Positions 1 through 64,000 of a stretch of 64,000 nt of DNA are shown one piece after another. The translations under genes were made by a program, and so were the position numbers. Within the stretch, counting starts at the first letter, position 1. Every line of letters begins with the position of its first letter. The notes beneath the pieces were generated by a model, which ran no database searches, was not told where the DNA came from, and was given only the letters and a program-made list of their open reading frames with translations. The stretch is from Acinetobacter phage vB_AbaM_14/CRR8: the sequence record PV611675.1. One strand, given 5' to 3'.

Positions 1-317
1 CGAATAACAAATTGGCTCACTTCACAGAACACTCACTAGATGATTTAACTGTAGTACATAACTTAGGTACATCTCGTGAAAATAAGGTGATCTTAAAAAG
101 GGATGGTAGCCTTCAAATTAATAGCCCTAAGTCAGTTGATATTGATGCACCTGTCACCAACGTTTCAAAAGACTTAAATGTTAAAGGGCTGTTGAACGTA
201 GGTATTGATGTGAAGATCGCTGGACGTAGTGTTAAGACATTTATGGAAACTCATAGCCATAACTATACAGACGATGGTAATCCAATGGTTACTGCACCGC
301 CTAATCCAACAGCATAG
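1..317 (+). CDS. baseplate central spike/hub-like protein, C-terminal end (5' part lies outside the window)
   Basis: Frame is open to the window edge. There is a His-rich tip, HSHNYTDDG, like a metal-binding spike apex. It lies directly upstream of the gp25/W-like and J-like genes. Confidence 0.3.
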   Translation, partial: NNKLAHFTEHSLDDLTVVHNLGTSRENKVILKRDGSLQINSPKSVDIDAPVTNVSKDLNVKGLLNVGIDVKIAGRSVKTFMETHSHNYTDDGNPMVTAPPNPTA

Positions 318-326
318 GAGACTCAT

Positions 327-710
327 ATGGACATTTTAATGCAAGGAGGTGCTACTGCACTAGTTGGCGGTAAACTATTGCTTACAGCTTCACGTGGGGC
401 CTCTCTAGCACAAAGATTAGTTATTCGATTGAATACATTCTTAGGTTCTTGGTTTTTGAACGAGAACCTTGGTATTGACTACTTTAATAAAGTATTCGAA
501 AAGACAATTCCTAAATCCTCAATTGATGCAACCTTTCAAACAGCAATTTATGCAGATAACAGGGTTGAAACAATTACTCATTTCAGTAGCCATGTGAAAG
601 CTAACATATACCACATGGAATTCAAAGTAAAGGCCAGAGATGGTGTCGTGAGTGATATGGTAGATGTAACAGTCACAAATAATGGTATTACGATTAATGT
701 TGGAGCTTAA
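327..710 (+). CDS. baseplate wedge protein, GPW/gp25-like
   Basis: 127 aa, the size of gp25/W proteins. It carries a LGSWFLNENLGIDY-type motif and lies directly upstream of a J-like gene. RBS is ggagactcat-ATG. Confidence 0.5.
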   Translation: MDILMQGGATALVGGKLLLTASRGASLAQRLVIRLNTFLGSWFLNENLGIDYFNKVFEKTIPKSSIDATFQTAIYADNRVETITHFSSHVKANIYHMEFKVKARDGVVSDMVDVTVTNNGITINVGA

Positions 711-712
711 AT

Positions 713-2155
713 ATGGCAGTTTTAAATGACAAGGGTGTAGAAATCCAGAAATTGGACGGCATCCTAAAAGAATTACAAGATATTGCTAGACGTAGGTTTG
801 CAGACTTAATCAAACCTGACGACGAGCTAGATGTTAGTGAAGTTTCTATCTTAGGTAGAATATTAGCTACAGTGGCTGAGCCTGAAGCATTCAATGAAGA
901 ACTCCTTTTGATGTTATGGCAGTCACTTGACCCAGAACAAGCTGAAGGTATTTTCCTAGACAAGATTCTTGGATTGTCTGGCATCTTCCGTAAGAATGAA
1001 ATCAGCGGATTCTCTGGCCTCATCCTTGAAGGTAACATCGGTGTAACAGTACCAGAAAGAAGTTTAGTTTCTAGTACAATCACAGGTGACGTATTCGAGA
1101 CTACAAACGATGTAGTGTTTGGTTTAGAGAATGCTTGTGGTGTTGTTCTACAGATTCCAAATACTACACCAGATCAGACATATTCTCTTGGTTACACAGG
1201 TACTTATGGTCAAAATAAGTTTCCAACAATCTCATCAAGAAGTGTTGCTGGCGACACCAAGAATATGATCGCTAGACGTTTCGCTGAAACTGTAAATAGC
1301 TCATCAACTCTTCTATACGCTACTGTGGATAATGACGATAACGTTGTTGTTCGATTCCTTAACCTAAACACTGTAGGTTACTTTAGTTTAACTGGGAGTT
1401 CGTTTAAAGCCATTAAATCATTCATGCCAGTTTCTAGCATCTCAGTAACTGCTGATGCTGGAGTACAAGCTGCTGATACATTAACGGTGATGCAAACTCC
1501 TGTAATTGGTTGGGTAGGTGTTACTAATCCGTTTGACTCGATTGCTAGTGAACCTAAAGAGGATGACTCTACATTCAGAACTAGAGGTAGAATTTCTAAA
1601 GCTATGAAGTCTACTGGTAATAGGGTATCTCTTTACACAGAACTCTATTCATTGAATGGTGTCAGATATGTAAACGTACAGGAAAACATCTATGATAACA
1701 CAATTAACGGCATTACACCAAAAGGTATTGCTGTTGTTGTATTGGGTGGAGATGATCAAGAAATTGCAGATGTGATCAAGAGAAACATACCAATTGGTTG
1801 TGTTACGAACGGTAATATCGTAGTCCCTATTGTAGATGGTGCAGGTACAGTAGACATTAAGTTTAGTAGACCTGAGTATGTACAGATCGAAATGAAGATC
1901 GGATTACAAACAAATTCAGCATTCCCACAAAATGGTAAGACATTGATTCAAGAAGCTATCGTGAGATACTTCGAGACATTAGAAGTTGGGGATGATGTTG
2001 AGTGGTCAAAACTATTCAATCCTATTAACGAGATTAGAGGACAAAGTGTTAATAGTTTACTTATTGGTGTTAAAGGTCAGCAACTAGCTACTGGAAACAT
2101 CTTAATTAGCTACAACCAATTACCTATCATCTCATTTGAAGATATCGAAGTTTAA
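713..2155 (+). CDS. baseplate J-like protein (gp6/gpJ family)
   Basis: 480 aa. Its start abuts the stop of the gp25-like gene, matching the conserved W-J order of contractile-tail baseplates. Confidence 0.5.
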   Translation: MAVLNDKGVEIQKLDGILKELQDIARRRFADLIKPDDELDVSEVSILGRILATVAEPEAFNEELLLMLWQSLDPEQAEGIFLDKILGLSGIFRKNEISGFSGLILEGNIGVTVPERSLVSSTITGDVFETTNDVVFGLENACGVVLQIPNTTPDQTYSLGYTGTYGQNKFPTISSRSVAGDTKNMIARRFAETVNSSSTLLYATVDNDDNVVVRFLNLNTVGYFSLTGSSFKAIKSFMPVSSISVTADAGVQAADTLTVMQTPVIGWVGVTNPFDSIASEPKEDDSTFRTRGRISKAMKSTGNRVSLYTELYSLNGVRYVNVQENIYDNTINGITPKGIAVVVLGGDDQEIADVIKRNIPIGCVTNGNIVVPIVDGAGTVDIKFSRPEYVQIEMKIGLQTNSAFPQNGKTLIQEAIVRYFETLEVGDDVEWSKLFNPINEIRGQSVNSLLIGVKGQQLATGNILISYNQLPIISFEDIEV

Positions 2156-2166
2156 GAGAGGTTCTT

Positions 2167-3642
2167 ATGGACAAGATTGATTATGCATCTTTAGCAAAGT
2201 CAAGGTATACAAGCCAATTTGAGAAAGATAAGGTATATGATGCCATCATTCAAACTATCATTGAATACAAGCTTAAAACTCAAGATTTATATATCAATTT
2301 TGCTGAGACAATTCTCGATATTGACAAATCTACAGGAAAGAACTTGGACCTCATTGGTAATATTGTAGGTCAGCCAAGAATATTGGTTGACTTCAGTATT
2401 GAGAAGTACTTCGGCTTCTTGGGTAATCCAAGAGCTGAACCTTACGATAAAGGTTTATGGTATGACATGTACAGCACTAAAGGTGCTGATTCAAGAGTAC
2501 TTAATGATGAGGAATATAGAAGAATTATTAAGGCCAGAATTATTAGGAATAAGACAAACTGTAATCGTGAAGATTTCATTAAAATTTTAAATCTTATTCT
2601 TAATGTTGACCCTAATCAAACCTACAAAAACATTCTTTCTAACAGTAACTTTACATCACCTCTACTTACAGGCAATGCAACATACACAGTTACCAAGGGT
2701 GTTACATTTAGCGATCCATCCCAAGTTGAGGTAACAAGTACATGGGTTGCACCAAACTTGATTACAAATGGCGCTCAAGAAGTTACTGGAGGCAGCGCAT
2801 CACTCCCTGAGTATACACTTTGGAGACGTTCTGCCGAATTGAACTCAGCATACAGTAAAGGTGCTATTGATATCTCTTTTGATATCAAAGTGTCAAATGT
2901 AGGTAATGTCCAAGTTTATTCACAGAATAATACTCCAGATTGGTCATTCACTGTATTAACTAATGTTGATGTGGCAAACACTTACGTTAGAAGGACTGTA
3001 AGAGTTACACCAACTAGGAATACAGCAAATAATACTGGACAGTCTTCTCTTGAATTCTATGGATTAGCCTCAACTGGTCGAGTGGTGACAGTTAAGAATG
3101 TTGTTATCCAATTAGTGTCTCAACTCACAACAACAATGAGTTTTAACACAAATGTTAAAGCTACTAAATTGGTATCTGGTAAAGCTTACTCTATCTCAAT
3201 GAAGGTAGCAAGTAACACAGCAACCAATTCAATGAGTGTTACTGCGAAGGGTGCTAATACGAACGCTCAAAACATTATTGTATCTCAATCTATATCTAGT
3301 CGGGACCCGAAGAGTCCACAACAAATCAGAGTGAACTTTACATCTAATATCACAACTGATGTTGCAGATTTTACAGTGATCTTCTCAGGGAAATCTGGAG
3401 ATAAGTTTTGGGTTTCAGAAATGCAAGTTGTAGAGGGTTCGCAAACAACTACCCCACCTTGGAGTCCATCAAAGTATGACTCGCCTAGATATTCTATTGG
3501 TAATCCTAGCCACGGGAACATTGATTTGACTGTCAATAATTATGCAGGGGATTTAGGTGTACACTTCCTATCTAACTTTGAGAAGACAGGTGACTTAATT
3601 CCTGTGCCACTAGGTTATAAGTTAAGCGTTTATATGCAATGA
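2167..3642 (+). CDS. baseplate/tail-fibre associated protein (gpI-like N-terminus, Thr/Ser/Asn-rich variable C-terminus)
   Basis: 491 aa after the J-like gene. The N-terminal ~130 aa look conserved (LDLIGNIVGQPR). The C-terminal ~300 aa are T/S/N/V-rich and beta-like, as in receptor-binding fibres. Confidence 0.4.
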   Translation: MDKIDYASLAKSRYTSQFEKDKVYDAIIQTIIEYKLKTQDLYINFAETILDIDKSTGKNLDLIGNIVGQPRILVDFSIEKYFGFLGNPRAEPYDKGLWYDMYSTKGADSRVLNDEEYRRIIKARIIRNKTNCNREDFIKILNLILNVDPNQTYKNILSNSNFTSPLLTGNATYTVTKGVTFSDPSQVEVTSTWVAPNLITNGAQEVTGGSASLPEYTLWRRSAELNSAYSKGAIDISFDIKVSNVGNVQVYSQNNTPDWSFTVLTNVDVANTYVRRTVRVTPTRNTANNTGQSSLEFYGLASTGRVVTVKNVVIQLVSQLTTTMSFNTNVKATKLVSGKAYSISMKVASNTATNSMSVTAKGANTNAQNIIVSQSISSRDPKSPQQIRVNFTSNITTDVADFTVIFSGKSGDKFWVSEMQVVEGSQTTTPPWSPSKYDSPRYSIGNPSHGNIDLTVNNYAGDLGVHFLSNFEKTGDLIPVPLGYKLSVYMQ

Positions 3643-3649
3643 GGTTAAG

Positions 3650-4510
3650 ATGAGATTAATGATTTCTGCCTTCTTTAATGTTGGCTCATGGGACCGTAGA
3701 TACCTTTTAAACAAAGAATCTACAGGTTGGTTCGAAGGTAACTTAACCGACCAAGGTCTTGATAGATGTGGTGATAGTTACTGGTACTCTGGTGTACACA
3801 TCGGTTCAGGGATGGCAGATGTCAGCGATACAGCTATCTCACTCTCAAGCCCATTTAAATACCTAAGTGAACCTTTCACAGATGAATCAAAATCTTTTAT
3901 TGAGGATGACAAAATCATCTGGGAAAGGGAAATTACATATAAGGTTGAAAATGAGGACATCCCTACAGTAAGTGAGATTTCTGCTTCTTGGGATAGTGAT
4001 ATTAAAACGTCTGTAGCTTTAGCTAATCTTCCAAAGACAATTAGTCTAGGTGTTGACGACGATTTGATTGTTAAGGTTAAGTTGGTTGTTAAGCAATCTG
4101 CGACAGAGACATTCTCAGGTTCGATAGATTTTGGTGCATCTATCCATTCTTATATTATTAAACCTTGCTACTATAAAAAGTTTGATAATTTCTTTATTGG
4201 TAATGCACTATCACAAAAAGATGGTCGTGTCTACAGTGGTTCAATTCCTTCAGACCTGACATTGGAACCTGAAGGCTCTATCGATGCTAACTTAGCGATC
4301 TATGATGTATACACATTCAATGCTCGTAGTCGCACATTCTCAAACTTTTTCACTTTAAGTAGTCCCAATTCCGCTACTAAGACTGCCACTTCACATACTA
4401 TTGGTATTCCAAGTGCATATGGTGTCGAGTTTGATCCACCAATCGATAAAAGCTTTAACAGAGAACTGACTTTAAATTACGTATTAAAATGGGAGAGAGA
4501 TAATGGCTAA
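3650..4510 (+). CDS. tail fibre/baseplate-associated hypothetical protein
   Basis: 286 aa ORF within the fibre gene run. RBS is gaggttaag-ATG. Function unassigned. Confidence 0.3.
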   Translation: MRLMISAFFNVGSWDRRYLLNKESTGWFEGNLTDQGLDRCGDSYWYSGVHIGSGMADVSDTAISLSSPFKYLSEPFTDESKSFIEDDKIIWEREITYKVENEDIPTVSEISASWDSDIKTSVALANLPKTISLGVDDDLIVKVKLVVKQSATETFSGSIDFGASIHSYIIKPCYYKKFDNFFIGNALSQKDGRVYSGSIPSDLTLEPEGSIDANLAIYDVYTFNARSRTFSNFFTLSSPNSATKTATSHTIGIPSAYGVEFDPPIDKSFNRELTLNYVLKWERDNG

Positions 4511-5585
4511 GATTCAAAAACCTGACTTTACAACTTTGTGGGCTTCACAAGGTAACGTGCAAGCTCCTGACATTTCACAAGTATTGAGTGGTTGGCAATT
4601 AAATCAATTCCCACCATCTAACGTTACTAACTATCAGATGAATAAAGTTGAGTCTGCCATTGCTTACCTATTCCAAATGGGTATCTCTGAATGGACAGAT
4701 AAGATTGAGTTCCAACCTAATAGTCTGGCTATGCATCCAAAGGACGGATTAGTCTATAGATCAAAAACTGTGAACAAAGGTAAGGACCCTCAAACTTCTG
4801 GCACAGACTGGGCTATCGCTTTTGATAAGTATGGCGCATCTGAAGACTTAAGACAAGAGGTCATTAAGATTATGTCACAAGATGGTTACTTACCATTCTA
4901 TGTGAAAGTCTCTGACCCTGTAATGAATGGCCCAGCTAAAGCTCCTACATTTAGAGCTAACGTAGGTGCTCCATCTGGCGCTGTAGGTTATGGATTTGCG
5001 AACTATTTAACTACAGGTATGTTCAGCCAAGGTGGTGATCTATTACTTGCTGCTGGTGGTAATGTACAAGGACGTATTAAATCAGTACCTCCAACTCTGG
5101 AAATGAATGACAATACTCTTGTCACAACAGCACTTCTTAAAAAAGTTATTGAAGAGATAAAGATTGCTTCTCAGTTACCTGTCGGTATGTCTATTATCTC
5201 GAACAACAAAGCCAACCCATCTACATACTTAGGTTACGGTACATGGGTTCAAGATATGCAAGGTAAGGCATTGGTTGGTGTTGTATCTAATGCTGGTACT
5301 GATATGCCTGATTGGGTTAAGTATGTAGATAGTACATCTGGCGATAGCTACACAACTAAACTTGATGTTAAAAACTTGCCATCATTCAGAGCCAACATTC
5401 TACTTAACACATGGGTAGGTGGTGACGATGCTAGTGGTGAGGGTGCTATCTTGACAGCTAACCGTGAATGGAGATCAGGTACTCAGATGCCTGATAAATC
5501 ATATGCTGATTTCCAAGGTGAAAACTTGCCATTCAGTAATGTTCAGCCATCACAAACTAAGTTCATTTGGACTAGAACAGCATAG
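4503..5585 (+). CDS. putative tail fibre / receptor-binding protein
   Basis: 360 aa. Its start overlaps the previous stop (ATGGCTAA). Gly/Ser/Thr-rich, and it is the last structural gene before the lysis cassette. Confidence 0.35.
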   Translation: MAKIQKPDFTTLWASQGNVQAPDISQVLSGWQLNQFPPSNVTNYQMNKVESAIAYLFQMGISEWTDKIEFQPNSLAMHPKDGLVYRSKTVNKGKDPQTSGTDWAIAFDKYGASEDLRQEVIKIMSQDGYLPFYVKVSDPVMNGPAKAPTFRANVGAPSGAVGYGFANYLTTGMFSQGGDLLLAAGGNVQGRIKSVPPTLEMNDNTLVTTALLKKVIEEIKIASQLPVGMSIISNNKANPSTYLGYGTWVQDMQGKALVGVVSNAGTDMPDWVKYVDSTSGDSYTTKLDVKNLPSFRANILLNTWVGGDDASGEGAILTANREWRSGTQMPDKSYADFQGENLPFSNVQPSQTKFIWTRTA

Positions 5586-5593
5586 GAGACGTA

Positions 5594-5995
5594 ATGGAAT
5601 TTCTGACAAGCTTCATGGCTTTCGCTAAGGGCATATTCCCTGCCACTATTGGTTCGGTAGTAGCTGTTTGGCGAAAGCGTAATGAAGTTAATTTCAGGGA
5701 GATGGATGCTTACCAAAAAGCATCTATGATCCTTGTGGCACTGTTTGCCATCTTAGTAGGTGTTTGTATAGGTAAGTGGGTTGGAGGCGCTGTTGCAGCT
5801 TACTACACTACTACACCAATCATTACAACACTAATTGAATTTGTAACAGCCCTAAATGGACTTAAGATCGTAGATAGTGCAATCAAGAGTGTTGAAGCTG
5901 CTTTAGATATCGTTACCAAGAACGTTCCCGTCCTAGTAGGGAATGTTGTTGAACTAATCTCCGATAAAATCGAAAAGATTTTCGGTAAGAAATAA
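5594..5995 (+). CDS. small membrane protein, holin candidate
   Basis: 133 aa with two predicted TM helices (IFPATIGSVVAVW; ILVALFAILVGVCIGKWVGGAVAAYY). Charged C-terminus. Lies just upstream of the endolysin. Confidence 0.35.
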   Translation: MEFLTSFMAFAKGIFPATIGSVVAVWRKRNEVNFREMDAYQKASMILVALFAILVGVCIGKWVGGAVAAYYTTTPIITTLIEFVTALNGLKIVDSAIKSVEAALDIVTKNVPVLVGNVVELISDKIEKIFGKK

Positions 5996-6006
5996 AAGGT
6001 GAATAT

Positions 6007-6324
6007 ATGACTATTGTCCTTATACAAATTATCTTAGCACTTTTCGCAGCTGTAAATTTCTACTGTGAAGTATCAAAGAAATATAGAGACTGTGGAATAC
6101 ACGCATCACTACGCTGGTTGTTTATGGTTGCATCACTTATCGCATTGGTAAAGGTCAAGTACCTTGCCATTATGCCTTTTGTAGTGCAGCTATCAGCCTT
6201 GATTATAGTAATTGGATTAACCAAGTTACTATATGATCACGTTCTTAAACGTCAAATTAGGATTGCAAATTTTAAACTTAAAAAGCTTTATCTTGAAGAG
6301 GTTCAGAAACACTCTCACAGATAA
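6007..6324 (+). CDS. small membrane protein (about 3 TM), holin/antiholin candidate
   Basis: 105 aa, strongly hydrophobic with a basic C-terminus. Part of the lysis cassette. Confidence 0.35.
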   Translation: MTIVLIQIILALFAAVNFYCEVSKKYRDCGIHASLRWLFMVASLIALVKVKYLAIMPFVVQLSALIIVIGLTKLLYDHVLKRQIRIANFKLKKLYLEEVQKHSHR

Positions 6325-6366
6325 TAATAGACTGATTGTCTAAATTCAACTTAATAGGAGATTTAC

Positions 6367-6666
6367 ATGTTAAAAGGTAATCAAGCAATTTTCGTATATG
6401 GCGACCCTACATCAACTTTAGCAACTCTTGAAGAGCTTAAAGAGTACATGGGTGGTGGAGATGTTGGCGGTGTCACTAAAGAGTACGTAGATGGCGAGTT
6501 AGCTAAGAAGGCAAATGTATCAGCTTTAACAGCCAAAGCTGACAAGACGTATGTAGATGCAGAATTGGCTAAGAAAATTGGATTGCCAGCAACAGCGAAT
6601 GAAGGTGATATCCTAACTTTCACAGGAGGGAAATGGACTGCTGTACCTGCATCTCAACCAGTATAA
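6367..6666 (+). CDS. hypothetical protein with tandem YVD(G/A)ELAKK repeats
   Basis: 99 aa. Good RBS (taggagatttac-ATG). Contains the internal repeat YVDGELAKKANVSALTAKADKTYVDAELAKK. Confidence 0.3.
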   Translation: MLKGNQAIFVYGDPTSTLATLEELKEYMGGGDVGGVTKEYVDGELAKKANVSALTAKADKTYVDAELAKKIGLPATANEGDILTFTGGKWTAVPASQPV

Positions 6667-6676
6667 GGAGTATTAA

Positions 6677-7291
6677 ATGAAGTTGACTAAGGGTGGTTTC
6701 GACATCCTTAGAGCTGAATTGTTCAAATCTTTTACTGAAAGTCAAGTAGAAGCTTTGAACTTCTTGGTTTCTAAGTGTGAAGAAGCTGGATTGACTTATC
6801 CAGAAACAGCTTACGCATTAGCTACAGTATACCATGAAACAGGTGTTGTCAAAGGTGGTAAATTAGTTAGAACCATGCTTCCTGTAGAGGAACAAGGTAG
6901 CGACAAATATTTATCTAAATACGATACAGGTAAATTGGCGACTGCTTTAGGTAATACCCAAGCATTGGATGGAGATGGTCAGAAGTATAAAGGTCGTGGT
7001 TATGTACAGCTTACTGGTACACGAAACTATGCACTATTCGCTAGATTGTTGAAAGTAGACCTTCTCAATAAACCAGAGTTGGCTATGGACCCAGAAGTGG
7101 CAGCCAATATCATGACATATGGTATGTTGAATGGTTCCTTTACTGGTGTTGGGTTCAGGCGTAAGCGTCCAGTTTCCAAATATAATAAGGCCCAATACAT
7201 TGCTGCTAGGAATATCATCAACGGTTCAGATCGTGCTAATGATATTGCTGGATATGCTATGATCTTTGAGAGAGCTTTAAGAAGTTATTAA
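6677..7291 (+). CDS. endolysin, glycoside hydrolase family 19 (chitinase-like lysozyme)
   Basis: 204 aa carrying the GH19 signature YKGRGYVQLTGTRNY. No signal peptide. RBS aaggag. Followed by a bidirectional terminator. Confidence 0.7.
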   Translation: MKLTKGGFDILRAELFKSFTESQVEALNFLVSKCEEAGLTYPETAYALATVYHETGVVKGGKLVRTMLPVEEQGSDKYLSKYDTGKLATALGNTQALDGDGQKYKGRGYVQLTGTRNYALFARLLKVDLLNKPELAMDPEVAANIMTYGMLNGSFTGVGFRRKRPVSKYNKAQYIAARNIINGSDRANDIAGYAMIFERALRSY

Positions 7292-7292
7292 C

Positions 7293-7326
7293 AAAAAGAA
7301 AGGGAGCCTAGTGCTCCCTATTTTTA
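7293..7326. terminator. bidirectional intrinsic terminator (GGGAGC-ctagt-GCTCCC flanked by an A-run and a T-run)
   Basis: Perfect 6 bp stem with T5 downstream on + and A-rich upstream. Lies between the convergent genes 6677..7291(+) and 7324..7617(-). Confidence 0.6.
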
Positions 7327-7617
7327 TCTCTTGTATCCAACAAATTCTTTTAAAGCATCCACAAAGAATGGTTGCATAACAAGTTGCATACACAAAGCTT
7401 CATCGAAAATCTTACCAACGTTGACATCTGTTTCAAATCCAATCTCGTCAAAATGTTGATTGATACGTTTAGCAAAGCTGTCAATACCTCTTGCACATCC
7501 AAATATCATAATTCCTATGTCTTTTGGGTCATGTCTCTCAAGCATAAGCTCTTCAAACTCTTCATAGGTCCAGCCTTCCCTTGAACCTGTAATTAATAAT
7601 GCTACATGTTTCATCAA
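7324..7617 (-). CDS. DUF2493/SLOG-family Rossmann-like protein
   Basis: 97 aa. ITGSREGWT...IMIFGCARGIDSFA resembles the GGxxGxD nucleotide-binding loop of DUF2493 proteins, which are common in phages and plasmids. Confidence 0.4.
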   Translation of the reverse strand: MMKHVALLITGSREGWTYEEFEELMLERHDPKDIGIMIFGCARGIDSFAKRINQHFDEIGFETDVNVGKIFDEALCMQLVMQPFFVDALKEFVGYKR

Positions 7618-8288
7618 TAATCCTCTCTAAAATATTTGGCATCATCTTTCATCCGACGATTTCTTTCAAGAATATCTATATTTGGAATACGCTTGAAAAT
7701 ATCAGAGAAAGAAGTTTTTGGTTGTTCAACATGGTGTGTATTAGCACTTACTTGCTCCATAGCTGCATCAATAGCAGAGAAGTAGTCATCTAAATCCGAC
7801 CCATCATCTTCATCTTCAATTAATGGTTCAACAGGTAATTCTTCTCTTTTACCAACTAAATGTTTTAAAGCATCTGGAATACCTTTGACAACATTAGGTC
7901 TTGATTCACCTTGTTTCTCAAATGAATCTTCCATTTGTGTCTTTGGTTTAACAACCTTAGATACTTTCTTAACAACTTCTTTCACAGCTTTCTTGACAAT
8001 GTTAAGAAGCTTACAAGCTTTTTCAGTAATTGAATAATGTGTAGTACGGGTATGACCCATGTCATGAGAAATGATAATGAGACCAAAATCAACTAACTTT
8101 TTCTTAGCTCTTTGAATTTGACTCTCAGATAATGAGCCTTCGAAGTCTTCAGACAGTTGTTTATTAGTTCGATACACCTTATCCACATTCTTAGTCTCAG
8201 ACCAGAACTTAATGTGGTTAAGTAAGAGAGCAGCTTGAATACCAACTAAGTTAGCTACTTCTGGATTGTAAGATTTAATATACGACAT
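7614..8288 (-). CDS. putative DNA-binding protein (N-terminal winged-helix-like, acidic C-terminal half)
   Basis: The ORF in the track begins with GTG at 8321. The likely start is the ATG at 8288, with RBS gaggtgttatc. Its stop overlaps the start of the DUF2493 gene. It is transcribed from the minus-strand promoter at 8591..8618. Confidence 0.35.
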   Translation of the reverse strand: MSYIKSYNPEVANLVGIQAALLLNHIKFWSETKNVDKVYRTNKQLSEDFEGSLSESQIQRAKKKLVDFGLIIISHDMGHTRTTHYSITEKACKLLNIVKKAVKEVVKKVSKVVKPKTQMEDSFEKQGESRPNVVKGIPDALKHLVGKREELPVEPLIEDEDDGSDLDDYFSAIDAAMEQVSANTHHVEQPKTSFSDIFKRIPNIDILERNRRMKDDAKYFREDY

Positions 8289-8398
8289 GATAACACCTCT
8301 TCGATGTAGGCAATCATACACACCTTAAAAACTCAGATCAATATTTAATTTTATTTTTAATTTAATTTTATTCTATTAATAACATCTGACAGATACGA

Positions 8399-8500
8399 AG
8401 AATGGATTTTTCAAAAACGATAAATGGATATTTTGAAACTGAAACATGGAATTTATGATATCGAAATATGCATATTTCAGTATCGAAAAATGGAAAGGAA
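8399..8500. repeat. four spaced copies of A(A/C)ATGGA(W)WTT (iteron-like) in the divergent control region
   Basis: The copies are aatggatttt (8401), aaatggatat (8422), acatggaatt (8444) and aaatggaaag (8488). A perfect 16 bp palindrome lies between them. Confidence 0.4.
8463..8478. promoter_or_regulatory. perfect 16 bp palindrome GAAATATGCATATTTC (operator candidate)
   Basis: Exact dyad symmetry read directly from the sequence. It lies between the divergent promoters. Confidence 0.4.
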
Positions 8501-8510
8501 ATAAAAAGAT

Positions 8511-8539
8511 TTGACAACAGAATTTAATATGTGTAGTAT
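8511..8539 (+). promoter_or_regulatory. sigma70-like promoter TTGACA-N17-TAGTAT
   Basis: -35 TTGACA at 8511 and -10 TAGTAT at 8534. Confidence 0.45.
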
Positions 8540-8590
8540 GGATATAAATATATAGTAATTGACAGGACTAAAAAATTATTGTAGATAGTT

Positions 8591-8618
8591 ATAGTACCAC
8601 AAAAACGGATTTTGTCAA
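8591..8618 (-). promoter_or_regulatory. minus-strand sigma70-like promoter (TTGACA-N16-TACTAT on the - strand)
   Basis: The + strand reads atagta...tgtcaa. This is the only plausible promoter for the 7614..8288 / 7324..7617 minus-strand operon. A near-identical copy occurs at 63141..63168. Confidence 0.5.
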
Positions 8619-8653
8619 GTCATTTATTGTTACAGAAATGTAAACAGTAAGGC

Positions 8654-8681
8654 TTGACTATTGTCATTTTTACTGTATAAT
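8654..8681 (+). promoter_or_regulatory. strong sigma70-like promoter TTGACT-N16-TATAAT
   Basis: ggcTTGACTattgtcatttttactgTATAATag, directly upstream of the dCMP deaminase gene. Confidence 0.55.
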
Positions 8682-8711
8682 AGTCGGGTATCGATACATA
8701 AGGAGGTTATA

Positions 8712-9140
8712 TTGGAAATTACAAAGCTTAAATATAAACTAGCTTTTATGGGTATGGCTAAAGTCTTCGCAAAGACATCTGAAGCAAAGAGACTTCAAGT
8801 AGGTGCTTTAATTGTGAAGAATAAGCAGATCATATCTACAGGAGTAAATGGTACACCAGCTGGATGGGAAACAAACAATTGTGAGAACTCAAACAATGAG
8901 ACAGAATGGTTTGTTAGACACGCAGAAGTTCAGGCATTAAACAAATTAAGAAAATCACACGAGACATCTATTGGGGCTGAAATGTATATTACGCACAGCC
9001 CTTGTAAGAATTGTGCTGTCGAGATTATCGATGCTGGAATTTCTAAAGTTTACTATGACATTGACTATAGAGATTCAACTGGGATTGAACTACTTAAAAA
9101 GTATGGGATTCGAGTTGAAAAACTTCAGGAGGTTAAATGA
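8712..9140 (+). CDS. dCMP deaminase (cytidine/deoxycytidylate deaminase zinc-binding family)
   Basis: Carries the HAEVQAL...PCKNCA zinc motif (H-A-E ... P-C-x-x-C). The probable start is TTG at 8712, six nt after AGGAGG. The ORF track begins at an upstream TTG at 8661. Confidence 0.75.
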   Translation: MEITKLKYKLAFMGMAKVFAKTSEAKRLQVGALIVKNKQIISTGVNGTPAGWETNNCENSNNETEWFVRHAEVQALNKLRKSHETSIGAEMYITHSPCKNCAVEIIDAGISKVYYDIDYRDSTGIELLKKYGIRVEKLQEVK

Positions 9141-11218
9141 GTATCCCAACAAACATGATCTGGAAGAAAGTTAAAGGTGAGTGGACGATTGGGAAATTCA
9201 TGGGTGTTGATTGGAGTGGTGTAGAGTGGGATTATGAAGGAAAACAAGCCTGTCCTCATTGTCAAGCACAAGGGAATGATAACTCTGGCAACAATCTACA
9301 TGTGTATGGTCTTGATGACCAAGGTCGTCCACTTGGAGGTAAATGTTTTAGGGAAGAGTTGGTTATCGTGTCTGTTGAAAAAGCTATAGATGATGCCAAT
9401 GAAGAAAGTGGTAATGCTGCCAAGGATAAAGTTAAGAGTTTTAGTGGAGGTAAGAAAACAGATATGTCAGCATTTGATGAGAAGAAGTTGAGTAAGGAAA
9501 AAGCTAAACTTAAACGTGAGCGACTTACTAAAGAGGAACTTCAAGAGGTATTGGAATCCACTGGTGATGATCCAAAGCTTCTACGAGGAATGGACCTTGA
9601 GACATCTCAGAAGTATGATATTAGATATCAATATGATGAGAGTACTGGAAAACCAAAAGTAATGATGATCCCAGCATTTATTGAAGAGAATGGTGAGTTC
9701 GTTATTACGGGATACAAGTGTCGTAACTTCCGTAAGAAGAAAGAGCAAGAGGGTCACTTCTACTCGATTGGTTATGTAGGTAAATTGAACTGCTTCATGG
9801 GTCAAAACATTGCAAAGTCAGCTAACCATGCACTTATCGTTGGTGGTGAAATTGATGTTATTGCAGCTGATGCTTTACTTAAGAAACATTCAAAACTTAA
9901 GCAGTACAACAAGAACTATGTTGTATTAAGTTCTTTAGTTGGTGAACCTGCTACATTTGAGGTTTGTAAACAGAACTACGAGTTCATGGATCAATTCATG
10001 AAAGTTGTTCTTGCATTAGACAATGACGATGCTGGTAGAGATGCTACTGAGCGAGTTAAAGAAGTTTTACCTAATGAAACTTTATTCACTGCTAAATTGT
10101 CTTACAAAGACCCTTGGGTTTATTGGGAGCAATTTAAAAAGCATAAGAATAAAGAGGTTCCAAAAGAGTTTGAGAATGACATCCATTGGAATAGTAAACT
10201 GGTTAAGTCGTTTGGACTTGTTGGCTCGCGCTCTTTACTCTCAAGAGCAATTGAGCATGTGGTTCGCCCTAAGATTCCTTTGCCAGCATTCTTACAGGAT
10301 TTAGGTGATTATTTCACTGATGGTATTGGGCTTGGTGAAATCTTCAACATCATTTCCAACACATCTACAGGTAAATCTGTTTATGTGAATGAGATGATTT
10401 CTGACTGGGTTGTAAATGCACCATATAAAATGTGTATCTTCTCACTAGAGGATAACTGTGGTTCTTATGGTACTAAGATTGCATCACGATTAATCGGTCG
10501 ATCTATCCATCGTGTTAAGGGTGCAGAGAACCGTAAGAAAATACTTGAGGATAATGCCGATAAGATCATGGAGTTCTTGACTGACAAGGAAACTGGTGAA
10601 GATGCGTTCTACTTAATTGAGGAAGCATTCAGTGATCTTGAGCAAGTTAAGCAAGCTATTCTTCAAGCTATTAAAGTTCTTGGATGTAAGATCATTGTTA
10701 TTGACCCATTGGTTAACTTGATCTCACATAAGTCAAATGAAGAGCAGATTGCATTTATGGTGTTTGAGGAAGAGTGTCGTCGTATTTATGATGTAACCTT
10801 CATTAACGTATGTCATACACGTAAAGTTGGTGGTGGTGGCTCTAAAGCTGCATCTCAAGGTGGGGATATCACAGAAGAGGATGTTAAAGGTTCAAGCCAA
10901 ATTACTGGCTCTGCAACAATTAATATGATCATTCGTCGTGATAAAGGTAATGCATGTGAGATTAAACGTAATACTACAGAGATCGACTTGATCAAGAACC
11001 GTACAGACGGTCAGACAGGTAAATCAGTAGCTAAGATTTTCTATCATGGAGATAGTCATACATTGATCCCTTACTCTATTGCTGAGGAGAATGATTTCTA
11101 TCAAGATGGGCAAAAGGTAGATTTCAAGAGAAAAGGTATTACACCTGTAACCACACAGGAAGATGCCGAAGATGACGATGAAGTTGTTGATCCAGACAAA
11201 ATGGATTTCACGGATTAG
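9137..11218 (+). CDS. bifunctional DNA primase-helicase (T7 gp4-like: Zn ribbon + TOPRIM + DnaB-like helicase)
   Basis: 693 aa. N-terminal CPHCQ...C zinc ribbon. TOPRIM-like VGGEIDVIAADA. C-terminal RecA-fold with a P-loop (SNTSTGKSVY) and an arginine finger region. Confidence 0.8.
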   Translation: MSIPTNMIWKKVKGEWTIGKFMGVDWSGVEWDYEGKQACPHCQAQGNDNSGNNLHVYGLDDQGRPLGGKCFREELVIVSVEKAIDDANEESGNAAKDKVKSFSGGKKTDMSAFDEKKLSKEKAKLKRERLTKEELQEVLESTGDDPKLLRGMDLETSQKYDIRYQYDESTGKPKVMMIPAFIEENGEFVITGYKCRNFRKKKEQEGHFYSIGYVGKLNCFMGQNIAKSANHALIVGGEIDVIAADALLKKHSKLKQYNKNYVVLSSLVGEPATFEVCKQNYEFMDQFMKVVLALDNDDAGRDATERVKEVLPNETLFTAKLSYKDPWVYWEQFKKHKNKEVPKEFENDIHWNSKLVKSFGLVGSRSLLSRAIEHVVRPKIPLPAFLQDLGDYFTDGIGLGEIFNIISNTSTGKSVYVNEMISDWVVNAPYKMCIFSLEDNCGSYGTKIASRLIGRSIHRVKGAENRKKILEDNADKIMEFLTDKETGEDAFYLIEEAFSDLEQVKQAILQAIKVLGCKIIVIDPLVNLISHKSNEEQIAFMVFEEECRRIYDVTFINVCHTRKVGGGGSKAASQGGDITEEDVKGSSQITGSATINMIIRRDKGNACEIKRNTTEIDLIKNRTDGQTGKSVAKIFYHGDSHTLIPYSIAEENDFYQDGQKVDFKRKGITPVTTQEDAEDDDEVVDPDKMDFTD

Positions 11219-11219
11219 T

Positions 11220-11248
11220 TTGTAAAATCAAAAAGATGCTGGTATAAT
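11220..11248 (+). promoter_or_regulatory. sigma70-like promoter TTGTAA-N17-TATAAT with the -10 inside the dyad GATGCtggtataatgctgGCATC
   Basis: Read directly from the sequence. Confidence 0.45.
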
Positions 11249-11275
11249 GCTGGCATCTAATTTATTGGAGGTAAT

Positions 11276-11632
11276 ATGTATGGTAATTTAATTTTAGAAA
11301 AATTTAAATCTAATTCTGAAGATGAAGTCATTCGATTAAATGGTTTTAGATTTTTGTCTTGTGAAGGGACTGAATATTCTCACTTCTTTGGGAATATCTG
11401 GTTGTATGAAGTAAATTTCCAACATCACAGTAAGGAAACCATCAAAGGCCAAGGAGAGGTTCATAACTTCAAATTGACTATTAAACAAGCTCATATAGAG
11501 AAGTCTAGTATCATCTCTCATGAGGCTTTGAACATAGTAGGTGAAGTAGGTTTGATTAATACAATTAAACGTATGTGTGCCGAGATTAGTTCACAACGAA
11601 TTGATGAAATCCTTGGAGGTGATAATGTCTGA
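11276..11632 (+). CDS. hypothetical protein
   Basis: 118 aa. RBS is ggaggtaat-ATG. No recognisable motif. Confidence 0.4.
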   Translation: MYGNLILEKFKSNSEDEVIRLNGFRFLSCEGTEYSHFFGNIWLYEVNFQHHSKETIKGQGEVHNFKLTIKQAHIEKSSIISHEALNIVGEVGLINTIKRMCAEISSQRIDEILGGDNV

Positions 11633-13688
11633 AGAGCGTAAGTATAGATTTTTTGCTGCCGATTTGGAGGCAACAGGTCTATTGTGGGACATGGTTAAAC
11701 AAGGGGATGAGAAGAAATTACATAACTTCTGTGCTATTGAGATCAAGGACCATAAGTTTCAAAATATTGAGATGTTTCACCCTCATGATAAGAAGGGGAG
11801 AGATGAACTTCAAAAATTTATTGAACATCCAGATCATATCTTTCTGATTCACAATGCTTATACATATGATGTTCATGCACTGGAATTATTTGGTTTTGAT
11901 ACATCTAAAATGAAGGTGATTGATACATTGCCATTGTCTTGGTATCTCCATCATGATCGTGATCGTCATGGTCTTGAATGGTGGGGTGAAGAGTTTGGAG
12001 TACCTAAACCTAAGATCGACAACTGGGAAGATTTAACTCAAGAAGAGTATGACCATCGTGTTATCGAAGACTGTAAGATTCAGCGACTCCTGTGGATGAA
12101 GTTGTGTACAGAATTTGGTGAGATGTATAAGATTAAGACTCAGAAGGATGTATATGAACACTTTGCATTCAAATACATTCAGTTTAAATCTAAACAACTT
12201 TCTGAACAGATGAAGAATAAGTGGAAGTTCAATGTTGAGGAAGGTCAGAAATTATTTGATGAGCTTGAAGCTGAGATTGCAGAGCGTACAGAGAAGTTAA
12301 AATCTGTAATGCCTAAAGTTCCAAAGTATGCTAAACGTAAACCTCCAGCTAAACCGTTTAAAGCAAATGGTGAATTATCTGCTACTGGTGAGAAGTGGAA
12401 GAAACTTTGTGAGGAACATGGTTATGAGTTTGGTACTTATAAAGGTGAGATTTTAGAGCTTACTAAGTATGAAGAACCAAACCCAGCATCTTCAACTCAA
12501 GTGAAAGCTTGGTTAACTAGTTTAGGCTGGGAGCCAATGACATTTGAGTATAAGCGTGAAGCTGATGGTAAGACTCGTGCTATTCCTCAAGTTAACAAGA
12601 AGAACTCAGGTGGATTAGTTTGTGAATCTGTTTCGATGTTGGCTGAGGAAGTTGAGGAAGTATCAGCTCTGGAAGGTCTAGGTATCGTAAAGCACCGTTT
12701 TGCTATGGTTAAGGGTTGGTTGGAGAATCACGAAGATGGATTCTTAATCGCACAAGCTGGTGGGTTTACGAATACGTTACGATTGAAGCATAGACAACTT
12801 GTGAATATGCCTTCAGGTCGTGTACCATACGGAATGCGTTTACGTGGGTTGCTTGAAGCTCGTGAAGGTTGTATATTGACAGGGGCCGACTTAAGTTCTC
12901 TTGAGAACCGCTGGAAGTTCCATCATCAATATCCACTTGATCCTGATTATGTAGAAGCACAGATGTCGGATGACTTTGACCCTCACTTGGCACTAGCGGA
13001 GATGGCAGGTCTATTAACGACAGATGATGTAAACTTCTATAAGTTGTTTGAGAGTGGCTACACCATCCCTGATGAGTGTTACACTGATGAACTGAAGAGA
13101 CGAATTAAGAAAGCTGAGGAAGATGAGGAGTGGAAACACTCTGAGATCAAGCGCATTGCTAAAATTCGTGGTATTGGTAAGAATGGTAACTATGCACTAC
13201 AATATGGTTCTGGTGTTGAAACATTAGCCCGTACTGCTAAGATTACCAAGAAACAAGCAACCAAGTTGAAAGAAGGTTATGATAAGCTTAACTGGACTAT
13301 CCCTGTTATTGCCAAGGCACAACGGGTTAAAGATTTTAAACATGGACGATTCTTGTATAACCGTGAGAATAAAATCTGGTATCCATTAAAAGCTGAGAAG
13401 GATAGATTCTCTACCTTGATTCAGGGAAGTGGTTCGTATACACTAGACTTATGGATCATGAAGTTCTTCCAAATTCGTAAGAAGGCTATTGCCTCTGGTC
13501 GGATTAAGTTTGCTAATTTATTAGGGACTTTCCACGATGAGTTAATCTTGGAGCATTTGGAGGAGGATGCAGAAGAAGTTAAGAAGATGTTAAGTGAGGC
13601 GATCGACCTTGTTAATAAATCTTTGAAGCTTTCTGTAGACTTGACATGTGACATTAAACAGGGTAAAACATACGCTGAAATTCACTAA
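11625..13688 (+). CDS. DNA polymerase, family A, with N-terminal 3'-5' exonuclease domain
   Basis: Exo I motif FFAADLEATGL. Motif A ILTGADLSSLENR. Motif B RIAKIRGIGKNGNYALQYGSG. Start chosen at the ATG at 11625 with RBS ggaggtgata. The ORF track extends it to 11577. Confidence 0.85.
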   Translation: MSEERKYRFFAADLEATGLLWDMVKQGDEKKLHNFCAIEIKDHKFQNIEMFHPHDKKGRDELQKFIEHPDHIFLIHNAYTYDVHALELFGFDTSKMKVIDTLPLSWYLHHDRDRHGLEWWGEEFGVPKPKIDNWEDLTQEEYDHRVIEDCKIQRLLWMKLCTEFGEMYKIKTQKDVYEHFAFKYIQFKSKQLSEQMKNKWKFNVEEGQKLFDELEAEIAERTEKLKSVMPKVPKYAKRKPPAKPFKANGELSATGEKWKKLCEEHGYEFGTYKGEILELTKYEEPNPASSTQVKAWLTSLGWEPMTFEYKREADGKTRAIPQVNKKNSGGLVCESVSMLAEEVEEVSALEGLGIVKHRFAMVKGWLENHEDGFLIAQAGGFTNTLRLKHRQLVNMPSGRVPYGMRLRGLLEAREGCILTGADLSSLENRWKFHHQYPLDPDYVEAQMSDDFDPHLALAEMAGLLTTDDVNFYKLFESGYTIPDECYTDELKRRIKKAEEDEEWKHSEIKRIAKIRGIGKNGNYALQYGSGVETLARTAKITKKQATKLKEGYDKLNWTIPVIAKAQRVKDFKHGRFLYNRENKIWYPLKAEKDRFSTLIQGSGSYTLDLWIMKFFQIRKKAIASGRIKFANLLGTFHDELILEHLEEDAEEVKKMLSEAIDLVNKSLKLSVDLTCDIKQGKTYAEIH

Positions 13689-13700
13689 AGGTTAATATTT

Positions 13701-13892
13701 ATGAAAAATTTACAATTACTTGTTGACATTGCAGAAAGTTCTGGTAATATGGATGCCATTGAAGATGATGTAGGATTTAAATTTCCAGAATCCACATCTC
13801 TACCAAAGCTTGAGGTTATGTCCCTTGAGAAAAGGTTCTTAGAACATTGGAGTGATACATATTCTCCAGTTCATTTAAGATATGAATTGTAA
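13701..13892 (+). CDS. small hypothetical protein (possibly shorter, starting at 13749)
   Basis: 63 aa ORF. It overlaps a promoter-like element. Confidence 0.25.
   Translation: MKNLQLLVDIAESSGNMDAIEDDVGFKFPESTSLPKLEVMSLEKRFLEHWSDTYSPVHLRYEL
13724..13750 (+). promoter_or_regulatory. sigma70-like promoter acttGTTGACA-N15-TAATAT
   Basis: Lies inside the 5' part of ORF 13701..13892, so the real coding start there may be the ATG at 13749. Confidence 0.35.
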
Positions 13893-13908
13893 TTAAATAG
13901 GTGGTTCT

Positions 13909-14112
13909 ATGTTGTATTCGTTAGTATTAGTAGTATTTCTATCAAACGGTTCAGAAGATAGAACCACTTTAGCAAAAAATTATCAAGATTACTCTTGCAT
14001 TGATTCAAGAGATGTTGTAAGATCACAACTTGATTATTACAACAATCTCGAATCTAAAGGTGATGTTGAGTTTGTTGATGTTGAGTGTGAAGCTCAAAAA
14101 GATTTTATTTAG
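13909..14112 (+). CDS. small hypothetical protein
   Basis: 67 aa. RBS is taggtggttct-ATG. Hydrophobic N-terminus. Confidence 0.3.
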   Translation: MLYSLVLVVFLSNGSEDRTTLAKNYQDYSCIDSRDVVRSQLDYYNNLESKGDVEFVDVECEAQKDFI

Positions 14113-14131
14113 TAGTTCCTTAGAGGAGAAA

Positions 14132-15340
14132 TTTATGACAGCTTTTAAAATGCGTAAGGGTACAGGTAATGGCAACGGTGGTAACGGACCTAAAGTAGAC
14201 TATGCAGCTATTAATGCTCAGGTTGATGAAGGTTCACACGGTGCTCGTATTGTACACTTAATCGACTTAGGGGACCATCAAGATTCTGTTAAGTTGGGTG
14301 ATAAGGGTTACACAGGATTCCTTAGCGAAGAGGATGCTGAGTTATTCATTGAACAGATGAAAGAAAAGCATGGTGAAAAACATTCTGCATTCAAAAATGG
14401 TGATCCAGAGATTGAGGAAGCGGATGAAGCGGATTTTGATGAGTCTAAGACAAAAACACTTAAACTTACAGGTAAAGGTGACAAAGCTCGTTGGATTGAA
14501 ACAGACACTGATCCAGAGTATGTAGTAAACATCAATGAGTACGGTGGCTTTAAGAAAGATGGTACACCTCTTTTATATCAAGAGATTGCTCTTGTAGCTG
14601 ACTGTACAGAGATGGAAATTGATTATGGTGAAGATATTGGTGTAAAACCTTATCGTATCCTGTTGAACAAAACTTGGATGGGTGATGTTACTGGTTTCCA
14701 ACTTAAGAAAGTTCCACCAGCTAAAAAAGATGGTGTATGGACAATTAAAGGTAATACCAAGTTAGCTGAGGTAATTACAGCTTGTGGTAAGAAAGAGCTT
14801 CTTGATGTTGATTTGGAAGATGCAGATTTTTCTGAAATTCTTGGTGAAGCATTCAATATCGCAATTGAGAAGAATGGTGACAATGACCAGTATGTAAATA
14901 TCGGTAAAGCCATCCCTCTCAAGAAGAAGAAGGGTGTTCCAGAAGAAGTAGCTGAGCTTTGGGATGAACCATTAGTAATCACATTTGAGAATGCAACAGC
15001 TGATTTGCTTGAACAAGCACACGTTCGTGGAGACATTATCAAGAAGATTAAGTCTGCTACAAACTATAAAGGTTCTGCAATGGAAGAGGCTGTTGAAGAG
15101 TATGAAGCTCGTAACAAAGCAAAATACAAAGCTCAAGCTGAATCACAAGAATCTGATTTGGACGATGAAGGTGATGATGAGGATGAGGATGAAAAGCCAC
15201 AACGTAAGGTTACTAAAGAGACTAAGTCTAAGTCAACAAAAGCAAAGACTAAAACTAAGAAGGAACCTGAGCCTGAACCTGAATCAGATGATGATAATGA
15301 CGATGATGGTGACGACGATGAAAACGATGATTGGGAATAA
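14132..15340 (+). CDS. putative ssDNA-binding/replication accessory protein with a long acidic C-terminal tail
   Basis: Start is the ATG at 14132 after ggagaaattt. The C-terminal ~60 aa are poly-D/E (DDDNDDDGDDDENDDWE), as in the tails of T7 gp2.5-type SSBs. It lies between the polymerase and FEN genes. Confidence 0.3.
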   Translation, partial: FMTAFKMRKGTGNGNGGNGPKVDYAAINAQVDEGSHGARIVHLIDLGDHQDSVKLGDKGYTGFLSEEDAELFIEQMKEKHGEKHSAFKNGDPEIEEADEADFDESKTKTLKLTGKGDKARWIETDTDPEYVVNINEYGGFKKDGTPLLYQEIALVADCTEMEIDYGEDIGVKPYRILLNKTWMGDVTGFQLKKVPPAKKDGVWTIKGNTKLAEVITACGKKELLDVDLEDADFSEILGEAFNIAIEKNGDNDQYVNIGKAIPLKKKKGVPEEVAELWDEPLVITFENATADLLEQAHVRGDIIKKIKSATNYKGSAMEEAVEEYEARNKAKYKAQAESQESDLDDEGDDEDEDEKPQRKVTKETKSKSTKAKTKTKKEPEPEPESDDDNDDDGDDDENDDWE

Positions 15341-15347
15341 GTGATAA

Positions 15348-15608
15348 ATGGAAGCAAGCGTTAACATATCTTCAAATGAGTTGAAGCGCTTGTTCCACAA
15401 AGCTGTAAAGGATGGTGGCTTCTCTGAGAGAGTGATCTCGGAGACAGTCACTAAACTTTTAGATAGGGTAGCCAGAGACTACCCACATCTTCTCAAAGGT
15501 ATTTACCAGAATGCACATCGTAAGTACCAAGCGAGTTTAGCTCTTGGACTCAAGCAGCAAAGAGAACGTAACATGAAACAAATCTATGGAGGAAAGTATG
15601 GGAACTAA
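15348..15608 (+). CDS. hypothetical protein
   Basis: 86 aa, basic. Confidence 0.35.
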   Translation: MEASVNISSNELKRLFHKAVKDGGFSERVISETVTKLLDRVARDYPHLLKGIYQNAHRKYQASLALGLKQQRERNMKQIYGGKYGN

Positions 15609-16005
15609 ACACATTAATGAATTAGCTACAGAAATTGAAGCAAAGCGTGGCGCTGGTCGCCCATCTGTTGATAATGAATCTATCCTTGATGAGCTTTTGG
15701 CAAAGCCTGAAACACGACAGAAACTTAAAGATCAATTCCGTTATTTAAAAGAGCAGAAGCTTGCTGTAATGGCAAAGCAAGACATTTATAAAGATGATGT
15801 AAAAGCTACCAAAGAAGTATTTGGTCTTTCAAATGGGTTTATTACAAAAGCTGTCGATGCTCTTGTTAAGTCTGAAGTTAGTAAGAAAATGACTGAAGCT
15901 GCTCAATTCTCTGATTTCTTATCTGTTCTTGGTGAAGATGAGGAAGATGTAGATTCAGGCAATTACGACGAAAATGACTTTGGGGATGAGGATTATGACG
16001 ATTAA
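15586..16005 (+). CDS. hypothetical protein with acidic C-terminus
   Basis: 139 aa. An alternative start is at 15598. Ends in DFGDEDYDD. Confidence 0.4.
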   Translation: MEESMGTKHINELATEIEAKRGAGRPSVDNESILDELLAKPETRQKLKDQFRYLKEQKLAVMAKQDIYKDDVKATKEVFGLSNGFITKAVDALVKSEVSKKMTEAAQFSDFLSVLGEDEEDVDSGNYDENDFGDEDYDD

Positions 16006-16246
16006 TGTCGATTTAAAATACGGCAGTCAATCTCTCTATAAGGTACTTGATGATGAAGATGGTCACAAGTACCTTATTCCTTTTCAGGAGTATGATGAGG
16101 TAAAGGCTCAATTTGATAATATTTTAGAAGCTCAAGATGATGATTTATATGATCAGTTGGAAAACCTCCTTGACACATATGAAAAGTTGGAAGGTGCTGA
16201 CTTTTTAGTAATACTGGAATCGGAGGTGGTTAGTGTCAGGGTTTAA
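15974..16246 (+). CDS. small acidic hypothetical protein
   Basis: 90 aa. Confidence 0.35.
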   Translation: MTLGMRIMTINVDLKYGSQSLYKVLDDEDGHKYLIPFQEYDEVKAQFDNILEAQDDDLYDQLENLLDTYEKLEGADFLVILESEVVSVRV

Positions 16247-17549
16247 GATGCGAAAGGTGTCAGAGGAAGTAAAACAATATTATGTACATGAAATTGATTT
16301 CCCAGTTTATAAAAAGCGTGAAAAAGTTCTTTTAATCGATGCTGATATCTTAGCATTCAAAGTCTCTTCAGTTTGTGAATCAAGATTCAGATTTACACAT
16401 AAAGAAGACCCTGATGAGGTTTATCTAGCGAAATCCATTAAAGAGTTCCAAGGCTTCCTTGAAGACGAGAAGGCCCGTTCTGCTCGTAAAGTTGAACGTA
16501 TTAGTAAGAAGATGATGGAAGCTCGTCATTCTGATGATACCGAAGCTTACGAGAAGCATAAGAAGAATCTTGCCAAAGCTCGTGAAGTATTCCAAAATTG
16601 CTATGAGTTTGAAGATTTTGAACGTGAAGATGTTCAGATCGCTGATCCTTTTGAGTATTGTGCAAAAACATTGAAGGATGCTCTGGAAAGAGTACTTAAG
16701 ATGTTGAGAATCAAAAAGTTTGAGATGTATGTAGGTGGTGATGAAAACTTCCGATCTAAACTACCTCTTGTTGAAGAGTATAAAGTGTCTGTACGTAAAG
16801 ATGGTATTCGACCTATACACCTAACTGCTGCCAAAGAATTTTTAATGAAGAAGTATGGGGCAATTAAGGTTAAAGGTATTGAGGCTGATGACGTATTGCA
16901 GATGAGACAATATCAATTACACAAAGCTGGTGTTGATGTGGTCATGTACTCTAATGATAAAGACCGTAAGCAAGGCTGGTATGGTAAGTACTATAATCCA
17001 GACAGTGAGTCTCTAGAAGTCTTAGATTCTTATTTAGGCACAATCAACGAGAAGGGTAAGGGTTGTGGTCTTAAATGGTTATTGTTCCAAATGTCACAAG
17101 GTGATCCAGTCGATGGGTACTCGCCTAAAGCATGGTACGATAAAACGCATTATAAGCGTGGCTATGGGCCGAAAGGGTTTTATAATGACTTTGGTCACAT
17201 CGAATGTGAAAAAGAGCTTCTGGAGCATTTCATAGTAGTTCACCGTGATAGATTACTCACTCAGGAAATTTATGAGTGGACAACTTGGGATAAACGTCGA
17301 GTAAAATCAAATTGGCTAGGCATCATTGAGTTGATGTTCTCTTGTGCTTACATGAAGCTTGAGGTTGATGACCAGCGTACATTTAGATCATTGTGTCAAG
17401 AACACGGTGTGGATGCTGGAGAATTAATCTGGGATGTTTGCCATGAGTGGGACATTCCAACTGAGGAATTAGGGTGTGTTCAGAAGGTCGTTAAGGAGGT
17501 CTTAGATGAGGCAATTGAGGAAGGGGTCCTTCAAAGATCAAGTGATTAA
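16233..17549 (+). CDS. 5'-3' exonuclease / flap endonuclease (FEN, T4 RNase H / T5 D15-like)
   Basis: Carries VLLIDADILAFKV and GIEADDVL metal-binding motifs typical of phage FEN nucleases. Confidence 0.65.
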   Translation: MSGFKMRKVSEEVKQYYVHEIDFPVYKKREKVLLIDADILAFKVSSVCESRFRFTHKEDPDEVYLAKSIKEFQGFLEDEKARSARKVERISKKMMEARHSDDTEAYEKHKKNLAKAREVFQNCYEFEDFEREDVQIADPFEYCAKTLKDALERVLKMLRIKKFEMYVGGDENFRSKLPLVEEYKVSVRKDGIRPIHLTAAKEFLMKKYGAIKVKGIEADDVLQMRQYQLHKAGVDVVMYSNDKDRKQGWYGKYYNPDSESLEVLDSYLGTINEKGKGCGLKWLLFQMSQGDPVDGYSPKAWYDKTHYKRGYGPKGFYNDFGHIECEKELLEHFIVVHRDRLLTQEIYEWTTWDKRRVKSNWLGIIELMFSCAYMKLEVDDQRTFRSLCQEHGVDAGELIWDVCHEWDIPTEELGCVQKVVKEVLDEAIEEGVLQRSSD

Positions 17550-18153
17550 GTTCCCTTATGATTCATGGAAGTTGCTTAATGACCAAGCTGATGCAGTAGC
17601 TGAGTGCTTTAGGTTAATGAGAGATTGGGAGGAACCAAATTTGACAGCCCAACTAGGGATTAAAGCAGATTTAGTAACTATGGGAAATCATGTACATCAT
17701 GGTACAGATAACCCATTCATTACAACAACTTCAGGAGAGGTATTTATGTATAGTGATGCTATTAGAGACTCTAATATTAGTGGTTTAGGTTTACCTACCC
17801 GTAGAGGTATTGAAAACACTTTTATTTCAAGCATTTCGGGTGGAGTTGTGTCGATTTCAGGCAAAGTTCATCGTGAATGTCCACCAAACAAAGTTGTCAA
17901 GTATACACAACTGGTTTGGAATATCGCCAAATCTACACGAGATAATTTGGCAGACATGGTGGTTAATGACTACTATAGAATTTCAGGTAAATCTGTAGTT
18001 CAATTATTGGAAAATGCGACACCTGAACGTTTTGAACTTGAAATTTGGTTTGAGGATGATCGTAAATTCCATATATATCGAGATGATAAACGAATTTTTG
18101 AGAGTAAATCTGCTAAAGAGACTGCTGCATTTATTGAGGGTGGGCTTAAGTAA
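17506..18153 (+). CDS. hypothetical protein
   Basis: 215 aa. Start is uncertain because the ORF overlaps the 3' end of the FEN gene. Confidence 0.3.
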   Translation: MRQLRKGSFKDQVIKFPYDSWKLLNDQADAVAECFRLMRDWEEPNLTAQLGIKADLVTMGNHVHHGTDNPFITTTSGEVFMYSDAIRDSNISGLGLPTRRGIENTFISSISGGVVSISGKVHRECPPNKVVKYTQLVWNIAKSTRDNLADMVVNDYYRISGKSVVQLLENATPERFELEIWFEDDRKFHIYRDDKRIFESKSAKETAAFIEGGLK

Positions 18154-18770
18154 TGGATTTCGGAATTGTTCAAGAGGAAACTAAGGGTAAATCGATAGAT
18201 TTCTCCAAGGTGTCTGATAAAGACCTCAAGCAATTTCTCACCTGCACTAAGCATGTATTTAAATCTGAGTCGGCATTTTTTACTTGGGTTCGTAGTGGTT
18301 TAAGACAAGGTCTTTGGATGAAACACCCGATCAAGATGGAAATGCTCAATTCTCAGAGATATAAGATCAAGAACCCTAGACCAAATCCACGTAAAGGTTC
18401 AGAGTTGGTGTGGGGTTATGATTGTGCATGTTGTGGTGGTCAATTTACAGCACCAAACGTAGAAGTTGATCATATTGTTGGTGAACACAGTTTGAAGACA
18501 ATTGAAGATGTAGTTACTTTCTTTAAGAAAATTATGTTAGTGACTCCATCCGATTTACAAATTGTTTGTAAAGAATGTCATGCTATCAAAACTTATGCTG
18601 AGCGATATGGTGTTTCTGAGAAGAAAGCAAGAGCTATTAAGAAAGCTATCGCTGCTGTTAAAGATGGCATACATCAAGAGGAACTTGAGAGGTTAGGTGT
18701 TAAGAAATTAGTACCTAAGACAAAGGCTAGAGATATGCTTGCCGATCTCTATGAAAGAGAGGATACATAA
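18153..18770 (+). CDS. HNH endonuclease
   Basis: CACCGG...DHIVGEH...CKECHAIK is a classic HNH/zinc motif. Confidence 0.65.
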   Translation: MDFGIVQEETKGKSIDFSKVSDKDLKQFLTCTKHVFKSESAFFTWVRSGLRQGLWMKHPIKMEMLNSQRYKIKNPRPNPRKGSELVWGYDCACCGGQFTAPNVEVDHIVGEHSLKTIEDVVTFFKKIMLVTPSDLQIVCKECHAIKTYAERYGVSEKKARAIKKAIAAVKDGIHQEELERLGVKKLVPKTKARDMLADLYEREDT

Positions 18771-19966
18771 TGTACGACTACTGGCCTCAATGTAGTCTCT
18801 ATCACCAGCGATATTACATTCAACATGCTAAGGATATGGAATACAAACATGGCTTGGTAGTTGGCGGTAAATATAGAAGGAAGACAGGGGAGTTATATTT
18901 CTTTAGCCACCAGTATCTATGTGATTTCTTTTACATAAATGCTGAAACTATGCGTAAAGAACACGACTACCCTTCCAACTTCGTCGTAGAGGAGGATACT
19001 TTGAAGGTATTTGAAGAATTAAAACATTGGAAACAGAAGGCATTATACATGCATATGTTCCAAGGAAAAACTGGAGCACATATTAGTAGGGAATTGAATA
19101 TTCCTGAACGTACTGTACAAGATAACCTTAAAAAGCTTAAAGGTAAGATTCGTATTGAGGATATCTATGATCCAGATAATGTAGGCAAAAATATTGTTAA
19201 TGGAGCCAAGATTCTATTCCATGATATTGAAACATCATTGGCGGTATCTTACCACTTTGGACAATGGCAACAAAATTTAGGTATTAAGCAACAAGTATTT
19301 GAAAGTCATTTACTATCACACTCATGGGCTTGGAATGATGGAGAGGTTAAAGGCTCTATCTTAACTCGTGAAGAGGTTCTTAAACGAGATGATAGCCGAT
19401 TGGTTATGGAAGTCTGGGCTTTACTAGATGAATGTGATGTTTATGTTGCACACAATGGCAAGAAGTTTGATGTGAAGAAATTGAATGGTTTCTTCCTGAA
19501 ACACGGTCTCCCACCTCCTTCACCATACAAGGTTGTAGATACACTGCAAATTTCTCGTAATAAGTTTGGACTCCCATTCCATAATCTGGCATACTTAGCT
19601 AAATTCCTAGATGTTACTCGTAAGATTGACAACTCAGGTATTGAGCTTTGGATTAGTTGTGCTCAAGGTGATCAGGAAGCTCTTGATGAAATGTTAGAAT
19701 ATAACATTGGTGATATTGTAACTTTACGTGAGGTTTATTACAAAATCATTGGTTGGGATAATAACGGTGTCAATATGGCATTGTATCAGCCAGTACAAGG
19801 TCTTGTTTGTACGCATTGTGGTAATAACGAGATGATTAGGTTGGTTGGTAAGACAGCTACAACTGTACAGATGAAGTATAATGTGTATAGATGTACAAGC
19901 TGTAAAGCCCCACACCGTGGAAATACTTTGAATGGTGAAGATACTAAACTGTATCGTATTATCTAA
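18770..19966 (+). CDS. DEDDh (DnaQ-like) 3'-5' exonuclease with N-terminal sigma-r4/LuxR-like HTH and C-terminal Zn ribbon
   Basis: ILFHDIETSL (Exo I). YVAHNGKKFDVKKL (Exo II). YNIGDIV (Exo III). N-terminal HTH GAHISRELNIPERTVQDNLKKL. C-terminal CTHCG...CTSC. Confidence 0.5.
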   Translation: MYDYWPQCSLYHQRYYIQHAKDMEYKHGLVVGGKYRRKTGELYFFSHQYLCDFFYINAETMRKEHDYPSNFVVEEDTLKVFEELKHWKQKALYMHMFQGKTGAHISRELNIPERTVQDNLKKLKGKIRIEDIYDPDNVGKNIVNGAKILFHDIETSLAVSYHFGQWQQNLGIKQQVFESHLLSHSWAWNDGEVKGSILTREEVLKRDDSRLVMEVWALLDECDVYVAHNGKKFDVKKLNGFFLKHGLPPPSPYKVVDTLQISRNKFGLPFHNLAYLAKFLDVTRKIDNSGIELWISCAQGDQEALDEMLEYNIGDIVTLREVYYKIIGWDNNGVNMALYQPVQGLVCTHCGNNEMIRLVGKTATTVQMKYNVYRCTSCKAPHRGNTLNGEDTKLYRII

Positions 19967-19992
19967 ATGATTGTTAATTAATCAGTTTAGAG

Positions 19993-20020
19993 TTGAAATG
20001 GTGAGTTATTATGATATAAT
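19993..20020 (+). promoter_or_regulatory. sigma70-like promoter TTGAAA-N16-TATAAT with the -10 inside the 7 bp inverted repeat GGTGAGTtattatgatataatACTCACC
   Basis: Read directly from the sequence. Confidence 0.45.
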
Positions 20021-20048
20021 ACTCACCTAAGTTAATTTGGAGGATGTT

Positions 20049-20690
20049 ATGTCTAAGCATGTAGAATTTGGTGTTGAAGAGTTTAATAAGTTTTTGGAAC
20101 AAGAGTTATATCCAGCTGTATTTGAATTTAATGGGGCATGTGGTAAAGACCCAGAGAAGGTTGAAGATATTGATGATGCAGCCGAAATGATTTTAAATGA
20201 ATGTAAGCGTGTGATTGAAGAGTGTGATGAAACAATTGCAGCTTATAAAGCTCGTGATACAAAAGAGCGTTTGGATGGTGTTGTTGATGTGTATTGGACA
20301 AGTGCTCAGTTACAACGATTATTAGATGTGCTTATGGTGAAATTCCCTAATATTATTGCACACATGAAAGAGAATTATGAGTTTGACGAAGTTCTTCAGT
20401 TGAATCATGCTCTTGGTTTGTTCCCTATTGCAATTACGTTAGGTCAAGGTACAATCCTTTCTGGTCATCGTATTGCATTGGCAGCACGTCGAATTATTGC
20501 AAACAACAAACAGAAGTATACCTCTAATATTGAAGAGGCTCTTGACTGGGAGAAACATCGACCTGCTGGTGTTGTACTGCGTAAGTATGAATATAATGGT
20601 CAAGAGTTTTATTGTTTGAAACGTACATCTGATGATTATGTTGTTAAGCCTCATACATTTGAGGATGTAAAATTAGGGGACTTAGTATGA
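20049..20690 (+). CDS. putative all-alpha NTP pyrophosphohydrolase (MazG/dCTPase-like)
   Basis: Helical protein rich in E and D (EDIDDAAEMILNECKRVIEECDE). It lies among nucleotide-metabolism genes. Start taken at MSKHV after ggagg. Confidence 0.25.
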   Translation: MSKHVEFGVEEFNKFLEQELYPAVFEFNGACGKDPEKVEDIDDAAEMILNECKRVIEECDETIAAYKARDTKERLDGVVDVYWTSAQLQRLLDVLMVKFPNIIAHMKENYEFDEVLQLNHALGLFPIAITLGQGTILSGHRIALAARRIIANNKQKYTSNIEEALDWEKHRPAGVVLRKYEYNGQEFYCLKRTSDDYVVKPHTFEDVKLGDLV

Positions 20691-21070
20691 CAAAGAAGTT
20701 GGTACGAGGTCCAGACAGAATACCGCCACCAGAACGTCAAGTAAGCTTTAGTGAGTTGACAGTTGGTGACAAGAAGATTGAACTTGTCCTCGAAAAATGT
20801 GGTGTGGATTTTGTATTGGAGAAACTTTGGGGGTTTGACACTAAACATAAGAGTGGCACACCTGAAGGGTTTTATGAAGTTAAAGAATGTCAACATAGGA
20901 ATCGTGATGGAAAAATCGTCACTGGTAAACTTTATATTGGAGTCGAGAGACTTGATGATGAGTGGATTTTACAAGGCGCACCGTCCGAAAAAGCTAAGTT
21001 GGCTGCAAAGCAAGATTTGTCACTGTACAGAGAACTTTCTAGTATGAGTCGATCAATACAGTCTTGCTAA
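20687..21070 (+). CDS. hypothetical protein
   Basis: 127 aa. Confidence 0.35.
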   Translation: MTKKLVRGPDRIPPPERQVSFSELTVGDKKIELVLEKCGVDFVLEKLWGFDTKHKSGTPEGFYEVKECQHRNRDGKIVTGKLYIGVERLDDEWILQGAPSEKAKLAAKQDLSLYRELSSMSRSIQSC

Positions 21071-21074
21071 ATGT

Positions 21075-21101
21075 GATCCAGCCTTAGTGCTGGATTTTTT
21101 G
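21075..21101 (+). terminator. intrinsic terminator ATCCAGC-cttagtg-GCTGGAT + T6
   Basis: Perfect 7 bp stem followed by tttttt. Confidence 0.6.
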
Positions 21102-21119
21102 TTATATAGGAGTAATAAA

Positions 21120-24026
21120 TTGTCAGGAAAATATACATCAATCTTAATGCAAGAAACGAACTCATATGTTGATAGATTCCCACAGTTCGTTGATGCAATC
21201 ACATTCCAAAAGGAGGATTTATTCTGGACTGAGAAAGAAATCAAAGTAGAGAAAGATGAACAAGACTTAAAGCATAACATCTTGCATTCTCAAGTTCATG
21301 CTCTTATGTTTAACCAACGACTATTCACTAAGTATGAGGATGTCATTGGAAATGATTACTGGATCGGTGTTGTACACAAGAAATACAAATGTCAAGAGAT
21401 TCGTCGACTAGCCATTTGTTTTGCTGATGTGGAGAATAATATTCACTTCCCATTCTACCGTCGAGTGAATGAAGTGCTGGGAACTCATAATGATGAGTTC
21501 TATGATGCATTTGAAACAGACCCTATCTTGGTTGAACGTGTCAAATTCATGCAAGAGTTGGTGGCATCGAAAGATACACTAGCATCAATGGGTGGTTTTG
21601 CTTTCATGGAAGGTGCAGTATTATTTACAGCATTTGCTATGATTAAGTCTCTTGGTGTTAAAGGTCAGTCATTTATGCCTAACTTGATTTCAGGCATTAA
21701 CATGTCGATCCTTGATGAGAATTTCCACATGCAGACAGCTTGTGAGATTTTCCGCACACAGTTAGAGTTAGAGAATCGTACAGAAGAGGATATTAGAAAA
21801 CTTAAAGAGGATATCTTTAAGCATGCACAGAACGTTTTAGAGCATGAGTACATTATCATTAACGCTATGTTAGCTGAAGGGGATATTCCTTTTGCTTCTA
21901 AAAAGGAACTTCAAGCTTTTGCTCGACATCGTGTTAACGTAGTTTTAACAACTCTTGGATTCCCAGAGTTAGCTACATTTGATGAGACTGATGATACTAT
22001 CTCAGAATGGTTCTATGAGTTCATGGGTGGTTATACAAGTAATGATAATTTCTATTCTCGTGGTCGTAACTACAAGAAAGAGTTCTCTGCTGTTGACTAC
22101 GACATTATCTCAAATGGTGCTGTTGAAGAAGTCCTTGCACAAATCCCTGATGAGTATTTAGATCAAATGGGCATTGACTTGAATCGTAAGTTTGAAAAGA
22201 CTTTAGAAGAAGAGTTGGAAGCCCAACGACCTAAACGTAAGAAGCACAACAATGCTGAGGATGCTTTATATGTTCCAGACTATAGTCGTGAACGTAAAGA
22301 GATGCAAGCACGTGGTGAAGCTCCTGAGTGGATGGCAACGGCTGGATGGCAGCTATTTAAGAAGAAATACCTCAATGGTGATGCTAAAACTCCTAGAGAT
22401 CAGTACATGCGAATTGCTGAGTGTTTGGCACAGTATGCACCTAAATCTTACCCTTCTTGGTGGAATGAGATTGACTACTGGAAAGGTAAAACATGGAAAG
22501 ATGCATTCTTCCAGATCATGTGGGATGGCTTCTTAAGTCCTTCGACTCCTGTACTCTCTAACACAGGTACAGATTTTGGTATGTCAGTGTCGTGTTCTGG
22601 TGCTGTGACTGAAGATAGTGTTGCTGGCTTCTATGATGCTCGTAAGATTAACGCTTTACTTTCTAAGGAAGGTTTTGGTACTACGATTGATTTAGATCGT
22701 GTACGTGGACGTGGTAAGCCTATGAAGGGCGGTATCGCAAATGGTGCTCTCCCTGTGGCTCGTATGTTCCGTCAAGATGCTTTAGATATCAGTCAAGGCT
22801 CTCAGCGTCGAGGTGCTACTGCTTGGTACTACAACGTAGAAGGTTTAGACTTTGATGAGTTATTGCACTTCTTAGAATACGACACTGATGGTAACAATGG
22901 TGGTTGGAAAATTACCAACGAACTTATCAACCGTGTTCTTGTTGGTGATACATTAGCCATTGAACGTATGAACAAAATTTTAGCTGTACGTCACCATGTC
23001 GGTCTAGGCTATGAATTGTTTATTGATAAAGTAAACGCTCGTCGTCCTAAGATGTATAAAGATCGTGGTATGATGGTTACTACAAGTAACTTATGTACTG
23101 AGATTACACTGTTTAGTGATCCAAAACATACATTTACATGTGTGTTGTCAAGTGAGAACTTAGTACGTTTTGATGATCGTCCAAAGAACTTGGCATTCGT
23201 TGGTACAGTATTCCTTGACTGTGTGGCTGAAGACTTCATTCAGAAAGGTTCTAAGATCGAAGGTCTTGAAACTGCTGTTGAATTCACTAAGAAAGGTCGT
23301 GCTCTTGGTTATGGTACAATGGGCTTCGCTTCATACTTAATGCGTAACAACATCGAGTATGGCTCAATGGAATCATTCTGGAAGAATAAGAAGATTTACT
23401 CTACTATTGAAGCGGAAACAAAAGCAGCTTCTCGATGGTTAGCTAAAGAACTTGGTGAACCAGAATGGTGTGAAGGTTACGGTGTTCGTAATACTCACTT
23501 GATGGCTATCGCTCCAACTAAGTCTACTGGCTTATTGATGGGTGGTGACTCAGAAGGAATCAACGTTCCATCTGCATTTGTATTCGCACAAGATACACCT
23601 GCTGGTACAGTATTCCGTATTGATCCATCATTCTTGTTACTGTTGAAGCGTAAAGGATTATACAACATTGATCCTGAGACTAAGCGTATCACACCTGAAA
23701 CAGAAGCCTTGTTGAAACGTGTGTCAGATAATTTAGGTAGTGTGCAAACATTAACTGATGTTCTGACAGATAAAGAACGTGCTGTGTTCAAGACAGCTTA
23801 TGAAATTAACCAGTACCGTCATATTGATTTGTGTGCTCAGCGTCAAGAACATATTGACCAAGCTCAATCGATCAATTTATTCATTGCGAATATGTCGGCT
23901 CAAGAGATTTCTAAGTTGTATATGTACGCTGCACTTAACCCTAACATTTTGAGTCTTTACTACCATACTGGTATTCGAGATTCACGTATTGGAGAGAGTA
24001 AAAATGAATGCGAATCATGTATGTGA
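21120..24026 (+). CDS. ribonucleotide reductase, single polypeptide with an NrdB-like N-terminal half and an NrdA-like C-terminal catalytic half
   Basis: The N-terminal half has the ferritin-like diiron and tyrosyl radical signatures: FADVENNIHFPFY (E-x-x-H with Y four residues on), FMEGAVLF, ILDENFHMQ. The C-terminal half has the RNR active site TSNLCTEITL and a terminal CESC pair. One continuous 979-codon frame. Probable start is TTG at 21120 after ataggag. The ORF track begins at 21087. Confidence 0.7.
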   Translation: MSGKYTSILMQETNSYVDRFPQFVDAITFQKEDLFWTEKEIKVEKDEQDLKHNILHSQVHALMFNQRLFTKYEDVIGNDYWIGVVHKKYKCQEIRRLAICFADVENNIHFPFYRRVNEVLGTHNDEFYDAFETDPILVERVKFMQELVASKDTLASMGGFAFMEGAVLFTAFAMIKSLGVKGQSFMPNLISGINMSILDENFHMQTACEIFRTQLELENRTEEDIRKLKEDIFKHAQNVLEHEYIIINAMLAEGDIPFASKKELQAFARHRVNVVLTTLGFPELATFDETDDTISEWFYEFMGGYTSNDNFYSRGRNYKKEFSAVDYDIISNGAVEEVLAQIPDEYLDQMGIDLNRKFEKTLEEELEAQRPKRKKHNNAEDALYVPDYSRERKEMQARGEAPEWMATAGWQLFKKKYLNGDAKTPRDQYMRIAECLAQYAPKSYPSWWNEIDYWKGKTWKDAFFQIMWDGFLSPSTPVLSNTGTDFGMSVSCSGAVTEDSVAGFYDARKINALLSKEGFGTTIDLDRVRGRGKPMKGGIANGALPVARMFRQDALDISQGSQRRGATAWYYNVEGLDFDELLHFLEYDTDGNNGGWKITNELINRVLVGDTLAIERMNKILAVRHHVGLGYELFIDKVNARRPKMYKDRGMMVTTSNLCTEITLFSDPKHTFTCVLSSENLVRFDDRPKNLAFVGTVFLDCVAEDFIQKGSKIEGLETAVEFTKKGRALGYGTMGFASYLMRNNIEYGSMESFWKNKKIYSTIEAETKAASRWLAKELGEPEWCEGYGVRNTHLMAIAPTKSTGLLMGGDSEGINVPSAFVFAQDTPAGTVFRIDPSFLLLLKRKGLYNIDPETKRITPETEALLKRVSDNLGSVQTLTDVLTDKERAVFKTAYEINQYRHIDLCAQRQEHIDQAQSINLFIANMSAQEISKLYMYAALNPNILSLYYHTGIRDSRIGESKNECESCM

Positions 24027-24089
24027 TATGTACGGACTTGGCAAAGAAGGTTGGTATGGAAAAGAAGCTTGGGACTTGTAAAAAAGTTG

Positions 24090-24119
24090 TTGACAAGCTA
24101 AAAAGTAATCATTAATATA
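24090..24119 (+). promoter_or_regulatory. sigma70-like promoter agTTGTTGACA-N18-TAATAT
   Basis: Read directly from the sequence. It abuts the RNR terminator. Confidence 0.45.
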
Positions 24120-24150
24120 GGGACATGTCTTAGGGCGTGTCCCTTTTTTA
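24120..24150 (+). terminator. intrinsic terminator GGGACATG-tcttagggc-GTGTCCC + T6
   Basis: Read directly from the sequence. Confidence 0.6.
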
Positions 24151-24424
24151 TTGTGAGGTGATTATGGGCTGGTTAAAAGCTAAGAAACAAATGGTTATAA
24201 CCATAGGTGAAAATATCTACAAGGTTATTGAATTACGTAGAGATGATGGTAAGCTTTCAAAACTTCGTTTAAATCGTGTTGTTAATGGAGAGGTGGTCCC
24301 TTACATCCACAAATACATAACACTTAATGATGCTTGTTCAATCTATATTGATGGTGTGATTCGATATAAAGTTCAAATGGAAGATGGTAGCATAGGTTTT
24401 ATTTCTGCTGGAGCAATACAATGA
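24137..24424 (+). CDS. hypothetical protein
   Basis: 95 aa. Start is uncertain; an alternative is 24164. Confidence 0.3.
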   Translation: MSLFYCEVIMGWLKAKKQMVITIGENIYKVIELRRDDGKLSKLRLNRVVNGEVVPYIHKYITLNDACSIYIDGVIRYKVQMEDGSIGFISAGAIQ

Positions 24425-25083
24425 GTCTAATTGGTCGATGGTTTAAGGTAGTTGATGATCGTAAAATGCATGATCTGGAAATCCTTAATGGTGATATCTT
24501 AAAGGTTCAAGATGAACATAAAGATGTATCTTGGGGTTACGGAGCAACTAAGGTTGAGTGTGTTCGTGGTGGTGAGAGTAGAGTTCTAACACTTTCAAGA
24601 TTCAGTGGGTATTGGTGCTACTTTTCTGAAGGTATGATTAAAAAAGGTGAATTGGTTGAGGTCGAGCCTACATTTGAAGATGATCAGAAGTCTGATGAAA
24701 CAGAGTATTTGATGAAAGGTAAGAACGGTGAAAGATTGGCTGAATCTGTTAAAAACATTCGAAGTAAATCATACCTTCATGCTCATGGTGTTGAATCTCT
24801 AGAAGATCGATACAACAACTGGATTGTTGAAAATATCCATGTGTACGAATTATTCTGTGAATTTGCGATCAAAGCTATTCAATCAGGTAAGAAAAAGATT
24901 TCTCATTGGTTGATTGTAAATCGCTTACGTTGGGAAGTGGAGATTGAAACTAAAGGGACATGTTATCAAGACAAAGACTTTAAAATCTCAAATGATTATA
25001 TCGCTTTCTTGGCTCGTGACTTCATGAAAGATTATCCACAATATGGTGAGGTATTTACCATCAAGCAGATGAAGCGAGTATAA
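24421..25083 (+). CDS. hypothetical protein
   Basis: 220 aa. Confidence 0.4.
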   Translation: MSLIGRWFKVVDDRKMHDLEILNGDILKVQDEHKDVSWGYGATKVECVRGGESRVLTLSRFSGYWCYFSEGMIKKGELVEVEPTFEDDQKSDETEYLMKGKNGERLAESVKNIRSKSYLHAHGVESLEDRYNNWIVENIHVYELFCEFAIKAIQSGKKKISHWLIVNRLRWEVEIETKGTCYQDKDFKISNDYIAFLARDFMKDYPQYGEVFTIKQMKRV

Positions 25084-25084
25084 T

Positions 25085-26122
25085 ATGTATATAGCAACTA
25101 TGATAGTAATCTTCCTTGCTGTTATGATTTGGATGTGGCACAAGGATTATAAAGGGTATCTATTAATACCTATCCTCTTCTCAATGGTTTTTAGTGCATT
25201 CATGGTATTTATGTACGTTGCAGCTAAAGATTCTCAGGGTGGTGATGTGATGGTCCTTAATGGACATGTCACAAAGAAGTTCTCGCAACGTACATCATGC
25301 AGTCACAGTTATAGCTGTAATTGTCGTATAGTGCAGAATGGGAAATCAACTACAACAAAGTGTGATACATGTTATGAACATCCATATGATGTTGATTGGG
25401 TGGTTAAATCTAACGTTGGATCAGCTGAGATTGACAGGATAAATAGGCAGGGCACTAAAGAACCTCCTAGATTCACACAAGCTTATATAGGTGAGCCATT
25501 CTCGATTGAAATGGATTACTACAACTACATTAAAGCATCACCTTTAAGTGTGTTTAAGGATTATCATACATTCAAGAATGTTTTGACTCCTAGCTACCCA
25601 AAAGTTTATGACTATTACAGGATTAAACATGTGGTTGATTATAATAGTGAATGGAGAGGTCAGTTTGAGGTTATTGACAACTACCTTGCACATAAACTAA
25701 AATATAGTTCAGCTAAGGCTAAGGCCAACGTGGTTGTGATATTCTATGGCAAAGAAGATATACGTGAAGCCATGAGGGTTAAGAACTACGGGGGCAGGAT
25801 TAATGACTTGACTGTTATGATTCAGGCTGCTAAGGATGGGACTATTAAGAATGCTTATGTGTTCTCATGGTCTAAGAGTGATATGGTGAACATTCTACTT
25901 CGTGACGACATTCTTGATATGAAAAATATGAATGGAAGTCAGAAAAAACTTGTTGACAGTATCGACAACATTCTGGTAAAGTACTACACACATCGTAGCA
26001 TGGAAGATTTCAAGTATTTGGAACACAACATTCAAATGCCTATGTGGTATTATGTTGGAACTATACTTGGTATGCTATTAGTTTTAGGTTTTAATTTATT
26101 TATCGTTCGTGATTTGAGGTAA
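25085..26122 (+). CDS. membrane protein with two N-terminal and one C-terminal TM helices and a Cys-rich central domain
   Basis: 345 aa. TM segments IATMIVIFLAVMIWMW, ILFSMVFSAFMVFMYVAA and YYVGTILGMLLVLGFNLFIV. Cys cluster CSHSYSCNCRIV...KCDTCYEHP. Confidence 0.4.
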   Translation: MYIATMIVIFLAVMIWMWHKDYKGYLLIPILFSMVFSAFMVFMYVAAKDSQGGDVMVLNGHVTKKFSQRTSCSHSYSCNCRIVQNGKSTTTKCDTCYEHPYDVDWVVKSNVGSAEIDRINRQGTKEPPRFTQAYIGEPFSIEMDYYNYIKASPLSVFKDYHTFKNVLTPSYPKVYDYYRIKHVVDYNSEWRGQFEVIDNYLAHKLKYSSAKAKANVVVIFYGKEDIREAMRVKNYGGRINDLTVMIQAAKDGTIKNAYVFSWSKSDMVNILLRDDILDMKNMNGSQKKLVDSIDNILVKYYTHRSMEDFKYLEHNIQMPMWYYVGTILGMLLVLGFNLFIVRDLR

Positions 26123-26123
26123 A

Positions 26124-26690
26124 ATGTTTATGAATAAGATTGTATTAGCTATTATTGCAGGATTGGCGAGTATCGCTATTCTATTAGGTGGTTGGAACTA
26201 CGTACATTATAAGAATGTCGGTGTGCAGTATGAACAACAGGTGAAGGCTACATATGATGATAACAAAGTCACATTGAATGCTCTAACTACAAAAGTTCAA
26301 GAGATTGCCCAAGTACCTGACATGTACAAGAAAGATTTACAGGATGTCATCAAGCAGACGTTTGAGGGTCGATATGGTGGAGATGGTTCACAAGCTGTAT
26401 TCCAAATGATCCAAGAGAATAATATGAATCTTGATCCTACTATGTATCGACAGATTCAACAGGTGATGGAGGCAGGACGTAATGAGTTTAAAACATCACA
26501 GAAGCAGTTGATTGATGTTACACGAAACTATGAGGCATCTTTAAACTATGTGTGGTCAGGGTTCTGGTTGAATATTGCAGGTTATCCTAAGATTAATCTT
26601 AATGATTATCGAGTGATTGTAACTGATGAAGTTGATCAAAAGATGAAATCAGGTAAGGACTCTGTAATTAAGTTGAAATCTGGAGAGTAA
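26124..26690 (+). CDS. LemA-family-like membrane-anchored protein
   Basis: 188 aa. One N-terminal TM segment. The C-terminal R-x-Y-x5-Y-x10-N-x-AG-Y pattern resembles LemA proteins. Confidence 0.4.
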   Translation: MFMNKIVLAIIAGLASIAILLGGWNYVHYKNVGVQYEQQVKATYDDNKVTLNALTTKVQEIAQVPDMYKKDLQDVIKQTFEGRYGGDGSQAVFQMIQENNMNLDPTMYRQIQQVMEAGRNEFKTSQKQLIDVTRNYEASLNYVWSGFWLNIAGYPKINLNDYRVIVTDEVDQKMKSGKDSVIKLKSGE

Positions 26691-26691
26691 T

Positions 26692-26871
26692 ATGAAAGCA
26701 CTTTTCGCAGGTTATTGGATTGCAATGTTCTTGTGTTTACTGGGTTGGATTCTCAATATTAAACAGATTATTGGTAGTGCAGTTGTATTTTCATGGTTGT
26801 TGGTGGCTAAGGTTGCTGGAATCTTTATCTTTCCAGTTGGAATTGTGTTAGGTTGGGCTGGAGTATTTTAA
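26692..26871 (+). CDS. small two-TM membrane peptide (59 aa)
   Basis: MKALFAGYWIAMFLCLLGWILN...VFSWLLVAKVAGIFIFPVGIVLGWAGVF. Its start abuts the LemA-like stop and its stop overlaps the next ATG. Confidence 0.3.
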   Translation: MKALFAGYWIAMFLCLLGWILNIKQIIGSAVVFSWLLVAKVAGIFIFPVGIVLGWAGVF

Positions 26872-27098
26872 TGCCAAAGTTTAAGATTTGTGTTACACGT
26901 ATTCATGTTGATGAGTTAATCGTGGAGGCAGCTGATTTAGAACATGCACAAGAAATTGGAAGTAATTACGAAGATCAGATGGAATCTACACGAGATAACC
27001 ATATTGAGTCTGAATGGCCTGTGACTCCTCTTCCAGATGATGCTAAGGTAAATTACAAACCTACAGCAAAATATCTTGCAATGAAGAATTGGAAGTAA
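26871..27098 (+). CDS. hypothetical protein
   Basis: 75 aa, acidic. Confidence 0.35.
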   Translation: MPKFKICVTRIHVDELIVEAADLEHAQEIGSNYEDQMESTRDNHIESEWPVTPLPDDAKVNYKPTAKYLAMKNWK

Positions 27099-27104
27099 TA
27101 TAAT

Positions 27105-27133
27105 GGGATCATCGAAAGGTGGTCCCTTTTTAT
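27105..27133 (+). terminator. intrinsic terminator GGGATCatcgaaaggtGGTCCC + T5
   Basis: One of three terminators sharing the loop aTCGAAAGGt. Confidence 0.6.
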
Positions 27134-27145
27134 TAGGAGAATTAA

Positions 27146-27391
27146 ATGTATATACATGGCAGAAGTATAGCTTATGTGATTGTAGATGAATGCTTGCATG
27201 AGGTCGAGAGTGTTGATGCAGCGTTAAAGATTCTTGCTGAGAAAGTGGAAAAGAGGAGAAAGTTTTCAATAGATGAGACTACTAGTTTATTTCCGAAGTT
27301 CGCAATGGAAGTAAACAAACGTCCACCAGAACCAAATGACTGGAGACGTAAAAGTAAACGTGGCTTCAATGGATATCAACGTCATGTCTAA
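27146..27391 (+). CDS. hypothetical protein
   Basis: 81 aa. RBS taggagaatta. Confidence 0.4.
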   Translation: MYIHGRSIAYVIVDECLHEVESVDAALKILAEKVEKRRKFSIDETTSLFPKFAMEVNKRPPEPNDWRRKSKRGFNGYQRHV

Positions 27392-27417
27392 TAAATTTAA
27401 TTTAAGAGGTAGCGAAG

Positions 27418-27531
27418 ATGCTAACTAAACACGAAAGATTAGCTATACTATACTCATTTATTGGGATCATATACTTGGTTGTGATTATGATGGGTGTTGG
27501 TTCTTATTTAGATAAAACTTGTGGAGGTTAG
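27418..27531 (+). CDS. small hydrophobic peptide (37 aa)
   Basis: MLTKHERLAILYSFIGIIYLVVIMMGVGSYLDKTCGG. RBS gaggtagcga. Confidence 0.25.
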   Translation: MLTKHERLAILYSFIGIIYLVVIMMGVGSYLDKTCGG

Positions 27532-27532
27532 G

Positions 27533-27955
27533 ATGGGTAAAGCAGCTCGCCTTAAACAGCAACGTAAGGCTCGTGTGGCGATTTTACAGAAGAGAGGTAC
27601 GATTACACCGATTGACATTGAAAAGGTCAAATCTGGACCAATGGGTGCAGCATACTGGGTTACTGGATACTTCTGGGAACATGATGTCAAGATTGTAGAG
27701 CCATTTTGTGTGGTGAATAAGTTTGGTAACTTGAATATTACAAGTTTAGGTATTGGTGACATGGAGTTCTATGAGGCTAGAAAACTATTGAAGTCACCAA
27801 ACAATATCCTTATATTTGAGGATCGGGTTGCAGCTTTAGATGCTTGTCAAGCTTTACACAATGAAAAAGAGCTTCTTGATGGTATGTTTGAATTTATGTC
27901 TAAGGAAGATTTTGAACAATTTGCAAATGATAGGGTAGGAAATGAAAATGAGTGA
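27533..27955 (+). CDS. hypothetical protein
   Basis: 140 aa. RBS ggaggttagg-ATG. Confidence 0.4.
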   Translation: MGKAARLKQQRKARVAILQKRGTITPIDIEKVKSGPMGAAYWVTGYFWEHDVKIVEPFCVVNKFGNLNITSLGIGDMEFYEARKLLKSPNNILIFEDRVAALDACQALHNEKELLDGMFEFMSKEDFEQFANDRVGNENE

Positions 27956-28913
27956 TGAAGTACAGTATTTAAATCTACTAAAAGATTTATTAAATAAAAT
28001 TGAAGATAAAGGTTTTCAGACAAATGATCGAACGGGTGTAGGGACGTGTAAGATTTTTGGCGCTCAGATGAGATTTGATTTGGAGAAAGGCTTCCCATTG
28101 TTTACACATAAGAAGGTGTTCATGCGTGGAATCTTTGAAGAGCTTATGTGGTTCTTAAGAGGTGATACAAACATTCGCACATTATTAGATCGTGATGTAC
28201 ATATCTGGACAGAGTGGCGATATAAAGCATATTGTAAATTTCAGGATCACTACAATCTACCTAAGTTTACTATGAAAGAATTTGAACAAGAGATTGTTGA
28301 GTCTCAAGCTTTTGCGAACCAGTTTGGAGATATTGGTAAAGGTTATGGACATCAATGGCGTAACTTTGGTGAAATTGAAGATGAGGCAACTAGTGTAGAT
28401 TGTTTCGGTGAAAGGACTGTACCATATTATCGTGAAGGTATTGACCAGATTGAGTGGGTTATCAATGAGATTAAGGTTAATCCGAACAGTCGTCGTCTAA
28501 TTGTATCTGGTTGGAATCCTCAAGAGGTTGATCAAGTAGACCTTCCACCATGCCATACACTATTCCAATTCTTTGTAGAAGATGGTAAGTTATCTTGTCA
28601 GTTATATCAACGTAGTGCTGACATTTTGTTAGGTGTGCCGTTTAATATCGCATCGTATGCTTTGTTGACACATTTAATTGCAGCTGAATGTGGCTTAGGT
28701 GTTGGAGAGTTCATCTGGACAGGTGGGGATATCCATGTATATTCAAACCAAATAGATGGATTGAAAGAGATCGTAAATAATAGATTTGCTTTAAAAGCTC
28801 CTACGCTGAAATTACGAAGAGTACGTAAGGATATTGCACAATATCAATGGCAAGATATTATTTTAGAAGGGTATAGTTCATTACCTAAAGTGGAAATGCC
28901 AGTAGCAGTATAG
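27942..28913 (+). CDS. thyA: thymidylate synthase (ThyA/Td)
   Basis: Conserved ThyA blocks: RTGVGT, MRFDL, HTLFQFFV...LSCQLYQRSADI (active-site Cys in PCH) and GVPFNIASYALL. Confidence 0.9.
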   Translation: MKMSDEVQYLNLLKDLLNKIEDKGFQTNDRTGVGTCKIFGAQMRFDLEKGFPLFTHKKVFMRGIFEELMWFLRGDTNIRTLLDRDVHIWTEWRYKAYCKFQDHYNLPKFTMKEFEQEIVESQAFANQFGDIGKGYGHQWRNFGEIEDEATSVDCFGERTVPYYREGIDQIEWVINEIKVNPNSRRLIVSGWNPQEVDQVDLPPCHTLFQFFVEDGKLSCQLYQRSADILLGVPFNIASYALLTHLIAAECGLGVGEFIWTGGDIHVYSNQIDGLKEIVNNRFALKAPTLKLRRVRKDIAQYQWQDIILEGYSSLPKVEMPVAV

Positions 28914-28922
28914 GAGACTACA

Positions 28923-29126
28923 ATGAGTGAATGTAAGGATGTATGCAACTTCAGTTACACAAACAACAAGAATATCGTTGTGGAAGTAATTTTAAGGACA
29001 GATGGTGAAGTTTATTGGGTCATGGAAGGTCCACGATATGTTGGGGAATTTGAAGACCTTGAAACTATCGAGAACTATTTCTTCCAGAACTATAACATTG
29101 CTGTAGACTTATCTAAGTTTAAGTAG
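28923..29126 (+). CDS. hypothetical protein
   Basis: 67 aa. Confidence 0.35.
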   Translation: MSECKDVCNFSYTNNKNIVVEVILRTDGEVYWVMEGPRYVGEFEDLETIENYFFQNYNIAVDLSKFK

Positions 29127-29134
29127 TACAATAA

Positions 29135-29160
29135 GGGTCATCGAAAGGTGGCCCTTTTTA
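29135..29160 (+). terminator. intrinsic terminator GGGTCatcgaaaggtgGCCC + T5
   Basis: Same loop family as the terminators at 27105 and 52031. Confidence 0.6.
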
Positions 29161-29173
29161 TTTGGAGGTTGAA

Positions 29174-29440
29174 ATGGTTAAGAGAAAAACAGAAGTTAGA
29201 GCAAGTGTATCTATTTATAAAGATTATGGTGATAGAATCTCTTGTGAGTTTATTGTATCTGTCGTAGAAGATGGCAAGAATGTCCCTGATCGTGGTGGTG
29301 CTATGGAGATGCTTTACTTTAAAGATACAAAAGCAATGGATTTCATTAATAATGATGCTATGTATGGAGTCACTTTAATTCCATTCAGTAAGGTGGAAGA
29401 GTTCCGTAACTGGTTAATTGCAAACAATTTTGAGGGTTAA
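29174..29440 (+). CDS. hypothetical protein
   Basis: 88 aa. RBS ggaggttgaa-ATG. Confidence 0.35.
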   Translation: MVKRKTEVRASVSIYKDYGDRISCEFIVSVVEDGKNVPDRGGAMEMLYFKDTKAMDFINNDAMYGVTLIPFSKVEEFRNWLIANNFEG

Positions 29441-29442
29441 AT

Positions 29443-30009
29443 ATGTACAATGGTCGTAATAAAGTTAAAATCTGCCACATCGTAGCTGCTGGTTTGAATG
29501 GCGAGATCGGTAAAGATAATAAATTACTTTGTCATATTCCAGAGGATTTAGCTTATTTCAAGAAGATGACATTAGGTCATGCTGTAGTAATGGGTCGGAA
29601 GACTTTAGAATCCCTACCAAACAAGCTCTCTCGTCGTGCTGTATGGGAGGTTTCTAATAGAAACCATGATGGAAGTCGATGGTATAATGGTTTGTACTCA
29701 GCTCTATATGCAGCATCTGGTTCATGCTATTTCTTAAATACGAACAAGATTTGGATTGCTGGTGGTGCATCTATTTATGAGCAGACAAATGATATTGTTG
29801 ATGAGGTTTACCTTACACGTATTCACCATGAATTTCCTGATGCAGACACTTTCTACAAGATTCCTGAAGGATTTGTATTTGAGGGATATACAGAACGTAC
29901 ATTGGAGCATTTCCCTGAAGAACGCTTTCTTGAAGATAAATTAAGTTTAGATACATGGAAAGTTACATTTGAGAAGTGGGTTCGTGTTGACAGTTGGAAA
30001 AATAAGTAG
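29443..30009 (+). CDS. folA: dihydrofolate reductase
   Basis: ICHIVAAGLNGEIGKDNKLLCHIPEDLAYFKKMTLGHAVVMGRKTLESLP matches the DHFR N-terminal NADPH/folate-binding pattern. Confidence 0.85.
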   Translation: MYNGRNKVKICHIVAAGLNGEIGKDNKLLCHIPEDLAYFKKMTLGHAVVMGRKTLESLPNKLSRRAVWEVSNRNHDGSRWYNGLYSALYAASGSCYFLNTNKIWIAGGASIYEQTNDIVDEVYLTRIHHEFPDADTFYKIPEGFVFEGYTERTLEHFPEERFLEDKLSLDTWKVTFEKWVRVDSWKNK

Positions 30010-30040
30010 TATTCTATGGAAATGAACTAGGAGATACATC

Positions 30041-30319
30041 ATGTCTTTAAAAATTTATGATTTAGATGACTGCACATTCTTGGTAGATGTTGCTGACTAT
30101 GGTGTTGTGGCATTTCATTATGAGTGTGATCTAAAATTCTTAACTGAGGAAGTTGAGGTAAATAATTTGATAATCAACCATCTGTCAGATGATTGTAATA
30201 TGTCAGAGAATGAAATCGACATTCTTGTAGGTGAAGTACGTGATCATAAATTAGAGATTGAAGATATGATTATCAAGTACTGGATTAAAGAGCGTGGAAA
30301 GTATTGGGATGAAGTCTAA
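30041..30319 (+). CDS. hypothetical acidic protein
   Basis: 92 aa. Confidence 0.35.
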   Translation: MSLKIYDLDDCTFLVDVADYGVVAFHYECDLKFLTEEVEVNNLIINHLSDDCNMSENEIDILVGEVRDHKLEIEDMIIKYWIKERGKYWDEV

Positions 30320-30509
30320 GGTAGGAAATCTATTTGTTGTCAATAGTGGAAGTTATTTCGCTGGCGAAGTTGGCTGTTGTATAGAGCAATTGTCAGAAGA
30401 AGTAAAGTTTAAAAAATCTAAACATGATGACTATGTTAAACTAGAACTTGAGCACTCAGGTACTGTTACATGGTTCAATTTAAATGAATTAACGGAGGTG
30501 GTACTATGA
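30294..30509 (+). CDS. hypothetical protein
   Basis: 71 aa. Confidence 0.3.
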   Translation: MESIGMKSKVGNLFVVNSGSYFAGEVGCCIEQLSEEVKFKKSKHDDYVKLELEHSGTVTWFNLNELTEVVL

Positions 30510-30790
30510 ATGTTGGAACTATTGGTGGAGGCAGACAGCTTAATGCAGCTATCATAGCTCATGCATTGGCAAATGATCTAGTATCTGCACTTGGTGGACC
30601 AAAGCCTGTTCGATATACTTATCGTGACGATGATGGTGTTTTCACAAGAGCTTATGCTCAAGACTCAGTATCTAACCGACATACTTTTATTAAGTTATTA
30701 CAGGGTACAGAGTTTTGTTATCAGGAGTCTGAAATACAGAAGTTCTTAGCTTTTAAGGGTCAAAATTCAATTTTAGTGGAGAATATTTAA
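30506..30790 (+). CDS. hypothetical protein
   Basis: 94 aa. Confidence 0.35.
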   Translation: MNVGTIGGGRQLNAAIIAHALANDLVSALGGPKPVRYTYRDDDGVFTRAYAQDSVSNRHTFIKLLQGTEFCYQESEIQKFLAFKGQNSILVENI

Positions 30791-31854
30791 TGAGTAAAGC
30801 ACCTAAACCTTTCCGTCCAATGAAAACAGTAAATGAAGCATTGGATTTTGGTGATGTAAAGTATCCAAAGTTTGGGTCAATTAAGTTCGATGGTGTGTAC
30901 GCATTTGTTCGTGATAACAAATTACTCGGACGTTCTCTTAAACCTTTGAAGAATAAATGGATCACAGAGCAGCTTAGTCATCCAGAATTTAATGGTATGG
31001 TGTTTGAGACATTGAATGCTCGTATGGATGGTAAAGACGGCTTACAATTGAACCGACAAGATTTATACAACAACAGTAATTCTTGTACTGGTACGATCAA
31101 CAAGGAAGATTGGGATGTTACCTTAGTGTTGTTTGACTACGTCAAAGACTGTACTGGAGAGTATTTAGAGAATCCATATGATGTTCGTATGGAGCATTTG
31201 AATCTACTTCTCAGCGAGTTGAGCGACGAGGCATTTATCACAGAGCATAATATCTGTGGTATCGACTATCATGAATATATGATTCGTGGCATCACTGTAT
31301 TAATCCCAATGCCTCATCTTATTGAAGATGCTGAGTATGCGCGTGAACTTTACGAGCGTATTGTTGCCGAGGGTCATGAGGGCTTAATCTTACGTTGCCC
31401 TATGGGTGTATTTAAGTGTGGTCGAGCTACCAAGAAGTCTCAAGAGATGATTCGATTCAAACCTTCTGGTGATAGTGAGATCATTGTCACTCGTATGGAA
31501 GAGATGATGGAGAATCAGAATGAAGCTAAGACAAATGAGTTAGGCTATACTGAACGTTCTTCACATCAAGAGAATAAAGTGCCTCTTGGTATGGTTGGTG
31601 CATTGATTGGTATCGACATCAATTCTGGCATTGAGGTTAAGATTGGAGCTGGTAAGCTTACACATGAACAGCGTAAAGAGGTTTGGGATAATCGAGGTGA
31701 TTATATCGGTCGATTGGCTAAGTATAAGTTCATGGATTCAGGTCAAAAAGATTTGCCACGACATCCACGTTGGGTTGGTTGGCGAGAGTTAACAGATGTG
31801 GACCCAGAGGTTGTTTCTTTTGCTAAAGAACATGATGTATATATTAAGGAGTAA
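30790..31854 (+). CDS. ATP-dependent DNA ligase
   Basis: Motif I GSIKFDGVY (KxDG). Downstream blocks EGLILR (motif IV-like) and IRFKPSGD (motif V-like). 354 aa, small phage-type ligase. Confidence 0.7.
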   Translation: MSKAPKPFRPMKTVNEALDFGDVKYPKFGSIKFDGVYAFVRDNKLLGRSLKPLKNKWITEQLSHPEFNGMVFETLNARMDGKDGLQLNRQDLYNNSNSCTGTINKEDWDVTLVLFDYVKDCTGEYLENPYDVRMEHLNLLLSELSDEAFITEHNICGIDYHEYMIRGITVLIPMPHLIEDAEYARELYERIVAEGHEGLILRCPMGVFKCGRATKKSQEMIRFKPSGDSEIIVTRMEEMMENQNEAKTNELGYTERSSHQENKVPLGMVGALIGIDINSGIEVKIGAGKLTHEQRKEVWDNRGDYIGRLAKYKFMDSGQKDLPRHPRWVGWRELTDVDPEVVSFAKEHDVYIKE

Positions 31855-31856
31855 TC

Positions 31857-32192
31857 ATGTCGGATTTTGCAACTGAAATGACTATAGAGGATATGATTGA
31901 CCGTGATATATCAAATCTTAATAATACATTAGGGCATTTGATTTCAGAGCAATTTCCTAATGTATATCTTGTGAGAGATCAAATGTATTTCTATGTATAT
32001 GAGCATGGAAACAAGGAAAAGTTGGGTTATTTTAAAACAACTGAAGGTTGCATATCGTATTTGAACATAGAGCATATGGAACTATTTGGTGAGATGTCGA
32101 ATTTGTTAAACTTCCTGAGACGAAATCCTTATGCAATTTTTGCTCTAGAATTATGTGGGTTTGTTAAACAACGATATCAAGTTGAACAATAA
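31857..32192 (+). CDS. hypothetical protein
   Basis: 111 aa. Confidence 0.35.
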   Translation: MSDFATEMTIEDMIDRDISNLNNTLGHLISEQFPNVYLVRDQMYFYVYEHGNKEKLGYFKTTEGCISYLNIEHMELFGEMSNLLNFLRRNPYAIFALELCGFVKQRYQVEQ

Positions 32193-32207
32193 ATCCTAAA
32201 ATAGTTG

Positions 32208-32236
32208 TTGACCCATTATGGATTAATCTCTATAAT
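32208..32236 (+). promoter_or_regulatory. sigma70-like promoter agTTGTTGACC-N17-TATAATGG with the -10 inside the dyad GATTAAtctctataatgggTTAATC
   Basis: Read directly from the sequence. Confidence 0.5.
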
Positions 32237-32262
32237 GGGTTAATCATTTAGGAGGTAATACT

Positions 32263-34131
32263 ATGAGTTTTAAACCGACAGAAGAACAGCAAACAATTAT
32301 TGACATGGCACTAGAGGGTGAAGATTTAGTTATCAATGCGTTTGCAGGTGCTTCAAAAACAACTACACTTACCATGATTGCTGAAGCTAAGCATGAGCAA
32401 GGTGGAGAGTTGGGGTTATATTTAGCATTTAACAAAGCTATTGCGACAGAAGCAGAGGAGAGGTTCCCAACATCTGTTGAGTGTCGAACTGTGCACAGTT
32501 TAGCTTATCGTCACACACCTAAAGCTTTGAAGTCCAAGATTGGTGGTCGAATATTCCCTAAAGAGATCGCAGAACTGTTAGGGTTTAAGGGTGAGTTCAT
32601 TGTAAGCAAGAAGAGTAATGAAGTTCGTAAGCTTGTGTCAATTAATGCTAAGGCTAGTATGATCAAGCAGACTTTATCTCGCTTCTGTAATTCGGCTGAC
32701 AATTCTATTGAGGCTCACCACTTAGTTAAGATGGATTGGATGAATAAACTTAGCCCAGAAGATTTTGACTTTGACCCTCTGATGGCAGAGATTCTTGTGT
32801 TAACACGAGCTTATTGGGAGGAGTGCAAGGACCCATCATCACCTGTACCTTTAGAGCATGACGGATACTTGAAGATGTATTCAATGCTGGGTAAACAAAT
32901 ACCTGTATCGTACATCATGATTGATGAGAACCAAGATTCATCACCTGTGATTCTTAATATTATTGAGGCTCAAAAGAAAGCTCAGAAAGTTTATGTTGGT
33001 GATAAGTATCAGGCTATTTATGGGTGGCGTGGTGCAATCAACGCTATGAACTTTGTGACAGGTAATAAAGTTTACTTGACTAAGTCATTCCGTTTTGGTA
33101 ATAACGTACAGACAGTAGCAAACATGATTCTTGCAGAATCTGGATGTGAAATTGAATTAAAAGGTAATGGCTCTAATGAAGGTAAACTATTCCTTAGAGA
33201 GAAGTCTATTGAACCTAACGTTGTAATCTGTCGTACAAACTCTGGTGTTATCAAGAATGTGTTTGAGTACAGTAACCGTTACCCTAACAAGGTGATTGGG
33301 GCAAGCTGTGATTTGACGGAGATTCAATCTTTTGTCAAGGCTTATGAAGACTTGGTTGCTGGTAAGAAGGTGGAGCATAAGCTTCTGTATGCCTTTGAAA
33401 ACAAGGGTGAGTTGATGGACTACTGTGAAGAGTGTCCAAATGACTTAGAAGTTTCTGGTATGGTAAAACTCATTGAACGATTTGGAGCTAAGGCTTTAAT
33501 GGCAGCAATGAGTAGATGTTTTAACCAACAGCGACCAGATATTATGGTGACAACTGCACATAAATCAAAAGGTCTTGAGTGGGATAATGTTATCCTATAC
33601 AATGACTTTGGTTATGATATTGATGAATCTGGAGCCTTAGAGGTTTCTGATGAAGAGATGAATATTGTTTATGTGGCAGCTACTCGCGCTAAAAAACATC
33701 TTTGTATAGCTGGCATTCATGACTTACTCAACTTACTTAGTAAGAAATCTGGTGTTAAGTTTGAGATGTCAGATGAGTCTACAGAGTATCTTGATTACTT
33801 AAACCGTGTTGTGCAAGAGGCTAAATTAAGGAATGTTAAGTTCTCTTATAAAGGCTGTACAATGGAAGAGTTAGAGAGATTCACTCAACGACACAGCCAT
33901 TTGTTAGAGATGAAGTATGACGGTACAGGTGAAGTTCTTGTAGGGTTTGATGAAGCAGCGGAGGCAACAGGTGGTGTATTAACTAATGCTAAAATGATGC
34001 ACATTTCCCCAAATACAGGGATATCTAATGATGTTATTATGGATCGTATAGGTCAGTTCATTGATAGTAACAGTGAGTACTATCATGAAGCTATGATCAG
34101 TGATATGGAGCATGATCATATAGACAATTGA
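32263..34131 (+). CDS. superfamily 1 DNA helicase (UvrD/Rep/PcrA-like)
   Basis: Walker A AFAGASKTTTL. RTVHSLAYR (motif Ia-like). MIDENQDSSP (DExx). TTAHKSKGLEWDNVILY (motif VI-like). Confidence 0.7.
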   Translation: MSFKPTEEQQTIIDMALEGEDLVINAFAGASKTTTLTMIAEAKHEQGGELGLYLAFNKAIATEAEERFPTSVECRTVHSLAYRHTPKALKSKIGGRIFPKEIAELLGFKGEFIVSKKSNEVRKLVSINAKASMIKQTLSRFCNSADNSIEAHHLVKMDWMNKLSPEDFDFDPLMAEILVLTRAYWEECKDPSSPVPLEHDGYLKMYSMLGKQIPVSYIMIDENQDSSPVILNIIEAQKKAQKVYVGDKYQAIYGWRGAINAMNFVTGNKVYLTKSFRFGNNVQTVANMILAESGCEIELKGNGSNEGKLFLREKSIEPNVVICRTNSGVIKNVFEYSNRYPNKVIGASCDLTEIQSFVKAYEDLVAGKKVEHKLLYAFENKGELMDYCEECPNDLEVSGMVKLIERFGAKALMAAMSRCFNQQRPDIMVTTAHKSKGLEWDNVILYNDFGYDIDESGALEVSDEEMNIVYVAATRAKKHLCIAGIHDLLNLLSKKSGVKFEMSDESTEYLDYLNRVVQEAKLRNVKFSYKGCTMEELERFTQRHSHLLEMKYDGTGEVLVGFDEAAEATGGVLTNAKMMHISPNTGISNDVIMDRIGQFIDSNSEYYHEAMISDMEHDHIDN

Positions 34132-34144
34132 TTTAGGAGGTTTA

Positions 34145-34399
34145 ATGGTTTTACTGGGTTGGTCGCAGAGAGAAGTATATAGCGATAGATTATATGATCA
34201 CGTAAAATTTTCTGGTGAAACCAACCTCATACATGTGCTGGATTCCTCTGGAGTTCAGCATATTGGTGTAGAGGTGAGGTATAAAGGTAAAGTGAAGGAA
34301 TCTGATATTGAAAAATCTCATAGATATTTAATGAAGAATGTCTTTGGTGTGTTGGAAGGTATGGAACCTAAGCTGTTTATTTTAAGTGAGGTGTTATGA
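34145..34399 (+). CDS. hypothetical protein
   Basis: 84 aa. Confidence 0.35.
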   Translation: MVLLGWSQREVYSDRLYDHVKFSGETNLIHVLDSSGVQHIGVEVRYKGKVKESDIEKSHRYLMKNVFGVLEGMEPKLFILSEVL

Positions 34400-34671
34400 A
34401 AGGTGTAATGTTAATTACAGCGGATTTCGATGAGAAAGAGTTGCATACTCAAGTCTATGAAAACATCGATTATCTTGTGGAAGATCGGACTGGTTGGCCC
34501 TCTTATGCTGACATGAAGCTGTATGTAGATAAACACGGTTATGACAGTGAAGAGTGTGAAGGTTCAGAGAAGATGATTATAGAGCTTGTTGAAGATGGGT
34601 TCTATGTCGATGAATGGCATTCTTATGAGTTGCATACTGGTGAGTTCACTATGGGAGTTAAGAGTGTTTAG
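34396..34671 (+). CDS. hypothetical acidic protein
   Basis: 91 aa. Confidence 0.35.
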   Translation: MKGVMLITADFDEKELHTQVYENIDYLVEDRTGWPSYADMKLYVDKHGYDSEECEGSEKMIIELVEDGFYVDEWHSYELHTGEFTMGVKSV

Positions 34672-34813
34672 TTCATTTGATGATTGGTTTGAGGAGCTTA
34701 AAGAGTCTGCAAGCTACTATGGTTTTTATATTGATAATGCAGCTGATTGGGAAGATTACTATAAGATGGGTATGATGCCTGACGCAGCTTGGAAGAAATA
34801 CGGTAATAAATAG
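34664..34813 (+). CDS. small hypothetical protein (49 aa from GTG)
   Basis: GTG at 34664 lies 6 nt after gggag. The ORF track gives a longer overlapping version from 34586. Confidence 0.25.
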   Translation: MFSSFDDWFEELKESASYYGFYIDNAADWEDYYKMGMMPDAAWKKYGNK

Positions 34814-34821
34814 GAGGTTCT

Positions 34822-35511
34822 GTGGAAAATTTAGAAAATGTAATTCAAGATAAAGTTGAAAGTAAACTTAAACAACGTGTTGTCTTATTGAATGGTCCAC
34901 CAAACACTGGTAAGGATGTCTCGGCTGACATGCTGAAAGAATTGTTTGGTACAGGGGCACATAAAGCTTTTAAAGACGTGTTGTATGAAGAAACAGCTAA
35001 GTATTTTGGTGTGGAAACTGGTTGGATTCGTTCAATGGCAACTGATCGAACAACAAAAGAGTCGCCAACACGTCGATTATTCGATAAAGATTTAAATTGG
35101 ATTGTGCGTTTAGCCTTAACCTTGTTAAGTTTTGTACGACCTGTTGGCTTTAGTCCACGTCAAGCTTTAATCCATGTATCTGAAAACATTATCAAGCCAC
35201 GCTTTGGTAAAAAGTATTTTGGTCATAAACTACTTGATGCAATTAAAGAGAGTGGTGAGGAGTATACTTTTGTTTCAGACTCTGGGTTTATTGAAGAGAT
35301 TCATCCTCTAGTAGAGGCTGGATTAGAAGTAATCGTATTACGCTTAAAGCGTGACGGTTGCACTTATACTGGTGATAGTCGTCGTTATCTAACAGATGAA
35401 GAGCTTGAAGATTTAGGTGTTAAAGTTATCGACATTGATAACAATGGTACACTTGAGGATTTAAAATCGAAACTGTTGAATGCATCACTAGAAATTTTGG
35501 GAGTTAAGTAG
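34822..35511 (+). CDS. deoxynucleoside monophosphate kinase (T4 gp1-like)
   Basis: P-loop VVLLNGPPNTGKDVSADML. C-terminal NNGTLEDLKSKLLNASLEIL closely parallels the T4 gp1 end NDGSLEELFSKIKNTLKVL. GTG start after taggagg. Confidence 0.65.
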   Translation: MENLENVIQDKVESKLKQRVVLLNGPPNTGKDVSADMLKELFGTGAHKAFKDVLYEETAKYFGVETGWIRSMATDRTTKESPTRRLFDKDLNWIVRLALTLLSFVRPVGFSPRQALIHVSENIIKPRFGKKYFGHKLLDAIKESGEEYTFVSDSGFIEEIHPLVEAGLEVIVLRLKRDGCTYTGDSRRYLTDEELEDLGVKVIDIDNNGTLEDLKSKLLNASLEILGVK

Positions 35512-35512
35512 T

Positions 35513-35731
35513 ATGAAGATACTGAAGGATTTCTGGATTATATTCGTTGTTGTAGCAATCTTTATTAGCTTGCTTGTAGATAATCTCAGTAAAGCTAATG
35601 CAAGTAAACCTACATCAACAACATACCCTCCAGTGGTTGCACCATTAAGTTGGGACATGGTGAAGAAAGAATGTAAACTGAAAATTAAGAAGGATCAGAA
35701 GCTACCTAAGCACTGTTATAAACTTGTGTAG
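35513..35731 (+). CDS. small membrane protein
   Basis: 72 aa with an N-terminal TM segment, FWIIFVVVAIFISLLV. Confidence 0.3.
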   Translation: MKILKDFWIIFVVVAIFISLLVDNLSKANASKPTSTTYPPVVAPLSWDMVKKECKLKIKKDQKLPKHCYKLV

Positions 35732-35835
35732 GAGATTACCTTGAAGCTTAAGTATCTTGCAGTAGGTGTTATACTTTTAGTAGTTGTATACAGAAAATCA
35801 TTAAAAGATTTTGATGAAATTCTTATTGGAAGTGC

Positions 35836-35863
35836 TTGACACAATATAGGGCCATGTATTATC
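35836..35863 (+). promoter_or_regulatory. sigma70-like promoter TTGACA-N16-TATTAT with the -10 inside the dyad GCCATGtattatCATGGC
   Basis: Read directly from the sequence. Confidence 0.45.
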
Positions 35864-35892
35864 ATGGCTTTATTCATTTAGAGGAGAAAAAC

Positions 35893-36534
35893 ATGACTAT
35901 TCAATTCAAAACTCAAGTATTCCGTGAAGCACCTCAAATTACAGAACTTCGACGTTGGTTTATCTCAACAATTTCCAAGAAGTATGGTGTGAATATGGCG
36001 ATTCAATCTGGCGTATTGTTTGATGAATGTTTAACGATGTCTTATATTGGATATCGAAATAAAGTTCCTGCTGTATCAGGAATCAATATCCCTGTACTGG
36101 CTAAGAAATTCACCCGTGTGAATGGTGGATTTGATGTCAATGTGTTTAATGACCTATGTACTCGATGGATTCTTGATGAAGAGACAGCTTTTGATACTGG
36201 CTTGTTAGGTAAGTCTCAATACGATGGTGTACACATTCATGCGTCTGCTTTACAAGCATTAAAGATTATCTACAACCAGTTACGTATTGGGTTTGCAGCT
36301 CAACACCTAAGCTCATGGGTTTATGACCACGACAATTGGGACGTTGTGCTTAATTTAGCTTTATGTTACACACGTGAGTTTACGAACAAGGAATTTAGTG
36401 GGCACGTACAACGTATTGCAAATATTTCTCGTAACAGTGCCATTGTTATGCTGATGTCTATTGATGGCCTAAACTATAAGCAGTCATCAACACTTGTTGA
36501 TTTAGTTCGAAAAATAAGTGGAAGTGTACGATAA
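35893..36534 (+). CDS. hypothetical protein
   Basis: 213 aa from the ATG at 35893 with RBS gaggagaaaaac. The ORF track begins at 35836, inside the promoter. Confidence 0.4.
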   Translation: MTIQFKTQVFREAPQITELRRWFISTISKKYGVNMAIQSGVLFDECLTMSYIGYRNKVPAVSGINIPVLAKKFTRVNGGFDVNVFNDLCTRWILDEETAFDTGLLGKSQYDGVHIHASALQALKIIYNQLRIGFAAQHLSSWVYDHDNWDVVLNLALCYTREFTNKEFSGHVQRIANISRNSAIVMLMSIDGLNYKQSSTLVDLVRKISGSVR

Positions 36535-37073
36535 TGAAATTCTACCACAAGAAAACTGTAGGTGATATTAACAAAAGAATCTCGGAGTTAAAGCAAGAGA
36601 TTCGTGAAGCTGAGGAAAAAGTTCAGCTTGTTATTAAAGATCACCTTAGAGCTGGATGTAAGACATTTCCAGAGGTTGTAGAACTCTCTAAAGAACTTGG
36701 CTGTAGTTTTGAATATGTAGTCGATGGACTTGGGCCAAAAAGAAAGTATTCACTATGGTCTAACTTAATGTGGGTGGAGGTCAAGTCTGGTCATGATGGT
36801 TTGATACTTAAATTAGAAAATGTAGGGATTTTGGAAAAGACTTACTATTACTGTAATAATTATGGTGGGCAAGATTTATGTATCGGTGATGAGGAGGCTA
36901 TGAAATCCTTTGAGTGTGAGGATGGAATTTGGGCTTGTCCGATCAAGGGTGAGGAGATTAGTAAAGAAGAATTTGATGAAAATCTTTACCCAATGTTCTC
37001 TACTACTGATAAATATCATAACATCTGGAAGAAATTATCTGAAGGCATTGACAACTTACTGGTGTTCCAATAA
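36534..37073 (+). CDS. hypothetical protein
   Basis: 179 aa. Confidence 0.4.
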   Translation: MKFYHKKTVGDINKRISELKQEIREAEEKVQLVIKDHLRAGCKTFPEVVELSKELGCSFEYVVDGLGPKRKYSLWSNLMWVEVKSGHDGLILKLENVGILEKTYYYCNNYGGQDLCIGDEEAMKSFECEDGIWACPIKGEEISKEEFDENLYPMFSTTDKYHNIWKKLSEGIDNLLVFQ

Positions 37074-37079
37074 AATCGA

Positions 37080-37107
37080 GGGTGTGGCTTAGGCTGCACC
37101 CTTTTTA
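37080..37107 (+). terminator. intrinsic terminator GGGTGTGGcttaggCTGCACCC + T5
   Basis: Loop contains CTTAGG, as in the terminators at 24120, 47538 and 54068. Confidence 0.6.
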
Positions 37108-37124
37108 TTTGTCTGGAGGAAAGT

Positions 37125-37322
37125 ATGTCTAAAACTATTAGCCCTACCTTCACCTGTGAATGTGGTGGACGTGTTACATCACACTGGGTTATGGGGACTA
37201 GGGAGGATATCAGGACAAGCCAAGATTATGCTCGTGGTAAGAGACGATGGAAGCTTGTTAGTAACGGTTACTGGAGTATGGGTTGCAATAGTTGTGATTA
37301 CAGGGGGAAATATACACCATGA
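37125..37322 (+). CDS. small zinc-ribbon protein
   Basis: CECGG...CNSCDY, two CxxC pairs. Confidence 0.35.
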   Translation: MSKTISPTFTCECGGRVTSHWVMGTREDIRTSQDYARGKRRWKLVSNGYWSMGCNSCDYRGKYTP

Positions 37323-37588
37323 GCGCTAAAGATTATATTGAAAATGTACTGGCATATCCTGATGACAGTAATGTGAAGTCTGACCTATTGTACTTTAAAG
37401 AATTTCAAGACTTCTTGTTTGAGTTATACTACTCAGAGCATTTTGACTGCCTTATAAAGTTCGTTGGTGGAACAACCTTTATGGAGCAAGATGGTGGATG
37501 GACATTCTATTCATCTAGTGAATCAGCTATGCGTACATTAAGATGGAAGGGTAGACTGATAAGTGTTAAAAAGTATTTGACAGAGTAA
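37319..37588 (+). CDS. hypothetical protein
   Basis: 89 aa. Confidence 0.35.
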   Translation: MSAKDYIENVLAYPDDSNVKSDLLYFKEFQDFLFELYYSEHFDCLIKFVGGTTFMEQDGGWTFYSSSESAMRTLRWKGRLISVKKYLTE

Positions 37589-37623
37589 TACTTTAATTAT
37601 ATTATACCTTTAAATTAACTGAG

Positions 37624-37893
37624 GTGAAGTGTATGTTGGTAGTTAGTCGAAGAACTGCAATATTTATTAATACAGTCGCTAATTGGGCTTTTATTAATTA
37701 CAATTATGATCGTAATGCACTGAAGGATTTTCAGGGTAGGCTTAGAGATAGAGTTAACCTATCAAAATTAGTTAGTGATGTATCTTTAGGTGATGACTGT
37801 GATTGTCTTGTTTCGATAGATGATGCAGACACACCTTTAGTTGAAAGTATTCTTAAAAGTTTCAAGGAGCGTAATCGTGGAAGTAATTCGTAA
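37624..37893 (+). CDS. hypothetical protein
   Basis: 89 aa. Confidence 0.3.
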   Translation: MKCMLVVSRRTAIFINTVANWAFINYNYDRNALKDFQGRLRDRVNLSKLVSDVSLGDDCDCLVSIDDADTPLVESILKSFKERNRGSNS

Positions 37894-38785
37894 TAAGGTG
37901 GTAGAACAATATACTTGGGCTGGTCAGAAAATTGAATTGACTATTAAGAAATATAAGCCGATTGTTTTCCATAAAAATTTGTGGGACCAATACCCTTCAG
38001 CTATCAAAGCGCGTGGTGCTGTATATCATGGTGATGAACAAGTGGTATATCCTATGGACAAGTGTTTCAACTACCTTGAGAATGGTTGTGGAAAAGATAT
38101 CGAGGGTGATCACTATGTTATGTGGTATCGTAAAGTAAATGGCTTTATGGTGAACCTTACATACCATGAAGCTCTTGGTTGGATCATTTCAACTACAGGT
38201 GATGCTATCATCTTTGGCAATGTGACAGAGAATAAATACATCAATATGGCTTTGCAGTATATTGAAAAGTATGATGGCTTTGGTTTGTATGAACAGTTAA
38301 AGGGTGACTATTGCTTCTTTGATGACGATCAATTTACGGTGACGTTTGAAGTTGTCCATGAGAATGATCCACACATCGTAACTGAAGTGACTGGACTATA
38401 CCCATTATGTGTGCAAAAGAATGGTGTAACAATACCATTAAATGTCTCTCTTCAGGAGGATGGTAGTGGTGAGTTTGATGATTTGAAAGAAGCTTTGAAG
38501 GTATGTAGACATGAAGGCTTTATGGTCTACAATGGTGCTGGTGAGCTTCTATTTAAGATGAAGTCTCCATATTACCTTGCTAAGAAATGGGTACAGCGTG
38601 GAGGAGCTAAGCGAGTTTGGAGTAATGACTATAAAGAACGTTTGGATGAAGAGTATTACCCAATCATTGATTACTTACGATCACATCATGACAAGGAAGA
38701 GTGGGATAAGATGACAGAAGAGGCAAAGTCTATTGCATTCTTGGATGCTTACTACTTTGTAAATAACTTTAGTAGGGAGGGATAA
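37877..38785 (+). CDS. RNA/DNA-ligase-like covalent nucleotidyltransferase (putative RNA ligase)
   Basis: Motif I YRKVNGFM (KxNG variant, as in tRNA ligases). Motif III FFDDDQFTVTFEVV. Motif IV HEGFMVYNG. Motif V LLFKMKSPYY. Start taken at the GTG at 37877, 7 nt after aaggag. Confidence 0.45.
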   Translation: MEVIRNKVVEQYTWAGQKIELTIKKYKPIVFHKNLWDQYPSAIKARGAVYHGDEQVVYPMDKCFNYLENGCGKDIEGDHYVMWYRKVNGFMVNLTYHEALGWIISTTGDAIIFGNVTENKYINMALQYIEKYDGFGLYEQLKGDYCFFDDDQFTVTFEVVHENDPHIVTEVTGLYPLCVQKNGVTIPLNVSLQEDGSGEFDDLKEALKVCRHEGFMVYNGAGELLFKMKSPYYLAKKWVQRGGAKRVWSNDYKERLDEEYYPIIDYLRSHHDKEEWDKMTEEAKSIAFLDAYYFVNNFSREG

Positions 38786-39342
38786 TGGGTGTAGTAACAC
38801 ACGGCATGAGTGGGACTCCATTGTACCAATGTTGGAAGAATATGAAGGCTAGGTGTTATAGAAAGTCATCTACTCACTTCCATAGGTATGGTGGTAGGGG
38901 TATTAAGGTCTGTGATGAGTGGAAATTTTCATTCATCACATTTATGGATTGGGCATATAAAAGTGGCTACTCTGAGGATTTAACTATTGATAGGGTAGAT
39001 GTTGATAAGGACTATACACCTGATAATTGTAGATGGATTAGACCTGATGAAAATGTATCAAGAGCTAACTTTTACCATAAGGAGTTAGGAACTGGATGTC
39101 AATCGGATACATCTAAGATGAAAATGAGGGAAACCATTGTTGATTTACAAGGCATGAAGGTTGAACTTTATTTTGGTTTGAAATTGATTGGTGTGTATGA
39201 TTCAATAGGTCTAGCTTCTGATTATGTTGCTGAAGCCCTTGGAAGGAAGAAAAAGAATGTCTACTCTCAGATGAAACAACAAATGAAAGGTAAGGTTAAA
39301 ACTACTGGTGGCTATACTGTGGAGGAATTTTTAGATGAGTAA
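38785..39342 (+). CDS. HNH_3-type homing-endonuclease-like protein
   Basis: CYRKSSTHFHRYGGRGIKVCDEW...TIDRVDVDKDYTPDNCRWI matches the HNH_3 / AP2-associated endonuclease pattern. It is inserted between the ligase-like and Pnk-like genes. Confidence 0.4.
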   Translation: MGVVTHGMSGTPLYQCWKNMKARCYRKSSTHFHRYGGRGIKVCDEWKFSFITFMDWAYKSGYSEDLTIDRVDVDKDYTPDNCRWIRPDENVSRANFYHKELGTGCQSDTSKMKMRETIVDLQGMKVELYFGLKLIGVYDSIGLASDYVAEALGRKKKNVYSQMKQQMKGKVKTTGGYTVEEFLDE

Positions 39343-39748
39343 TAAAATACTTTGGTTTATTAGGGGTGTGTCGGGTTCTGGAAAGAGTACCGTAGCAAAA
39401 GTGTTACGGGAACAGCTACCATTTGGTTGTGGAACTGAGGCTGATGACTTTCGTTATATCGATGGTCGGTATGCATGGGAGGAGGTCCCAAATTATATTG
39501 CACACCGTAAATGTTTTGATACTACAAAAGAATTCTTGACAGATGGTCGTCAAAATGTGGTAGTATCTAATACATCGACAAGAAGCAAAGATGTTCGCAA
39601 GTATAAGAAGCTTGCAGAAGAATTTGGGTATATGTTTATATCTATTGTGGTTGAGAATTACCATGAGACAGGTAATACACATAATGTACCATATGCTACA
39701 CTTGTTGATATGGAAAATAAACTACGTGGTAGTATTAAATTAAAGTGA
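39335..39748 (+). CDS. polynucleotide 5'-kinase domain protein (T4 Pnk kinase-like P-loop)
   Basis: ILWFIRGVSGSGKSTVAKVL parallels the T4 Pnk N-terminus (GCPGSGKSTWA). 137 aa, so kinase domain only. Confidence 0.55.
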   Translation: MSNKILWFIRGVSGSGKSTVAKVLREQLPFGCGTEADDFRYIDGRYAWEEVPNYIAHRKCFDTTKEFLTDGRQNVVVSNTSTRSKDVRKYKKLAEEFGYMFISIVVENYHETGNTHNVPYATLVDMENKLRGSIKLK

Positions 39749-39755
39749 GGTATTT

Positions 39756-39944
39756 GTGAAAATTTTACTAAATGGGTTGGAATGGGACTCTGAGGTACAT
39801 AAAAATTTAATTAAAAAATTGGGTGGTGTCAAGGTTATTGAAGGTAAAATAAAAGAACCTCTTTTAGCAGGGGAGGCTCACTACTATAAAATGATCTTGC
39901 ATGTAAAGGAAACTTTTGAAGCTCATAACGTAGGATTTAAATAA
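39756..39944 (+). CDS. small hypothetical protein
   Basis: 62 aa. Confidence 0.3.
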   Translation: MKILLNGLEWDSEVHKNLIKKLGGVKVIEGKIKEPLLAGEAHYYKMILHVKETFEAHNVGFK

Positions 39945-40570
39945 TGGCTAAGTTATCTACAAGTGATTTACATTTTGGACATGTAAATATTTTAAAGTTC
40001 ACCAAGCGTTACCATTTTATGTTTGACGATTCAACTTTTAAAAATCAATATTTTATTGATTCGGATGTATTTGAAAGAATGCATAACGGAACTCTGACTT
40101 ATTCTGACAAGGTGTTGATTAAAGAGAAGCATGATAATTGGTTGATCGAAAGGTTGAATAGCCAAATTGACAATGGTGATGTGGTTTATCATGTAGGGGA
40201 TTTTGCATTCTATAAGGATGTAAAGTCTATTCGCAATATCATTATGCAGTTGGCTGGAGATTGGATTTTTGTACTAGGTAATCATGATAATGAATCTACA
40301 TTACGTGAAGCTTGTAAGGGTACTCGTCATAAGGTGGTAGGTTATTACCATATGACTCGTGTCAATCGTAAGCGTGTGATTTTCTGCCATTTTCCTTTTG
40401 AAGAGTGGGATCAATGCCATAATGGTTCATGGCATGTCTATGGACATTTACATGGTTCTGATGGTCATGGGGAGTTCAAGATGAGAAAGGACTTGCCACG
40501 TCGATTTGATACTGGCATTGATGCACATAAAGAATGTAAGCTTTTCAACTTAGATGAGGTGATTCAGTGA
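39944..40570 (+). CDS. calcineurin-like metallophosphoesterase (candidate 2',3'-phosphatase end-healing enzyme)
   Basis: DLHFGH, VYHVGDFA, VLGNHD and FCHFP blocks match the metallophosphatase signature DxH...GD...GNH(D/E). Confidence 0.6.
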   Translation: MAKLSTSDLHFGHVNILKFTKRYHFMFDDSTFKNQYFIDSDVFERMHNGTLTYSDKVLIKEKHDNWLIERLNSQIDNGDVVYHVGDFAFYKDVKSIRNIIMQLAGDWIFVLGNHDNESTLREACKGTRHKVVGYYHMTRVNRKRVIFCHFPFEEWDQCHNGSWHVYGHLHGSDGHGEFKMRKDLPRRFDTGIDAHKECKLFNLDEVIQ

Positions 40571-40746
40571 GTTTATTTACAGTAGGTAATGATGTTGGTC
40601 TAGCTGCTGACCATTTAAATTTCGCTATCGAGACTTTGGAAGATTGTGATATTGATGGCGAGGCTATGGATTCATTACGTGAGGCACAGCAACGATTAGA
40701 CCAAGCTATGGCTGAGATTGCTGTATTAAGGGAAAAGTACCCATGA
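40567..40746 (+). CDS. small hypothetical protein (59 aa, GTG start)
   Basis: Its start overlaps the MPE stop (GTGA) and its stop overlaps the next ATG, so it is translationally coupled. Confidence 0.25.
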   Translation: MSLFTVGNDVGLAADHLNFAIETLEDCDIDGEAMDSLREAQQRLDQAMAEIAVLREKYP

Positions 40747-41012
40747 TGCTGCATGGCAGAAAGACTACATATAAGGATTCGGTCCAACGACTGCTTAATT
40801 GTGGAGCCAACCTTGAAGAAATGATGATAGAGATGCTTGAGTTTGAGAGTACTCTATCTGCTGGTCTAAAGGAACGTCACTGGACAGCCTCATTTCACGT
40901 AGGAGGTGAGTTAAAGTCTTTGACTGTAGTACCAGAGGGAACGGAGCTTTCATTCCGTGTGCAGGATTTGGCGAAGTATAGGGTGTTGTTAACACCAGAG
41001 GAGTTGAGATAG
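40743..41012 (+). CDS. hypothetical protein
   Basis: 89 aa. Confidence 0.35.
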   Translation: MMLHGRKTTYKDSVQRLLNCGANLEEMMIEMLEFESTLSAGLKERHWTASFHVGGELKSLTVVPEGTELSFRVQDLAKYRVLLTPEELR

Positions 41013-41245
41013 TGCCTATATGTATTGGAGGACCATTCCATGATAAACATGCTAATTGTGGTGATTACATTTATACTATAATGGGTACTAGGAAGCTTGT
41101 AGAATATCGGCTAAGAGATTACTGTTATGACGATGGTTCTATTAAAAAGATTCAACTTTACCAGCATGTGTCCCTTTCAGATGAATGTATCATTCAATTC
41201 CTAAATGAAAAATTTAATTTAAACCCTGTTGAGAAAAAGTCTTGA
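41012..41245 (+). CDS. hypothetical Cys/His-rich protein
   Basis: 77 aa. CIGGPFHDKHANCGDY. Confidence 0.35.
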   Translation: MPICIGGPFHDKHANCGDYIYTIMGTRKLVEYRLRDYCYDDGSIKKIQLYQHVSLSDECIIQFLNEKFNLNPVEKKS

Positions 41246-41269
41246 CAGGGTTTTTCTTTGCCTGTAATA
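41241..41269 (+). promoter_or_regulatory. sigma70-like promoter TTGACA-N17-TAATAT overlapping a 7 bp hairpin (AACCCTG...CAGGGTT + T-run)
   Basis: Read directly from the sequence. Confidence 0.45.
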
Positions 41270-41303
41270 TTCACTTCACTTCATAGACAACTAGGAGCTG
41301 GAA

Positions 41304-41849
41304 ATGAAAGCAAGACGTGAGTTAGAGTTAAAAGTTTGGAATCTTTCTGAAGAGGAAGTTTTAAATAAAACACTATTTGATTTGCTTGGTAAAGAAGAAA
41401 TTGTAAGATGCTTCCATGAAGCATTTAAAAAGCTTGGCGTACTACAACGTTATGATGAGTTTTATCTGAAGAAAATTGGTAATCGTAAGGTTAATAACTA
41501 TATCTCAACGTTACGTGAATTAGATGGTCAAGTTGGAACTCGACTCTACAAAGTTGAGCACAATGCATTCATGACAGGTTTGTTACGTGAAGCTGGCATA
41601 ATCGATGGTGTTTATTTCGCAGCTCTGTATCCAAACTTCATGAAGAAGATTATTACTTCTGCACAAAGCCATATGGGTTTAATTGAGGGTGATACAGGAA
41701 ATGGTAAAGATCATTTAATCTATGTACTTAAGGGTGTTAGTGGTCTTGCAACTACAGAGCAATCTAAGTTGTTGGGCATTTCAATGGGTCATTGGGAAGG
41801 TGGTCGAGAGAAAGTTACTGGACTTAAACGTCGAAAAGATCGTAAATAA
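41304..41849 (+). CDS. hypothetical protein
   Basis: 181 aa. Confidence 0.4.
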   Translation: MKARRELELKVWNLSEEEVLNKTLFDLLGKEEIVRCFHEAFKKLGVLQRYDEFYLKKIGNRKVNNYISTLRELDGQVGTRLYKVEHNAFMTGLLREAGIIDGVYFAALYPNFMKKIITSAQSHMGLIEGDTGNGKDHLIYVLKGVSGLATTEQSKLLGISMGHWEGGREKVTGLKRRKDRK

Positions 41850-41853
41850 TTGT

Positions 41854-41882
41854 TGACACAGATTTAATTTTTAATTATATTT
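41854..41882 (+). promoter_or_regulatory. sigma70-like promoter atTGTTGACA-N16-TATATT
   Basis: Read directly from the sequence. Confidence 0.45.
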
Positions 41883-41910
41883 AATGCACAAACTAACTGG
41901 AGTAAAGGAA

Positions 41911-42051
41911 ATGTCTAAATTCACTAAACCGTCACAAGATAAAGATCAGTTCGAATCTTATCATGATGAGCGAAAGCAACGTGGTCGTAAGCGACATGAC
42001 GGTGGTAAGAAAGTGAAATCTTCAACTAAATGGTATGATCGGATGAACTAA
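41911..42051 (+). CDS. small basic protein (46 aa)
   Basis: MSKFTKPSQDKDQFESYHDERKQRGRKRHDGGKKVKSSTKWYDRMN. RBS ggagtaaaggaa. Confidence 0.3.
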   Translation: MSKFTKPSQDKDQFESYHDERKQRGRKRHDGGKKVKSSTKWYDRMN

Positions 42052-42052
42052 T

Positions 42053-42571
42053 ATGAAAGGATTTATTAAAGAAGGTTCGTTAGAAGAAGCCAACAAAATC
42101 TTGATGTGTTACCAAGATGTTTTGAAGGCAATGGATAAAATCCAAAAGGGTGAAGAGCCACCGCCTTGGTTTAATACTAGGGTTGGTACTTGTATCAATG
42201 TTGAGTTAGCAGCTTTTGCAAACTATGGTATTAATTTAAACAATCTAGATGATTGGCAGAGAAGTGTTGTACATCCAGATCAAGATATTTGTATAGGTGA
42301 GTCGAAACTCGATTATATTCTTAACAAAGCTTGGATTGATTTTGTAAACACTATGGGTAATACTGTAGGGTATGTTGAACCTAACTCAAGTAATGTTTAC
42401 CCTATCATCCGTGAATATCCAGAATATACAGCTGCATATTCATATGCCAATAGTGTTGCATATGGAACTCTTTACAAAGGCAAACAGTTAGAGGCTCGTG
42501 TAAGTTTAGTGAACTTCAAGTGTCAAGTACTACGAGAAGAGTTACTGAACATTTGGAAATTAAGTAAGTAA
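42053..42571 (+). CDS. hypothetical protein
   Basis: 172 aa. Confidence 0.4.
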   Translation: MKGFIKEGSLEEANKILMCYQDVLKAMDKIQKGEEPPPWFNTRVGTCINVELAAFANYGINLNNLDDWQRSVVHPDQDICIGESKLDYILNKAWIDFVNTMGNTVGYVEPNSSNVYPIIREYPEYTAAYSYANSVAYGTLYKGKQLEARVSLVNFKCQVLREELLNIWKLSK

Positions 42572-42586
42572 TTTGAGGATTAAAAT

Positions 42587-43690
42587 ATGAAATTTATCAA
42601 GTACCCAAGCATTAAACGTTTAACTGAACGTGCAATCAATAATGTGAAGGAAATGCCATTTGAATTACCACAATTTATGGTAACTGAGAAACTTCATGGG
42701 GCCAATATGGGTATCTACTCTAATGGTGAAGAGTTTAAGATTGCATCTCGTGAAGGTTTTGTCCGTGAAGGTATCAAGTTCTACAATGGTCGTGCTGTAG
42801 CTGATCGATACAAAGATGGTATCATGGAACATGCCAAACACTCTGTTAAATCTGCTCGTGAGATTGGCATCATTGGTGATGTAGTAAGTATCTACTTTGG
42901 TGAACTGTTTGGTGGGAGTATCCATAAAGGTACACCATACTCTCAAGAGCAAGATTTTGTTTTGTTTGACTTCTTCATGACATTTGAAAACTCTGAAGAG
43001 AACCTTAAAGCATTAAAGCTATTTGGTGTTAAAGATTTTATTGTATATGAGGAGCAAGGAGTTATTGCTTGTCGTAGTTACGATAAACCTAGTTCATTGA
43101 AATACATCTCCGAGTTTATTGGTTGTCGACATATTGAGATTTTATTTATTGGCTCATTTGAAGATGCTTTAAAAGTTGAGAACAACTTTAAATCTAAGTA
43201 TGTGTGTCCTGAAAAGGTTAAGGAGTCTGGCGTTGCTGCTCATGGTCAAGATGCAGTAGACTACCTATGCATTACTGAAGGTGTAATCATTGAACCAGTG
43301 AACCCAATGAATCATTTTGGTGACATGCTTAAATACAAATCTAAGAACTCTAAGTTTGAAGAGAAGTATAATACAGGTTATAAAGAGAAAATTTCTGCTG
43401 TTGAGAAGGCTCTCAATAAATTAACAGATGAAGAACGTGATACATTGACTGATATGGATCAATACATTACTAACCCTCGTTACGATGCTGTGGTGAGTAA
43501 GATTGGTGAAGTAACCATCAAAGATTTTTCAAAAGTTTTGAAAGCTTTTGTTGAAGACGTATTAGCTGACATTAAAGAAGATTATCAAGAGTATCGTGAG
43601 TGCTTCCCTGATCTTAGTAAAGATGCTATGATGTTATTCACAAATGAAGTTAAAGCGTTTATTCGCCCTAAATTATTGGAGAACAGTTAA
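42587..43690 (+). CDS. RNA ligase 2 (T4 Rnl2-like)
   Basis: Motif I TEKLHGANMGI, the KxHG variant that characterises Rnl2. EGVIIEP (motif IV). LKYKSKNSKF (motif V). The C-terminal VVSKIGEVTIKDFSKVL parallels the T4 Rnl2 C-terminal domain. Confidence 0.8.
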   Translation: MKFIKYPSIKRLTERAINNVKEMPFELPQFMVTEKLHGANMGIYSNGEEFKIASREGFVREGIKFYNGRAVADRYKDGIMEHAKHSVKSAREIGIIGDVVSIYFGELFGGSIHKGTPYSQEQDFVLFDFFMTFENSEENLKALKLFGVKDFIVYEEQGVIACRSYDKPSSLKYISEFIGCRHIEILFIGSFEDALKVENNFKSKYVCPEKVKESGVAAHGQDAVDYLCITEGVIIEPVNPMNHFGDMLKYKSKNSKFEEKYNTGYKEKISAVEKALNKLTDEERDTLTDMDQYITNPRYDAVVSKIGEVTIKDFSKVLKAFVEDVLADIKEDYQEYRECFPDLSKDAMMLFTNEVKAFIRPKLLENS

Positions 43691-44658
43691 TGTCCATTTT
43701 ACGAGTTAAAAACTTCCTTGAACTGCATGTAGTTGGCAAGGGGCAGATTAAAGTAGATGTGGTGGAATTTGGGGACGGCACTAAAAGTGTCCGTATCCCT
43801 ACTATTAAGTGTTACGACCGAGAGACCACTTTCCGTATTGAGTTATTTCAGCGTAGTATGGATGACATCATGCTTGTTGCACAAATTGTAGATATCATTC
43901 GTCGTAATACACGTACAATTGTGAACATCATCTTAAGCTTAGAGTCACCAATGTATATGCGTTATGATCGTGTGATGAATGATAAGAAGGATGATGCCTT
44001 TGCACTAAAACAGTTTGTGAAAATGATTCTGGCGACAGGTGTCAATCATGTACAGTTGACAGACCCTCACAGTGAAGTGGCTGAGGAGTTGTTATTCCTA
44101 CATGGCTCTGGTCGAAACTTTGTAAGTGTTACACGTCAAGAAGATTGTGTGTATGAGGCTCTACGAACATTCACAGAAGGACATAAAAACCTAGGGCATT
44201 ATGATATTGTACTACCTGATGCTGGAGCAGCTAAGAAAGTTCTTGGTTATGAAACTTTCCAATGTATGAAAGCTCGTGACCCTAACACTGGTAAGTTGTC
44301 TAAAGCTGGGTTTGATATTGATCCTAATGTATTAACTAAGTTGTTATTGAGTAAGAAAGATAGAATCATTATTGTTGACGACATCTGCGAGAACGGTGGA
44401 ACCTTCTTAGGATGCCATAAAATGCTCAGAGAGCGTGGTGTTATAAAACCTATGGATTTGTACATCACACATGGCGTATTCCCTAATGTGCAAGCAATGA
44501 GTAAGTTCTATGGGGTGTTTGAGAATATCTACATATACAATGGAACAAATGCAAAGTATCTTGACCTTGTATCCCATACAGGAGCTAAGATTCATATGGT
44601 AAATGCTTTTGTGGGAGCTGATGAATTAGTTTTCGAAGATGACCTATTTAAGTCTTGA
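43690..44658 (+). CDS. Prs-like phosphoribosyl-pyrophosphokinase-fold protein; candidate ADP-ribose pyrophosphokinase (Adps) of a NARP1-type NAD+ reconstitution pathway
   Basis: 322 aa. PRPP-synthetase-type binding loop RIIIVDDICENGGTFLG. The overall length matches Prs. Its start overlaps the Rnl2 stop (TAATG). A NAMPT-like gene lies 285 nt downstream. Confidence 0.6.
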   Translation: MSILRVKNFLELHVVGKGQIKVDVVEFGDGTKSVRIPTIKCYDRETTFRIELFQRSMDDIMLVAQIVDIIRRNTRTIVNIILSLESPMYMRYDRVMNDKKDDAFALKQFVKMILATGVNHVQLTDPHSEVAEELLFLHGSGRNFVSVTRQEDCVYEALRTFTEGHKNLGHYDIVLPDAGAAKKVLGYETFQCMKARDPNTGKLSKAGFDIDPNVLTKLLLSKKDRIIIVDDICENGGTFLGCHKMLRERGVIKPMDLYITHGVFPNVQAMSKFYGVFENIYIYNGTNAKYLDLVSHTGAKIHMVNAFVGADELVFEDDLFKS

Positions 44659-44684
44659 CATCTATACAATAGTGGGGTTATAAT
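44655..44684 (+). promoter_or_regulatory. sigma70-like promoter TTGACA-N18-TATAAT with the -10 in the clamp GGGGttataatggCCCC
   Basis: Read directly from the sequence. Confidence 0.45.
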
Positions 44685-44711
44685 GGCCCCACAAACTTTT
44701 AGAGGTGTGCT

Positions 44712-44939
44712 ATGAGAAAAGCTCGTATTAAAGCTACAAAACAACAAATGGTTGATATGGGTATCGACGGTGTGGTTGTTAATGGAGAGGTAATTAAAGA
44801 TGGTACAATTCTAGACATTAAAGAATTGCAAATCAACTTTGAGGGTAAGCCAGCATTTCAGTTTATTGGATCATATAATGGGTTAATAGACCATACATGG
44901 TACATCTCGGCTGAGCTATTTGAATTTATTGAGGGTTAA
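44712..44939 (+). CDS. hypothetical protein
   Basis: 75 aa. RBS tagaggtgtgct-ATG. Confidence 0.4.
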   Translation: MRKARIKATKQQMVDMGIDGVVVNGEVIKDGTILDIKELQINFEGKPAFQFIGSYNGLIDHTWYISAELFEFIEG

Positions 44940-44942
44940 TTT

Positions 44943-46787
44943 ATGAATTTTTTAGAAAAGAAAGCCTTATTAGAGGAATCAATCTTTGACGCAGTGCCAA
45001 AGGTGAATCCTTTCTTATATTGGACAGACTCTTACAAAGATTCTCATATTCGTTTTGAAGTTGAGGGTGTTAAGTATATTTATTCTAATGCCACAGCACG
45101 TTTTGGTTACTACATGAAAAACCTTCTGGGTGAATACTTTGAAGATGAGTTCGTTGTTTTTGGTATTCAGTGGATGTTGGCACGTTTTCATGCTATGGCT
45201 AAGATCGGATTCTTTGATCGTCCTAAGCAAGAAGTATTGGATGAAATGTTAGAGGTACTTGGACCTTACATTGGTGAAACGGATGTAACTCGTTTTGGTG
45301 ATCTCCATGATCTTGGTTATGTACCATTGATCTTTAAAGCATTACCAGAAGGTACAGTTGCACCTATTGGTACTCCATTCTATACATGTGAGAATACATT
45401 ACCTGAATTTGAATGGCTTGCAAATTTCCTTGAGTCTGGTATGTCTACAGATACTTGGAAACAGTTAACAGTAGCTACTGTAGCTTATGCTTTCCGTCGA
45501 ATCAGTAACAAGTTCGCTTTAGAGACTCAAGGAAATATCGAGGGTACAGAGTGGCAAAACCATGACTTCTCAACACGTGGTCAATCTGGATTTGAGTCTG
45601 GTGCAATTAATGGTGTAGCATTCTTGCTTAGCTCTTGTGGCACAGACAATAAGCCATCATTGTGGGCAGCTCGTGACTTCTATTTGAGTAAGAATACCCA
45701 AGACTTATTGTTGTGTGGTTCTGTACCTGCTGGGGAACATAGTGTTTCTACATTAGGTATTCAATCATTCATTAAGAAAGCTGAACTTGCTGGTGAGGAA
45801 CTATCGTTACTTGAGGCTGAAATTAAATATGCTAAGTTTGTTATTACAGAACGTTTCCCTACAGGTATCTTATCTTATGTGTCGGATTCGTATGATTACT
45901 GGGGATTCATTAAAGAAGTTCTTCCAGCTCTTAAAGAAGATATTCTTGCACGTGATGGTAAACTTGTTGTGCGTGGCGATTCAGGTGATCCTATTCATAT
46001 TATCGCTGGTTATCGTATCTTTGATGCTGATACAGATGTACGTGTTAAGGGTAAGTTTAATTCAGTATCTCAGTTGATGTTGAACACACACTTATGGTGG
46101 GATTCTAAGTGGGAGGTCATCAAATTCAATGATCAATATTTCTTGATCATTGATAGTGGTACAGAACTTCAAGAGATTTCACGTGAAGAAGCTCATGGAA
46201 CTATCCAATGTTTATGGGATGAGTTTGGTGGTATTGTAAATGATCTTGGATTTAAACACTTAGATAGTCATATCGGCATGATCTATGGTGATGGAATTAC
46301 AATCCAACGTTCAGTAGAAATCTTGACTCGATTAAAGGACAAAGGTTTTGCATCTACAAATATCGTATTTGGTGTAGGTAGTTACTCATTGAATATGTTA
46401 TCTCGTGACCATCTTGGTATTGCCATTAAAGCAACCAATGCAATCATTGAGATTGATGAACGTCTCGTTGAGATGCCTATCTACAAGGACCCTAAGACTG
46501 ATACGAGTAAGAAGTCTGCTAAAGGTTATTTGGTGGTGTCTGCTGATAAGGAAGGGAATATCATTACTTTGGATGAACAGAGTCGTGAAGCAGCTTTACA
46601 TACTGGTTTACTTGAAACTGTATATATGAATGGGCAATTCCAAGTCTTAACTACAGTACCAGAGATTCGAGAGCGTCTATGGAATCCTAAATCTTTAGCT
46701 CCTCCAACTGTAGAGGAGGGTGAGGAAGTGATTGTAAATGATATCACACCAGAAGTTGACGGTGAGTCAGAGGAGTTTGTAGAGTAA
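44943..46787 (+). CDS. nicotinamide phosphoribosyltransferase-family protein; candidate nicotinamide ADPR transferase (Namat) partner of the Prs-like gene
   Basis: 614 aa. NAMPT/NadV-like blocks: HDFSTRGQSGFESG, DSYDYW, RGDSGDP, IYGDGIT. It has an acidic C-terminal extension. It pairs with a Prs-like gene rather than an NMN adenylyltransferase. Confidence 0.6.
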   Translation: MNFLEKKALLEESIFDAVPKVNPFLYWTDSYKDSHIRFEVEGVKYIYSNATARFGYYMKNLLGEYFEDEFVVFGIQWMLARFHAMAKIGFFDRPKQEVLDEMLEVLGPYIGETDVTRFGDLHDLGYVPLIFKALPEGTVAPIGTPFYTCENTLPEFEWLANFLESGMSTDTWKQLTVATVAYAFRRISNKFALETQGNIEGTEWQNHDFSTRGQSGFESGAINGVAFLLSSCGTDNKPSLWAARDFYLSKNTQDLLLCGSVPAGEHSVSTLGIQSFIKKAELAGEELSLLEAEIKYAKFVITERFPTGILSYVSDSYDYWGFIKEVLPALKEDILARDGKLVVRGDSGDPIHIIAGYRIFDADTDVRVKGKFNSVSQLMLNTHLWWDSKWEVIKFNDQYFLIIDSGTELQEISREEAHGTIQCLWDEFGGIVNDLGFKHLDSHIGMIYGDGITIQRSVEILTRLKDKGFASTNIVFGVGSYSLNMLSRDHLGIAIKATNAIIEIDERLVEMPIYKDPKTDTSKKSAKGYLVVSADKEGNIITLDEQSREAALHTGLLETVYMNGQFQVLTTVPEIRERLWNPKSLAPPTVEEGEEVIVNDITPEVDGESEEFVE

Positions 46788-47260
46788 TGATTGAGGAACG
46801 CATCAAAGGTGATGTGTTCCCTTACCTTATGAAGAAGGATAACAATTTTGACGCATTTGTTCATGGTTGTAATTGCTTCTGTACTATGGGTAAGGGGATA
46901 GCTCCACTAGTCAAAAAGCATTTCTATGCTGCTTATGAGGCTGATTTACTCACAGAGAAAGGTGATCGGAGTAAGCTTGGTGATTATACATGGGCTTGGT
47001 TTAATGAGTATAAACTTGAAATTATCAATGCTTACACTCAATACGATTACAGAAAAGCTTATGGTGATACAGATATCAATGTCAGTTATCATGCTATTCG
47101 GGAAGTGTTTAGAAAGCTTAACAAGGACTATCGAGGGTGTCGATTCGCTATACCTAAGATCGGTGCTGGTTTGGCTGGAGGTGATTGGGAGTTGATTGAG
47201 AAGATCATCAATGAAGAGACACCACACTTACACATTACATTATTTTATTTAGAGGATTAA
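46787..47260 (+). CDS. macro domain protein (ADP-ribose binding/processing)
   Basis: 157 aa. DAFVHGCNCFCTMGKGIAPLV (the N-x6-GGG-like ADPR-binding loop region) and RFAIPKIGAGLAGGDWE (the second phosphate-binding loop). Its start overlaps the NAMPT-like stop (TAATG). Confidence 0.55.
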   Translation: MIEERIKGDVFPYLMKKDNNFDAFVHGCNCFCTMGKGIAPLVKKHFYAAYEADLLTEKGDRSKLGDYTWAWFNEYKLEIINAYTQYDYRKAYGDTDINVSYHAIREVFRKLNKDYRGCRFAIPKIGAGLAGGDWELIEKIINEETPHLHITLFYLED

Positions 47261-47262
47261 TT

Positions 47263-47523
47263 ATGAAATTTAATATTAAAGGCGTACAACCTCTTGTACA
47301 ATCAAATAAGTTCCCTGCTTTAGTGCAAAGTATTCCACAAGAAGGCGATAATCCAGAAGATGTATTTATTATTTGGGCTTTGGACAAGAGTCAAGGTGTC
47401 ATTGTAAAGAACACTGAAGAGCCTGATTCTGAAGGTGAACTTGAAGATGGTTATGACTTTACAGACTCTAAGGCTTGGGTCCGATTACCAGTTGGAACAG
47501 TGCTAGAAATTACTCAAGAATAA
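47263..47523 (+). CDS. hypothetical acidic protein
   Basis: 86 aa. Confidence 0.4.
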   Translation: MKFNIKGVQPLVQSNKFPALVQSIPQEGDNPEDVFIIWALDKSQGVIVKNTEEPDSEGELEDGYDFTDSKAWVRLPVGTVLEITQE

Positions 47524-47537
47524 AATATTTAAATTAA

Positions 47538-47565
47538 GGGTGAGCTTAGGCTTGCCCTTTTTTAT
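47538..47565 (+). terminator. intrinsic terminator GGGTGAGCttaggCTTGCCC + T7
   Basis: Read directly from the sequence. Confidence 0.6.
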
Positions 47566-47613
47566 TGCTTGTAGTATTATAAGATCATTAGTTAACCAAC
47601 GAGAGATCGTCTA

Positions 47614-48147
47614 ATGAAAGTTTATCGTATTGAGCATCCAGAAACAGGGCATGGAATTTTCCGTACAGATTGGGAAGATATTCGACATAATGGATTCTTG
47701 TCAAATTTACCTGACAACCTTATATGGTCTTATCATGATGCATTTAAACGAGTTAAAGCTTGTAACTGTAGTGTTAAACATGATACTCCAACAGGTGAGT
47801 CTACAGGCAAACAATATGCTATAGCTATGGCTATTCTGTACGGAGACACTGAGTCTATACAAGCTAAAAAACATTTAACAGAGCAAGAAAGATCAATAAT
47901 TAGAGAAGATTATTCAAGTGGTAAGAGGGCTTTATGTGCAGCTCCTAGTATTGAAGTTATGTCTGATTGGATTGAATTGGAAGCAATACAATTCTTACAA
48001 ATGACTGGCTTCAAATTGTATGAAATAGATTTAAAAGTACGTAAGTCAATCCATTATGTATCAGACACACAAGTAGTATTCTTTCCAAGAACTGTTAAAA
48101 GTAAGAAAGAAATTTGCTTATCTCGTTTAGCATCTAGAGGAGTTTAA
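47614..48147 (+). CDS. hypothetical protein
   Basis: 177 aa. Confidence 0.4.
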   Translation: MKVYRIEHPETGHGIFRTDWEDIRHNGFLSNLPDNLIWSYHDAFKRVKACNCSVKHDTPTGESTGKQYAIAMAILYGDTESIQAKKHLTEQERSIIREDYSSGKRALCAAPSIEVMSDWIELEAIQFLQMTGFKLYEIDLKVRKSIHYVSDTQVVFFPRTVKSKKEICLSRLASRGV

Positions 48148-48151
48148 TATT

Positions 48152-48853
48152 ATGAAATTAGTTAACGATTTAATCATGAATAAGATTGAAAAAGAGTTCG
48201 ATGTACGCAACATTGAATTACCTTACGATGTTACATCTGAGGTTTTTCACTGGACCCATGAATACCTAGGTAAAGGTATGACTCCAGAGCAAGTAGCAGA
48301 CAAATTATTTGAAGAGATTTTCTCTTATAAGAATTATGATGTTGGTAAATTTGTTTATCTGGATACAGAGAAACGTGAAACCACACATGGTTGGGTATTA
48401 TCTCCTGAAGGTGTGATGTATCATACTCGATATGAATATTGTCATGGCCTAGCTATTGCAGCCTTATGTCCTGTTGAAGCATTAAAACACAAATTTATTG
48501 CACCTCCAATGTTTAGCAAGTATGAATGTATTCATCGAAACAGTTACCAAGATTTTGGATTCATTGCTACAAGAGAGTATGGTTGGATTCGATTTGATCA
48601 ATCGTTTAACATCCTACGTATAGATTTCTATATGGAAAATGTTACTCAGGCCCAAATTGATACAATGAAAGATTGGTTTAAATATCATGATTTGCTTGAC
48701 AGAAAATGTGAAACATATTACACTCACTCAAACATTAGAAAGGTGTTAGATCAAATGCAACGTGAAGTATCAGAGCGTAAGCTTGGTAAGCCACCTGAAG
48801 AGATGATTTTAATCGAACCTGACGAAAATGGTTTTGGTTTAGGTTCACTATAG
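48152..48853 (+). CDS. hypothetical protein
   Basis: 233 aa. Confidence 0.4.
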   Translation: MKLVNDLIMNKIEKEFDVRNIELPYDVTSEVFHWTHEYLGKGMTPEQVADKLFEEIFSYKNYDVGKFVYLDTEKRETTHGWVLSPEGVMYHTRYEYCHGLAIAALCPVEALKHKFIAPPMFSKYECIHRNSYQDFGFIATREYGWIRFDQSFNILRIDFYMENVTQAQIDTMKDWFKYHDLLDRKCETYYTHSNIRKVLDQMQREVSERKLGKPPEEMILIEPDENGFGLGSL

Positions 48854-48864
48854 AGGATAAATAA

Positions 48865-49353
48865 ATGTACATATTTCCAAGTCAAGTATTCTTTTACCCG
48901 AACAATTTATTCTTAGATTCAATAAATGAACTTGATGGTCATATAATTGAGATGGGCTGTGGTGTGGGTCATACTCTGGCTAGAATGAAAGAGTATGGTG
49001 GGGCGGTAGATAACTGCAATATGTTTAACTCACGTGGGTTTGATATTGTAGCTAGAACTGAATGTGAGGCACCTACCCAAGTGGCTTATGGTTATATGTT
49101 TGACGCTTTAGAATTTAAGTTCTACACTAAGCTTATGAACGTATTGGTATGCCGTCCTGATCATGGAGGTTGGGTCGGAACTTTGTTGGACAAGTTCTTG
49201 AGTGGTGAGAAAACTTGTAAGCGATTCATCTATGTAGGATTAGAACGTAACTTGACTATAGATTTTGATCCTATACAATTAGATGCATTATCTCAAGTCA
49301 TAGAGAATGTTGGTGATGACGGGGAGAATATGTACATTTGGGAGATTTCCTGA
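48865..49353 (+). CDS. hypothetical protein with a SAM-methyltransferase-like glycine-rich motif
   Basis: IIEMGCGVGHTL resembles MTase motif I. At 162 aa it is short for a complete methyltransferase. Confidence 0.25.
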   Translation: MYIFPSQVFFYPNNLFLDSINELDGHIIEMGCGVGHTLARMKEYGGAVDNCNMFNSRGFDIVARTECEAPTQVAYGYMFDALEFKFYTKLMNVLVCRPDHGGWVGTLLDKFLSGEKTCKRFIYVGLERNLTIDFDPIQLDALSQVIENVGDDGENMYIWEIS

Positions 49354-49559
49354 TGGATACTATGATTGAATATTTCTTTCACGGTTTACTGGTGGCTGTA
49401 GTATTATACTACGCCATCAAGATGACATTGTTCATGATCCAAGCTCAAATAGATTCTTATAAATTTCAGAAGAATCTGAAGGAGACTGAGCGAAAACAGG
49501 CAGAGTATGAAAACTCTATTGAATGTAAACTAATAAACAAGTATCTCTCGGAGAAATAA
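49338..49559 (+). CDS. small membrane protein
   Basis: 73 aa. TM segment FFHGLLVAVVLYYAIKMTLFMI. Confidence 0.3.
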   Translation: MGDFLMDTMIEYFFHGLLVAVVLYYAIKMTLFMIQAQIDSYKFQKNLKETERKQAEYENSIECKLINKYLSEK

Positions 49560-49560
49560 C

Positions 49561-50238
49561 ATGGATTTTACAGGTGGACAAATAGCATTTATAGTACTGT
49601 TTTCTTTTTCAATATTCTTACTTCTTGTTTGGCATGACAAGTATCGGAGGAAGAAGTTATCTGAAATTGAGCAGACAACATGGGAGCCTTGGATGGAGTA
49701 CGATAATGGTACTCCAGATGGTGATGACAGTGAAGATGTATACTATTCACTCCGTGAGAAATTTGTTGAAAACTATCAGTGGGCAAGTAAAATATTTGGT
49801 GTGCATTGGTGTCTTATTGGAAATGATGCTGTAGATACCATATTACATGACCGTGAGAAATTTAACTACAAGGCTTGTTACTATATCTTCAGATGGCCTC
49901 AACACCTCCCAACGTGTTTTAGGATTTCAGAATTTACACACAAAGTTACGGATGATGCTAAATCTACGTATGCTTGTAGAGGTGCTGAACTCTTCATGAA
50001 GGAGTTTAATGAAAAGGTTGATAGGTTAAGAACTTATGCTGAAGATAACAGGTTGTCAATCAAATATGGTTTAGATGACGAGTTCCCAGTAGAAGCTATT
50101 GTAAATTGTATTAGAGAGTGTACTATTAACAGTAAGCATACATACGATACCTGTTTTAAAGTTCATTCGGAATTATTACCAAAACTTTTGAGGAAAGAGA
50201 AGTGGAAGAAAATAGTGAACGGTTCGGAATGGGATTGA
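49561..50238 (+). CDS. membrane-anchored hypothetical protein
   Basis: 225 aa with an N-terminal TM segment, IAFIVLFSFSIFLLLVW. Confidence 0.4.
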   Translation: MDFTGGQIAFIVLFSFSIFLLLVWHDKYRRKKLSEIEQTTWEPWMEYDNGTPDGDDSEDVYYSLREKFVENYQWASKIFGVHWCLIGNDAVDTILHDREKFNYKACYYIFRWPQHLPTCFRISEFTHKVTDDAKSTYACRGAELFMKEFNEKVDRLRTYAEDNRLSIKYGLDDEFPVEAIVNCIRECTINSKHTYDTCFKVHSELLPKLLRKEKWKKIVNGSEWD

Positions 50239-51263
50239 GTTTAAGTAAAGGTCCCTTATCTTCGGAAGAGAATTACTCGGAGCGTATTAGGAGAAGTCGT
50301 GAAAGGTTGAGAGATTCTGTGGCTGCATCTGATGAGTATCTGATGTGGCGTGGTGATGGTAGAGGAGCACAAGCCATTAACGCATTTGCAACTAAGGTGT
50401 TTAGTCAAGAACTAAATATTAAGGAAACTGCTGATGCGATAACTAAACTACAAAGGGATATGACAGAGAGACCTGCACCTATACCACACCGAAACAGATA
50501 TAAAGCTATACTTGCAGATAAACCATATGTGATGTATTTGCAAGGTTGTAAGTATGTAGTTCATCCAAATTTCATGCCTTACAATGATTTAAGTTGCATT
50601 GATGATTTAAGCCTTGCTGCTGTACTTAGGGTATATGACAAGTATACAAACATCAAGCTTCAAGACTATGAAAGCATTGTCCCAGTAAAATTGGAAGTCT
50701 TAGATAAAACTATACTTGTTTGGGATAAGAGAGCTGATGTAGATAAGCTTGATATTTTCAAGCAAGTGATGGAGTTTAGTGATGACGACTTCGATACTTA
50801 TGCAAAAAGGAAAGGTTGGAGGACACATCGTGATGATCGTGGTAAGATTATAGCCTTATCTAAACCTGATCCAGTTCGTGTTGGATTTCCTAGAAGATCG
50901 GGAATGTTTATGCATGGAATGATGGAGGACTGGGAAGATGATGTTGAGGAAGATATTGATGAGTGCTGGGAGTTTGAAAATGAGGAATCGAAGGAGTATT
51001 CAGATTCGTACTCTGAAAGCAATGATGAACATCTTCTCCAAAAAATATATGAAAGGAAACTCGAAACTAGGTCAAAGAGAATACCTCCATATTTGAAGGA
51101 TGAGAGTATCGATATGTCTATGGCCGAAGCAATGAAGGCTAAACGTGATGGTAGGTTTGATGTTCGGACATTGTGTAATGGTACAACTATAAAGGTTGGT
51201 GAGCCAAAACTTTCAATGTCTGAAGAGATTGAACAGAGATTAATTGAAAAATATTTAACATAG
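50202..51263 (+). CDS. hypothetical acidic protein
   Basis: 353 aa. An alternative start is at 50229. Confidence 0.4.
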   Translation: MEENSERFGMGLSLSKGPLSSEENYSERIRRSRERLRDSVAASDEYLMWRGDGRGAQAINAFATKVFSQELNIKETADAITKLQRDMTERPAPIPHRNRYKAILADKPYVMYLQGCKYVVHPNFMPYNDLSCIDDLSLAAVLRVYDKYTNIKLQDYESIVPVKLEVLDKTILVWDKRADVDKLDIFKQVMEFSDDDFDTYAKRKGWRTHRDDRGKIIALSKPDPVRVGFPRRSGMFMHGMMEDWEDDVEEDIDECWEFENEESKEYSDSYSESNDEHLLQKIYERKLETRSKRIPPYLKDESIDMSMAEAMKAKRDGRFDVRTLCNGTTIKVGEPKLSMSEEIEQRLIEKYLT

Positions 51264-51266
51264 TTG

Positions 51267-51295
51267 TTGACAGTATTTTAAATTGTTTATATACT
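51267..51295 (+). promoter_or_regulatory. sigma70-like promoter agTTGTTGACA-N17-TATACT
   Basis: Read directly from the sequence. Confidence 0.45.
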
Positions 51296-51323
51296 GACTG
51301 CATAACTTAAGAGGAGATACAAA

Positions 51324-52022
51324 ATGTCAAACTGGTTCTTAAAATTATTCACTATCGGTGTTAACAAGGTTAATGAAGCTGGTGAAAAAGCTGTAGAGAA
51401 TTACATTGATATTCAGCGTGAAGGTAAAGCTGTGGTGGCAAATAAACGCAAAGCAATTGAACAGCGTAATGCTAAGGTTGTGAAGTCTCAGACATTCATC
51501 AAGCTTAAACAACAAGAGATTGAAGGTAAGAAGGCATCTCTTGATAAGATGAATCTTATTGCAGAGAAAGCTTTAGCTGCTGGTGAAGAGGCTGATGCAC
51601 GTCAAGCTTTGGTACAGGCAGAACGATTGGAAGATGATATTACTGTTCTACAGGGTATTGTCGATGAGTTGCAACCTATTGTAGATGATTCAATCCAACA
51701 GATTGAAGAATACAAAATTGAAATTTCTCGAATTGAAAGTGAGATTGAGCGACTTGACCATATTTACGAAAGTATTAAATATCGTGAAGAGTTAGAGGGT
51801 GGCAACTTTGGTGCTGGTGGTGCATTCGATATGGATTCATTACGTAATCTTGTTAATAAAGCTAAAGCAACTTCTGAAGCTAAGGCTGAGATTAAAGAGA
51901 AGACTGGTGGAAACTTGGAGAAGAAATACAACAACATTAAGTCTGAATCTAAAGTTGATTCTCGCTTAGAAGAGCTTAAACAAAAATTAGCTGCTGATAA
52001 ACCAGCTAAGAAAAAAGCTTAA
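51324..52022 (+). CDS. PspA/IM30 (phage-shock protein A / Vipp1) family coiled-coil protein
   Basis: IAEKALAAGEEADARQALVQAERLEDDITVLQGIVDEL parallels the PspA core (AELALxKGxEDLAREALxxK...). It is predicted to be coiled-coil throughout. Confidence 0.55.
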   Translation: MSNWFLKLFTIGVNKVNEAGEKAVENYIDIQREGKAVVANKRKAIEQRNAKVVKSQTFIKLKQQEIEGKKASLDKMNLIAEKALAAGEEADARQALVQAERLEDDITVLQGIVDELQPIVDDSIQQIEEYKIEISRIESEIERLDHIYESIKYREELEGGNFGAGGAFDMDSLRNLVNKAKATSEAKAEIKEKTGGNLEKKYNNIKSESKVDSRLEELKQKLAADKPAKKKA

Positions 52023-52030
52023 TAATATGG

Positions 52031-52062
52031 AAGGGTGGCATCGAAAGGTGTTGCCCTTTTTG
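52031..52062 (+). terminator. intrinsic terminator GGGTGGCatcgaaaggtGTTGCCC + T5
   Basis: Third member of the ATCGAAAGG-loop terminator family. Confidence 0.6.
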
Positions 52063-52109
52063 TTTGTCTGTAGTAAACTTAATTCATCAAATAACAGAGG
52101 TATGTTGAT

Positions 52110-52574
52110 GTGAGTAAGTGTCAAGAAATTGTAAATCATTTTGGTGGTACGGTTGAGGCTTTTAAGGCTTTAATGCAAATGCATCGTATAGGGTTCTCTC
52201 GTAACTACGATTACGTGGATGGAGAGTTGGTTATATGTGATATCCATTCCCATGAGGGATACTTCCCCAGTGAGCTTGAATTAGCGCTAGAGGAATGTTT
52301 GACTAAACAAGTACTATCACACAGAAAACCTCACCACGTTGAATATACGAGCGCTAGTGAGCCTCCAGAGGTATTCCATAAGCAGCTTAGGGTTAATGGA
52401 TTTAATACTTCAATGAAGACTGATAAACTGATACTTAAGTATGAGTATAAAGGTGAAATAGCTTATGCTACAGGACATATGCTTCGTTATATGTATGACA
52501 GACCAGATGAATTTAGACTTGACGGGCATGGTGGAGACTGGCATAATACTGTAGTTGGTTGGGCTTATTGTTGA
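52110..52574 (+). CDS. hypothetical protein
   Basis: 154 aa, GTG start. Confidence 0.35.
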   Translation: MSKCQEIVNHFGGTVEAFKALMQMHRIGFSRNYDYVDGELVICDIHSHEGYFPSELELALEECLTKQVLSHRKPHHVEYTSASEPPEVFHKQLRVNGFNTSMKTDKLILKYEYKGEIAYATGHMLRYMYDRPDEFRLDGHGGDWHNTVVGWAYC

Positions 52575-52609
52575 GGTGATGTATGGGATCATTCTGGGGT
52601 GATAGGTTG

Positions 52610-52759
52610 ATGGCTTTAACGTTTATCATCCTAGTATCTTTTATCATGGCTAAGTGTACAGCTCATGAAGTGGACCAGAAACGTAAAGAGGTTTGTGTCA
52701 TGGGTAAGAAAACGTTTATATATAAGGGTAATGAGTACCGTTGTGGAGGATTTAAATGA
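52610..52759 (+). CDS. small hydrophobic/secreted-type peptide (49 aa)
   Basis: MALTFIILVSFIMAKCTAHE... Its stop overlaps the next start (ATGA). Confidence 0.25.
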   Translation: MALTFIILVSFIMAKCTAHEVDQKRKEVCVMGKKTFIYKGNEYRCGGFK

Positions 52760-52992
52760 AATTATTTTTAGTGGTAAATGAGAGAGCTGGTGAATGTATT
52801 GGCTTTGATAACTTAGCTGATGCACAACATGCAGCAACAGGTAAAAACTTTAACCTTGAACAACGACAGGGTTGGCACAGTGTTTTAGGTTCTGAATACC
52901 GTGAAAGTATTATTGAGGATGAAGATGAGCAATTCCGTATTGCTGAAGTTGAAATTGATTTGGCTACATTAAAGAATGCAGAGGATTTCTAG
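52756..52992 (+). CDS. hypothetical protein
   Basis: 78 aa. Confidence 0.35.
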   Translation: MKLFLVVNERAGECIGFDNLADAQHAATGKNFNLEQRQGWHSVLGSEYRESIIEDEDEQFRIAEVEIDLATLKNAEDF

Positions 52993-53370
52993 ATGGAAAG
53001 AATACCTAGAGACTGGAAAGAAGCATCGGAACACTTTAGAGCTATAAGTTCTTTTAAACGTGGCACAAATCGAAGCACTAGAATGCTTTGTCAGGCTCTA
53101 TTGCATGTGTCAAACAAGTTCTCTGGCAATCGTTCTGTAGTGGTTGCTTTACATGAGGATCACAAGAATCAATTAGAGGGTAGGGCTAGGGAATTATTCT
53201 CTAAAGAGATGCTTAAGAGTATTGGATTCATGACTTACCAGAAGTACAAGGACTCTAATCGAGAAGGTGAAGTTATAGGGTTAAAATATTTTATCGATCC
53301 TGCTTGTCTTGAAGATGAAATTGCTGTACTATTGAAAAAGTGGGAACAGTATGATGACCCAAGAGATTAA
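52993..53370 (+). CDS. hypothetical protein
   Basis: 125 aa. Confidence 0.4.
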   Translation: MERIPRDWKEASEHFRAISSFKRGTNRSTRMLCQALLHVSNKFSGNRSVVVALHEDHKNQLEGRARELFSKEMLKSIGFMTYQKYKDSNREGEVIGLKYFIDPACLEDEIAVLLKKWEQYDDPRD

Positions 53371-53385
53371 TTAACGGAGACTATT

Positions 53386-53883
53386 ATGTCACACTTTGGT
53401 ATAGACCCAAGAGCAGCTAAAGATTTTTGGAGTACTGATCCTCTGAAAGTAAATCAAGAGATGCTTGAGAGTAAGACAATGGCACTTTGTGAAAAGTTTT
53501 TGCATGACATGTTGCTACATGATGCATACTTTTATGGACTATTTAATGCTGGTCCAGATAGTGAAGAGTACCTGAATGCTTTTGCAGATATAAAAGGGAT
53601 TGCACGTAAGTATCCTGTACTCTTCGTAGAGCCAAAGAAGATGACAGATGTTGGAACTATAGGGTTTCCATTAGAACCTAGCTTAAACGAGCTTACACAG
53701 TCAATTAGAGGTGGTATTGCTAAGGATGAGATGTGTGTGGTAGTTGGTAGACCTACAAGTGCATCTGCTATACGTCCTGAAGTGTTGGAGTTTTATAAGA
53801 GTCGTCGTAATAATCCTGTATTGCATGTAGCCCTTGAAGATACTAAACCTTATCTAGTTGAAAGGTACTTAGGAACTTCATAA
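53386..53883 (+). CDS. hypothetical protein
   Basis: 165 aa. Confidence 0.4.
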   Translation: MSHFGIDPRAAKDFWSTDPLKVNQEMLESKTMALCEKFLHDMLLHDAYFYGLFNAGPDSEEYLNAFADIKGIARKYPVLFVEPKKMTDVGTIGFPLEPSLNELTQSIRGGIAKDEMCVVVGRPTSASAIRPEVLEFYKSRRNNPVLHVALEDTKPYLVERYLGTS

Positions 53884-53904
53884 AATAATCTTGGAGATTT
53901 TGAA

Positions 53905-54072
53905 ATGAGTTATGACATTCATCGTAAAGCTGCTGCTATTATGTTTGGCATACCAGAGAGTATGGTGACAGACAAGCAACGTAAGGTTGGTAAGGCATAC
54001 AATACAGCTAGACAGTACAAGGCCAGTCATTCCACTGCCATGCATCTAGCATTAAAGGAGAAGGGAGCTTAG
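53905..54072 (+). CDS. 55 aa ORF resembling the O-helix/motif B segment of family A DNA polymerases (possible gene fragment or mimic)
   Basis: DIHRKAAAIMFGIPESMVTDKQRKVGKAYNTARQYK can be aligned to the Pol I pattern DIHxxTAxxxFGVxxxxVTxxxRRxAKxxNFGxxYG. Here the NFGxxYG core has degenerated. RBS ggagattttgaa. Followed by a terminator. Confidence 0.3.
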   Translation: MSYDIHRKAAAIMFGIPESMVTDKQRKVGKAYNTARQYKASHSTAMHLALKEKGA

Positions 54073-54090
54073 GCTCTCTTTTTTATTGTC
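54068..54090 (+). terminator. intrinsic terminator AGGGAGCttaggCTCTCT + T6 (one G-U pair)
   Basis: Read directly from the sequence. Confidence 0.5.
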
Positions 54091-54124
54091 TAGATATTCC
54101 CAGATATATTCAGATATTCCAGCA

Positions 54125-54165
54125 AAATCAGAAAAAATTTGAAAAGTTTTTGAAAGTTTTTGAAA
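54125..54165. repeat. A-tract repeats (TTTTGAAAG x2, GAAAAAATTTGAAAAG) upstream of a promoter (UP-element-like)
   Basis: gaaaaaatttgaaaagtttttgaaagtttttgaaatttcc. Confidence 0.4.
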
Positions 54166-54170
54166 TTTCC

Positions 54171-54200
54171 TTGACATGTGTTGTGAGTTGAACTAAAATG
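54171..54200 (+). promoter_or_regulatory. sigma70-like promoter TTGACA-N18-TAAAAT
   Basis: Read directly from the sequence. It drives a non-coding transcript. Confidence 0.5.
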
Positions 54201-54206
54201 TAATCT

Positions 54207-54425
54207 CTTTATTAAAGGTTACTCCATATTGATTTGAAGATTAACAGGTTTTGCCGAACCTATTGAATAGGAGGATGTTGTATGTGAGCTTATGTGGTAG
54301 ATAGGTGTGACACTACGGAAGTTTGATAGACGAAGTGCTATACGATCCCAGCATCTTGATGGAGGTTCATGAAAGTGTCTAGTGAACTGTGAGAAATTGC
54401 CCATGCTTTGTCGTGGGCTTTTTTG
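54207..54425 (+). ncRNA. candidate ~220 nt non-coding RNA (promoter to intrinsic terminator, no plausible ORF)
   Basis: Bounded by the promoter at 54171..54200 and the terminator GCCCATGctttgtCGTGGGC + T6 at 54399..54425. The interior is more GC-rich than its flanks. The only RBS-like site, aggagg, is followed by a 9-codon ORF. Confidence 0.4.
54399..54425 (+). terminator. intrinsic terminator GCCCATG-ctttgt-CGTGGGC + TTTTTT
   Basis: Read directly from the sequence. Confidence 0.6.
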
Positions 54426-54840
54426 TGCCTGTCTGTCTGGCCTGAAAAAATTTTTAGAGGGCATGATGACTTTTGAAAATTTGAGTGGGATTACAGGAAT
54501 ATCCATTTTTACAACTTGGGTTAAATCTGATCACTTTGGAATTTTAAGAAACTGAAAAGTTAGAGATTGTCAATAGGTATTAACAAAAAATATTGATTTA
54601 TTTTTATTGACTTTGATTTTTATTTACTGTATTCGCATGCGCCCGCTCTTTATAAACGTGGCGTTATTTCGTTGTGGTTGTAGTATGAAAGGTATGTAAG
54701 AACATTCCAAATGATTATTTAGAACTATAAATTTATCTATTTCATACACTTATAAAATTTATATAAAATTTTCTTGCATTTATTTTTAGATTGTTTACTA
54801 TGTGCTTATCGAAACGAAACAAGCCTAGAAAGGTGATGAG

Positions 54841-55440
54841 ATGGAACAAATTACATTAGATTTATTTAGCTTTGAAGAACTCTCTAATGAAGCTCAACAA
54901 GTGGCAATTGAAGCAGTCCGTAACAGTGAATATTATTTATCTCATGATTGGTATGATTCTACAAAAGAAGATTTTCACCAAATCTTAAACATTATCGGCT
55001 TTTATGATGTTAAGAGTCAATTTTCTGGTTTTAATTCTCAAGGTGATGGGGCGAGTTTTTCAGCTAACTACCGTTATCAAACAGAATGTTTAACTAATGT
55101 TAAAATCCATGCACCAAATGATAATGAGTTGCATGATATTGTAAGCGGTATCGTTAAGATCATGAGACGTTATTTCTATCGTCTTGAGTGTGAAATTTAC
55201 ACACAAGGTTATTACTGCCATTCTAACACGATGAATTTTAATTGGTCGTATAATGATAGATATGATTGCAATATTAGTGATGAAGACGAAAGTATCTTGA
55301 ATCAATTGTTCCGAGACTTGGCAGATTGGTATTATGAAAAGCTTAATAAAGAATATGATTACCTTATGAGTGATGAAGGTATCACGGGGCATATTATAGC
55401 AAATGAGTGCAAATATACAGTTGATGGGAAGGAGTTTTGA
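54841..55440 (+). CDS. hypothetical protein (first gene of the AT-rich early-like block)
   Basis: 199 aa. RBS aaaggtgatgag-ATG. Putative promoter CTTGCA-N17-TACTAT lies upstream. Confidence 0.4.
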   Translation: MEQITLDLFSFEELSNEAQQVAIEAVRNSEYYLSHDWYDSTKEDFHQILNIIGFYDVKSQFSGFNSQGDGASFSANYRYQTECLTNVKIHAPNDNELHDIVSGIVKIMRRYFYRLECEIYTQGYYCHSNTMNFNWSYNDRYDCNISDEDESILNQLFRDLADWYYEKLNKEYDYLMSDEGITGHIIANECKYTVDGKEF

Positions 55441-55442
55441 TT

Positions 55443-55583
55443 ATGAAAACTTACTTAATAACATTTGATGGCGGTTATGCATTTATGAATGCAAAAAATA
55501 AAAAGACTGCTAAAGAAAAGTTTATTGAAAAGTGTGTTCGTGAAAGTAATTTCACTCCTGAAAATGTTGTGGTAGTTTATTAA
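55443..55583 (+). CDS. small hypothetical protein (46 aa)
   Basis: MKTYLITFDGGYAFMNAKNKK... Confidence 0.3.
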   Translation: MKTYLITFDGGYAFMNAKNKKTAKEKFIEKCVRESNFTPENVVVVY

Positions 55584-55594
55584 AGGTAAATGAA

Positions 55595-55873
55595 ATGAAA
55601 ATGTCAACTCAAGAGATTATTGATTTCCTATCTGTAAATCAAAGTGCATGGAAAAAGGTAGCACTAAAAAATATTGAAGATATTAGTGCGGTGAATGATG
55701 AGCTAGAAGAAAAAGATATCTATACATTGAAACATGATTGTACATTCTATGATGCTTTGAATGACCACAATACACCTTTTGAAGATGTGTTAAATGATTT
55801 CTTTATGTTACATTTAGACATCGAACAAAATAGCAATGATGTGATGATTTGGTTGCAGCGTATTTATGCTTAA
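55595..55873 (+). CDS. hypothetical acidic protein
   Basis: 92 aa. Confidence 0.35.
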   Translation: MKMSTQEIIDFLSVNQSAWKKVALKNIEDISAVNDELEEKDIYTLKHDCTFYDALNDHNTPFEDVLNDFFMLHLDIEQNSNDVMIWLQRIYA

Positions 55874-55879
55874 TGGTGG

Positions 55880-56215
55880 ATGAAAATGAGTAAACAGCAA
55901 TGTATATTTTTTGATGCCTTTTTTAACTTCAAAAAGAAACGTAAAGTTGAAGAGTACACATTAACTATTACTGTGTGGTACACTCTTAAAGATCAAATAA
56001 GACGTGGTAAATATTGCATCGTCATACATGGCGACAACCCTAGTCGGATGAGTGTAGACGGGGTAAATAAGTTTAAAGACTTTATCGACGGCAGAGAGAT
56101 TACAAAAGGTATTGCTATGTCTAGTGTAAGCTATGACGTGACAAAGTATAGAGGCCATTTGGTGGCAAGTCATGTCAAAGCACAAAACTTGATTGTAAAT
56201 GAAAAAGGTAATTGA
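55880..56215 (+). CDS. hypothetical protein
   Basis: 111 aa. Confidence 0.35.
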   Translation: MKMSKQQCIFFDAFFNFKKKRKVEEYTLTITVWYTLKDQIRRGKYCIVIHGDNPSRMSVDGVNKFKDFIDGREITKGIAMSSVSYDVTKYRGHLVASHVKAQNLIVNEKGN

Positions 56216-56591
56216 TATGAGTAACTTAAATATTGCAGCACATCCTATAGATGGGGAAAACACATTAATCGTAAACGGTTATGAAGTTAAAATCTCGTAT
56301 GATGATGAATTAGATGCTTTGTTGTATCGTGTGTATTACAATAATGAGCATGTAGAGTCATTTTCATCTATTCAGCAAGCTTTTGGTTACATCGAAAGTA
56401 TTGATATAACTTTGTTGCAATGCCCACATTGTAAAAGTTTATTTAGCATGGATGAGGATGGATACCAAATGAATGACATTTTCGAGATAGTGTTTTGTTC
56501 TTTAGAGTGTTCGCATAAACATAATCTTGAACATAAAGATGAGCTATTATCGCAAGGTTATACGGAAAATGATTTAAGTGAATTGGCATGA
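56199..56591 (+). CDS. hypothetical protein with C-terminal zinc-ribbon-like CPHC...CSLEC
   Basis: 130 aa. The likely start is the ATG at 56217. Confidence 0.35.
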   Translation: MKKVIDMSNLNIAAHPIDGENTLIVNGYEVKISYDDELDALLYRVYYNNEHVESFSSIQQAFGYIESIDITLLQCPHCKSLFSMDEDGYQMNDIFEIVFCSLECSHKHNLEHKDELLSQGYTENDLSELA

Positions 56592-56785
56592 TTATAGTTT
56601 GTACGTTCAAATCAACAAATGACATTGTTACTCATTCAGTAGCAATATTTAAAGGTGGTAAGATTGTTAAACAAATCCTGAATATTAAAGAGGATGGATT
56701 AAGAACAGTTTTAGCAGCATACAACACACATAAAGATATTTATTATCGAGATGTAAAATCAAAAGCGAGTTTAAAATGGCGTTAG
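56588..56785 (+). CDS. small hypothetical protein
   Basis: 65 aa. Confidence 0.3.
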   Translation: MIIVCTFKSTNDIVTHSVAIFKGGKIVKQILNIKEDGLRTVLAAYNTHKDIYYRDVKSKASLKWR

Positions 56786-56955
56786 ATGTAGAGATTTACA
56801 GTAAATACGAACATGATACGGGCCTTATATTATATTCCGACTTCAAGCAAGGTCAGTTTATACAAGGTTACATGGGCGATATTACTTATATCATCGTACT
56901 GTGGGATGTTAACGGCATACCTAAAGCCCATTATTCAAAAGAATTTAATATTTAA
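56776..56955 (+). CDS. small hypothetical protein (59 aa)
   Basis: MALDVEIYSKYEHDTGLILYSDF... Confidence 0.3.
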   Translation: MALDVEIYSKYEHDTGLILYSDFKQGQFIQGYMGDITYIIVLWDVNGIPKAHYSKEFNI

Positions 56956-56968
56956 TTTAAATTAATTG

Positions 56969-56997
56969 TTGACAAGGATTTTAAATAGGGCCATAAT
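56969..56997 (+). promoter_or_regulatory. near-consensus promoter atTGTTGACAagg-N-gggCCATAATaccc
   Basis: TTGACA-N17-CATAAT. The unit is repeated almost verbatim at 60132, 60939 and 63215. Confidence 0.55.
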
Positions 56998-57041
56998 ACC
57001 CACATAGACAAACAAACAGCTTAAACAAAAGGTAAAGCGAA

Positions 57042-57524
57042 ATGGCTATGCAACGTATCAGTAAAAAGAAAGAACTAAACGAACAAGAAATCGAAATGAA
57101 GGAATTCTTTCGTTTAGGTAGATTTGAAATGACTGCAACATATATTGCAGAAGTTAAGATGAATGCAGAAGACCGTTATCCAATGGATAAGTTTGCCATT
57201 GTATTTAAAAATGGGTACGGTGATGTAGAAGCATTTGATTTCTATCAAGGTGTAGGCCATAGAAATTTGAATACAAAAGGTTTGATTGGTCAACCATATA
57301 AAACTATTTTTGCACCTAGTGAAGCCGATGTATTATATTGCTTGGTTCTTGATGCTTCATTAGCAAATCTATCTTATGAAGATTACTGTAATGAATTTGG
57401 CTATGACAGTGATAACTTAAAGCACAAGAAGCTTCATATGCTAATGAAAGAAAACACCAAAAAACTTGAAAAGATTTTTAAACTCAATCTAGTTAAGATT
57501 GAACAAATATTGCAAGATTATTGA
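57042..57524 (+). CDS. hypothetical protein
   Basis: 160 aa. Confidence 0.4.
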   Translation: MAMQRISKKKELNEQEIEMKEFFRLGRFEMTATYIAEVKMNAEDRYPMDKFAIVFKNGYGDVEAFDFYQGVGHRNLNTKGLIGQPYKTIFAPSEADVLYCLVLDASLANLSYEDYCNEFGYDSDNLKHKKLHMLMKENTKKLEKIFKLNLVKIEQILQDY

Positions 57525-57536
57525 TAAATAGGTTTA

Positions 57537-57580
57537 CTTTTAGCATGAATCGATTATAATGGGTTCATGCAATAAAGCAA
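57537..57580 (+). promoter_or_regulatory. conserved element ttttaGCATGAAtcgatTATAATgggTTCATGCaataaagcaa (-10 box in the loop of a 7 bp inverted repeat)
   Basis: Second copy at 58776..58820. Lies 28 nt upstream of the 57608 start codon. Confidence 0.4.
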
Positions 57581-57607
57581 ACAACCATACACAAAAGGAT
57601 TCATTTA

Positions 57608-58351
57608 ATGAATACATTTAACATCGAACTAGTAAAGAAAATTGAAAGTGACCTTGCAACGTCAAAGGTTGTTGTAATGGATGCATTGACAGCTATGCAA
57701 AAAGTGCCGTCATACTTGTCGGAACATGTAGCAGAAGCAGACTACACAATGAGACAAGCTTTTCTAGGAAATAATAGCAGTATTGCTAGTGTGTTAAGTG
57801 GTTTAACTCATGCAGCGTGGTCAGAATTTTTTGCTCACCACTTAGTACATCATTTAATAATTGACCGTGAAAGTGTTGCTACACATAAGTATGTGTTTGC
57901 AGACAGCTACAAGCGTTTGTTATATAGTGGTGTAAAAGAGTTGGTAGAATTCAACCAATCAAATGCAGAGGAATTTTTTAATGAGTTCTTAAATATTGAC
58001 CGTGCGAAATGTTCTAAGTGGTTGAAAGATTTGCTAGAACGTACTGGAAAAGATTGGAAAAATTCTAGTAAAGAATTTAAATCTAAAATGACTTTAAGAG
58101 GATTGGATTCATACGGAACTGTAAGCCGTGAACTGGGGCGCACATTATTTGCAGTGTGTAAACATTTGGGCCTTGATTTTACTTTCGACAAGTATTACAC
58201 TGAATTACGTAACCACAGTAAAATTAATGGTGACAAATTTAAGGTTAACGATGATTTGGATATTACATTCGAATATCATCAAAATGGCAATACAACTTTA
58301 CGTATTGATAAAGATTTGGTAAAATTGTTAAACGATTTACTTGAGGGTTAA
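57608..58351 (+). CDS. hypothetical protein
   Basis: 247 aa. Confidence 0.4.
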   Translation: MNTFNIELVKKIESDLATSKVVVMDALTAMQKVPSYLSEHVAEADYTMRQAFLGNNSSIASVLSGLTHAAWSEFFAHHLVHHLIIDRESVATHKYVFADSYKRLLYSGVKELVEFNQSNAEEFFNEFLNIDRAKCSKWLKDLLERTGKDWKNSSKEFKSKMTLRGLDSYGTVSRELGRTLFAVCKHLGLDFTFDKYYTELRNHSKINGDKFKVNDDLDITFEYHQNGNTTLRIDKDLVKLLNDLLEG

Positions 58352-58355
58352 CATC

Positions 58356-58532
58356 ATGATGTATGCATTAGTTTTGATAGTATTTGGTAATAACGTTTAT
58401 ACACCTATCGACAAGGTGGAGATTAAACACAGCCTTACTTATTCGCAATGTCAGAAACAAATGAAAGACTTAAATAAGAACATTCAAGGCGCACAAGTTC
58501 AATTCACTTGTGAATCATATCGATTACGTTAA
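58356..58532 (+). CDS. small protein with N-terminal TM/signal-like segment
   Basis: MMYALVLIVFGNNVY... RBS gagggttaacatc. Confidence 0.3.
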   Translation: MMYALVLIVFGNNVYTPIDKVEIKHSLTYSQCQKQMKDLNKNIQGAQVQFTCESYRLR

Positions 58533-58542
58533 TAGGTGTAAC

Positions 58543-58764
58543 ATGAAATTTGATTTGGATGACTTGGCTAAAAAGACGGATGATACAAGTAACGGTAACA
58601 CGTATCGAATTGTAGAAATCAATTTAGCTCACCAATGTTATTTGGTTGAATGCGAAAACTACTATGGCCCTGAAGATTTAGGTGACGGCATCATGTTATA
58701 TGGTAGTGGTCAACAAGTGTGGGTAGCTGCTTATACATTTGATTGGATAACTCAAAAACTTTAA
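58543..58764 (+). CDS. small hypothetical protein
   Basis: 73 aa. RBS aggtgtaac-ATG. Confidence 0.3.
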   Translation: MKFDLDDLAKKTDDTSNGNTYRIVEINLAHQCYLVECENYYGPEDLGDGIMLYGSGQQVWVAAYTFDWITQKL

Positions 58765-58775
58765 ATAAAGCTTGC

Positions 58776-58820
58776 TTTTAGCATAACTATCTATATAATG
58801 GTGGTTATGCAATAAAGCAA
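58776..58820 (+). promoter_or_regulatory. second copy of the conserved element ttttaGCATAACtatctaTATAATggtgGTTATGCaataaagcaa
   Basis: Same architecture as 57537..57580. Lies 20 nt upstream of the 58840 ORF. Confidence 0.4.
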
Positions 58821-58839
58821 TCGTTATTATATCGGTGAC

Positions 58840-59172
58840 GTGATGAACATTATCAAAGTAACTAAAAACTATATTATCTCTTTCAATGCTGATAATAACG
58901 TACAGTACGTTAAGTCAAAATTAAATGGTAAATTTGCTAAACATACAGAAGCTTTGGAAGAACTTAAGCAATTGATTTTAGAAGATAAAAAGCAAGTTGT
59001 AGACGCTTTTATCGGATTATCAATCTGTGTTTTATCTGTAATAATGGCATTATCTTATATTAAATTTGGTATTTCTTTAGATTTAGGCTTGATTTTAATG
59101 ACAAGTGTTGTTAGTATATCGGGTATAGGTTTTGCATTATCAAATTTCAATGAGGGCATTAATAATGCTTAA
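58840..59172 (+). CDS. membrane protein (2-3 TM)
   Basis: 110 aa. FIGLSICVLSVIMALSYIKFGISLDLGLILMTSVVSISGIGFAL. Confidence 0.35.
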   Translation: MMNIIKVTKNYIISFNADNNVQYVKSKLNGKFAKHTEALEELKQLILEDKKQVVDAFIGLSICVLSVIMALSYIKFGISLDLGLILMTSVVSISGIGFALSNFNEGINNA

Positions 59173-59380
59173 GAATGTTGTATTATCAGTGTTTTATGTT
59201 ATATTTTACAGTTTGATTATGGCTACTTTACTAAGCGTTAGATCAAGCATGTTAACTGTTTACTTTGGTGTATTTATCACCATGATTATGGTTACATTTG
59301 TATTTATTGCAACAGCAAAAGACCATATTGATCTAACAGTATCACAATTATCTGATTGGATGGCCACAAAATGGAACTAA
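59165..59380 (+). CDS. small membrane protein (2 TM)
   Basis: MLKNVVLSVFYVIFYSLIMATLL...VFITMIMVTFVFIATA. Confidence 0.3.
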   Translation: MLKNVVLSVFYVIFYSLIMATLLSVRSSMLTVYFGVFITMIMVTFVFIATAKDHIDLTVSQLSDWMATKWN

Positions 59381-59601
59381 CAAAGCAAGTTAAAATAGTA
59401 TTAGACTCACAAGATTATAAATATCTTTTTGAGCCTAGTTCAAAAATTGAATGGCTGTCTAGTGAAGTTGAGGCATTGGCAAATGGTGGAATAGAGTTTT
59501 ATCATTCCGCTGCATGCAGTCCTTACTATGTATTGACAGTGAATAGTGAAGACTTGAAAGATTGCTTAAAGCTTTATATGATCATATTGTGTTATCTTTA
59601 A
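59371..59601 (+). CDS. hypothetical protein
   Basis: 76 aa. Confidence 0.3.
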   Translation: MELTKQVKIVLDSQDYKYLFEPSSKIEWLSSEVEALANGGIEFYHSAACSPYYVLTVNSEDLKDCLKLYMIILCYL

Positions 59602-59807
59602 GTGTTGAAATAGTAGCAGATTTAGGCAAATACTCTAAGACATATAAAGATGATCAAGAGGATGAGGAGTGGGAAATTAATCACCACATTAACCAAGTAT
59701 GGTCAGTCGATAGTTATAGCGAACTATACCTTGTTAAGAAATCTATTAACAAGCTAGAAGGTGAAGTGTATAAAAAATTGTGCTTAGCAAGAAAAGGTTT
59801 GATCTAA
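59562..59807 (+). CDS. hypothetical acidic protein
   Basis: 81 aa. Confidence 0.3.
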   Translation: MLKALYDHIVLSLSVEIVADLGKYSKTYKDDQEDEEWEINHHINQVWSVDSYSELYLVKKSINKLEGEVYKKLCLARKGLI

Positions 59808-59809
59808 GC

Positions 59810-59947
59810 ATGTATAACATAGTAAATGACAAAGGTGTTGTTGTTAAACAAATCCGTGGCTATTGGGATGCTAAGAGACAGCTAGAAGAACTTAACATTC
59901 AAAAAGGCGGTAAGGTTGAACATAAGCTTGTGAAGGTGGAGAAATGA
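59810..59947 (+). CDS. small hypothetical protein (45 aa)
   Basis: MYNIVNDKGVVVKQIRGYWDAKRQ... Confidence 0.25.
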   Translation: MYNIVNDKGVVVKQIRGYWDAKRQLEELNIQKGGKVEHKLVKVEK

Positions 59948-60123
59948 TTAAACGTGATCTATATCAAGATAAGTACAATCCTCGTAAAACGTGGCAAGTT
60001 AACCACATGAAAGGCGCTAAATACCTTAAACAGTTTATTGACGGTGTACAGTGTGGTAAGGGTATCCGCTGCAATATGAAATTCATTAAGGATATAGGGA
60101 TAAATAATTTTAAATTAATTTAA
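59944..60123 (+). CDS. small basic protein (59 aa)
   Basis: MIKRDLYQDKYNPRKTWQVNHMKGAKYLK... Its start overlaps the previous stop (ATGA). Confidence 0.25.
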   Translation: MIKRDLYQDKYNPRKTWQVNHMKGAKYLKQFIDGVQCGKGIRCNMKFIKDIGINNFKLI

Positions 60124-60131
60124 ATTAGGTG

Positions 60132-60160
60132 TTGACAAGGATGTCACAAAGGCCCATAAT
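60132..60160 (+). promoter_or_regulatory. near-consensus promoter gTGTTGACAaggatg-N-ggCCCATAATacccc
   Basis: TTGACA-N17-CATAAT. Confidence 0.55.
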
Positions 60161-60199
60161 ACCCCACATACCAAGTAAACAGCTTAAAGGAAAGTTGAA

Positions 60200-60334
60200 A
60201 TGAAGGTTAGAATAGTTGGAACACAAATTTTTGGTGAAGTGGTTGAACAAGGCTTTGTAAATGGTAATTTTCTTTATTCAGTAAAGACTGGTGAAGGTAA
60301 GGTTTTTCGAGTTCAACAAGTAGAGTATGTTTAA
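60200..60334 (+). CDS. small hypothetical protein (44 aa)
   Basis: MKVRIVGTQIFGEVVEQGFVNGNFLYSVKTGEGKVFRVQQVEYV. RBS aaaggaaagttgaa-ATG. Confidence 0.3.
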   Translation: MKVRIVGTQIFGEVVEQGFVNGNFLYSVKTGEGKVFRVQQVEYV

Positions 60335-60517
60335 ATGAAACGTAAATATGTGTATTTAAGAGTGTTGCAACAATATACGTCTTGTGGTTGGGAGGATGTC
60401 GATTGTTTTGATGTTAATAATTCCACTATACTTGAAAGAAAACAAAGCATGAAGGCTCATAGAGAGAATCAGCCACAATATGCATTACGATTTGTAAATA
60501 GACGAGAATTAGCTTAA
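60335..60517 (+). CDS. small hypothetical protein
   Basis: 60 aa. Confidence 0.3.
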   Translation: MKRKYVYLRVLQQYTSCGWEDVDCFDVNNSTILERKQSMKAHRENQPQYALRFVNRRELA

Positions 60518-60591
60518 TTGTTTGTTTATCCGTAGCATTCTATAGGGATGCTATTAATAAACTCTCAACAAGCCTAAAAAGGTGATTTAAA

Positions 60592-60930
60592 ATGTTAAAC
60601 ATGTCTAATATCCAAAATGTTGCAAATGCTAACCTTGGAACTATCGAGAGCATCGATATCGAAAACATGTATACAAACAGTGGTAGCAAGGCCCCTAACC
60701 AATTTAACCTATTCATTTATGGTCAAGAAGGTAACATAAGAGTATTTAAATCTTATGACACAATCATAGCAGTCCGTTGTAATGGTGTAACATACTTAGA
60801 TCAAGGTAAATGGGATTACTCACCTACAACATTACGTTATCTTAAACAGTGGTTAGGCACTCAAGATAGTAAAGCGGAGATTGTGAAAAAGATTGATGAC
60901 GGGATTTATAAATTAGTTGAATTAAACTAA
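60592..60930 (+). CDS. hypothetical protein
   Basis: 112 aa. RBS aaaaggtgatttaaa-ATG. Confidence 0.4.
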   Translation: MLNMSNIQNVANANLGTIESIDIENMYTNSGSKAPNQFNLFIYGQEGNIRVFKSYDTIIAVRCNGVTYLDQGKWDYSPTTLRYLKQWLGTQDSKAEIVKKIDDGIYKLVELN

Positions 60931-60938
60931 AATAGTGC

Positions 60939-60967
60939 TTGACAAGGATGTCAAACAAAACCATAAT
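60939..60967 (+). promoter_or_regulatory. near-consensus promoter gCTTGACAaggatg-N-aaCCATAATagcg
   Basis: TTGACA-N17-CATAAT. Confidence 0.55.
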
Positions 60968-60997
60968 AGCGACATAGGCAAGCAAAGGTTTAATGAG

Positions 60998-61393
60998 ATG
61001 AAAACAGTCCATATAGAAAATGCTCCACTAGCAGTACAAAAAGCATTTGAGCATGTAAAGTCACTATTTCCAACATTAACGAGTGTTGAGTATGACGAAA
61101 TTTGTCATTGGGACTTTCAGGAAGAGGGATGGAAGAGTCTTAATTTTCGTAACGTTAAAGTAGATATAGACATCTTGAATGATGCAGCAGACGCACAATA
61201 TAACATCGGTGTACCAGTACGTTATATTCTAAATACGTCTAATGTCATGAAATTTGTTAGAGGATTTTCAGGCATTTATTTTAACAAGAGAAATCATGAT
61301 TGGGAATGGCGTTACAAGTACGTTATGGATGATTATGGAAATTTAATCAACATTGAACGTAATTTCCAAAAAGTTGTATTCTTCTATCAATAA
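60998..61393 (+). CDS. hypothetical protein
   Basis: 131 aa from the ATG at 60998. The ORF track version from 60935 would include the promoter. Confidence 0.4.
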   Translation: MKTVHIENAPLAVQKAFEHVKSLFPTLTSVEYDEICHWDFQEEGWKSLNFRNVKVDIDILNDAADAQYNIGVPVRYILNTSNVMKFVRGFSGIYFNKRNHDWEWRYKYVMDDYGNLINIERNFQKVVFFYQ

Positions 61394-61413
61394 GTTTGTA
61401 TATAGGTTTTAAG

Positions 61414-61809
61414 ATGGATAAGTCAGAATTACTTAATCTAGCTGCTAGTGTTGCTTTATCATTCTTAGGTAATAATGCAGAAGCTCCTCAAGGTGATGGC
61501 TTTGTGAAAGTTTATAGTGATGCAAACGAAACAATGTTTGTGTTGAAAACTCGTGAATCTCTTGTAGGTGGTGCTTGGATGAAGACAGCGACTGTAAGGT
61601 CTGTATTTAAGCAATATCCTAATATTGGCACTAAAGTAGAGGGTAGTTATTTAGTGAACTGTGAAAATCGTCAATATACGATTGACTCTGTGATGAAAGT
61701 CAATTCAAGTGGCAAGGTGTTGGATGTTCAACATGCTACGTTTAGAACATGGTATAAAGCCGATGATCAAGCATTAGAAAACATGATTGATTTTGTTTGT
61801 GAGGGTTAA
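61414..61809 (+). CDS. hypothetical protein
   Basis: 131 aa. RBS aggttttaag-ATG. Confidence 0.4.
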   Translation: MDKSELLNLAASVALSFLGNNAEAPQGDGFVKVYSDANETMFVLKTRESLVGGAWMKTATVRSVFKQYPNIGTKVEGSYLVNCENRQYTIDSVMKVNSSGKVLDVQHATFRTWYKADDQALENMIDFVCEG

Positions 61810-61813
61810 CAAG

Positions 61814-62326
61814 ATGAAAGAGCTTAAAACTATTGATTTGTGTGAACTTGCCCCTGAGCTAATAAAAGAGTATATAATTATTGGTGACGACAAAATTGAC
61901 TTGTTATCAATATTAAAAATCTTTCGTGACTGGGTAGAGAACCCAACAAGTAGAACTCTTAAGATTAATAGTCAAAATGGTATTAATAACGGCTTTAGTC
62001 TATCTTCTGGTATCTGTGGGAATATTAATTTTATCTGGGTAGACAGTACAGAAGATAAAAGGAGTATTGACCTTATGATACCTTTACATAGAATCTTTAA
62101 ATTATGGCCTAAATGTAGTGGTGATCTATGTTACCCAATCCCTAACCCATATGTAGAGAATCCAACCCATCTCGATAATGCAGACGTTTATCAAGACATT
62201 TCTAAGAGTGGGCGTTATAGCCTATATGATAAGACATCGGAGTATGGGCGACTTAGACTTGAGTTACTGGATTTTCTAATAGAGACGATTAAAAATGACT
62301 TTGATTTGTACATAGAGAAGTATTAA
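61814..62326 (+). CDS. hypothetical protein
   Basis: 170 aa. RBS gagggttaacaag-ATG. Confidence 0.4.
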   Translation: MKELKTIDLCELAPELIKEYIIIGDDKIDLLSILKIFRDWVENPTSRTLKINSQNGINNGFSLSSGICGNINFIWVDSTEDKRSIDLMIPLHRIFKLWPKCSGDLCYPIPNPYVENPTHLDNADVYQDISKSGRYSLYDKTSEYGRLRLELLDFLIETIKNDFDLYIEKY

Positions 62327-62609
62327 ACATATTGTAACTTTGTGTAAATTAGGTCCTTTGTATGATGCATTGGGCCTACTGTCTATCGACAGTATACTAA
62401 ATATAATTAAATCAATTGTTTGCACACTGCAAACATGTATACAAATTCAAGGATGTTTTTCGACGACGACAAAGGAGAAAAACAAGTAAATGACTATTGT
62501 TAATAGCGTTCGCTTGCGCTCAATTGCTATTAGGGAAATGTTAAGTATAACTATGGTACTATCGTACCAGAAGGTTAAACAATAGCTCTAACGAGCTTAT
62601 ATAACCAAT

Positions 62610-62630
62610 GAGGCTTATAGCCTCTTTCTT
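62610..62630 (+). terminator. intrinsic terminator GAGGCttataGCCTC + TTTCTT
   Basis: Read directly from the sequence. Confidence 0.45.
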
Positions 62631-62714
62631 GCACATCAATTTACTCGTATCCACTCGTTATCATCTCTCAAACCCTTTAAGGGCAATGTATTTGCAAAGC
62701 AAATAGGTTTTAAT

Positions 62715-62805
62715 ACCTATCTAGTATTCATCTATCTAACATACCTATCTAGGGTTATTACTTATCTAAATAAACATATCTAGTATGTACTTATCTAGGG
62801 TAATT
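62715..62805. repeat. six direct copies of YYTATCTA(G/A) spaced 13-17 bp apart (iteron array)
   Basis: The copies are acctatctag, catctatctaa, acctatctaggg, cttatctaaa, catatctagt and cttatctaggg. The region is non-coding. Confidence 0.5.
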
Positions 62806-63057
62806 TCATCAAGAAACATGAGAAGTATTACATTACAAGAAAGGGTAGATTCATCTAGTTTATTAGGCAAACCTATGTCTCTTTTACAAGTATATTTTTG
62901 TAAATTTAAATTTGATTAAATAACTCACAAAAGTTAGACTTTGTCAAGCAGAATTTTCAGAGAATTTACTGTTTCATAGATGTGCAAGAATGTCAAGAAA
63001 TATTGAAATTTCCTGAGATTTAATTAAATTAATTGAAATAATAAATAAAGATAACGA

Positions 63058-63086
63058 TTGACAGGATGAGAATTGACAGGTATAAT
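63058..63086 (+). promoter_or_regulatory. consensus promoter TTGACA-N17-TATAAT
   Basis: gaTTGACAggatgagaattgacaggTATAATga. A second TTGACA lies in the spacer, so the promoters are overlapping tandem ones. Confidence 0.5.
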
Positions 63087-63140
63087 GATAATAGGATTAT
63101 AATAATAGACAGGACTGCAATAGATGATGATGATAAGAAT

Positions 63141-63168
63141 ATAGTACCATAATTTCTCAAAAAGTCAA
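63141..63168 (-). promoter_or_regulatory. minus-strand promoter (TTGACT-N16-TACTAT on - strand), a duplicate of the 8591..8618 promoter and its upstream CATTTATTGTTA element, with no ORF downstream
   Basis: The + strand reads atagtaccat...agtcaagtcatttattgtta. The identical atagtacca and gtcaagtcatttattgtta blocks occur at 8591-8632. Confidence 0.4.
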
Positions 63169-63214
63169 GTCATTTATTGTTAAGAATTGTAATTAAATTA
63201 ATTTAAATTAGTTG

Positions 63215-63243
63215 TTGACAAGATGATGAGAAAGGGCCATAAT
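63215..63243 (+). promoter_or_regulatory. near-consensus promoter agTTGTTGACAagatg-N-agggCCATAATgggc
   Basis: TTGACA-N17-CATAAT. It drives the 63270 and 63392 ORFs. Confidence 0.55.
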
Positions 63244-63269
63244 GGGCACATAGTAGAGGAGTTATACAA

Positions 63270-63380
63270 ATGAAATGTAACGTACACAATATGATTGACA
63301 ATGTAGAGTATGTATTCAGTGTTGTTATGGTGATGTTATTCTCACTTGTAGCGTACTTTGCTGGAATTAACTTATTTTAA
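63270..63380 (+). CDS. small hydrophobic peptide (36 aa)
   Basis: MKCNVHNMIDNVEYVFSVVMVMLFSLVAYFAGINLF. RBS gaggagttatacaa-ATG. Confidence 0.25.
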   Translation: MKCNVHNMIDNVEYVFSVVMVMLFSLVAYFAGINLF

Positions 63381-63391
63381 GGTGTAAGACA

Positions 63392-63703
63392 ATGACAACA
63401 TTAAATCAAGCGGTAAATGGTGAATTAGTAAAGGGTACTATTGTACTATCTCAAATCATCCGTGAGACAGATTTCTTTATGGACGACATAGGCAATCGTT
63501 ACAGCTTGCAAATGTCAGGTGATGCAGACATAGACGGCAATGATGAATATGCATTGCACGATTATGAAGGTGGAACTCTTGGCTATGTGATTGAGTCTGA
63601 CATGGTGGCATATACAGTCGATTGTGCTAAGAACATCACTAAGGTCCGTATATGTGGTCTATGGCTACTACCTTATAAGCATGTACCAGTCAAGCTCATC
63701 TAA
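63392..63703 (+). CDS. hypothetical protein
   Basis: 103 aa. RBS aaggtgtaagaca-ATG. Confidence 0.4.
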   Translation: MTTLNQAVNGELVKGTIVLSQIIRETDFFMDDIGNRYSLQMSGDADIDGNDEYALHDYEGGTLGYVIESDMVAYTVDCAKNITKVRICGLWLLPYKHVPVKLI

Positions 63704-63723
63704 TGTGTAAGACAACAAACAAC

Positions 63724-63750
63724 AAGAGGGCCTAGTGTCCTCTTTCTTAT
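63724..63750 (+). terminator. intrinsic terminator AAGAGGgcctagtgtCCTCTT + TCTTATTG
   Basis: Loop contains CCTAGTG, as in the terminators at 7302 and 21075. Confidence 0.5.
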
Positions 63751-63960
63751 TGTCATAATATCAATAACAATATCACATCATTAACTATTTATTATAACAG
63801 CATAGTGCATCAACCAACTGTACACCATACAACATATAAACAATAACAGCAAACACATCACAAATTTTATTAACTCCATAGCATACTCTCCTAAAGTATA
63901 ACACAGATATTCAAATCTATATAGCCAAATATTTACAAATTTTTCACAGATATTCCAATT
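63746..63960 (+). other. G-depleted (A/C/T-rich), strand-asymmetric non-coding tract containing CAGATATTC(A/C)A repeats, ending in a TTGACT promoter-like site at 63961
   Basis: About 215 nt with only a handful of G residues on the + strand and no ORF on either strand. The motif cagatattcaa / cagatattccaatttttcag recurs at 54088-54120. Confidence 0.4.
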
Positions 63961-64000
63961 TTTCAGTTGACTTATATTTTAGGGTGTGGTAGGATGGGTT

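Follow-up and report, generated by a model that had tools for sequence, protein, structure and literature searches.

A macro-domain gene overlapping Namat in an Acinetobacter phage: a probable orthologue of Adpp in the extended NAD+ reconstitution pathway

The NAD+ cassette and its expression signals

The window analysed here is a 64,000-nucleotide stretch of DNA from Acinetobacter phage vB_AbaM_14/CRR8 (sequence record PV611675.1), a Saclayvirus-type phage whose NAD+ cassette is 98.8% identical to that of vB_AbaM_B09_Aci01-1 (Aci01-1). The cassette comprises the genes of Adps and Namat, the two enzymes of the NAD+ reconstitution pathway NARP1, and, directly behind Namat, the gene of a macro-domain protein (Table 1). 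An earlier note on this DNA had taken the two neighbours for an NAD+ cassette, and this is borne out: both match PHROG families, Adps is 28% identical to its counterpart in Vibrio phage Gary (E 5e-18), with Gary K192 at K194, and Namat is 37% identical to that of Gary (E 9e-100), with the catalytic H243 at H266. The two genes lie close together and these catalytic residues are intact, as expected of NARP1. What is more, Table S1 of Osterman et al. (January 2026 preprint, bioRxiv 10.64898/2026.01.28.702374) gives the name Adps to the gene at the same position in relatives of this phage (MH800198_00139, MH746814_00137) and the name Namat to the one at the Namat position (MH800198_00141). The specificity of Namat for ADPR-PP is conferred by the aromatic residues of a 'selectivity clamp' (PMC12774641).

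Table 1. Features of the cassette region, with positions in the window
Feature	Position	Strand	Basis and remarks
RNA ligase 2	42587..43690		Pfam RNA_ligase, T4_Rnl2_C; directly 5' of Adps
Adps, Prs-like ADP-ribose pyrophosphokinase, 322 aa	43690..44658	+	phrog_619, E 3.3e-51; first NARP1 enzyme
Promoter-like site (putative)	44655..44684	+	sigma-70 consensus TTGACA, 18 nt, TATAAT (12/12 match); in the gap between Adps and orf75
orf75	44712..44939	+	Small ORF in the gap between Adps and Namat; no Pfam or PHROG match
Namat, NAMPT-like nicotinamide ADP-ribose transferase, 614 aa	44943..46787	+	Pfam NAPRTase, E 8.4e-27; phrog_448, E 9.6e-167; second NARP1 enzyme
GAGGAG, Shine-Dalgarno-like hexamer (putative)	46770..46775	+	Read from sequence; in the 3' end of Namat, 11 nt 5' of the macro ATG
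Macro-domain protein, probable Adpp orthologue (predicted ADPR-1''-phosphate phosphatase), 157 aa	46787..47260	+	Fold, homology and identity with Table S1 entries
orf86	47263..47523	+	Small ORF, 2 nt past the macro stop; no Pfam or PHROG match
Intrinsic-terminator-like hairpin (putative)	47536..47569	+	10-bp stem with 5 G-C pairs, T tract; ends the unit orf75-Namat-macro-orf86

The macro-domain ORF, listed with an ATG start, begins on the stop codon of the NAMPT-like gene exactly as had been described, a single A being common to the Namat TAA and the macro ATG (gagTAATGatt). From this stop/start overlap we infer that the two genes are translationally coupled; together with the GAGGAG hexamer upstream, the overlap favours coupled or closely matched translation of Namat and the macro protein. 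Upstream, the Adps stop codon sits within the -35 hexamer of the promoter-like site, which matches the sigma-70 consensus perfectly in a region where the total count of such sites is no higher than in shuffled sequences. The same site is the left edge of a block containing Namat and the macro gene that is 83-85% identical in phiAbaA1-type phages. The two small ORFs were found by tblastn in only 15 Acinetobacter phage records each, at the locations checked always in the same place, namely orf75 in the slot between Adps and Namat and orf86 directly 3' of the macro gene. Taken at face value, these features appear to delimit a single expression unit, which would run from the promoter-like site through orf75, Namat, the macro gene and orf86 to the terminator-like hairpin. 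In other words, the macro gene is tied to the Adps/Namat cassette physically, and probably transcriptionally as well.

Fold and active site of the macro-domain protein

The assignment to the macro-domain family, originally made from two phosphate-binding loops, holds up on several grounds. The two loops, HGCNCFCTMGKGIA (residues 26-39) and PKIGAGLAGGDWE (residues 123-135), are both present, and in the AlphaFold2 model (pLDDT 92.4, pTM 0.89) each is preceded by a beta strand (E23-28 and E119-122) and followed by a helix, as in the phosphate-binding loops of macro domains. They include the glycine-rich stretches that bind the diphosphate of ADP-ribose, MGKGIA (residues 34-39) and IGAGLAGG (125-132), and across 65 homologues H26, N29, G35, G37, G126, G128, G131, G132 and W134 are nearly invariant. 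Taken alone, the Pfam Macro profile (PF01661) stays below threshold (E 0.0021; 18.4 bits against a gathering cut-off of 22), while the protein matches PHROG phrog_335, annotated as 'phosphatase', at E 3.5e-51. A profile of the family finds solved macro structures, namely BT1257 of Bacteroides (2FG1; 2e-19), SCO6735 of Streptomyces coelicolor (5E3B; 1.3e-16) and Poa1p of Saccharomyces cerevisiae (9e-11), as well as DarG and TARG1. The model itself has the three-layer alpha/beta/alpha macro fold; Foldseek returns 227 PDB matches at E <= 0.001, the top ones all macro domains, led by human TARG1/OARD1 (E 3.5e-10) and DarG (6.7e-9), with a probability of 1.0 and TM-scores of 0.7-0.8 to TARG1, BT1257, Poa1p, DarG and viral macrodomains. 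The best query TM-score, 0.78, is to Poa1p with bound ADPR (6lfr). On these grounds, then, the 157-aa protein is confirmed as a macro domain well beyond chance.

Its active site was compared with those of known macro domains by mapping residues from an HMM alignment; an alignment of 6 sequences made with MAFFT places the central part of TARG1 wrongly. SCO6735 and BT1257, Gln-type ALC1-like proteins and the best solved relatives in sequence, share with the window macro the triad of His, Asn and Gln and a longer mobile loop: H24, N27 and Q85 of SCO6735 correspond to H26, N29 and Q85, and R89/K90 lie in the lengthened mobile loop. The Val/Ile of the SCO6735 type at position 25 is replaced by G27 (Gly throughout the window's clade; Gln, Val or Ser in the other aligned proteins). 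SCO6735 also differs in being basic, in acting on ADPr-thymidine in ssDNA and on Glu/Asp-linked protein ADP-ribosylation, and in having no NAD-salvage genes around it. TARG1 and DarG belong to the same ALC1-like structural class, yet their catalytic lysine (K84 and K80, respectively) is here the family-invariant Q85, D125 of TARG1 is A130, and the window macro comes without a toxin partner. Poa1p (PDB 6LFQ/6LFR), an ADP-ribose-1''-phosphate phosphatase, resembles the window protein in H23 and N26, equivalent to H26 and N29, and has the chemistry that is proposed for the window protein. It differs in sequence (~19-23% identity), in a Ser at the position of Q85, in an insertion of ~20 residues and in its cellular role, which is tRNA splicing and not antiviral conflict; two further positions of Poa1p studied by mutation are likewise not kept, S30 being T33 (R31 in Gary) and F152 being A130.

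Adpp and the extended pathway

The earlier note held that the coupling of such a gene to the cassette had not been described. This turns out to be the very subject of the preprint of Osterman et al., which contains the exact protein. Namely, NARP1-AP is made up of Adps and Namat together with Adpp, a macro-domain phosphatase of ADPR-1''-phosphate, and counters aRES, a RES-domain NADase (10.64898/2026.01.28.702374). In that work, purified Gary Adpp converted ADPR-1P to ADPR, as seen by LC-MS, and the three-gene operon of Gary overrode aRES in E. coli. There the macro protein is a true step of the pathway, because deleting or mutating its gene abolishes the anti-aRES activity. The 157-aa sequence of the window stands unchanged in Table S1 of the preprint, as the protein of Aci05 (MH746814_00140) and of Aci01-1 (MH800198_00142), and the entries for TAC1 and phiAbaA1 are near-identical to it.

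The window protein aligns with Gary Adpp (KNV71_gp137 / GARY_182) over 142 aa at 36% identity (E 2e-27), and all three residues whose mutation abolished the Gary system, as taken from the primer list of the preprint, are kept, namely Adpp H24 (here H26) and the Adps and Namat residues given above. The two systems thus share the macro family, the essential His and the three-enzyme set, and in both the start of the macro gene overlaps the stop of an upstream pathway gene. They differ in gene order, which in Gary is Adps-Adpp-Namat with Adpp overlapping Adps, whereas in the window Adps is followed by the promoter-like site and then by orf75-Namat-Adpp-orf86, with Adpp overlapping Namat; they also differ in phage type and host, Gary being a T5-like Vibrio phage and the source of the window a Saclayvirus of Acinetobacter. 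The gene also answers to the operational definition of Adpp, a macro gene no more than two genes away from an Adps-Namat pair: it adjoins Namat, and Adps lies two genes upstream. Other members of the family are closer to Gary Adpp than the window macro is, which in a rough NJ tree belongs to a large clade that also takes in macros from loci lacking NARP1.

By the published scheme, aRES would split NAD+ phosphorolytically, giving nicotinamide and ADP-ribose-1''-phosphate, the latter a product that Adps could not use. The macro enzyme would strip the 1''-phosphate to give ADP-ribose, Adps would pyrophosphorylate this to ADPR-PP, and Namat would join ADPR-PP to nicotinamide and so regenerate NAD+. 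The general idea of the earlier note, that the macro enzyme feeds ADPR into the pathway, matches this mechanism, and ADPR-1''-phosphate was among the substrates it proposed for assay; the source it had in mind, ADP-ribosylated protein or DNA, is not the documented one, which is free ADPR-1''-phosphate from aRES.

The association between macro and Namat genes, which had been proposed as a check, is found across phages. Among 80 Namat loci in IMG/VR, collected with a 9-sequence alignment (a single-sequence query gave only 3), 24 have a macro gene of the family within 10 kb, in every case on the same strand, while the family occurs anywhere in the genome in 5.5% of phages (binomial p 4e-12). Conversely, NARP1 genes lie within 10 kb at 12-15 of the 80 closest macro loci. 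Macros adjacent to NARP1 occupy at least 8 separate places in the rough NJ tree, and these observations support an independent recurrence of the linkage. In phiAbaA1, where the stop and start codons overlap in the same way, identity to the window proteins is 88% for Namat and 92% for the macro protein but just 46% for Adps, and by this comparison Namat and the macro gene are inherited as a block in Acinetobacter phages. A macro gene of the family also overlaps a NAMPT-like stop codon in a 246-kb jumbo phage (L022), in an island that adds NMNAT-Nudix, Sir2 and Prs-like genes. In Acibel004, a related phage, both Adps and Namat occur, but no macro gene could be detected at up to 10 kb from Namat, and the macro gene is therefore dispensable for NARP1 itself; the slot after its Namat, checked for another ADPR-processing enzyme, holds a 199-aa ORF with no match to the family.

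Putting these lines together, we take the window macro to be the Acinetobacter-phage orthologue of Adpp and an accessory enzyme in NARP1-AP, the extended form of NAD+ reconstitution, with a probability of roughly 0.8. Its ADPR-1''P phosphatase activity, and the relevance of this activity in Acinetobacter hosts, we infer by analogy with the Gary orthologue. As regards the hosts, Table S2 of the preprint, taken here as the list of putative aRES systems, contains the word Acinetobacter 45 times; at three mentions of the genus per row, as in the rows excerpted, this points to some 15 Acinetobacter genomes with a putative aRES, A. baumannii AB31 among them. For aRad1, the other published anti-aRES protein, no match better than E 0.2 was found in the window, by tblastn with seven sequences and by HMM over 560 six-frame ORFs.

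Other roles and what the gene implies

Although the evidence above favours Adpp, the family is found in 2,779 phage records, most of them without an adjacent NARP1, and ~80% of the closest relatives of the window macro are also without it; the family must therefore have at least one role independent of NARP1. The T4-like Tk.4 proteins are a case in point. They belong to the same family (~35% identity for Mosigvirus JN02, ~33-35% for other T4-like entries and 48% for Acj61 tk.4, over ~87-97% of the query), yet their genes lie between tk and vs, and the 3 kb inspected on either side contain neither Adps nor Namat. T4-like phages are not known to carry NARP1 at all, and the role of the Tk.4 macro cannot be to feed it.

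One such role would be that of an ADP-ribosylhydrolase like SCO6735 or DarG, acting on ADPr-thymidine in ssDNA (of the DarT type) or on protein, in which case the adjacency to NARP1 would reflect a shared anti-defence island or the recycling of released ADPR. The best solved sequence relatives, BT1257 and SCO6735, come ahead of Poa1p, and the window macro has H26, N29 and Q85 at the SCO6735 positions, along with K36 in the GKG loop and R89/K90 in the mobile loop. SCO6735 itself lacks the catalytic lysine of TARG1 and DarG and depends on N27 and Q85 (H24Y is also inactive, because its fold is disturbed); it outpaces DarG in cleaving the ADPr-thymidine DNA that DarT makes, and it rescues E. coli from DarT (PMC9411070). 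For this reason we dropped the argument that Q85 in place of the TARG1/DarG lysine rules out DarT reversal: SCO6735, which is the closer homologue and has Gln there too, cleaves such DNA efficiently. Still, Gary Adpp, which is much closer to the window protein than SCO6735 is (88 against 20 bits in phmmer), is by assay the ADPR-1''P phosphatase needed against aRES, and a DNA-repair enzyme would not be expected to show so strong and recurrent an association, on one strand, with Adps and Namat. V25 of SCO6735, called specific to its subclass, is the glycine noted above. The electropositive ssDNA groove of SCO6735 finds no parallel either, judging by net charge, a crude proxy for a groove: the window macro is acidic (pI 5.96), as is the NARP1-linked macro of PAK_P1 (4.85), whereas the DNA-acting SCO6735 and TARG1 are at 9.7 and 8.6, although acidity is weak support for a NARP1 role over a DNA role. 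We consequently regard a role mainly as an ADP-ribosylhydrolase as unlikely. That said, the window macro may have a DarT-reversing side activity, because SCO6735 has one, and it is conceivable, if doubtful, that the Gln-type macro is bifunctional, combining dephosphorylation of ADPR-1''P for NARP1 with SCO6735-like removal of DarT-type ADPr from ssDNA thymidine or from protein. If so, one 157-aa protein would disarm two unrelated NAD+-consuming defences, with the released ADPR going into NAD+ resynthesis, and the commonness of the family in phages without NARP1 would be explained too.

The wide distribution of the family would also suit a generic macro protein that handles other soluble ADPR esters, such as the O-acetyl-ADPR of sirtuins, or simply detoxifies ADPR-1''P, and that stands beside NARP1 through incidental clustering. 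The mixed island of the jumbo phage fits such a role, as does the prediction, from the survey of Iyer and Aravind (PMC9503650), that phage macro domains target soluble ADPr derivatives broadly. This we find distinctly unlikely: loss of the macro abolishes anti-aRES activity in Gary, the enrichment of macros beside Namat is far above the genome-wide frequency of the family, and in Acinetobacter phages the Namat-macro block is co-inherited with its stop/start overlap.

Very improbable is a Poa1p-like last step of NAD+-dependent RNA repair, in which the macro would clear the ADPR-1''P (or cyclic phosphate) left when a KptA/Tpt1 2'-phosphotransferase acts alongside the RNA ligases nearby. RNA ligase 2 does lie directly upstream of Adps, with another RNA ligase, a P-loop kinase and a metallophosphoesterase 3-9 kb upstream; RNA ligases also flank the NARP1-AP of Gary, the native role of Poa1p is in tRNA splicing (10.64898/2026.01.28.702374), and KptA-2H-Macro repair sets have been described in phages (PMC9503650). 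Neither a KptA/Tpt1 nor a 2H phosphoesterase partner was found among the 18 neighbouring ORFs (by Pfam) or among the genes annotated in 44 kb of a 98%-identical relative, however, and the macro shares its predicted transcription unit and mosaic block with Namat, being linked to Namat and Adps and not to the ligases. The kinase-phosphatase route of RNA healing is not known to yield an ADPR by-product.

An enzyme that supplies Adps and Namat with linear ADPR made from a non-canonical product of NAD+ degradation is known from another setting: RyDEP, embedded in the NARP1 operons of mycobacteriophages, plays a comparable accessory part, but its fold, that of an RyR-domain glycosidase, is unrelated, it cleaves a glycosidic bond in 2'/3'cADPR and not a phosphate ester, and it counters Thoeris and not aRES (bioRxiv 10.64898/2026.05.28.727677). 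Although RyDEP is thus a precedent in principle, and phage macro domains, which bind ADPR derivatives, are predicted to target cADPR variants (PMC9503650), the suggestion of the earlier note that the window macro degrades or sequesters ADPR-derived immune signals (the 1''-2' or 1''-3' gcADPR of Thoeris) finds no support and is scarcely credible, given that RyDEP, the only phage enzyme known to do so, is unrelated, that the RyDEP study knows of no other hydrolysing proteins and among 72 phage lysates, which may or may not have included macro carriers, found activity only in DyoEdafos, and that such an activity is not known for any member of the macro family.

For Adpp as the preferred reading, both the mechanism and the exact protein are in the literature, so what is described here is already known and therefore adds no new biology; reasoning from sequence alone had nevertheless converged on a real and recently discovered extension of the pathway. 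What the macro gene does provide is a mark of this phage as a carrier of NARP1-AP. Such carriage predicts escape from the canonical NAD+-depleting defences and, if the inference from Gary holds, from phosphorolytic depletion by RES-domain systems (aRES) as well, which bears on the prediction of host range for therapeutic phages of Acinetobacter baumannii in the Saclayvirus group.

The macro domain and its cassette

The macro gene begins on the stop codon of Namat, the NAMPT-like protein of 614 aa; namely, the TAA and the macro ATG have one base in common (gagTAATGatt), and a GAGGAG hexamer lies 11 nt 5' of this ATG, at 46770-46775. The two motifs quoted in the earlier note fall at residues 26-39 and 123-135 of the 157-aa product, and its description of the ORF, the overlap and the motifs was accurate. 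Pfam Macro matches the protein at E 0.0021 and 18.4 bits, below the gathering score of 22, which explains why several GenBank relatives label the gene 'hypothetical protein'. That it is a macro domain is nonetheless solid, as the earlier note had it. In particular, PHROG matches it to phrog_335 ('phosphatase', E 3.5e-51), and a database search gives 6,299 matching proteins with E <= 0.001, most of the top ones carrying a precomputed PF01661 match. What is more, the family profile finds the solved macro structures BT1257 (2e-19), SCO6735 (1.3e-16), M. tuberculosis DarG (1.8e-14), TARG1 (2.5e-13) and Poa1p (9e-11). The AlphaFold2 model, with 65 homologues as input (pLDDT 92.4, pTM 0.89), has a macro fold, its top Foldseek matches being macro domains only (TARG1 3.5e-10, BT1257 4e-10, Poa1p with ADPR 1.8e-9), with the highest query TM-score, 0.78, for Poa1p with ADPR. 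In the model the two quoted motifs form the loops that follow the strands at 23-28 and 119-122, and across the family they hardly vary.

Across the cassette the window shares 98.8% identity with vB_AbaM_B09_Aci01-1, an Acinetobacter phage of the genus Saclayvirus. From its layout, it is plausible that orf75, Namat, the macro gene and orf86 form one unit, bounded by a putative promoter and a putative terminator, both called as consensus matches, which in themselves do not prove function. The macro gene would then be co-transcribed with Namat and probably coupled to it translationally at the TAATG. The -10 element (TATAAT) of the putative promoter lies within a short palindrome, GGGGTTATAATGGCCCC (44676-44692), which could be an operator-like or a hairpin element. 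Neither orf75 nor orf86 resembles any known family in Pfam or PHROG; both are found in only 15 Acinetobacter phage records, in the same positions at every location checked. Within NARP1, the pair of Adps and Namat, orf75 fills a slot similar in kind to that of RyDEP in mycobacteriophage DyoEdafos. The 97.7% identical record OP585105.1 (Acinetobacter phage vB_AbaM_CP14) carries, in the region matching 43690-47523, the labels 'putative peptidase inhibitor', 'recombinase endonuclease VII', 'thioredoxin' and 'hypothetical protein' across the cassette, orf75 and orf86 included; among the product names there, none fits the Prs-like or the NAMPT-like gene, and these names look mis-assigned or shifted.

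Features of the NAD cassette and its 5' neighbours in the window, and of the jumbo-phage NAD island (contig L022)
Feature	Location	Strand	Remarks
RNA ligase	37841..38785		by position and a relative's annotation
P-loop kinase	39335..39748		AAA_33
Metallophosphoesterase	39944..40570		sub-threshold Metallophos_2; Nudix in one relative, phosphoesterase in another
RNA ligase 2 (Rnl2)	42587..43690
Prs-like gene (Adps)	43690..44658	+	phrog_619, 3.3e-51
Promoter-like site	44655-44684		perfect TTGACA-18-TATAAT (sigma-70 consensus), just 3' of Adps
orf75	44712..44939	+	unannotated, 75 aa
NAMPT-like gene (Namat)	44943..46787	+	phrog_448, 9.6e-167
Macro gene	46787..47260	+	157 aa; ORF and overlap read from sequence
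orf86	47263..47523	+	86 aa
Terminator-like hairpin	47536-47569		10 bp with T tract, 3' of orf86
Cytidylyltransferase-Nudix gene (NMNAT-Nudix-like)	L022 7035..8036
NAMPT-like gene	L022 8373..9989
Family macro gene	L022 9989..10444		start overlaps NAMPT-like stop
Sir2	L022 12608..13330
Prs-like gene	L022 14512..15558

NARP1-AP and the recurrence of the macro linkage across phages

Osterman et al. report that aRES, RES-domain defence proteins, split NAD+ into nicotinamide and ADPR-1''-phosphate, and that aRES defeats NARP1 because Adps cannot use the latter (bioRxiv 10.64898/2026.01.28.702374). In the same preprint, a macro-domain gene lies within two genes in 15% of 859 NARP1 operons, the Adps-macro-Namat operon of Vibrio phage Gary overcomes aRES, and Adpp, the macro protein of Gary, when purified yields ADPR from ADPR-1P; the pathway so extended is named NARP1-AP (10.64898/2026.01.28.702374). 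Its Table S1, under NARP1-associated macro proteins, gives those of Aci05 (MH746814_00140) and Aci01-1 (MH800198_00142), which equal our ORF residue for residue, and near-identical ones from TAC1 and phiAbaA1. The earlier note had taken the coupling to be undescribed; given the identical sequence in that table, it is described and the protein already catalogued. An earlier survey in Viruses 2022 (PMC9503650) had predicted that the main targets of phage macro domains are soluble derivatives of ADPr, the RES product ADPr-1''P among them. What stands of the earlier interpretation is a macro domain linked to NAD+ rebuilding, as in NARP1-AP, while its novelty falls away and the proposed gcADPR degradation finds no support; its reasoning from sequence was sound and converged on published biology.

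Our protein and Gary Adpp share 36% identity across 142 residues (E 2e-27). The primer table of the preprint gives K192A in Adps, H243A in Namat and H24A in Adpp as the inactivating mutations (10.64898/2026.01.28.702374); the window retains each of these residues, as K194 of the Prs-like, H266 of the NAMPT-like and H26 of the macro protein. In yeast Poa1p, whose sequence was confirmed against PDB 6LFQ, the residues aligned to H26 and N29 are H23 and N26. Drawing on the fold, the homology, the conserved residues and the recurrent gene linkage, we believe, with a probability of about 0.78, that the macro protein is the Adpp of NARP1-AP and acts as follows. Namely, phosphorolysis of NAD+ by a defence of aRES type would yield ADPR-1''P, the macro enzyme would hydrolyse off the 1''-phosphate, Adps would convert ADPR and ATP to ADPR-PP, and Namat would combine ADPR-PP with nicotinamide to restore NAD+. 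Phosphatase activity and anti-aRES function were shown for the Gary orthologue only (10.64898/2026.01.28.702374), and the activity of the window protein and its relevance in Acinetobacter are inferred. Rows of the preprint's table S2, which we read as listing putative aRES systems, name Acinetobacter, for example A. baumannii AB31; the genus name appears 45 times in the table, and three times per row in the excerpted rows, which suggests about 15 Acinetobacter genomes.

The co-occurrence analysis proposed in the earlier note supports the linkage. Of the family loci in IMG/VR, the 80 closest include 12 with both a clear Namat (>=150 bits) and Adps within 10 kb, a further 3 with just one of these, at a contig edge, and 13 with a NAMPT-like gene that is more distant (25-33% identical). 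Conversely, Adps lies within 10 kb in 73 of the 80 best Namat loci and a family macro gene, invariably on the same strand, in 24. Across phage records, the family is present anywhere in only 5.5% (2,779/50,697, tblastn), and 24/80 against this frequency gives a binomial p = 4e-12; this value ignores relatedness, but the 24 cases represent 13 different macro types. In a rough neighbour-joining tree, NARP1-adjacent macros stand in at least 8 separate places among non-adjacent ones; the association was therefore assembled or kept repeatedly, as a functional link would predict.

An adjacent NARP1 is absent in about 80% of the closest IMG/VR relatives of the macro protein and in most phages with the family, so the family must have a NARP1-independent role. 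Its tblastn records include Escherichia (1001), Klebsiella (378) and Salmonella (295). T4-like phages (L086, L087) carry the family macro as tk.4, which sits between tk and vs and has no Adps or Namat in its neighbourhood; its role there falls outside what the NARP1-AP model explains. In the jumbo-phage NAD island (7035-15558 of L022, the 246,795-bp contig IMGVR_UViG_3300034095_001474), the macro gene overlaps a NAMPT-like gene, so that macro and NAMPT are also paired outside textbook NARP1. About 7 distinct loci with such a pair group together as a clade, their NAMPT-like proteins being 25-31% identical to Namat, and the same pairing is found elsewhere in the tree in three further loci (L057, L071, L081). 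Candidates for the pathway served are NARP1, NARP2 or both.

Alternative activities

A rival that deserves respect, unlikely as we consider it, is a DNA or protein ADP-ribosylhydrolase reversing DarT, at least as a second activity. SCO6735, a closer solved homologue than Poa1p, outpaces DarG in taking DarT-made ADP-ribose off thymidine and protects E. coli against DarT; its activity depends on N27 and Q85, the H24Y variant being inactive too, through a disrupted fold (PMC9411070). Our protein carries H26, N29 and Q85, matching these active-site residues, and such an activity is therefore conceivable. The position of the catalytic lysine of TARG1 (K84) and DarG (K80) is an invariant Gln85 in the family, and TARG1 D125 is Ala130; the argument that a missing lysine precludes DarT reversal was dropped, since SCO6735 with the same Gln is active (PMC9411070). 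As the main role, however, DarT reversal is at odds with the much closer tested relative, Gary Adpp, being a phosphatase, and with the strong, repeated linkage to Adps and Namat. In addition, V25 of SCO6735 is Gly in our protein, which is acidic (pI 5.96), whereas SCO6735 (9.7) and TARG1 (8.6) are basic; the NARP1-linked macro protein of PAK_P1 is acidic too (pI 4.85). A bifunctional enzyme, for which the NARP1-independent family members and the L022 pairing leave room, is improbable, though not negligibly so.

A Poa1p-like role in RNA repair is very improbable: RNA ligases adjoin the cassette, as in Gary, where they flank the NARP1-AP operon on both sides (L002 19397..20323 and 27247..28233), but no KptA/Tpt1 or 2H enzyme was found among the neighbouring genes. 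An RNA-repair-like gene set lies directly 5' of the NAD cassette (37841-43690). As for the degradation of gcADPR signals suggested in the earlier note, we give it next to no credence, the known NARP1-embedded enzyme for this job being the unrelated RyR-domain RyDEP.

The Namat-macro module in Acinetobacter phages

Phages of the phiAbaA1 type match the orf75/Namat-macro stretch of the window (44700-47285) at 83-85% nucleotide identity, and at this level the similarity stops short of Adps. The proteins of phiAbaA1 (L084) are 88% (Namat) and 92% (macro) identical to ours, against 46% for Adps and 52% for Rnl2, and the stop/start overlap of Namat and macro is retained. The left edge of the orf75-Namat-macro-orf86 unit, at the consensus promoter, is a mosaic boundary. 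Namat and macro seem to be swapped or conserved as a single module, apart from Adps. The related Acinetobacter phage Acibel004 (L085, 9953-12405) has Rnl2, Adps and a Namat 65% identical to that of the window; no macro gene is detectable within 10 kb of Namat, and an unrelated 199-aa ORF with a TTG start and no Pfam or PHROG match lies directly 3' of Namat. Having Adps and Namat without a nearby macro gene, this phage marks the macro gene as an optional add-on to NARP1, and it offers a natural 'NARP1 without AP' comparator for host range.

Follow-up and report, generated by a model that had tools for sequence, protein, structure and literature searches.

The DNA analysed here, referred to as the window, is a 64-kb stretch that forms the right-hand part of a Saclayvirus genome (Acinetobacter myophage, ~102 kb). 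Saclayviruses are in development as therapeutic phages against carbapenem-resistant Acinetobacter baumannii. To our knowledge, their gene regulation is unstudied, and no Saclayvirus transcriptome was found in the literature. A 770-nt gap, unannotated in every relative, is flanked by replication and nucleotide-metabolism genes on one side and by AT-rich ORFan genes on the other. The GC content was ~0.37–0.38 before this region and ~0.33 after it, which agrees with an earlier note on this DNA that had placed a boundary between GC-normal and AT-rich parts here.

The gap holds a promoter-to-terminator unit, which was kept in 16 of 16 known relatives (all known Saclayvirus genomes) and was the sole such unit without an ORF within the right-hand 10 kb of the window. 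A unit of this kind had been proposed in the earlier note as a candidate non-coding RNA (ncRNA) locus, and an element-by-element check bore it out with small corrections. The features of the locus are listed in Table 1. The predicted transcript was close in length to the ~220 nt estimated before, with its start taken near 54206. Its GC content was 39.7%, compared to 27.8% and 29.6% in the non-coding flanks, so the higher GC content that had been remarked on was also found. The promoter at 60132 was considered as the start of a second unit of like architecture and was rejected, the unit there being coding.

Table 1 Features of the ncRNA unit, its surroundings and the second motif array (window positions).
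Feature	Position	Strand	Description
Upstream intrinsic terminator	54057..54085	+	closes a 55-aa ORF; GGGAGC-TTAG-GCTCTC plus T run
AGATATTCC-type motif array	54092..54121	+	~3 copies with a 10-bp period: 54092, degenerate near 54102, 54112
Phased A/T tracts	54125..54170	+	directly upstream of the -35 hexamer; TTTGAAA at 54138, 54149 and 54159, 10–11 bp period
Sigma-70-type promoter	54171..54199	+	TTGACA 54171–54176, 17-nt spacer, TAAAAT 54194–54199
Predicted non-coding transcript	54206..54424	+	~219 nt; start and 3' end predicted from the -10 hexamer and the U tract, respectively
Variable 5' part of RNA	54206..54289	+	three sequence types; 48/84 columns vary
95-codon ORF	54219–54506	-	judged spurious
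AGGAG-N8-AUG-UGA start-stop site	54269..54287	+	conserved, predicted unpaired in the consensus fold
Conserved 3' domain	54309..54379	+	closing helix GACACU/AGUGUC (54309–54314 with 54374–54379) around two hairpin arms
Intrinsic terminator of the unit	54399..54424	+	GCCCAUG-CUUUGU-CGUGGGC plus U6; stem 54399–54418 (7 pairs, 6-nt loop), TTTTTT 54419–54424
Non-coding spacer	54426..54840	+	unit terminator to first ORFan gene; 415 nt; fold z-score -0.11
Conserved block of spacer	54426–54482	+	conservation continues beyond the terminator
Variable block of spacer	54483–54550	+	two or more forms; inverted GGAATATCC at 54495–54503 in some genomes
Nearly invariant block of spacer	54551–54840	+	290 nt
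16-nt AT-rich tandem repeats	54591–54633	+	within the nearly invariant block
Weak candidate promoter	54774–54801	+	TTGCAT-16-TACTAT; in the nearly invariant block, which also holds the ribosome-binding site
Second ATATTC-type array and promoter-like site	63905..63995	+	motifs at 63905, 63927 and 63948; TTGACT-17-TAGGAT at 63967–63995

The promoter hexamers matched the consensus at 11 of 12 positions, and the sigma-70 weight matrix score of the promoter (13.6) was joint second across the whole window. Both hexamers had been recognized previously, with a spacer given as 18 nt that is in fact 17 nt. As a class, consensus promoter-like sites in the window were not above chance (16 found vs 21 expected), so the reality of the promoter at 54171 rests on comparative conservation and not on its consensus match. 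Across 17 genomes, none of the six columns of the -35 hexamer varied and two of the six in the -10 hexamer did (A2 and T6 being invariant), while 15 of the 17 spacer columns varied with no indels and at constant length. By this footprint, the sigma-70 hexamers and the spacer length appeared to be under selection. A+T content reached 80% in the 40 nt preceding the -35 hexamer, and the A-tract/TTTGAAA repeats seen there before were located as three copies. These A/T tracts may serve as an UP-element-like or curved-DNA promoter enhancer. An inverted repeat flanking the unit (54113–54147 with 54469–54503) was rejected as a conserved feature, because its right arm lies in the multi-form block and is missing in many relatives.

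The terminator of the unit had an energy of ~-14.9 kcal/mol with flanking A/U pairing counted in, and only one of its 26 columns varied among the 17 genomes. The strong terminator previously read at 54399..54425 was thus recovered with both its stem and its T6 tract. A second conserved terminator (-15.2 kcal/mol by RNAfold, with its core conserved in relatives) lies at the end of the upstream gene and insulates the unit on that side as well.

No coding signature was found in any of the six frames. The 87 substitutions were distributed 29/29/29 over the codon positions and ~25% were synonymous, compared to 53/24/75 and 44% in a neighbouring control gene. ORFs were unstable among relatives on both strands. 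A conserved protein-coding frame in related phages, which the earlier note had named as evidence against an RNA gene, was found in none of the 16 relatives. With no conserved coding frame, and with a promoter and a terminator that behave as selected elements, the proposed ncRNA reading was supported.

Conservation was uneven along the RNA, with 24 of 109 columns varying in the 3' half compared to 48 of 84 in the 5' half. In the 5' part, the stem of a hairpin at 54247–54260 changed from GGUU/AACC to GGCA/UGCC in the phiAbaA1/KissB/Rocket type, giving two compensatory pairs (P = 0.15–0.25, column permutation preserving haplotypes, ~3 effective haplotypes). The closing helix of the 3' domain was present in the minimum-energy fold of 14 of 14 sequences, and its pair 54312/54376 changed from A-U to U-A in four sequences (P = 0.33, column permutation, ~3 effective haplotypes). 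In the consensus fold, 98.7% of cells were paired, three pairs carried compensatory changes, and there were several conserved G-U pairs, which the opposite strand could not form. The covariation score was above all 500 shuffles, but it was not significant with haplotypes preserved (~3 effective haplotypes). The fold was not more stable than expected from shuffling (whole RNA, z = 0.19; 3' domain, z between -0.1 and -0.7). The compensatory changes that had been hoped for are therefore present without statistical significance, and the suggested structure prediction recovered a recurrent helix but no stability beyond that of the shuffles.

The 3' end of the RNA, GAGAAAUU-GCCCAUGCUUUGUCGUGGGC-UUUUUU, is an A/U-rich single-stranded stretch followed by the terminator hairpin, and it was invariant in the alignment. 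It has the Hfq-type 3' feature (a hairpin, a U tail of at least 6 and an A/U-rich stretch before them), which is necessary but not specific. High conservation was not specific to the RNA, since the 290 nt before the next gene were conserved to a higher degree and lacked signs of structure. Part of the conservation could therefore stem from recombination or from a function at the DNA level.

The motif array upstream of the promoter (period 10, 2.9 copies by Tandem Repeats Finder) ends in the exact 11-mer CAGATATTCCA at 54111–54121. In the window, the exact 11-mer CAGATATTCMA occurred only at 54111, 63904 and 63947, and the latter two positions confirm the recurrence that had been reported for the right end (63900–63960). 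AGATATTC occurred 10 times vs 3.9 expected, a count exceeded in 0 of 100 shuffles. ATATTC-type arrays lay upstream of only two of 25 strong promoter-like sites. The second array and its promoter-like site occupy the extreme end of the direct terminal repeat, the boundary of which was mapped via the Aci05 annotation; this repeat is annotated with a length of 1151 bp and maps to window positions ~62850–64000. The promoter-like site at 63967–63995 may share its regulation with the RNA promoter. The possibility of a 10-kb long terminal repeat beginning at 54121, of the SPO1, T5 or phage K type, was rejected given the annotated length of 1151 bp and because the record that begins at 54121 is an assembly artefact with a 127-nt overlap.

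A covariance-model search of Rfam (4227 models), the check suggested by the earlier note, matched no known family in the whole window at gathering thresholds, and within 54200–54430 there was no match even with E values up to 10. ARAGORN identified no tRNA or tmRNA in the window. No homolog of the unit was found outside the genus: an IMG/VR search for distant homologs returned two phages only, both already in our set, a metagenome protein-anchored scan returned nothing, the four matches from 21-mer scans of metagenomes and GTDB were due to chance and showed no extended similarity, and a distant blastn search of the phage collection returned the same 20 records and nothing further. Searches within the window for a paralog or a phage-specific promoter motif gave short matches at chance level, except for a 20-nt repeat of the ribosome-binding region. 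Among phage mRNAs, the best pairing with a translation start was -29.2 kcal/mol, compared to shuffled-RNA minima averaging -30.5 kcal/mol, so none stood out as a target.

Several specific roles for the RNA were considered and rejected. RNA anti-CRISPRs (Racr) mimic a host CRISPR repeat, including its Cas6-bound hairpin (PMC10651486). The resemblance of our RNA to the A. baumannii I-Fb repeat (GTTCATG...TGAGAAA, confirmed in the literature) was at background level, with a local score of 14 vs 19 elsewhere in the window and four occurrences of the flank pattern vs 4.4 expected, and the hairpin of the repeat was absent from the RNA. A CsrA/RsmA sponge was rejected on inspection only, as the four GGA motifs in 220 nt were near the composition expectation and the best CsrA-like site was not conserved. 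A riboswitch-type antiterminator was also rejected, with no competing pairing longer than 4 bp by inspection, no riboswitch model match and the next gene 415 nt away.

Because a promoter and a terminator enclose ~220 non-coding bases and are kept in 16 of 16 relatives, a small ncRNA gene is the most likely explanation of the locus. We give about an even chance to the unit being a free-standing gene for a previously undescribed ncRNA of ~220 nt. The upstream operon ends at its terminator, and the near-consensus host sigma-70 promoter that follows, with its UP-like A/T region, would drive a transcript that has no conserved reading frame and ends at the intrinsic terminator. Since the promoter needs host RNA polymerase only, synthesis of the RNA would start as early as the first minutes of infection. 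Its functional core would be the conserved 3' two-thirds (54290–54424), which comprise the closing helix, the two hairpin arms, the A/U-rich linker and the terminator hairpin with its U6 tail. The RNA may act in trans as a regulator, either by base pairing, its 3' end having an Hfq-type look, or by protein binding. Some polymerases would probably pass the terminator and add to ORFan gene expression. The ATATTC array with its 10-bp phasing would most likely be the binding site of a regulator, and the same regulator would also act on the second promoter-like site, where the terminal repeat ends.

A possible alternative, which we consider clearly less probable, is that the RNA is a cis-acting leader or attenuator and that 54171 is the promoter of the first ORFan cluster (54841 to ~56590). 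The 220-nt RNA would then be a prematurely terminated by-product and read-through of the terminator the regulated step, brought about by an antiterminator loading at the promoter (lambda Q-like), a put-like polymerase modification or riboswitch-like sensing of a signal by the conserved domain. This reading is favoured by the ORFan cluster having no strong promoter of its own: no sigma-70 matrix score above 7.2 was found in the spacer (379 sites in the window reach 6), and the next strong plus-strand promoter after the unit is at 56969. It is also consistent with a conserved structured domain 19 nt upstream of the terminator hairpin, with conservation that extends past the terminator to 54482, and with a layout that appears similar to that of lambda PR'-6S RNA-tR'. 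In virulent Pseudomonas phages, ncRNA candidates usually arise by premature termination in 5' UTRs (doi 10.1101/2023.10.13.562163). However, 415 nt from terminator to gene is unusually long for an attenuator or riboswitch, and the best pairing found by inspection that could rival the terminator stem was a 4-bp CAUG/CAUG. A plausible weaker promoter for the cluster, TTGCAT-16-TACTAT, is conserved 40 nt upstream of the ribosome-binding site, with TAATAT in two relatives. In Lana and rV5, a unit of this kind is missing upstream of the homologs of the first downstream gene, and no Q-like or N-like gene was found among the annotations of the relatives. The idea that homologs of the 199-aa gene in other genera share a conserved upstream arrangement was rejected, as Lana and rV5 lack it.

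It is unlikely that the 770-nt gap is mainly a DNA-level element, such as a replication origin or a protein-binding control region, with an incidental transcript. Such an element would use the phased repeats, the strong promoter for transcriptional activation and the AT-rich tandem repeats. The two arrays of 10-bp period upstream, the 16-nt tandem repeats, the nearly invariant non-coding DNA without RNA-structure evidence, the location at the end of the replication module and the ATATTC array common to the unit and the terminal-repeat edge all fit this view, but cumulative GC skew showed no inflection at the unit and no iteron or DnaA-box-type family was identified. Moreover, the precisely conserved terminator and the -35/-10 footprint argue for the importance of a defined RNA end. 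We also regard it as very unlikely that the unit encodes a translated micro-ORF, either AGGAG-N8-AUG-UGA or a frame of 6–9 codons, for a tiny peptide or regulatory ribosome loading. The longest ORF after AGGAGG has 9 codons, as noted before, and was read from ATG 54275 to TAG 54304. AGGAG and AUGUGA were near-fixed (columns 67–71 and 79–83 of alignment A1 invariant), with the 8 nt between them variable. The stop after AUG was UGA, or UAA in Liucustia and Ab_121, where the G-to-A change keeps the stop and is also synonymous in the overlapping frame. Translation would also fit the unpaired state of the start-stop site and the overlapping frame of 6–9 codons, which was open without indels in all relatives up to an invariant TAG (54302–54304). 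However, the start of the 9-codon frame was not conserved (shifted in the P1 type, absent in the phiAbaA1 type), codon-position bias was absent in that half of the RNA, the peptide sequence was variable, and the conserved bases could equally have RNA-level roles. That the 95-codon minus-strand ORF is a real gene is extremely improbable, and the earlier suspicion that it is spurious held. A ~61-codon core starting with MGNFSQ was open in most relatives, and PHANOTATE-based annotations call parts of the ORF in KissB, Rocket, phi1_092033 and HB01. However, its length ranged from 55 to 98 aa among relatives, its N-terminal part was frameshifted in CP14, Aci02-2 and Aci01-1, and its C-terminal part was truncated in phi1_092033 and Rocket. 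Nearly all nucleotide changes altered the amino acid, with no third-position or synonymous bias, and there was no Pfam or PHROG match. The ORF is also opposed in direction to all neighbouring genes and starts within the terminator stem.

There is a slim chance that the RNA unit and the shared ATATTC arrays form a phage-specific switch, with one regulator acting at the RNA promoter and at the site at the end of the terminal repeat. The start point of the second promoter-like site coincides with the physical end of the terminal repeat, and read-through into the ORFan host-takeover genes could be coupled to genome-end events, such as transcription across the concatemer junction or terminal repeat formation. 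By analogy, the conserved RNA domain could act on the transcribing polymerase like put RNA, or as a decoy.

In lambda PR'-6S RNA-tR', a strong host-polymerase promoter gives a terminated ~200-nt non-coding transcript just before a gene block; read-through depends on the promoter-bound Q protein, and the 6S RNA has no known role of its own. The Saclayvirus unit is similar in its strong promoter and its terminated non-coding RNA of ~200 nt upstream of a gene block, whereas its RNA is partly conserved, ORFan and not late genes lie downstream, and no Q-like gene is annotated. The put RNA of HK022 makes polymerase ignore terminators. It resembles our RNA as a two-hairpin structured RNA between a strong promoter and a terminator, but there was no sequence similarity and no sign of read-through here.

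Such ncRNA units are now often seen in phages, and the Saclayvirus unit is of the same kind. ncRNA candidates of virulent Pseudomonas phages have been found by ONT-cappable-seq (Putzeys et al., doi 10.1101/2023.10.13.562163). Like our unit, they are short (~100–250 nt), bounded by a start site and a terminator, intergenic or in 5' UTRs, without an ORF preceded by a Shine-Dalgarno sequence, conserved in sequence at the genus level and of no known function. They were detected experimentally and mostly lie directly before a gene that is possibly regulated, whereas the Saclayvirus RNA is predicted from sequence and its terminator is 415 nt from the next gene. No sequence similarity was found between them. 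Small RNAs of phages for which an action on mRNAs of the host or the phage has been proposed or shown include a trans-acting sRNA of lambda (bioRxiv 10.1101/2024.10.31.621285) and sRNA1 and sRNA2 of PAK_P3 (PMC4933390). The Saclayvirus RNA shares an intrinsic terminator with a U tail with Hfq-dependent sRNAs. The two PAK_P3 sRNAs are late products of 3' UTR processing that lack a dedicated start site, whereas the Saclayvirus RNA has its own early-type promoter.

The right-hand part of the genome has no other conserved non-coding transcription unit, and this one lies at the switch point of two gene modules. Should the RNA target the host, it would join the very few regulatory RNAs known from strictly lytic phages, as the first such case for Acinetobacter. 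A regulated leader would reveal how the timing of the ORFan (host-takeover) genes is set. The small spurious ORFs annotated in the gap should be corrected by this result, and the promoter and both terminators, being compact and conserved, could serve as parts in Acinetobacter genetics.

The earlier note, made from the sequence alone, had proposed a promoter-to-terminator transcription unit without an ORF at 54088–54425, and the observation is real, with an interpretation that holds as far as computation reaches. Judged from sequence comparison, the 54171 unit appears to be a conserved, insulated, non-coding transcription unit with a host-type promoter. A similarity search with the region recruited 20 records, all from Acinetobacter phages that belong to Saclayvirus (about 100–112 kb), and TAC1 was the nearest relative (95.6%). 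The final base of the window aligned to the final base of the 1151-bp direct terminal repeat annotated in Saclayvirus records, so the window corresponds to the rightmost 64 kb of a Saclayvirus genome. The gene map was taken from a RefSeq relative. No tRNA or tmRNA genes were found in the 64-kb window, so all of the 13 tRNAs reported for a close relative (PMC11984226) must sit in the left-hand ~40 kb.

Features of the window around and beyond the 54171 unit
Feature	Position	Strand	Remark
Tail fibre genes	start of window		from RefSeq relative
Replication and nucleotide-metabolism genes (primase/helicase, DNA polymerase, ribonucleotide reductase, ligase, others)	about 8.6 kb–54 kb	+	from RefSeq relative
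55-aa ORF	53905–54072	+	one border of gap
5' hairpin	54247–54260		RNAalifold
Closing helix	54309–54314 with 54374–54379		RNAalifold
Two hairpin arms	inside closing helix		RNAalifold
Terminator hairpin	54399–54418		RNAalifold, fourth predicted element
Conserved block	54426–54482		non-coding spacer
Block with at least two sharply distinct forms in the relatives	54483–54550		within otherwise conserved non-coding DNA
290 nearly invariant bases	remainder of spacer up to 199-aa gene
199-aa ORF	54841–55440		other border of gap
Small AT-rich ORFan genes	after unit, extending into terminal repeat
Promoter-like site TTGACT-17-TAGGAT	63967–63995		very end of terminal repeat

The comparative set comprised 16 distinct relatives, with an alignment spanning the whole 770-nt gap that holds the unit. 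The gap was gene-free in all careful annotations of the relatives; short ORFs were called only by PHANOTATE-style annotations and had inconsistent lengths. As a class, matches to the promoter consensus were not commoner in the window than in shuffled sequence, so a match alone proves nothing and comparison with relatives is needed. The hexamers TTGACA (54171–54176) and TAAAAT (54194–54199) were borne out, but the spacer between them is 17 nt, not 18 nt as first described. Across the aligned relatives the -35 hexamer was invariant, 15 of the 17 spacer columns varied at constant length, and the -10 occurred as TAAAAT, TATAAT, TAGAAT, or GAAAAT, with A2 and T6 kept in all; this pattern is a classic selection footprint. 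With a sigma-70 weight matrix, the promoter tied for second best in the window. The terminator, a hairpin followed by T6, was found as reported, with one variable column out of 26. The upstream gene closes with its own conserved terminator (-15.2 kcal/mol), so the unit has insulation at either end. The GC richness noted earlier was also seen (39.7% in the RNA region vs 28–30% in the non-coding flanks). No other promoter-to-terminator unit in the right-hand 10 kb lacks an ORF; the similar-looking unit at 60132 leads straight into small genes with ribosome-binding sites.

Two observations concern the upstream border. The relative Aci05 carries a stand-alone HNH endonuclease gene (about 566 nt, 2200–2766) as an insertion at the equivalent of window ~54085–54090, where it separates the upstream terminator from the ATATTC array; the RNA unit that follows this gene is intact. 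The conserved 55-aa ORF has similarity to the motif-B region of family-A DNA polymerases: its match to Pfam PF00476 (E = 4e-5) scored 23 bits, short of the 34.3-bit cut-off, and PHROG families of DNA polymerases matched at E about 3e-4. It may be a polymerase-gene relic or a small independent domain. The clade of this phage is known for polymerase swapping (PMC11348598).

No coding signature was detected in the unit. The 87 distinct substitutions in 54203–54428 were distributed 29/29/29 over codon positions in each of six frames, and about a quarter were synonymous, as expected by chance; the control gene 53386–53883, treated identically, gave 53/24/75 and 44% synonymous. The minus-strand ORF (95 codons, 54219–54506), which had looked spurious, carried an N-terminal frameshift in three relatives, was truncated in two others, and matched no Pfam or PHROG family. 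Given the even substitution pattern and this unstable, family-less ORF, the relatives carry no conserved coding frame, in line with the non-coding reading. The longest ORF following AGGAGG has 9 codons, as previously stated. A start-stop site or micro-ORF within the RNA has a low probability; in its favor, AGGAG and AUG-UGA are invariant around eight variable bases, the site is predicted to be unpaired, and the stop is kept in two phages where UGA is replaced by UAA.

The 5' part of the RNA was variable (48 of 84 columns, three sequence types) and the 3' part conserved (24 of 109 columns varying). A consensus fold of 14 distinct sequences contained four elements, among which the closing helix was shared by the minimum-energy folds of all the sequences. 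Three pairs showed compensatory double changes, two in the 5' hairpin and one at 54312/54376, where A-U became U-A over a distance of 64 nt in the same four sequences. One-sided changes in predicted pairs were mostly from G-U to A-U or G-C, and several conserved G-U pairs were compatible with the plus strand only. The shuffle and slide controls of the covariation tool looked favourable. Because the alignment holds only about three haplotypes, many of its columns co-change by descent, and a stricter null permuted whole columns with haplotype patterns preserved. Under this null, 33% of permutations of the 3' domain produced a helix that was fully conserved and included a compensatory pair; for a helix of 4 bp with two such pairs the share was 15–25%. 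Fold stability did not exceed that of shuffled sequence. Nothing contradicted the modelled RNA structure, which is plausible but not established.

The unit is Saclayvirus-specific and has no RNA-database match, with Rfam searched at permissive thresholds as well. No homologs outside the genus were found in IMG/VR, metagenomes, or GTDB genomes, and a distant blastn of the phage collection returned the same records only. A literature search found no published transcriptome for this phage group. The conserved part contains GTTCATG...TGAGAAA, which resembled both termini of the type I-Fb CRISPR repeat of A. baumannii; an RNA anti-CRISPR was rejected, as the likeness to this literature-confirmed repeat was at background level and the repeat's hairpin was missing. 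A CsrA sponge found no support on inspection, GGA motifs being neither enriched nor conserved. Pairing of the RNA with phage translation-start regions was in no case better than that of shuffled RNAs.

Our best guess is that the RNA is an early regulatory RNA, and gating of the ORFan genes is the main alternative role. The unit joins the candidate ncRNAs of lytic phages and is not a new kind of system. That it is a free-standing sRNA gene we regard as an even call. It is possible, but rather doubtful, that the RNA is a terminated leader, with read-through of its terminator gating the ORFan genes. Sigma-70 scores in the spacer did not exceed 7.2, a score that hundreds of sites across the window reach, and no strong promoter follows on the plus strand until 56969, so the first ORFan cluster may depend on read-through from 54171. 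However, 415 nt of non-coding DNA separate the terminator from the next gene, no alternative pairing able to compete with the terminator was found, and a conserved, weaker promoter candidate (TTGCAT-16-TACTAT, 54774–54801) lies 40 nt 5' of the ribosome-binding site. In Lana and rV5, moreover, homologs of the 199-aa gene lack such an upstream unit. The sRNA and leader readings are not exclusive, since a leaky terminator could serve both.

Within the nearly invariant spacer, an AT-rich 16-nt tandem repeat (54591–54633, 2.9 copies, TTTATTTTTATTGACT-like) was considered as an unwinding element or promoter-related sequence. With one mismatch (within-window E = 0.01), the 20-nt ribosome-binding stretch AACAAGCCTAGAAAGGTGAT (54818–54837) appears again at 60567–60586, ahead of the gene at 60592. 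The first ORFan gene encodes the 199-aa protein (PHROG 5162) in some relatives and an unrelated ~158-aa protein in others, the breakpoint falling on the start codon (relatives L004, L006, L010, L011, and L015); the invariant non-coding DNA may therefore act as a recombination linker. Homologs of the 199-aa protein occur in rV5-like, jumbo, phiCbK-like, and Campylobacter phages, and neither Pfam nor PHROGs supported its label 'RNA polymerase binding protein' in CP14.

Upstream of the unit, the repeats described before were recovered as three TTTGAAA copies 10–11 bp apart, together with an array of AGATATTCC-type motifs of 10-bp period. The A/T tracts directly 5' of the -35 resemble an UP element or curved DNA, both common at strong phage promoters. 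The recurrence at the right end was exact, the 11-mer CAGATATTCMA occurring in the 64 kb only at 54111, 63904, and 63947. ATATTC-type motifs lay upstream of only two of 25 strong promoter-like sites in the window, the 54171 promoter and the site at the very end, and both regions share the order terminator, TTATTGTC, ATATTC motifs, promoter. Read from sequence, the simplest explanation would be one regulator common to both sites. Of the forms of the variable spacer block, only the one present in the window contains the ATATTCC motif in inverted orientation (GGAATATCC, 54495–54503). The terminal repeat stops 5 nt past the -10 of TTGACT-17-TAGGAT (within the region 63905–64000 of the window; 1054–1151 in relative L017), so the physical genome end nearly coincides with the predicted transcription start. 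At the left end of Aci05, transcription from this site would run into the 3' end of a gene on the minus strand (1264–1608), and given that orientation it could yield an antisense RNA or help form the terminal repeat. A 10-kb terminal repeat (54121–63957) was rejected on the annotated repeat length, and an inverted repeat flanking the unit was dropped as not conserved in relatives.

Some database records showed irregularities. The first 127 nt of PV067941.1 (UOL-KIMZ-24) are identical to its last 127 nt, an overlap that usually marks circular assemblies left untrimmed, so its start point inside the unit region is arbitrary. In CP14 (OP585105.1) and HB01 (OP917929.1), several product names are implausible for small ORFan genes: the 55-aa ORF, for instance, is called 'portal protein', a 158-aa ORF 'terminase large subunit', and proteins of 46–62 aa 'sliding clamp' or 'clamp loader'; these appear to be annotation-transfer errors.

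Follow-up and report, generated by a model that had tools for sequence, protein, structure and literature searches.

What does a gene-free stretch of about 0.9 kb, crowded with hairpins, short direct repeats and promoter-like sequences, do for the phage that carries it? The stretch (62327-63269) lies near the end of the window analysed here, the 64,000 nt of DNA taken from sequence record PV611675.1 of Acinetobacter phage vB_AbaM_14/CRR8, which is a Saclayvirus (Acinetobacter myophage). An initial annotation, made from the letters alone, proposed that it could be a transcription-activated replication origin, a packaging/terminus region or a locus producing a regulatory antisense RNA. To our knowledge, T7 is the only phage with long exact terminal repeats in which the choice of the cut site is understood in detail.

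The gene-free stretch contains the left boundary of the terminal repeat

As had been claimed, the stretch contains no credible gene: its longest ORF reaches at most 49 aa and is unconserved, and the small ORFs of 27, 31, 44 and 49 aa were rejected because their starts are lost or their frames broken in HB01, D22 and the phiAbaA1 clade. To its left lies the last right-arm protein gene (61787-62326, + strand), a 179-aa ORF matching PHROG 28830 (unknown function), homologues of which are annotated at the same position in all relatives; an AlphaFold2 single-sequence model of its product had a mean pLDDT of 35 and was unusable. To its right lie two small genes of 36 and 103 aa (63270-63703, + strand), which have annotated homologues in the relatives and no family match, followed by a terminator detected by the terminator scan (63724-63744). 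Searches of Pfam, PHROG, NCBIfam and PDB returned no function for the flanking proteins or for the small-terminase candidate discussed below.

The window carries one copy of the direct terminal repeat (DTR), and its boundaries were placed by alignment to the mapped ends of relatives whose records contain both copies. The genome ends of these relatives had been mapped by read coverage (PMC6318358) and by PhageTerm (PMC11283397). When the repeat_region features are aligned, the DTR starts of four relatives (Aci02-2, Aci05, Liucustia and P1) fall on window position 62866, with Saclayvirus P1 opening with the same sequence, and the relatives' DTRs all finish at ...GGTAGGATGGGTT, which is window position 64000. 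The right-hand DTR copy of the window would accordingly be 1135 bp long (62866-64000, + strand), its last base being the end of the window. The annotated terminal repeats of Aci01-1, Aci02-2, Aci05, Liucustia and P1 share the same boundaries and the same terminal sequences; Saclayvirus records label them merely as 'repeat_region', and the publications consulted on these phages do not describe the array, the hairpin block or the promoter trio reported below. Identity to window positions 62000-64000 is 89-92% for the Aci phages and Liucustia and, over the DTR part, 77% for Saclayvirus P1.

Both boundary sequences of the repeat are conserved. On the right, ...GGTAGGATGGGTT/AAGYCAACAC is kept across three lineages; on the left, conservation in the alignment of relatives drops out over the 60 nt preceding 62866 and returns exactly at 62866. 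This variable linker just outside the repeat (62806-62865, unstranded, delimited by alignment) diverges between phages that are otherwise 90% identical and carries indels of +11 nt in Ab_121 and +21 nt in D22. Since the left DTR boundary falls inside the gene-free stretch, the stretch is a composite, the end of the right arm joined to the start of the DTR, and not one element, which supports the earlier suggestion of a packaging/terminus region. We regard it as very probable that the stretch is the junction of the unique right arm with the DTR and has the anatomy set out in the following sections. In replicating concatemers, the region would constitute the left half of the concatemer junction.

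The right arm ends in a conserved block of hairpins

The transcript of the last right-arm gene would end in a multi-hairpin tail closed by an intrinsic terminator. This structured non-coding 3′ tail (62327-62630, + strand), recognised by its hairpins, its conservation and the terminator scan, contains the hairpins ACTGTCTATCGACAGT (62377-62394, core 62378-62393), TTTGCACACTGCAAA (62417-62435, core 62419-62433), GTTTTTC/GAAAAAC (62455-62483), AATAGC/GCTATT (62502-62531), AGCGTTCGCTTGCGCT (62505-62520) and GGTACTATCGTACC (62554-62569, core 62555-62568), another hairpin at 62584-62597, and the terminator GAGGCTTATAGCCTC followed by TTTCTTGCAC (62610-62624, + strand). Each of the four perfect short hairpins listed in the initial annotation was recovered; the hairpins at 62455-62483, 62502-62531 and 62690-62704, as well as the terminator at 62610-62624, were absent from that list. 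With stems of at least 6 and loops of 3-8, six perfect hairpins lie within 62330-62710, the highest count in the whole 64 kb, where 380 nt contain 0.87 on average. The core of the block (62409-62533) is about 85% identical even in the phiAbaA1 clade, and 12 of the 43 consensus pairs still pair after changes on both sides. The stem of the terminator has been swapped, to ATGAC/GTCAT in the phiAbaA1 clade and to AAGCTT/AAGCTT in Acibel004, with the TTCTTGCAC tail unchanged. No Rfam family was found at E <= 1 in 61800-64000, and a tRNA scan found none.

The next stretch (62689-62805) would be transcriptionally quiet and consists of a small hairpin and six TATCTAR repeats. The hairpin, the palindromic ATTTGC-AAA-GCAAAT (ATTTGCAAAGCAAAT, 62690-62704, within the unstranded feature 62689-62705), stands directly before the array in all lineages, with compensatory stems ATCGC/GCGAT in HB01 and D22 and CTTTGC/GCAAAG in Acibel004.

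A repeat array occupies a fixed slot with a lineage-specific motif

The six direct repeats (62714-62805, + strand) have the consensus TAC(C/T)TATCTAG(G/T)RT and a period of 13-17 nt; their TATCTAR cores start at 62718, 62733, 62746, 62763, 62777 and 62792, that is, at spacings of 15, 13, 17, 14 and 15 nt. The array had been described as YYTATCTA(G/A), and of that description the six copies, the 13-17 spacing and the non-random clustering hold, while YY precedes only five of the six. Elsewhere on the + strand of the 64 kb the core is found in only 13 copies; the cluster has a Poisson P of ~1e-11, and 300 shuffles gave at most three copies per 100 nt.

Lack of conservation in relatives had been named as a sign against the repeats, and on checking, an array with 5-6 copies proved to be kept in 10 relatives, with one unit fewer in Liucustia and one degenerate unit in UOL-KIMZ-24. 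In the genomes of phiAbaA1, Acba_22, Rocket and KissB the slot is filled by five copies of CTTGACATGTA, and in Acibel004 by five copies of (T)CTTGAAG, so that a single slot holds the lineage-specific motifs TATCTAR, TTGACATGT and CTTGAAG. The three lineages share the slot, the copy number (5-6), the orientation and a 13-15-nt period, with the hairpin before the array and the terminal motif after it. Within each genome all copies carry the identical motif variant, and the spacers differ. Because slot, copy number and period are kept but the motif is specific to each lineage, the array points to a site for a phage-encoded sequence-specific binder. All these phages infect A. baumannii, so that a host factor would need no change of motif, and a uniform variant per genome is what would be expected of sites co-evolving with a phage-encoded binder.

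Across the lineages, 56-96 nt separate the last array unit from the left boundary of the DTR as mapped, and in the window this unit starts 74 nt before that boundary, a proximity to the cut site that is expected of a terminase recognition site. As this distance varies, any geometry between array and terminus would be loose. The arrays are one-sided, with none seen beyond the right DTR boundary in the relatives.

The terminal repeat opens with a conserved motif and three predicted promoters

The DTR opens at 62866, after the variable 60-nt linker, and the terminase would have to cut there for the left genome end to form. The terminal motif at this point, GGCAAACCTATGTCTCTTTTACAAG (62866-62904, unstranded), includes the inverted repeat TTTACAA-N8-TTGTAAA and is kept in three lineages, whereas the linker upstream is not. 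The inverted repeat TTTACAAGTATATTTTTGTAAA reported earlier is present, at 62883-62904 rather than at 62875-62896. A scan of viral contigs for the terminal motif returned Aci02-2 and phiAbaA1 only, plus chance matches in unrelated genes. Two islands further into the repeat, CACAAAAGTTAGnnTTTGTCAAGCA (62926-62950) and AATGTCAAGAA (62989-62999), both unstranded, are invariant in eight phages of three lineages; inspection of the sequence revealed no −10 partner for the leftward-facing CTTGACA of the DTR islands.

A trio of predicted promoters is likewise conserved in three lineages. The two rightward consensus promoters that the initial annotation had placed at 63058 and 63215 are present as the predicted early promoters P-R1 (TTGACA-17-TATAAT, 63058-63086, + strand), which matches the consensus at 12/12 positions, is kept in position in all lineages and is overlapped by a second match at 63073-63100, and P-R2 (TTGACA-17-CATAAT, 63215-63243, + strand), which matches at 11/12 positions, is conserved and stands before the two DTR genes. 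As two strong host-type rightward promoters inside the DTR, they would serve the first genes. The third, the predicted leftward 'orphan' promoter P-L (TTGACT-16-TACTAT, TG-extended; 63141-63168, − strand, with an upstream block to 63182), has as its equivalents TTGACA-17-TATACT in HB01, D22 and Acibel004 and TTGACT-16-TACACT in phiAbaA1. Its duplication of a predicted promoter at 8590-8632 (− strand) was correctly noted, with TATAGTACCA at 8590-8599 and 63140-63149 and a 19-nt block at 8614-8632 and 63164-63182, and the link proves to be with a promoter that drives the replication-initiator gene. P-L itself, which was said to have no gene to express, indeed has no conserved ORF downstream; it would fire back over the cut site and the array.

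Alternative roles for the region

If the region were a transcription-activated origin, as first suggested, the array would be the iteron set of a primary or secondary origin. Leftward transcription from P-L would activate or prime it, and the O-like initiator might bind to it. The direct repeats do adjoin AT-rich DNA (77% AT at 62866-62930; 83% AT at 63005-63057), a conserved promoter aims into them, this P-L is a paralogue of the initiator-gene promoter, and T7, in which phiOL and phiOR are annotated, uses promoters close to its two ends as secondary origins. Direct repeats near AT-rich DNA, with an initiator-promoter paralogue nearby, are thus a likeness to iteron origins such as lambda ori with its O protein and the plasmid Rep/iteron systems. 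However, the units measure 7-11 nt at a spacing of 13-17 nt, the autocorrelation peaks at neither 11 nor 22, the AT-rich stretches are modestly above the local 67%, and 62-64 kb contains no DnaA box TTATCCACA with at most one mismatch; a DnaA-box-like GTATCCACT at 62649-62657 was dismissed, having two mismatches and not being conserved as a box. The initiator gene, at a distance of 54 kb, is accompanied by conserved repeats of its own, and while the initiator (81-90% identity) and those repeats keep their motif in D22 and phiAbaA1, the motif of the array differs. Judged by sequence features, 8.2-8.5 kb appears a much better origin candidate, because it combines the O-like replication-initiator gene (7614-8288, − strand; PHROGs 6493, 11233 and 9773) with repeats beside it of 22-nt period (8396-8494; autocorrelation peaks at 22 and 44), a perfect DnaA box (8179-8187) and a tract of 90% AT. 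The traits of iteron origins that fail at the array, namely those of repeat length and spacing, of DnaA boxes, of adjacency to the initiator and of co-conservation with it, are all found there. The gene-free region is therefore probably not a replication origin, and a role of the array as an iteron set is quite unlikely; the likely origin moves to the initiator-gene region.

The third suggestion of the initial annotation would make a leftward antisense or interfering RNA, starting at 63134, the functional product, damping the convergent P-R1 by transcriptional interference, with the array incidental. P-L is indeed kept in three lineages although the surrounding sequence has diverged heavily, by our reading of the sequence its start site lies ~40 nt from that of P-R1, which it faces, and T7 has an equivalent in its leftward promoter A0. 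Against this, the transcript region is no more stably folded than shuffled sequence (z = -1.1), for which reason a structured leftward ncRNA was discarded, there is no conserved ORF, and the conserved array slot with its concerted change of motif is left unexplained. Such an RNA is fairly unlikely to be the region's function; it is compatible with the packaging explanation below and does not replace it. We also consider it unlikely that a phage transcription regulator uses the array as an operator or roadblock, an arrangement that would have no role in DNA cutting and would either shield the early promoters of the DTR, in concatemers, against transcription coming from the right arm or govern the leftward transcript. 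The array does sit between the terminator cluster and the promoter cluster, in DNA otherwise transcribed only from the predicted P-L, and a lineage-specific motif suits any phage-encoded DNA-binding protein; yet no repressor-like gene is adjacent, the flanking proteins carry no DNA-binding signature, and an operator is usually a palindrome or overlaps a promoter, whereas the six units of the array share one orientation and lie more than 250 nt from the nearest promoter, in a slot that is fixed relative to the terminus and not to a promoter. That the repeats are functionless products of slippage or recombination in gene-free DNA would fit the slight variation in copy number (Liucustia, UOL-KIMZ-24) but is highly improbable, given that three lineages at ~50-70% protein identity retain the slot as well as the copy number, orientation and period of the units, and that the copies of one genome share a motif while their spacers differ.

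A model for end formation at the junction

The explanation that we favour, and hold on balance to be probable, is that of a DTR junction with an array engaged in end formation or packaging. For the array taken by itself, service in packaging or end formation, which we infer from its position and pattern of conservation, is a serious possibility that stops short of probable. The array would dock a phage-encoded sequence-specific protein, for which the simplest candidates are the small terminase subunit and an accessory factor, and the docked protein would prepare the cut at a distance of 56-96 nt. Transcription running leftward over the junction may assist in this, as pausing of RNA polymerase does at the concatemer junction of T7.

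The small-terminase candidate, the gene upstream of TerL, is assigned by its position and coiled-coil-like sequence only; the terminase genes lie ~12 kb from the left end. In phages with the TATCTAR motif the identity of the candidate is 97-98% for the close ones, 87% for UOL-KIMZ-24 and 73% for HB01/D22; it falls to 54% and 46% in the two lineages whose motif is different, where TerL has 89% and 75%. Taken alone, this co-variation is suggestive, but it is not distinctive genome-wide: when the 122 shared ORFs are ordered by divergence from phiAbaA1, the candidate comes 34th, its identity being 54% and the median 70%. ORFs that are conserved in D22 but diverged in phiAbaA1 include none with a DNA-binding annotation.

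More tentatively, the array could be a lineage-specific 'address label' that a fast-evolving phage protein, be it the small terminase or another partner, reads and that decides which junctions are cut, so that co-infecting Saclayviruses package their own DNA only, with leftward transcription by the host polymerase licensing the cut.

Comparison with known packaging sites

The concatemer junction of T7 is the closest analogue of the Saclayvirus junction. Both have an exact DTR and, outside it, an array of ~7-nt direct repeats with a 13-15-nt period; in the T7 sequence, ~12 CCTAAAG units with a 13-nt period occupy nt 175-340 and abut the 160-bp terminal repeat. We know of no function ever established for the T7 heptamer arrays. 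Furthermore, both have a minor leftward host-type promoter toward the genome end and strong rightward host-type early promoters nearby, which in T7 are the leftward E. coli promoter A0 at nt 224 and, alongside, the early promoters A1-A3 (annotated for A0, A1 and A2); in the window, the array adjoins the DTR on one side, and the early and leftward host-type promoters are predictions from consensus matches. The two junctions differ in that the T7 DTR is 160 bp with the promoters outside, whereas that of the window is 1.1 kb and encloses promoters and two genes, and in that heptamer arrays (SRL/SRR) flank the T7 repeat on both sides, while the window has its array on the right-arm side alone. In sequence the two junctions are not homologous. 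T7 also uses its own RNA polymerase (phiOR, junction pause), whereas none is evident here, and no phage RNA polymerase is annotated in the relatives. At the T7 junction, pausing of RNA polymerase recruits the terminase, gp18/gp19 (PMC3276506). If the address-label idea is true, the Saclayvirus junction would represent a host-polymerase version of this pause-and-recruit mechanism and would suggest a function for arrays of the T7 heptamer type.

Several short units of the same sequence within ~100 bp of the cut are also a feature of lambda cosB, phage P1 pac and SPP1 pacL; the units of these three sites bind protein, and those of the window putatively do so. Such terminase sites consist of the R sites in lambda cosB, of seven hexamers TGATCA/G in phage P1 pac and of the pacL boxes in SPP1, and the specificity of cosB/pac-type sites differs between related phages. 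In contrast to the window array, which is far from the terminase genes and whose binding we infer, sites of the cosB/pac type adjoin the terminase genes, and a footprint of the small terminase on them has been demonstrated. The products of cutting differ as well, being a long direct repeat here and a cohesive end or a headful series in the cosB/pac systems. In PaP1 (Pakpunavirus), the record of which has one DTR copy with unannotated boundaries, no regular array was seen beside the DTR.

Saclayviruses provide a natural experiment, in which the terminal motif, the slot and the geometry have been kept and the repeat motif has been swapped at least twice, and a conserved slot with a swapped motif makes array-swap and binding experiments easy to design. 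These phages are therapeutic candidates against A. baumannii, and their true ends and cis elements matter for genome engineering and for the correct orientation of records. Known ends also help to spot faulty records such as that of Saclayvirus P1. This phage was considered as a natural deletion of the hairpin block and the array, and rejected as such, since over the junction its identity to HB01 is 100%; in its record, 501 nt are duplicated exactly behind the left DTR and a gap of 496 nt precedes the right DTR, an anomaly that is most likely a reconstruction error.

The Non-coding Region Joins the Right Arm to a Terminal Repeat

The region at 62330-63250 is the junction between the right arm and the direct terminal repeat (DTR) of a Saclayvirus. 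The window codes on one strand at ~37% GC, and a tRNA scan of it found none. Its stretch 62000-64000 is 89-94% identical to TAC1, phi1_092033, Ab_121, CP14, Aci01-1, Aci02-2, Aci05 and Liucustia (Acinetobacter myophages of the genus Saclayvirus) and 77-83% identical to HB01, D22, KissB and P1, and in several relatives the match extends to the final base of the record, with an annotated terminal 'repeat_region'. The annotated repeats of Aci02-2 (1198 bp), Aci05 (1151 bp) and Liucustia (1052 bp) start in the column of window position 62866 (GGCAAACCTATGTCTC), that of P1 (1153 bp) opens with the same sequence, and all four end in ...GGTAGGATGGGTT, the window's last base. Furthermore, similarity among phages that are otherwise 90% identical is lost over the 60 nt before 62866 and restored exactly at 62866. 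These aligned boundaries, together with the return of similarity, indicate that the window carries the predicted right-hand copy of a 1135-bp DTR (62866-64000). The ends of relatives were set by a repeat-caused step in coverage (Essoh et al. 2019, PMC6318358) and also by PhageTerm (PMC11283397). Thus, the packaging or terminus region offered among the readings in the initial annotation is borne out, since the mapped repeat starts of relatives align inside the region. The 'non-coding region' is the tail of the unique right arm joined to the head of the repeat, and it indeed holds no credible ORF: all are ≤49 aa, with starts or frames not kept in relatives. The terminal repeat, already annotated in relatives, is known; for the array, hairpin block and promoter trio described below, we found no description in the papers on these phages that were consulted.

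The anatomy was read from a 12-phage alignment and Acibel004. To the right of a conserved hairpin block lie a small palindromic hairpin (62689-62705), with a compensatory ATCGC/GCGAT change in HB01 and D22, the repeat array (62714-62805) and a variable linker (62806-62865). Linker indels of +11 and +21 nt correspond to about one and two helical turns, which is only a hint of helical spacing with n=2. From 62866, a conserved terminal motif, which includes the inverted repeat (at 62883-62904, 8 nt further right than first placed), is followed by two invariant islands and then the promoter trio. Two invariant, leftward-facing CTTGACA elements without a −10 partner lie in the DTR at 62940-62950 and 62989-62999.

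P1 and HB01 are 100% identical across the junction. In the P1 record (OL960030.2), 501 nt are exactly duplicated in tandem just after the left repeat, and 496 nt are missing just ahead of the right one (genome stretches L009, 1-1653, and L010, 2340-2390). A natural loss of the ~500-nt block at an unchanged terminus, which would have made the array dispensable, was therefore rejected. The anomaly is most likely a ~500-nt coordinate slip made in rebuilding the linear record, not biology, and P1 is therefore uninformative on array function.

The Array Keeps Its Slot While Its Motif Changes

All six TATCTAR units are present on the plus strand, at 62718, 62733, 62746, 62763, 62777 and 62792. Over the whole window the motif shows no excess (30 matches versus 27.5 expected), but six units in 81 nt are far more than chance would give (Poisson P ~1e-11; maximum of 3 per 100 nt in 300 shuffles). 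Conservation in relatives holds for the slot, which is kept in three lineages, and fails for the motif in two of them. Ten relatives, including HB01 and D22 at ~80% identity, retain 5-6 TATCTAR units. phiAbaA1, Acba_22, Rocket and KissB have none there, and their aligned slot holds five CTTGACATGTA-type units with a 15-nt period. In Acibel004, the most distant relative, the same slot holds five (T)CTTGAAG units with a 13-14-nt period, preceded by the hairpin and followed 56 nt downstream by the conserved terminal motif. The three unit types resemble diverged forms of each other (CTATCTAGTAT, TCTTGAAGTAT and CTTGACATGTAT), and each genome uses one variant across all its array copies. Such concerted change would be expected if the sites co-evolve with a sequence-specific binder encoded by the phage; all the compared phages infect A. 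baumannii, so recognition by a host protein would call for no change of site.

The units of the phiAbaA1 clade (CTTGACATGTA) and of Acibel004 (TTCTTGAAG) also resemble the reverse complement of the 62989-62999 element (TTCTTGACATT). Just inside the right end of the DTR, an 11-nt direct repeat, CACAGATATTC, occurs at 63902-63912 and 63945-63955, and every lineage has a third copy, (Y)AGATATTTT, a short way into the unique left arm, 40-56 nt past the right boundary (~1250 in L004, a stretch of a relative's genome). Its reverse complement has TATCT in common with TATCTAR and is unchanged where the array motif changes.

Replication Origin or Packaging Site

The repeats had also been read as iterons of a possible transcription-activated replication origin, and the product of 7614..8288 (minus strand) as a candidate to bind them. 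This protein does match phage replication-initiator families (DnaD-like loader, 7e-13; O-like initiators, 1e-12 to 1e-8), its homologue in phi1_092033 is annotated as a replication initiation protein, and the promoter duplicated in the DTR is that of its gene. However, the initiator is unlikely to bind the array, judging from units that are short, 13-17 nt apart and without helical periodicity, from the lack of any DnaA box within 2 kb of them, and from an array motif that changes between lineages keeping the same initiator repeat motif (D22 versus phiAbaA1). The best candidate origin of the phage is instead 8179-8500, with the initiator gene. Directly upstream of that gene are four repeats with an exact 22-nt period (8396-8494), a tract of 90% AT (8325-8385) and a perfect DnaA box (8179-8187), which has a near-perfect counterpart in inverted orientation (8213-8221). 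The repeat motif of this arrangement is unchanged in D22 and phiAbaA1, paralleling the conservation of the initiator (81-90% identity). The array is thus probably not the canonical origin; its region could possibly be a secondary one. A 16-bp palindrome, GAAATATGCATATTTC, also lies at 8463-8478. In D22 (genome stretch L028, 42859-43431 and 49542-50072), HNH homing-endonuclease genes lie beside the initiator gene and after the DNA polymerase gene; they are apparently absent from window-type phages at those places.

We tentatively propose that a phage-encoded protein acting in end formation or packaging docks on the array. The closest known system is T7, with short-repeat arrays beside its terminal repeat. 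In the T7 record, the 160-bp terminal repeat is directly adjoined by ~12 CCTAAAG units (13-nt period, nt 175-340), and a looser set stands before the right terminal repeat. An annotated leftward E. coli promoter, A0 (nt 224), is aimed at the genome end; phiOL and two early promoters, A1 and A2, come after it. Pausing of T7 RNA polymerase at the concatemer junction recruits gp18/gp19, starting maturation (PMC3276506), and plasmid packaging requires an origin, a pac site and the terminal repeat (PMC13236587). The Saclayvirus junction shares this layout, with zero sequence homology. Unlike in T7, the repeat is seven times longer with promoters inside, the array is one-sided, and transcription would rely on the host polymerase.

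One candidate array binder is the product of the gene directly upstream of TerL (Liucustia_24, 123 aa), a helical or coiled-coil protein with an acidic tail that no library searched recognized. Identity of its homologues falls from 97-98% among close TATCTAR phages through 87% (UOL-KIMZ-24) and 73% (HB01/D22) to 54% (phiAbaA1 clade) and 46% (Acibel004), with TerL at 100, 96, 91, 89 and 75% in the same series. This pattern is compatible with a recognition subunit and is not discriminating, because the candidate ranks only 34th in divergence among 122 ORFs shared with the complete D22 and phiAbaA1 genomes (median 70%). The ORFs with the sharpest pattern, kept with the motif and diverged where it is swapped, have no recognizable function, and family searches with the two flanking proteins (179 and 103 aa) identified no function. 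Unrelated phages, such as Shewanella phage KASIA and Pseudomonas phages Astolliot and Milchi, encode distant homologues of the 179-aa protein (61787-62326) near their genome ends or within annotated terminal repeats.

Promoters in the Repeat

The promoters predicted in the initial annotation are all present. Agreement with the sigma-70 consensus is 12/12 for the rightward P-R1 (63058), 11/12 for the rightward P-R2 (63215), and 9/12, with a TG extension, for the leftward P-L (63168..63141). The duplicate of P-L at 8.6 kb is exact for TATAGTACCA and the 19-nt block, and the paralogy spans ~200 nt. All three keep position and quality in the three lineages, although the columns around them are ~36% diverged. 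P-L has no ORF downstream to express, and the region of its transcript shows no unusual structure (z = −1.1). From the left DTR copy, the transcript would leave the genome end after ~270 nt; from the right copy or within a concatemer, it would traverse both cut site and array before reaching the bidirectional hairpin at 62610-62624. A regulatory antisense transcript, as first suggested, is possible. In all lineages, a TG-extended promoter-like site, TTGACT-17-TAGGAT (63967-63995), ends 5 nt before the right DTR boundary; it could either fire into the left arm as a promoter, antisense to that arm's leftward genes, or belong to the right-end terminase site.

A Structured Block Probably Ends the Right-arm Transcript

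The four hairpins listed in the initial annotation lie within 1 nt of where it placed them. Across 62330-62710 there are six perfect hairpins (stem ≥6), whereas 380 nt contain 0.87 on average; nowhere else in the 64 kb are they packed so closely. The conserved non-coding block (62327-62630, plus strand) folds into consecutive hairpins and gave no Rfam family match. Its pairing survives two-sided changes in 12 of 43 consensus pairs, as in TTTGCA/TGCAAA to TTTGTA/TACAAA in UOL-KIMZ-24, and the stem of the terminator, GAGGC/GCCTC, takes the form ATGAC/GTCAT in the phiAbaA1 clade and AAGCTT/AAGCTT in Acibel004, with TTCTTGCAC always downstream of it. In Liucustia (GGTAC/GTACT), the G-T pairs would form G-U on the plus strand only, which suggests that the structure acts in plus-strand RNA. 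We read the block as the putative structured, terminated 3′ end of the right-arm transcript. In the phiAbaA1 clade, megablast cannot align the flanking DNA, yet the core of the block (62409-62533) still shows ~85% identity; this core may act as a functional 3′-UTR element or a small RNA. Within this 125-nt core, an invariant CGACGACGACAAAGGAGAAAAACAA lies in a GTTTTTC/GAAAAAC hairpin. The last right-arm gene contains a promoter-like site at 62067-62094 (TTGACC-16-TAGAAT, 10/12), which could give a separate ~520-nt transcript over the hairpin block to the terminator at 62624.
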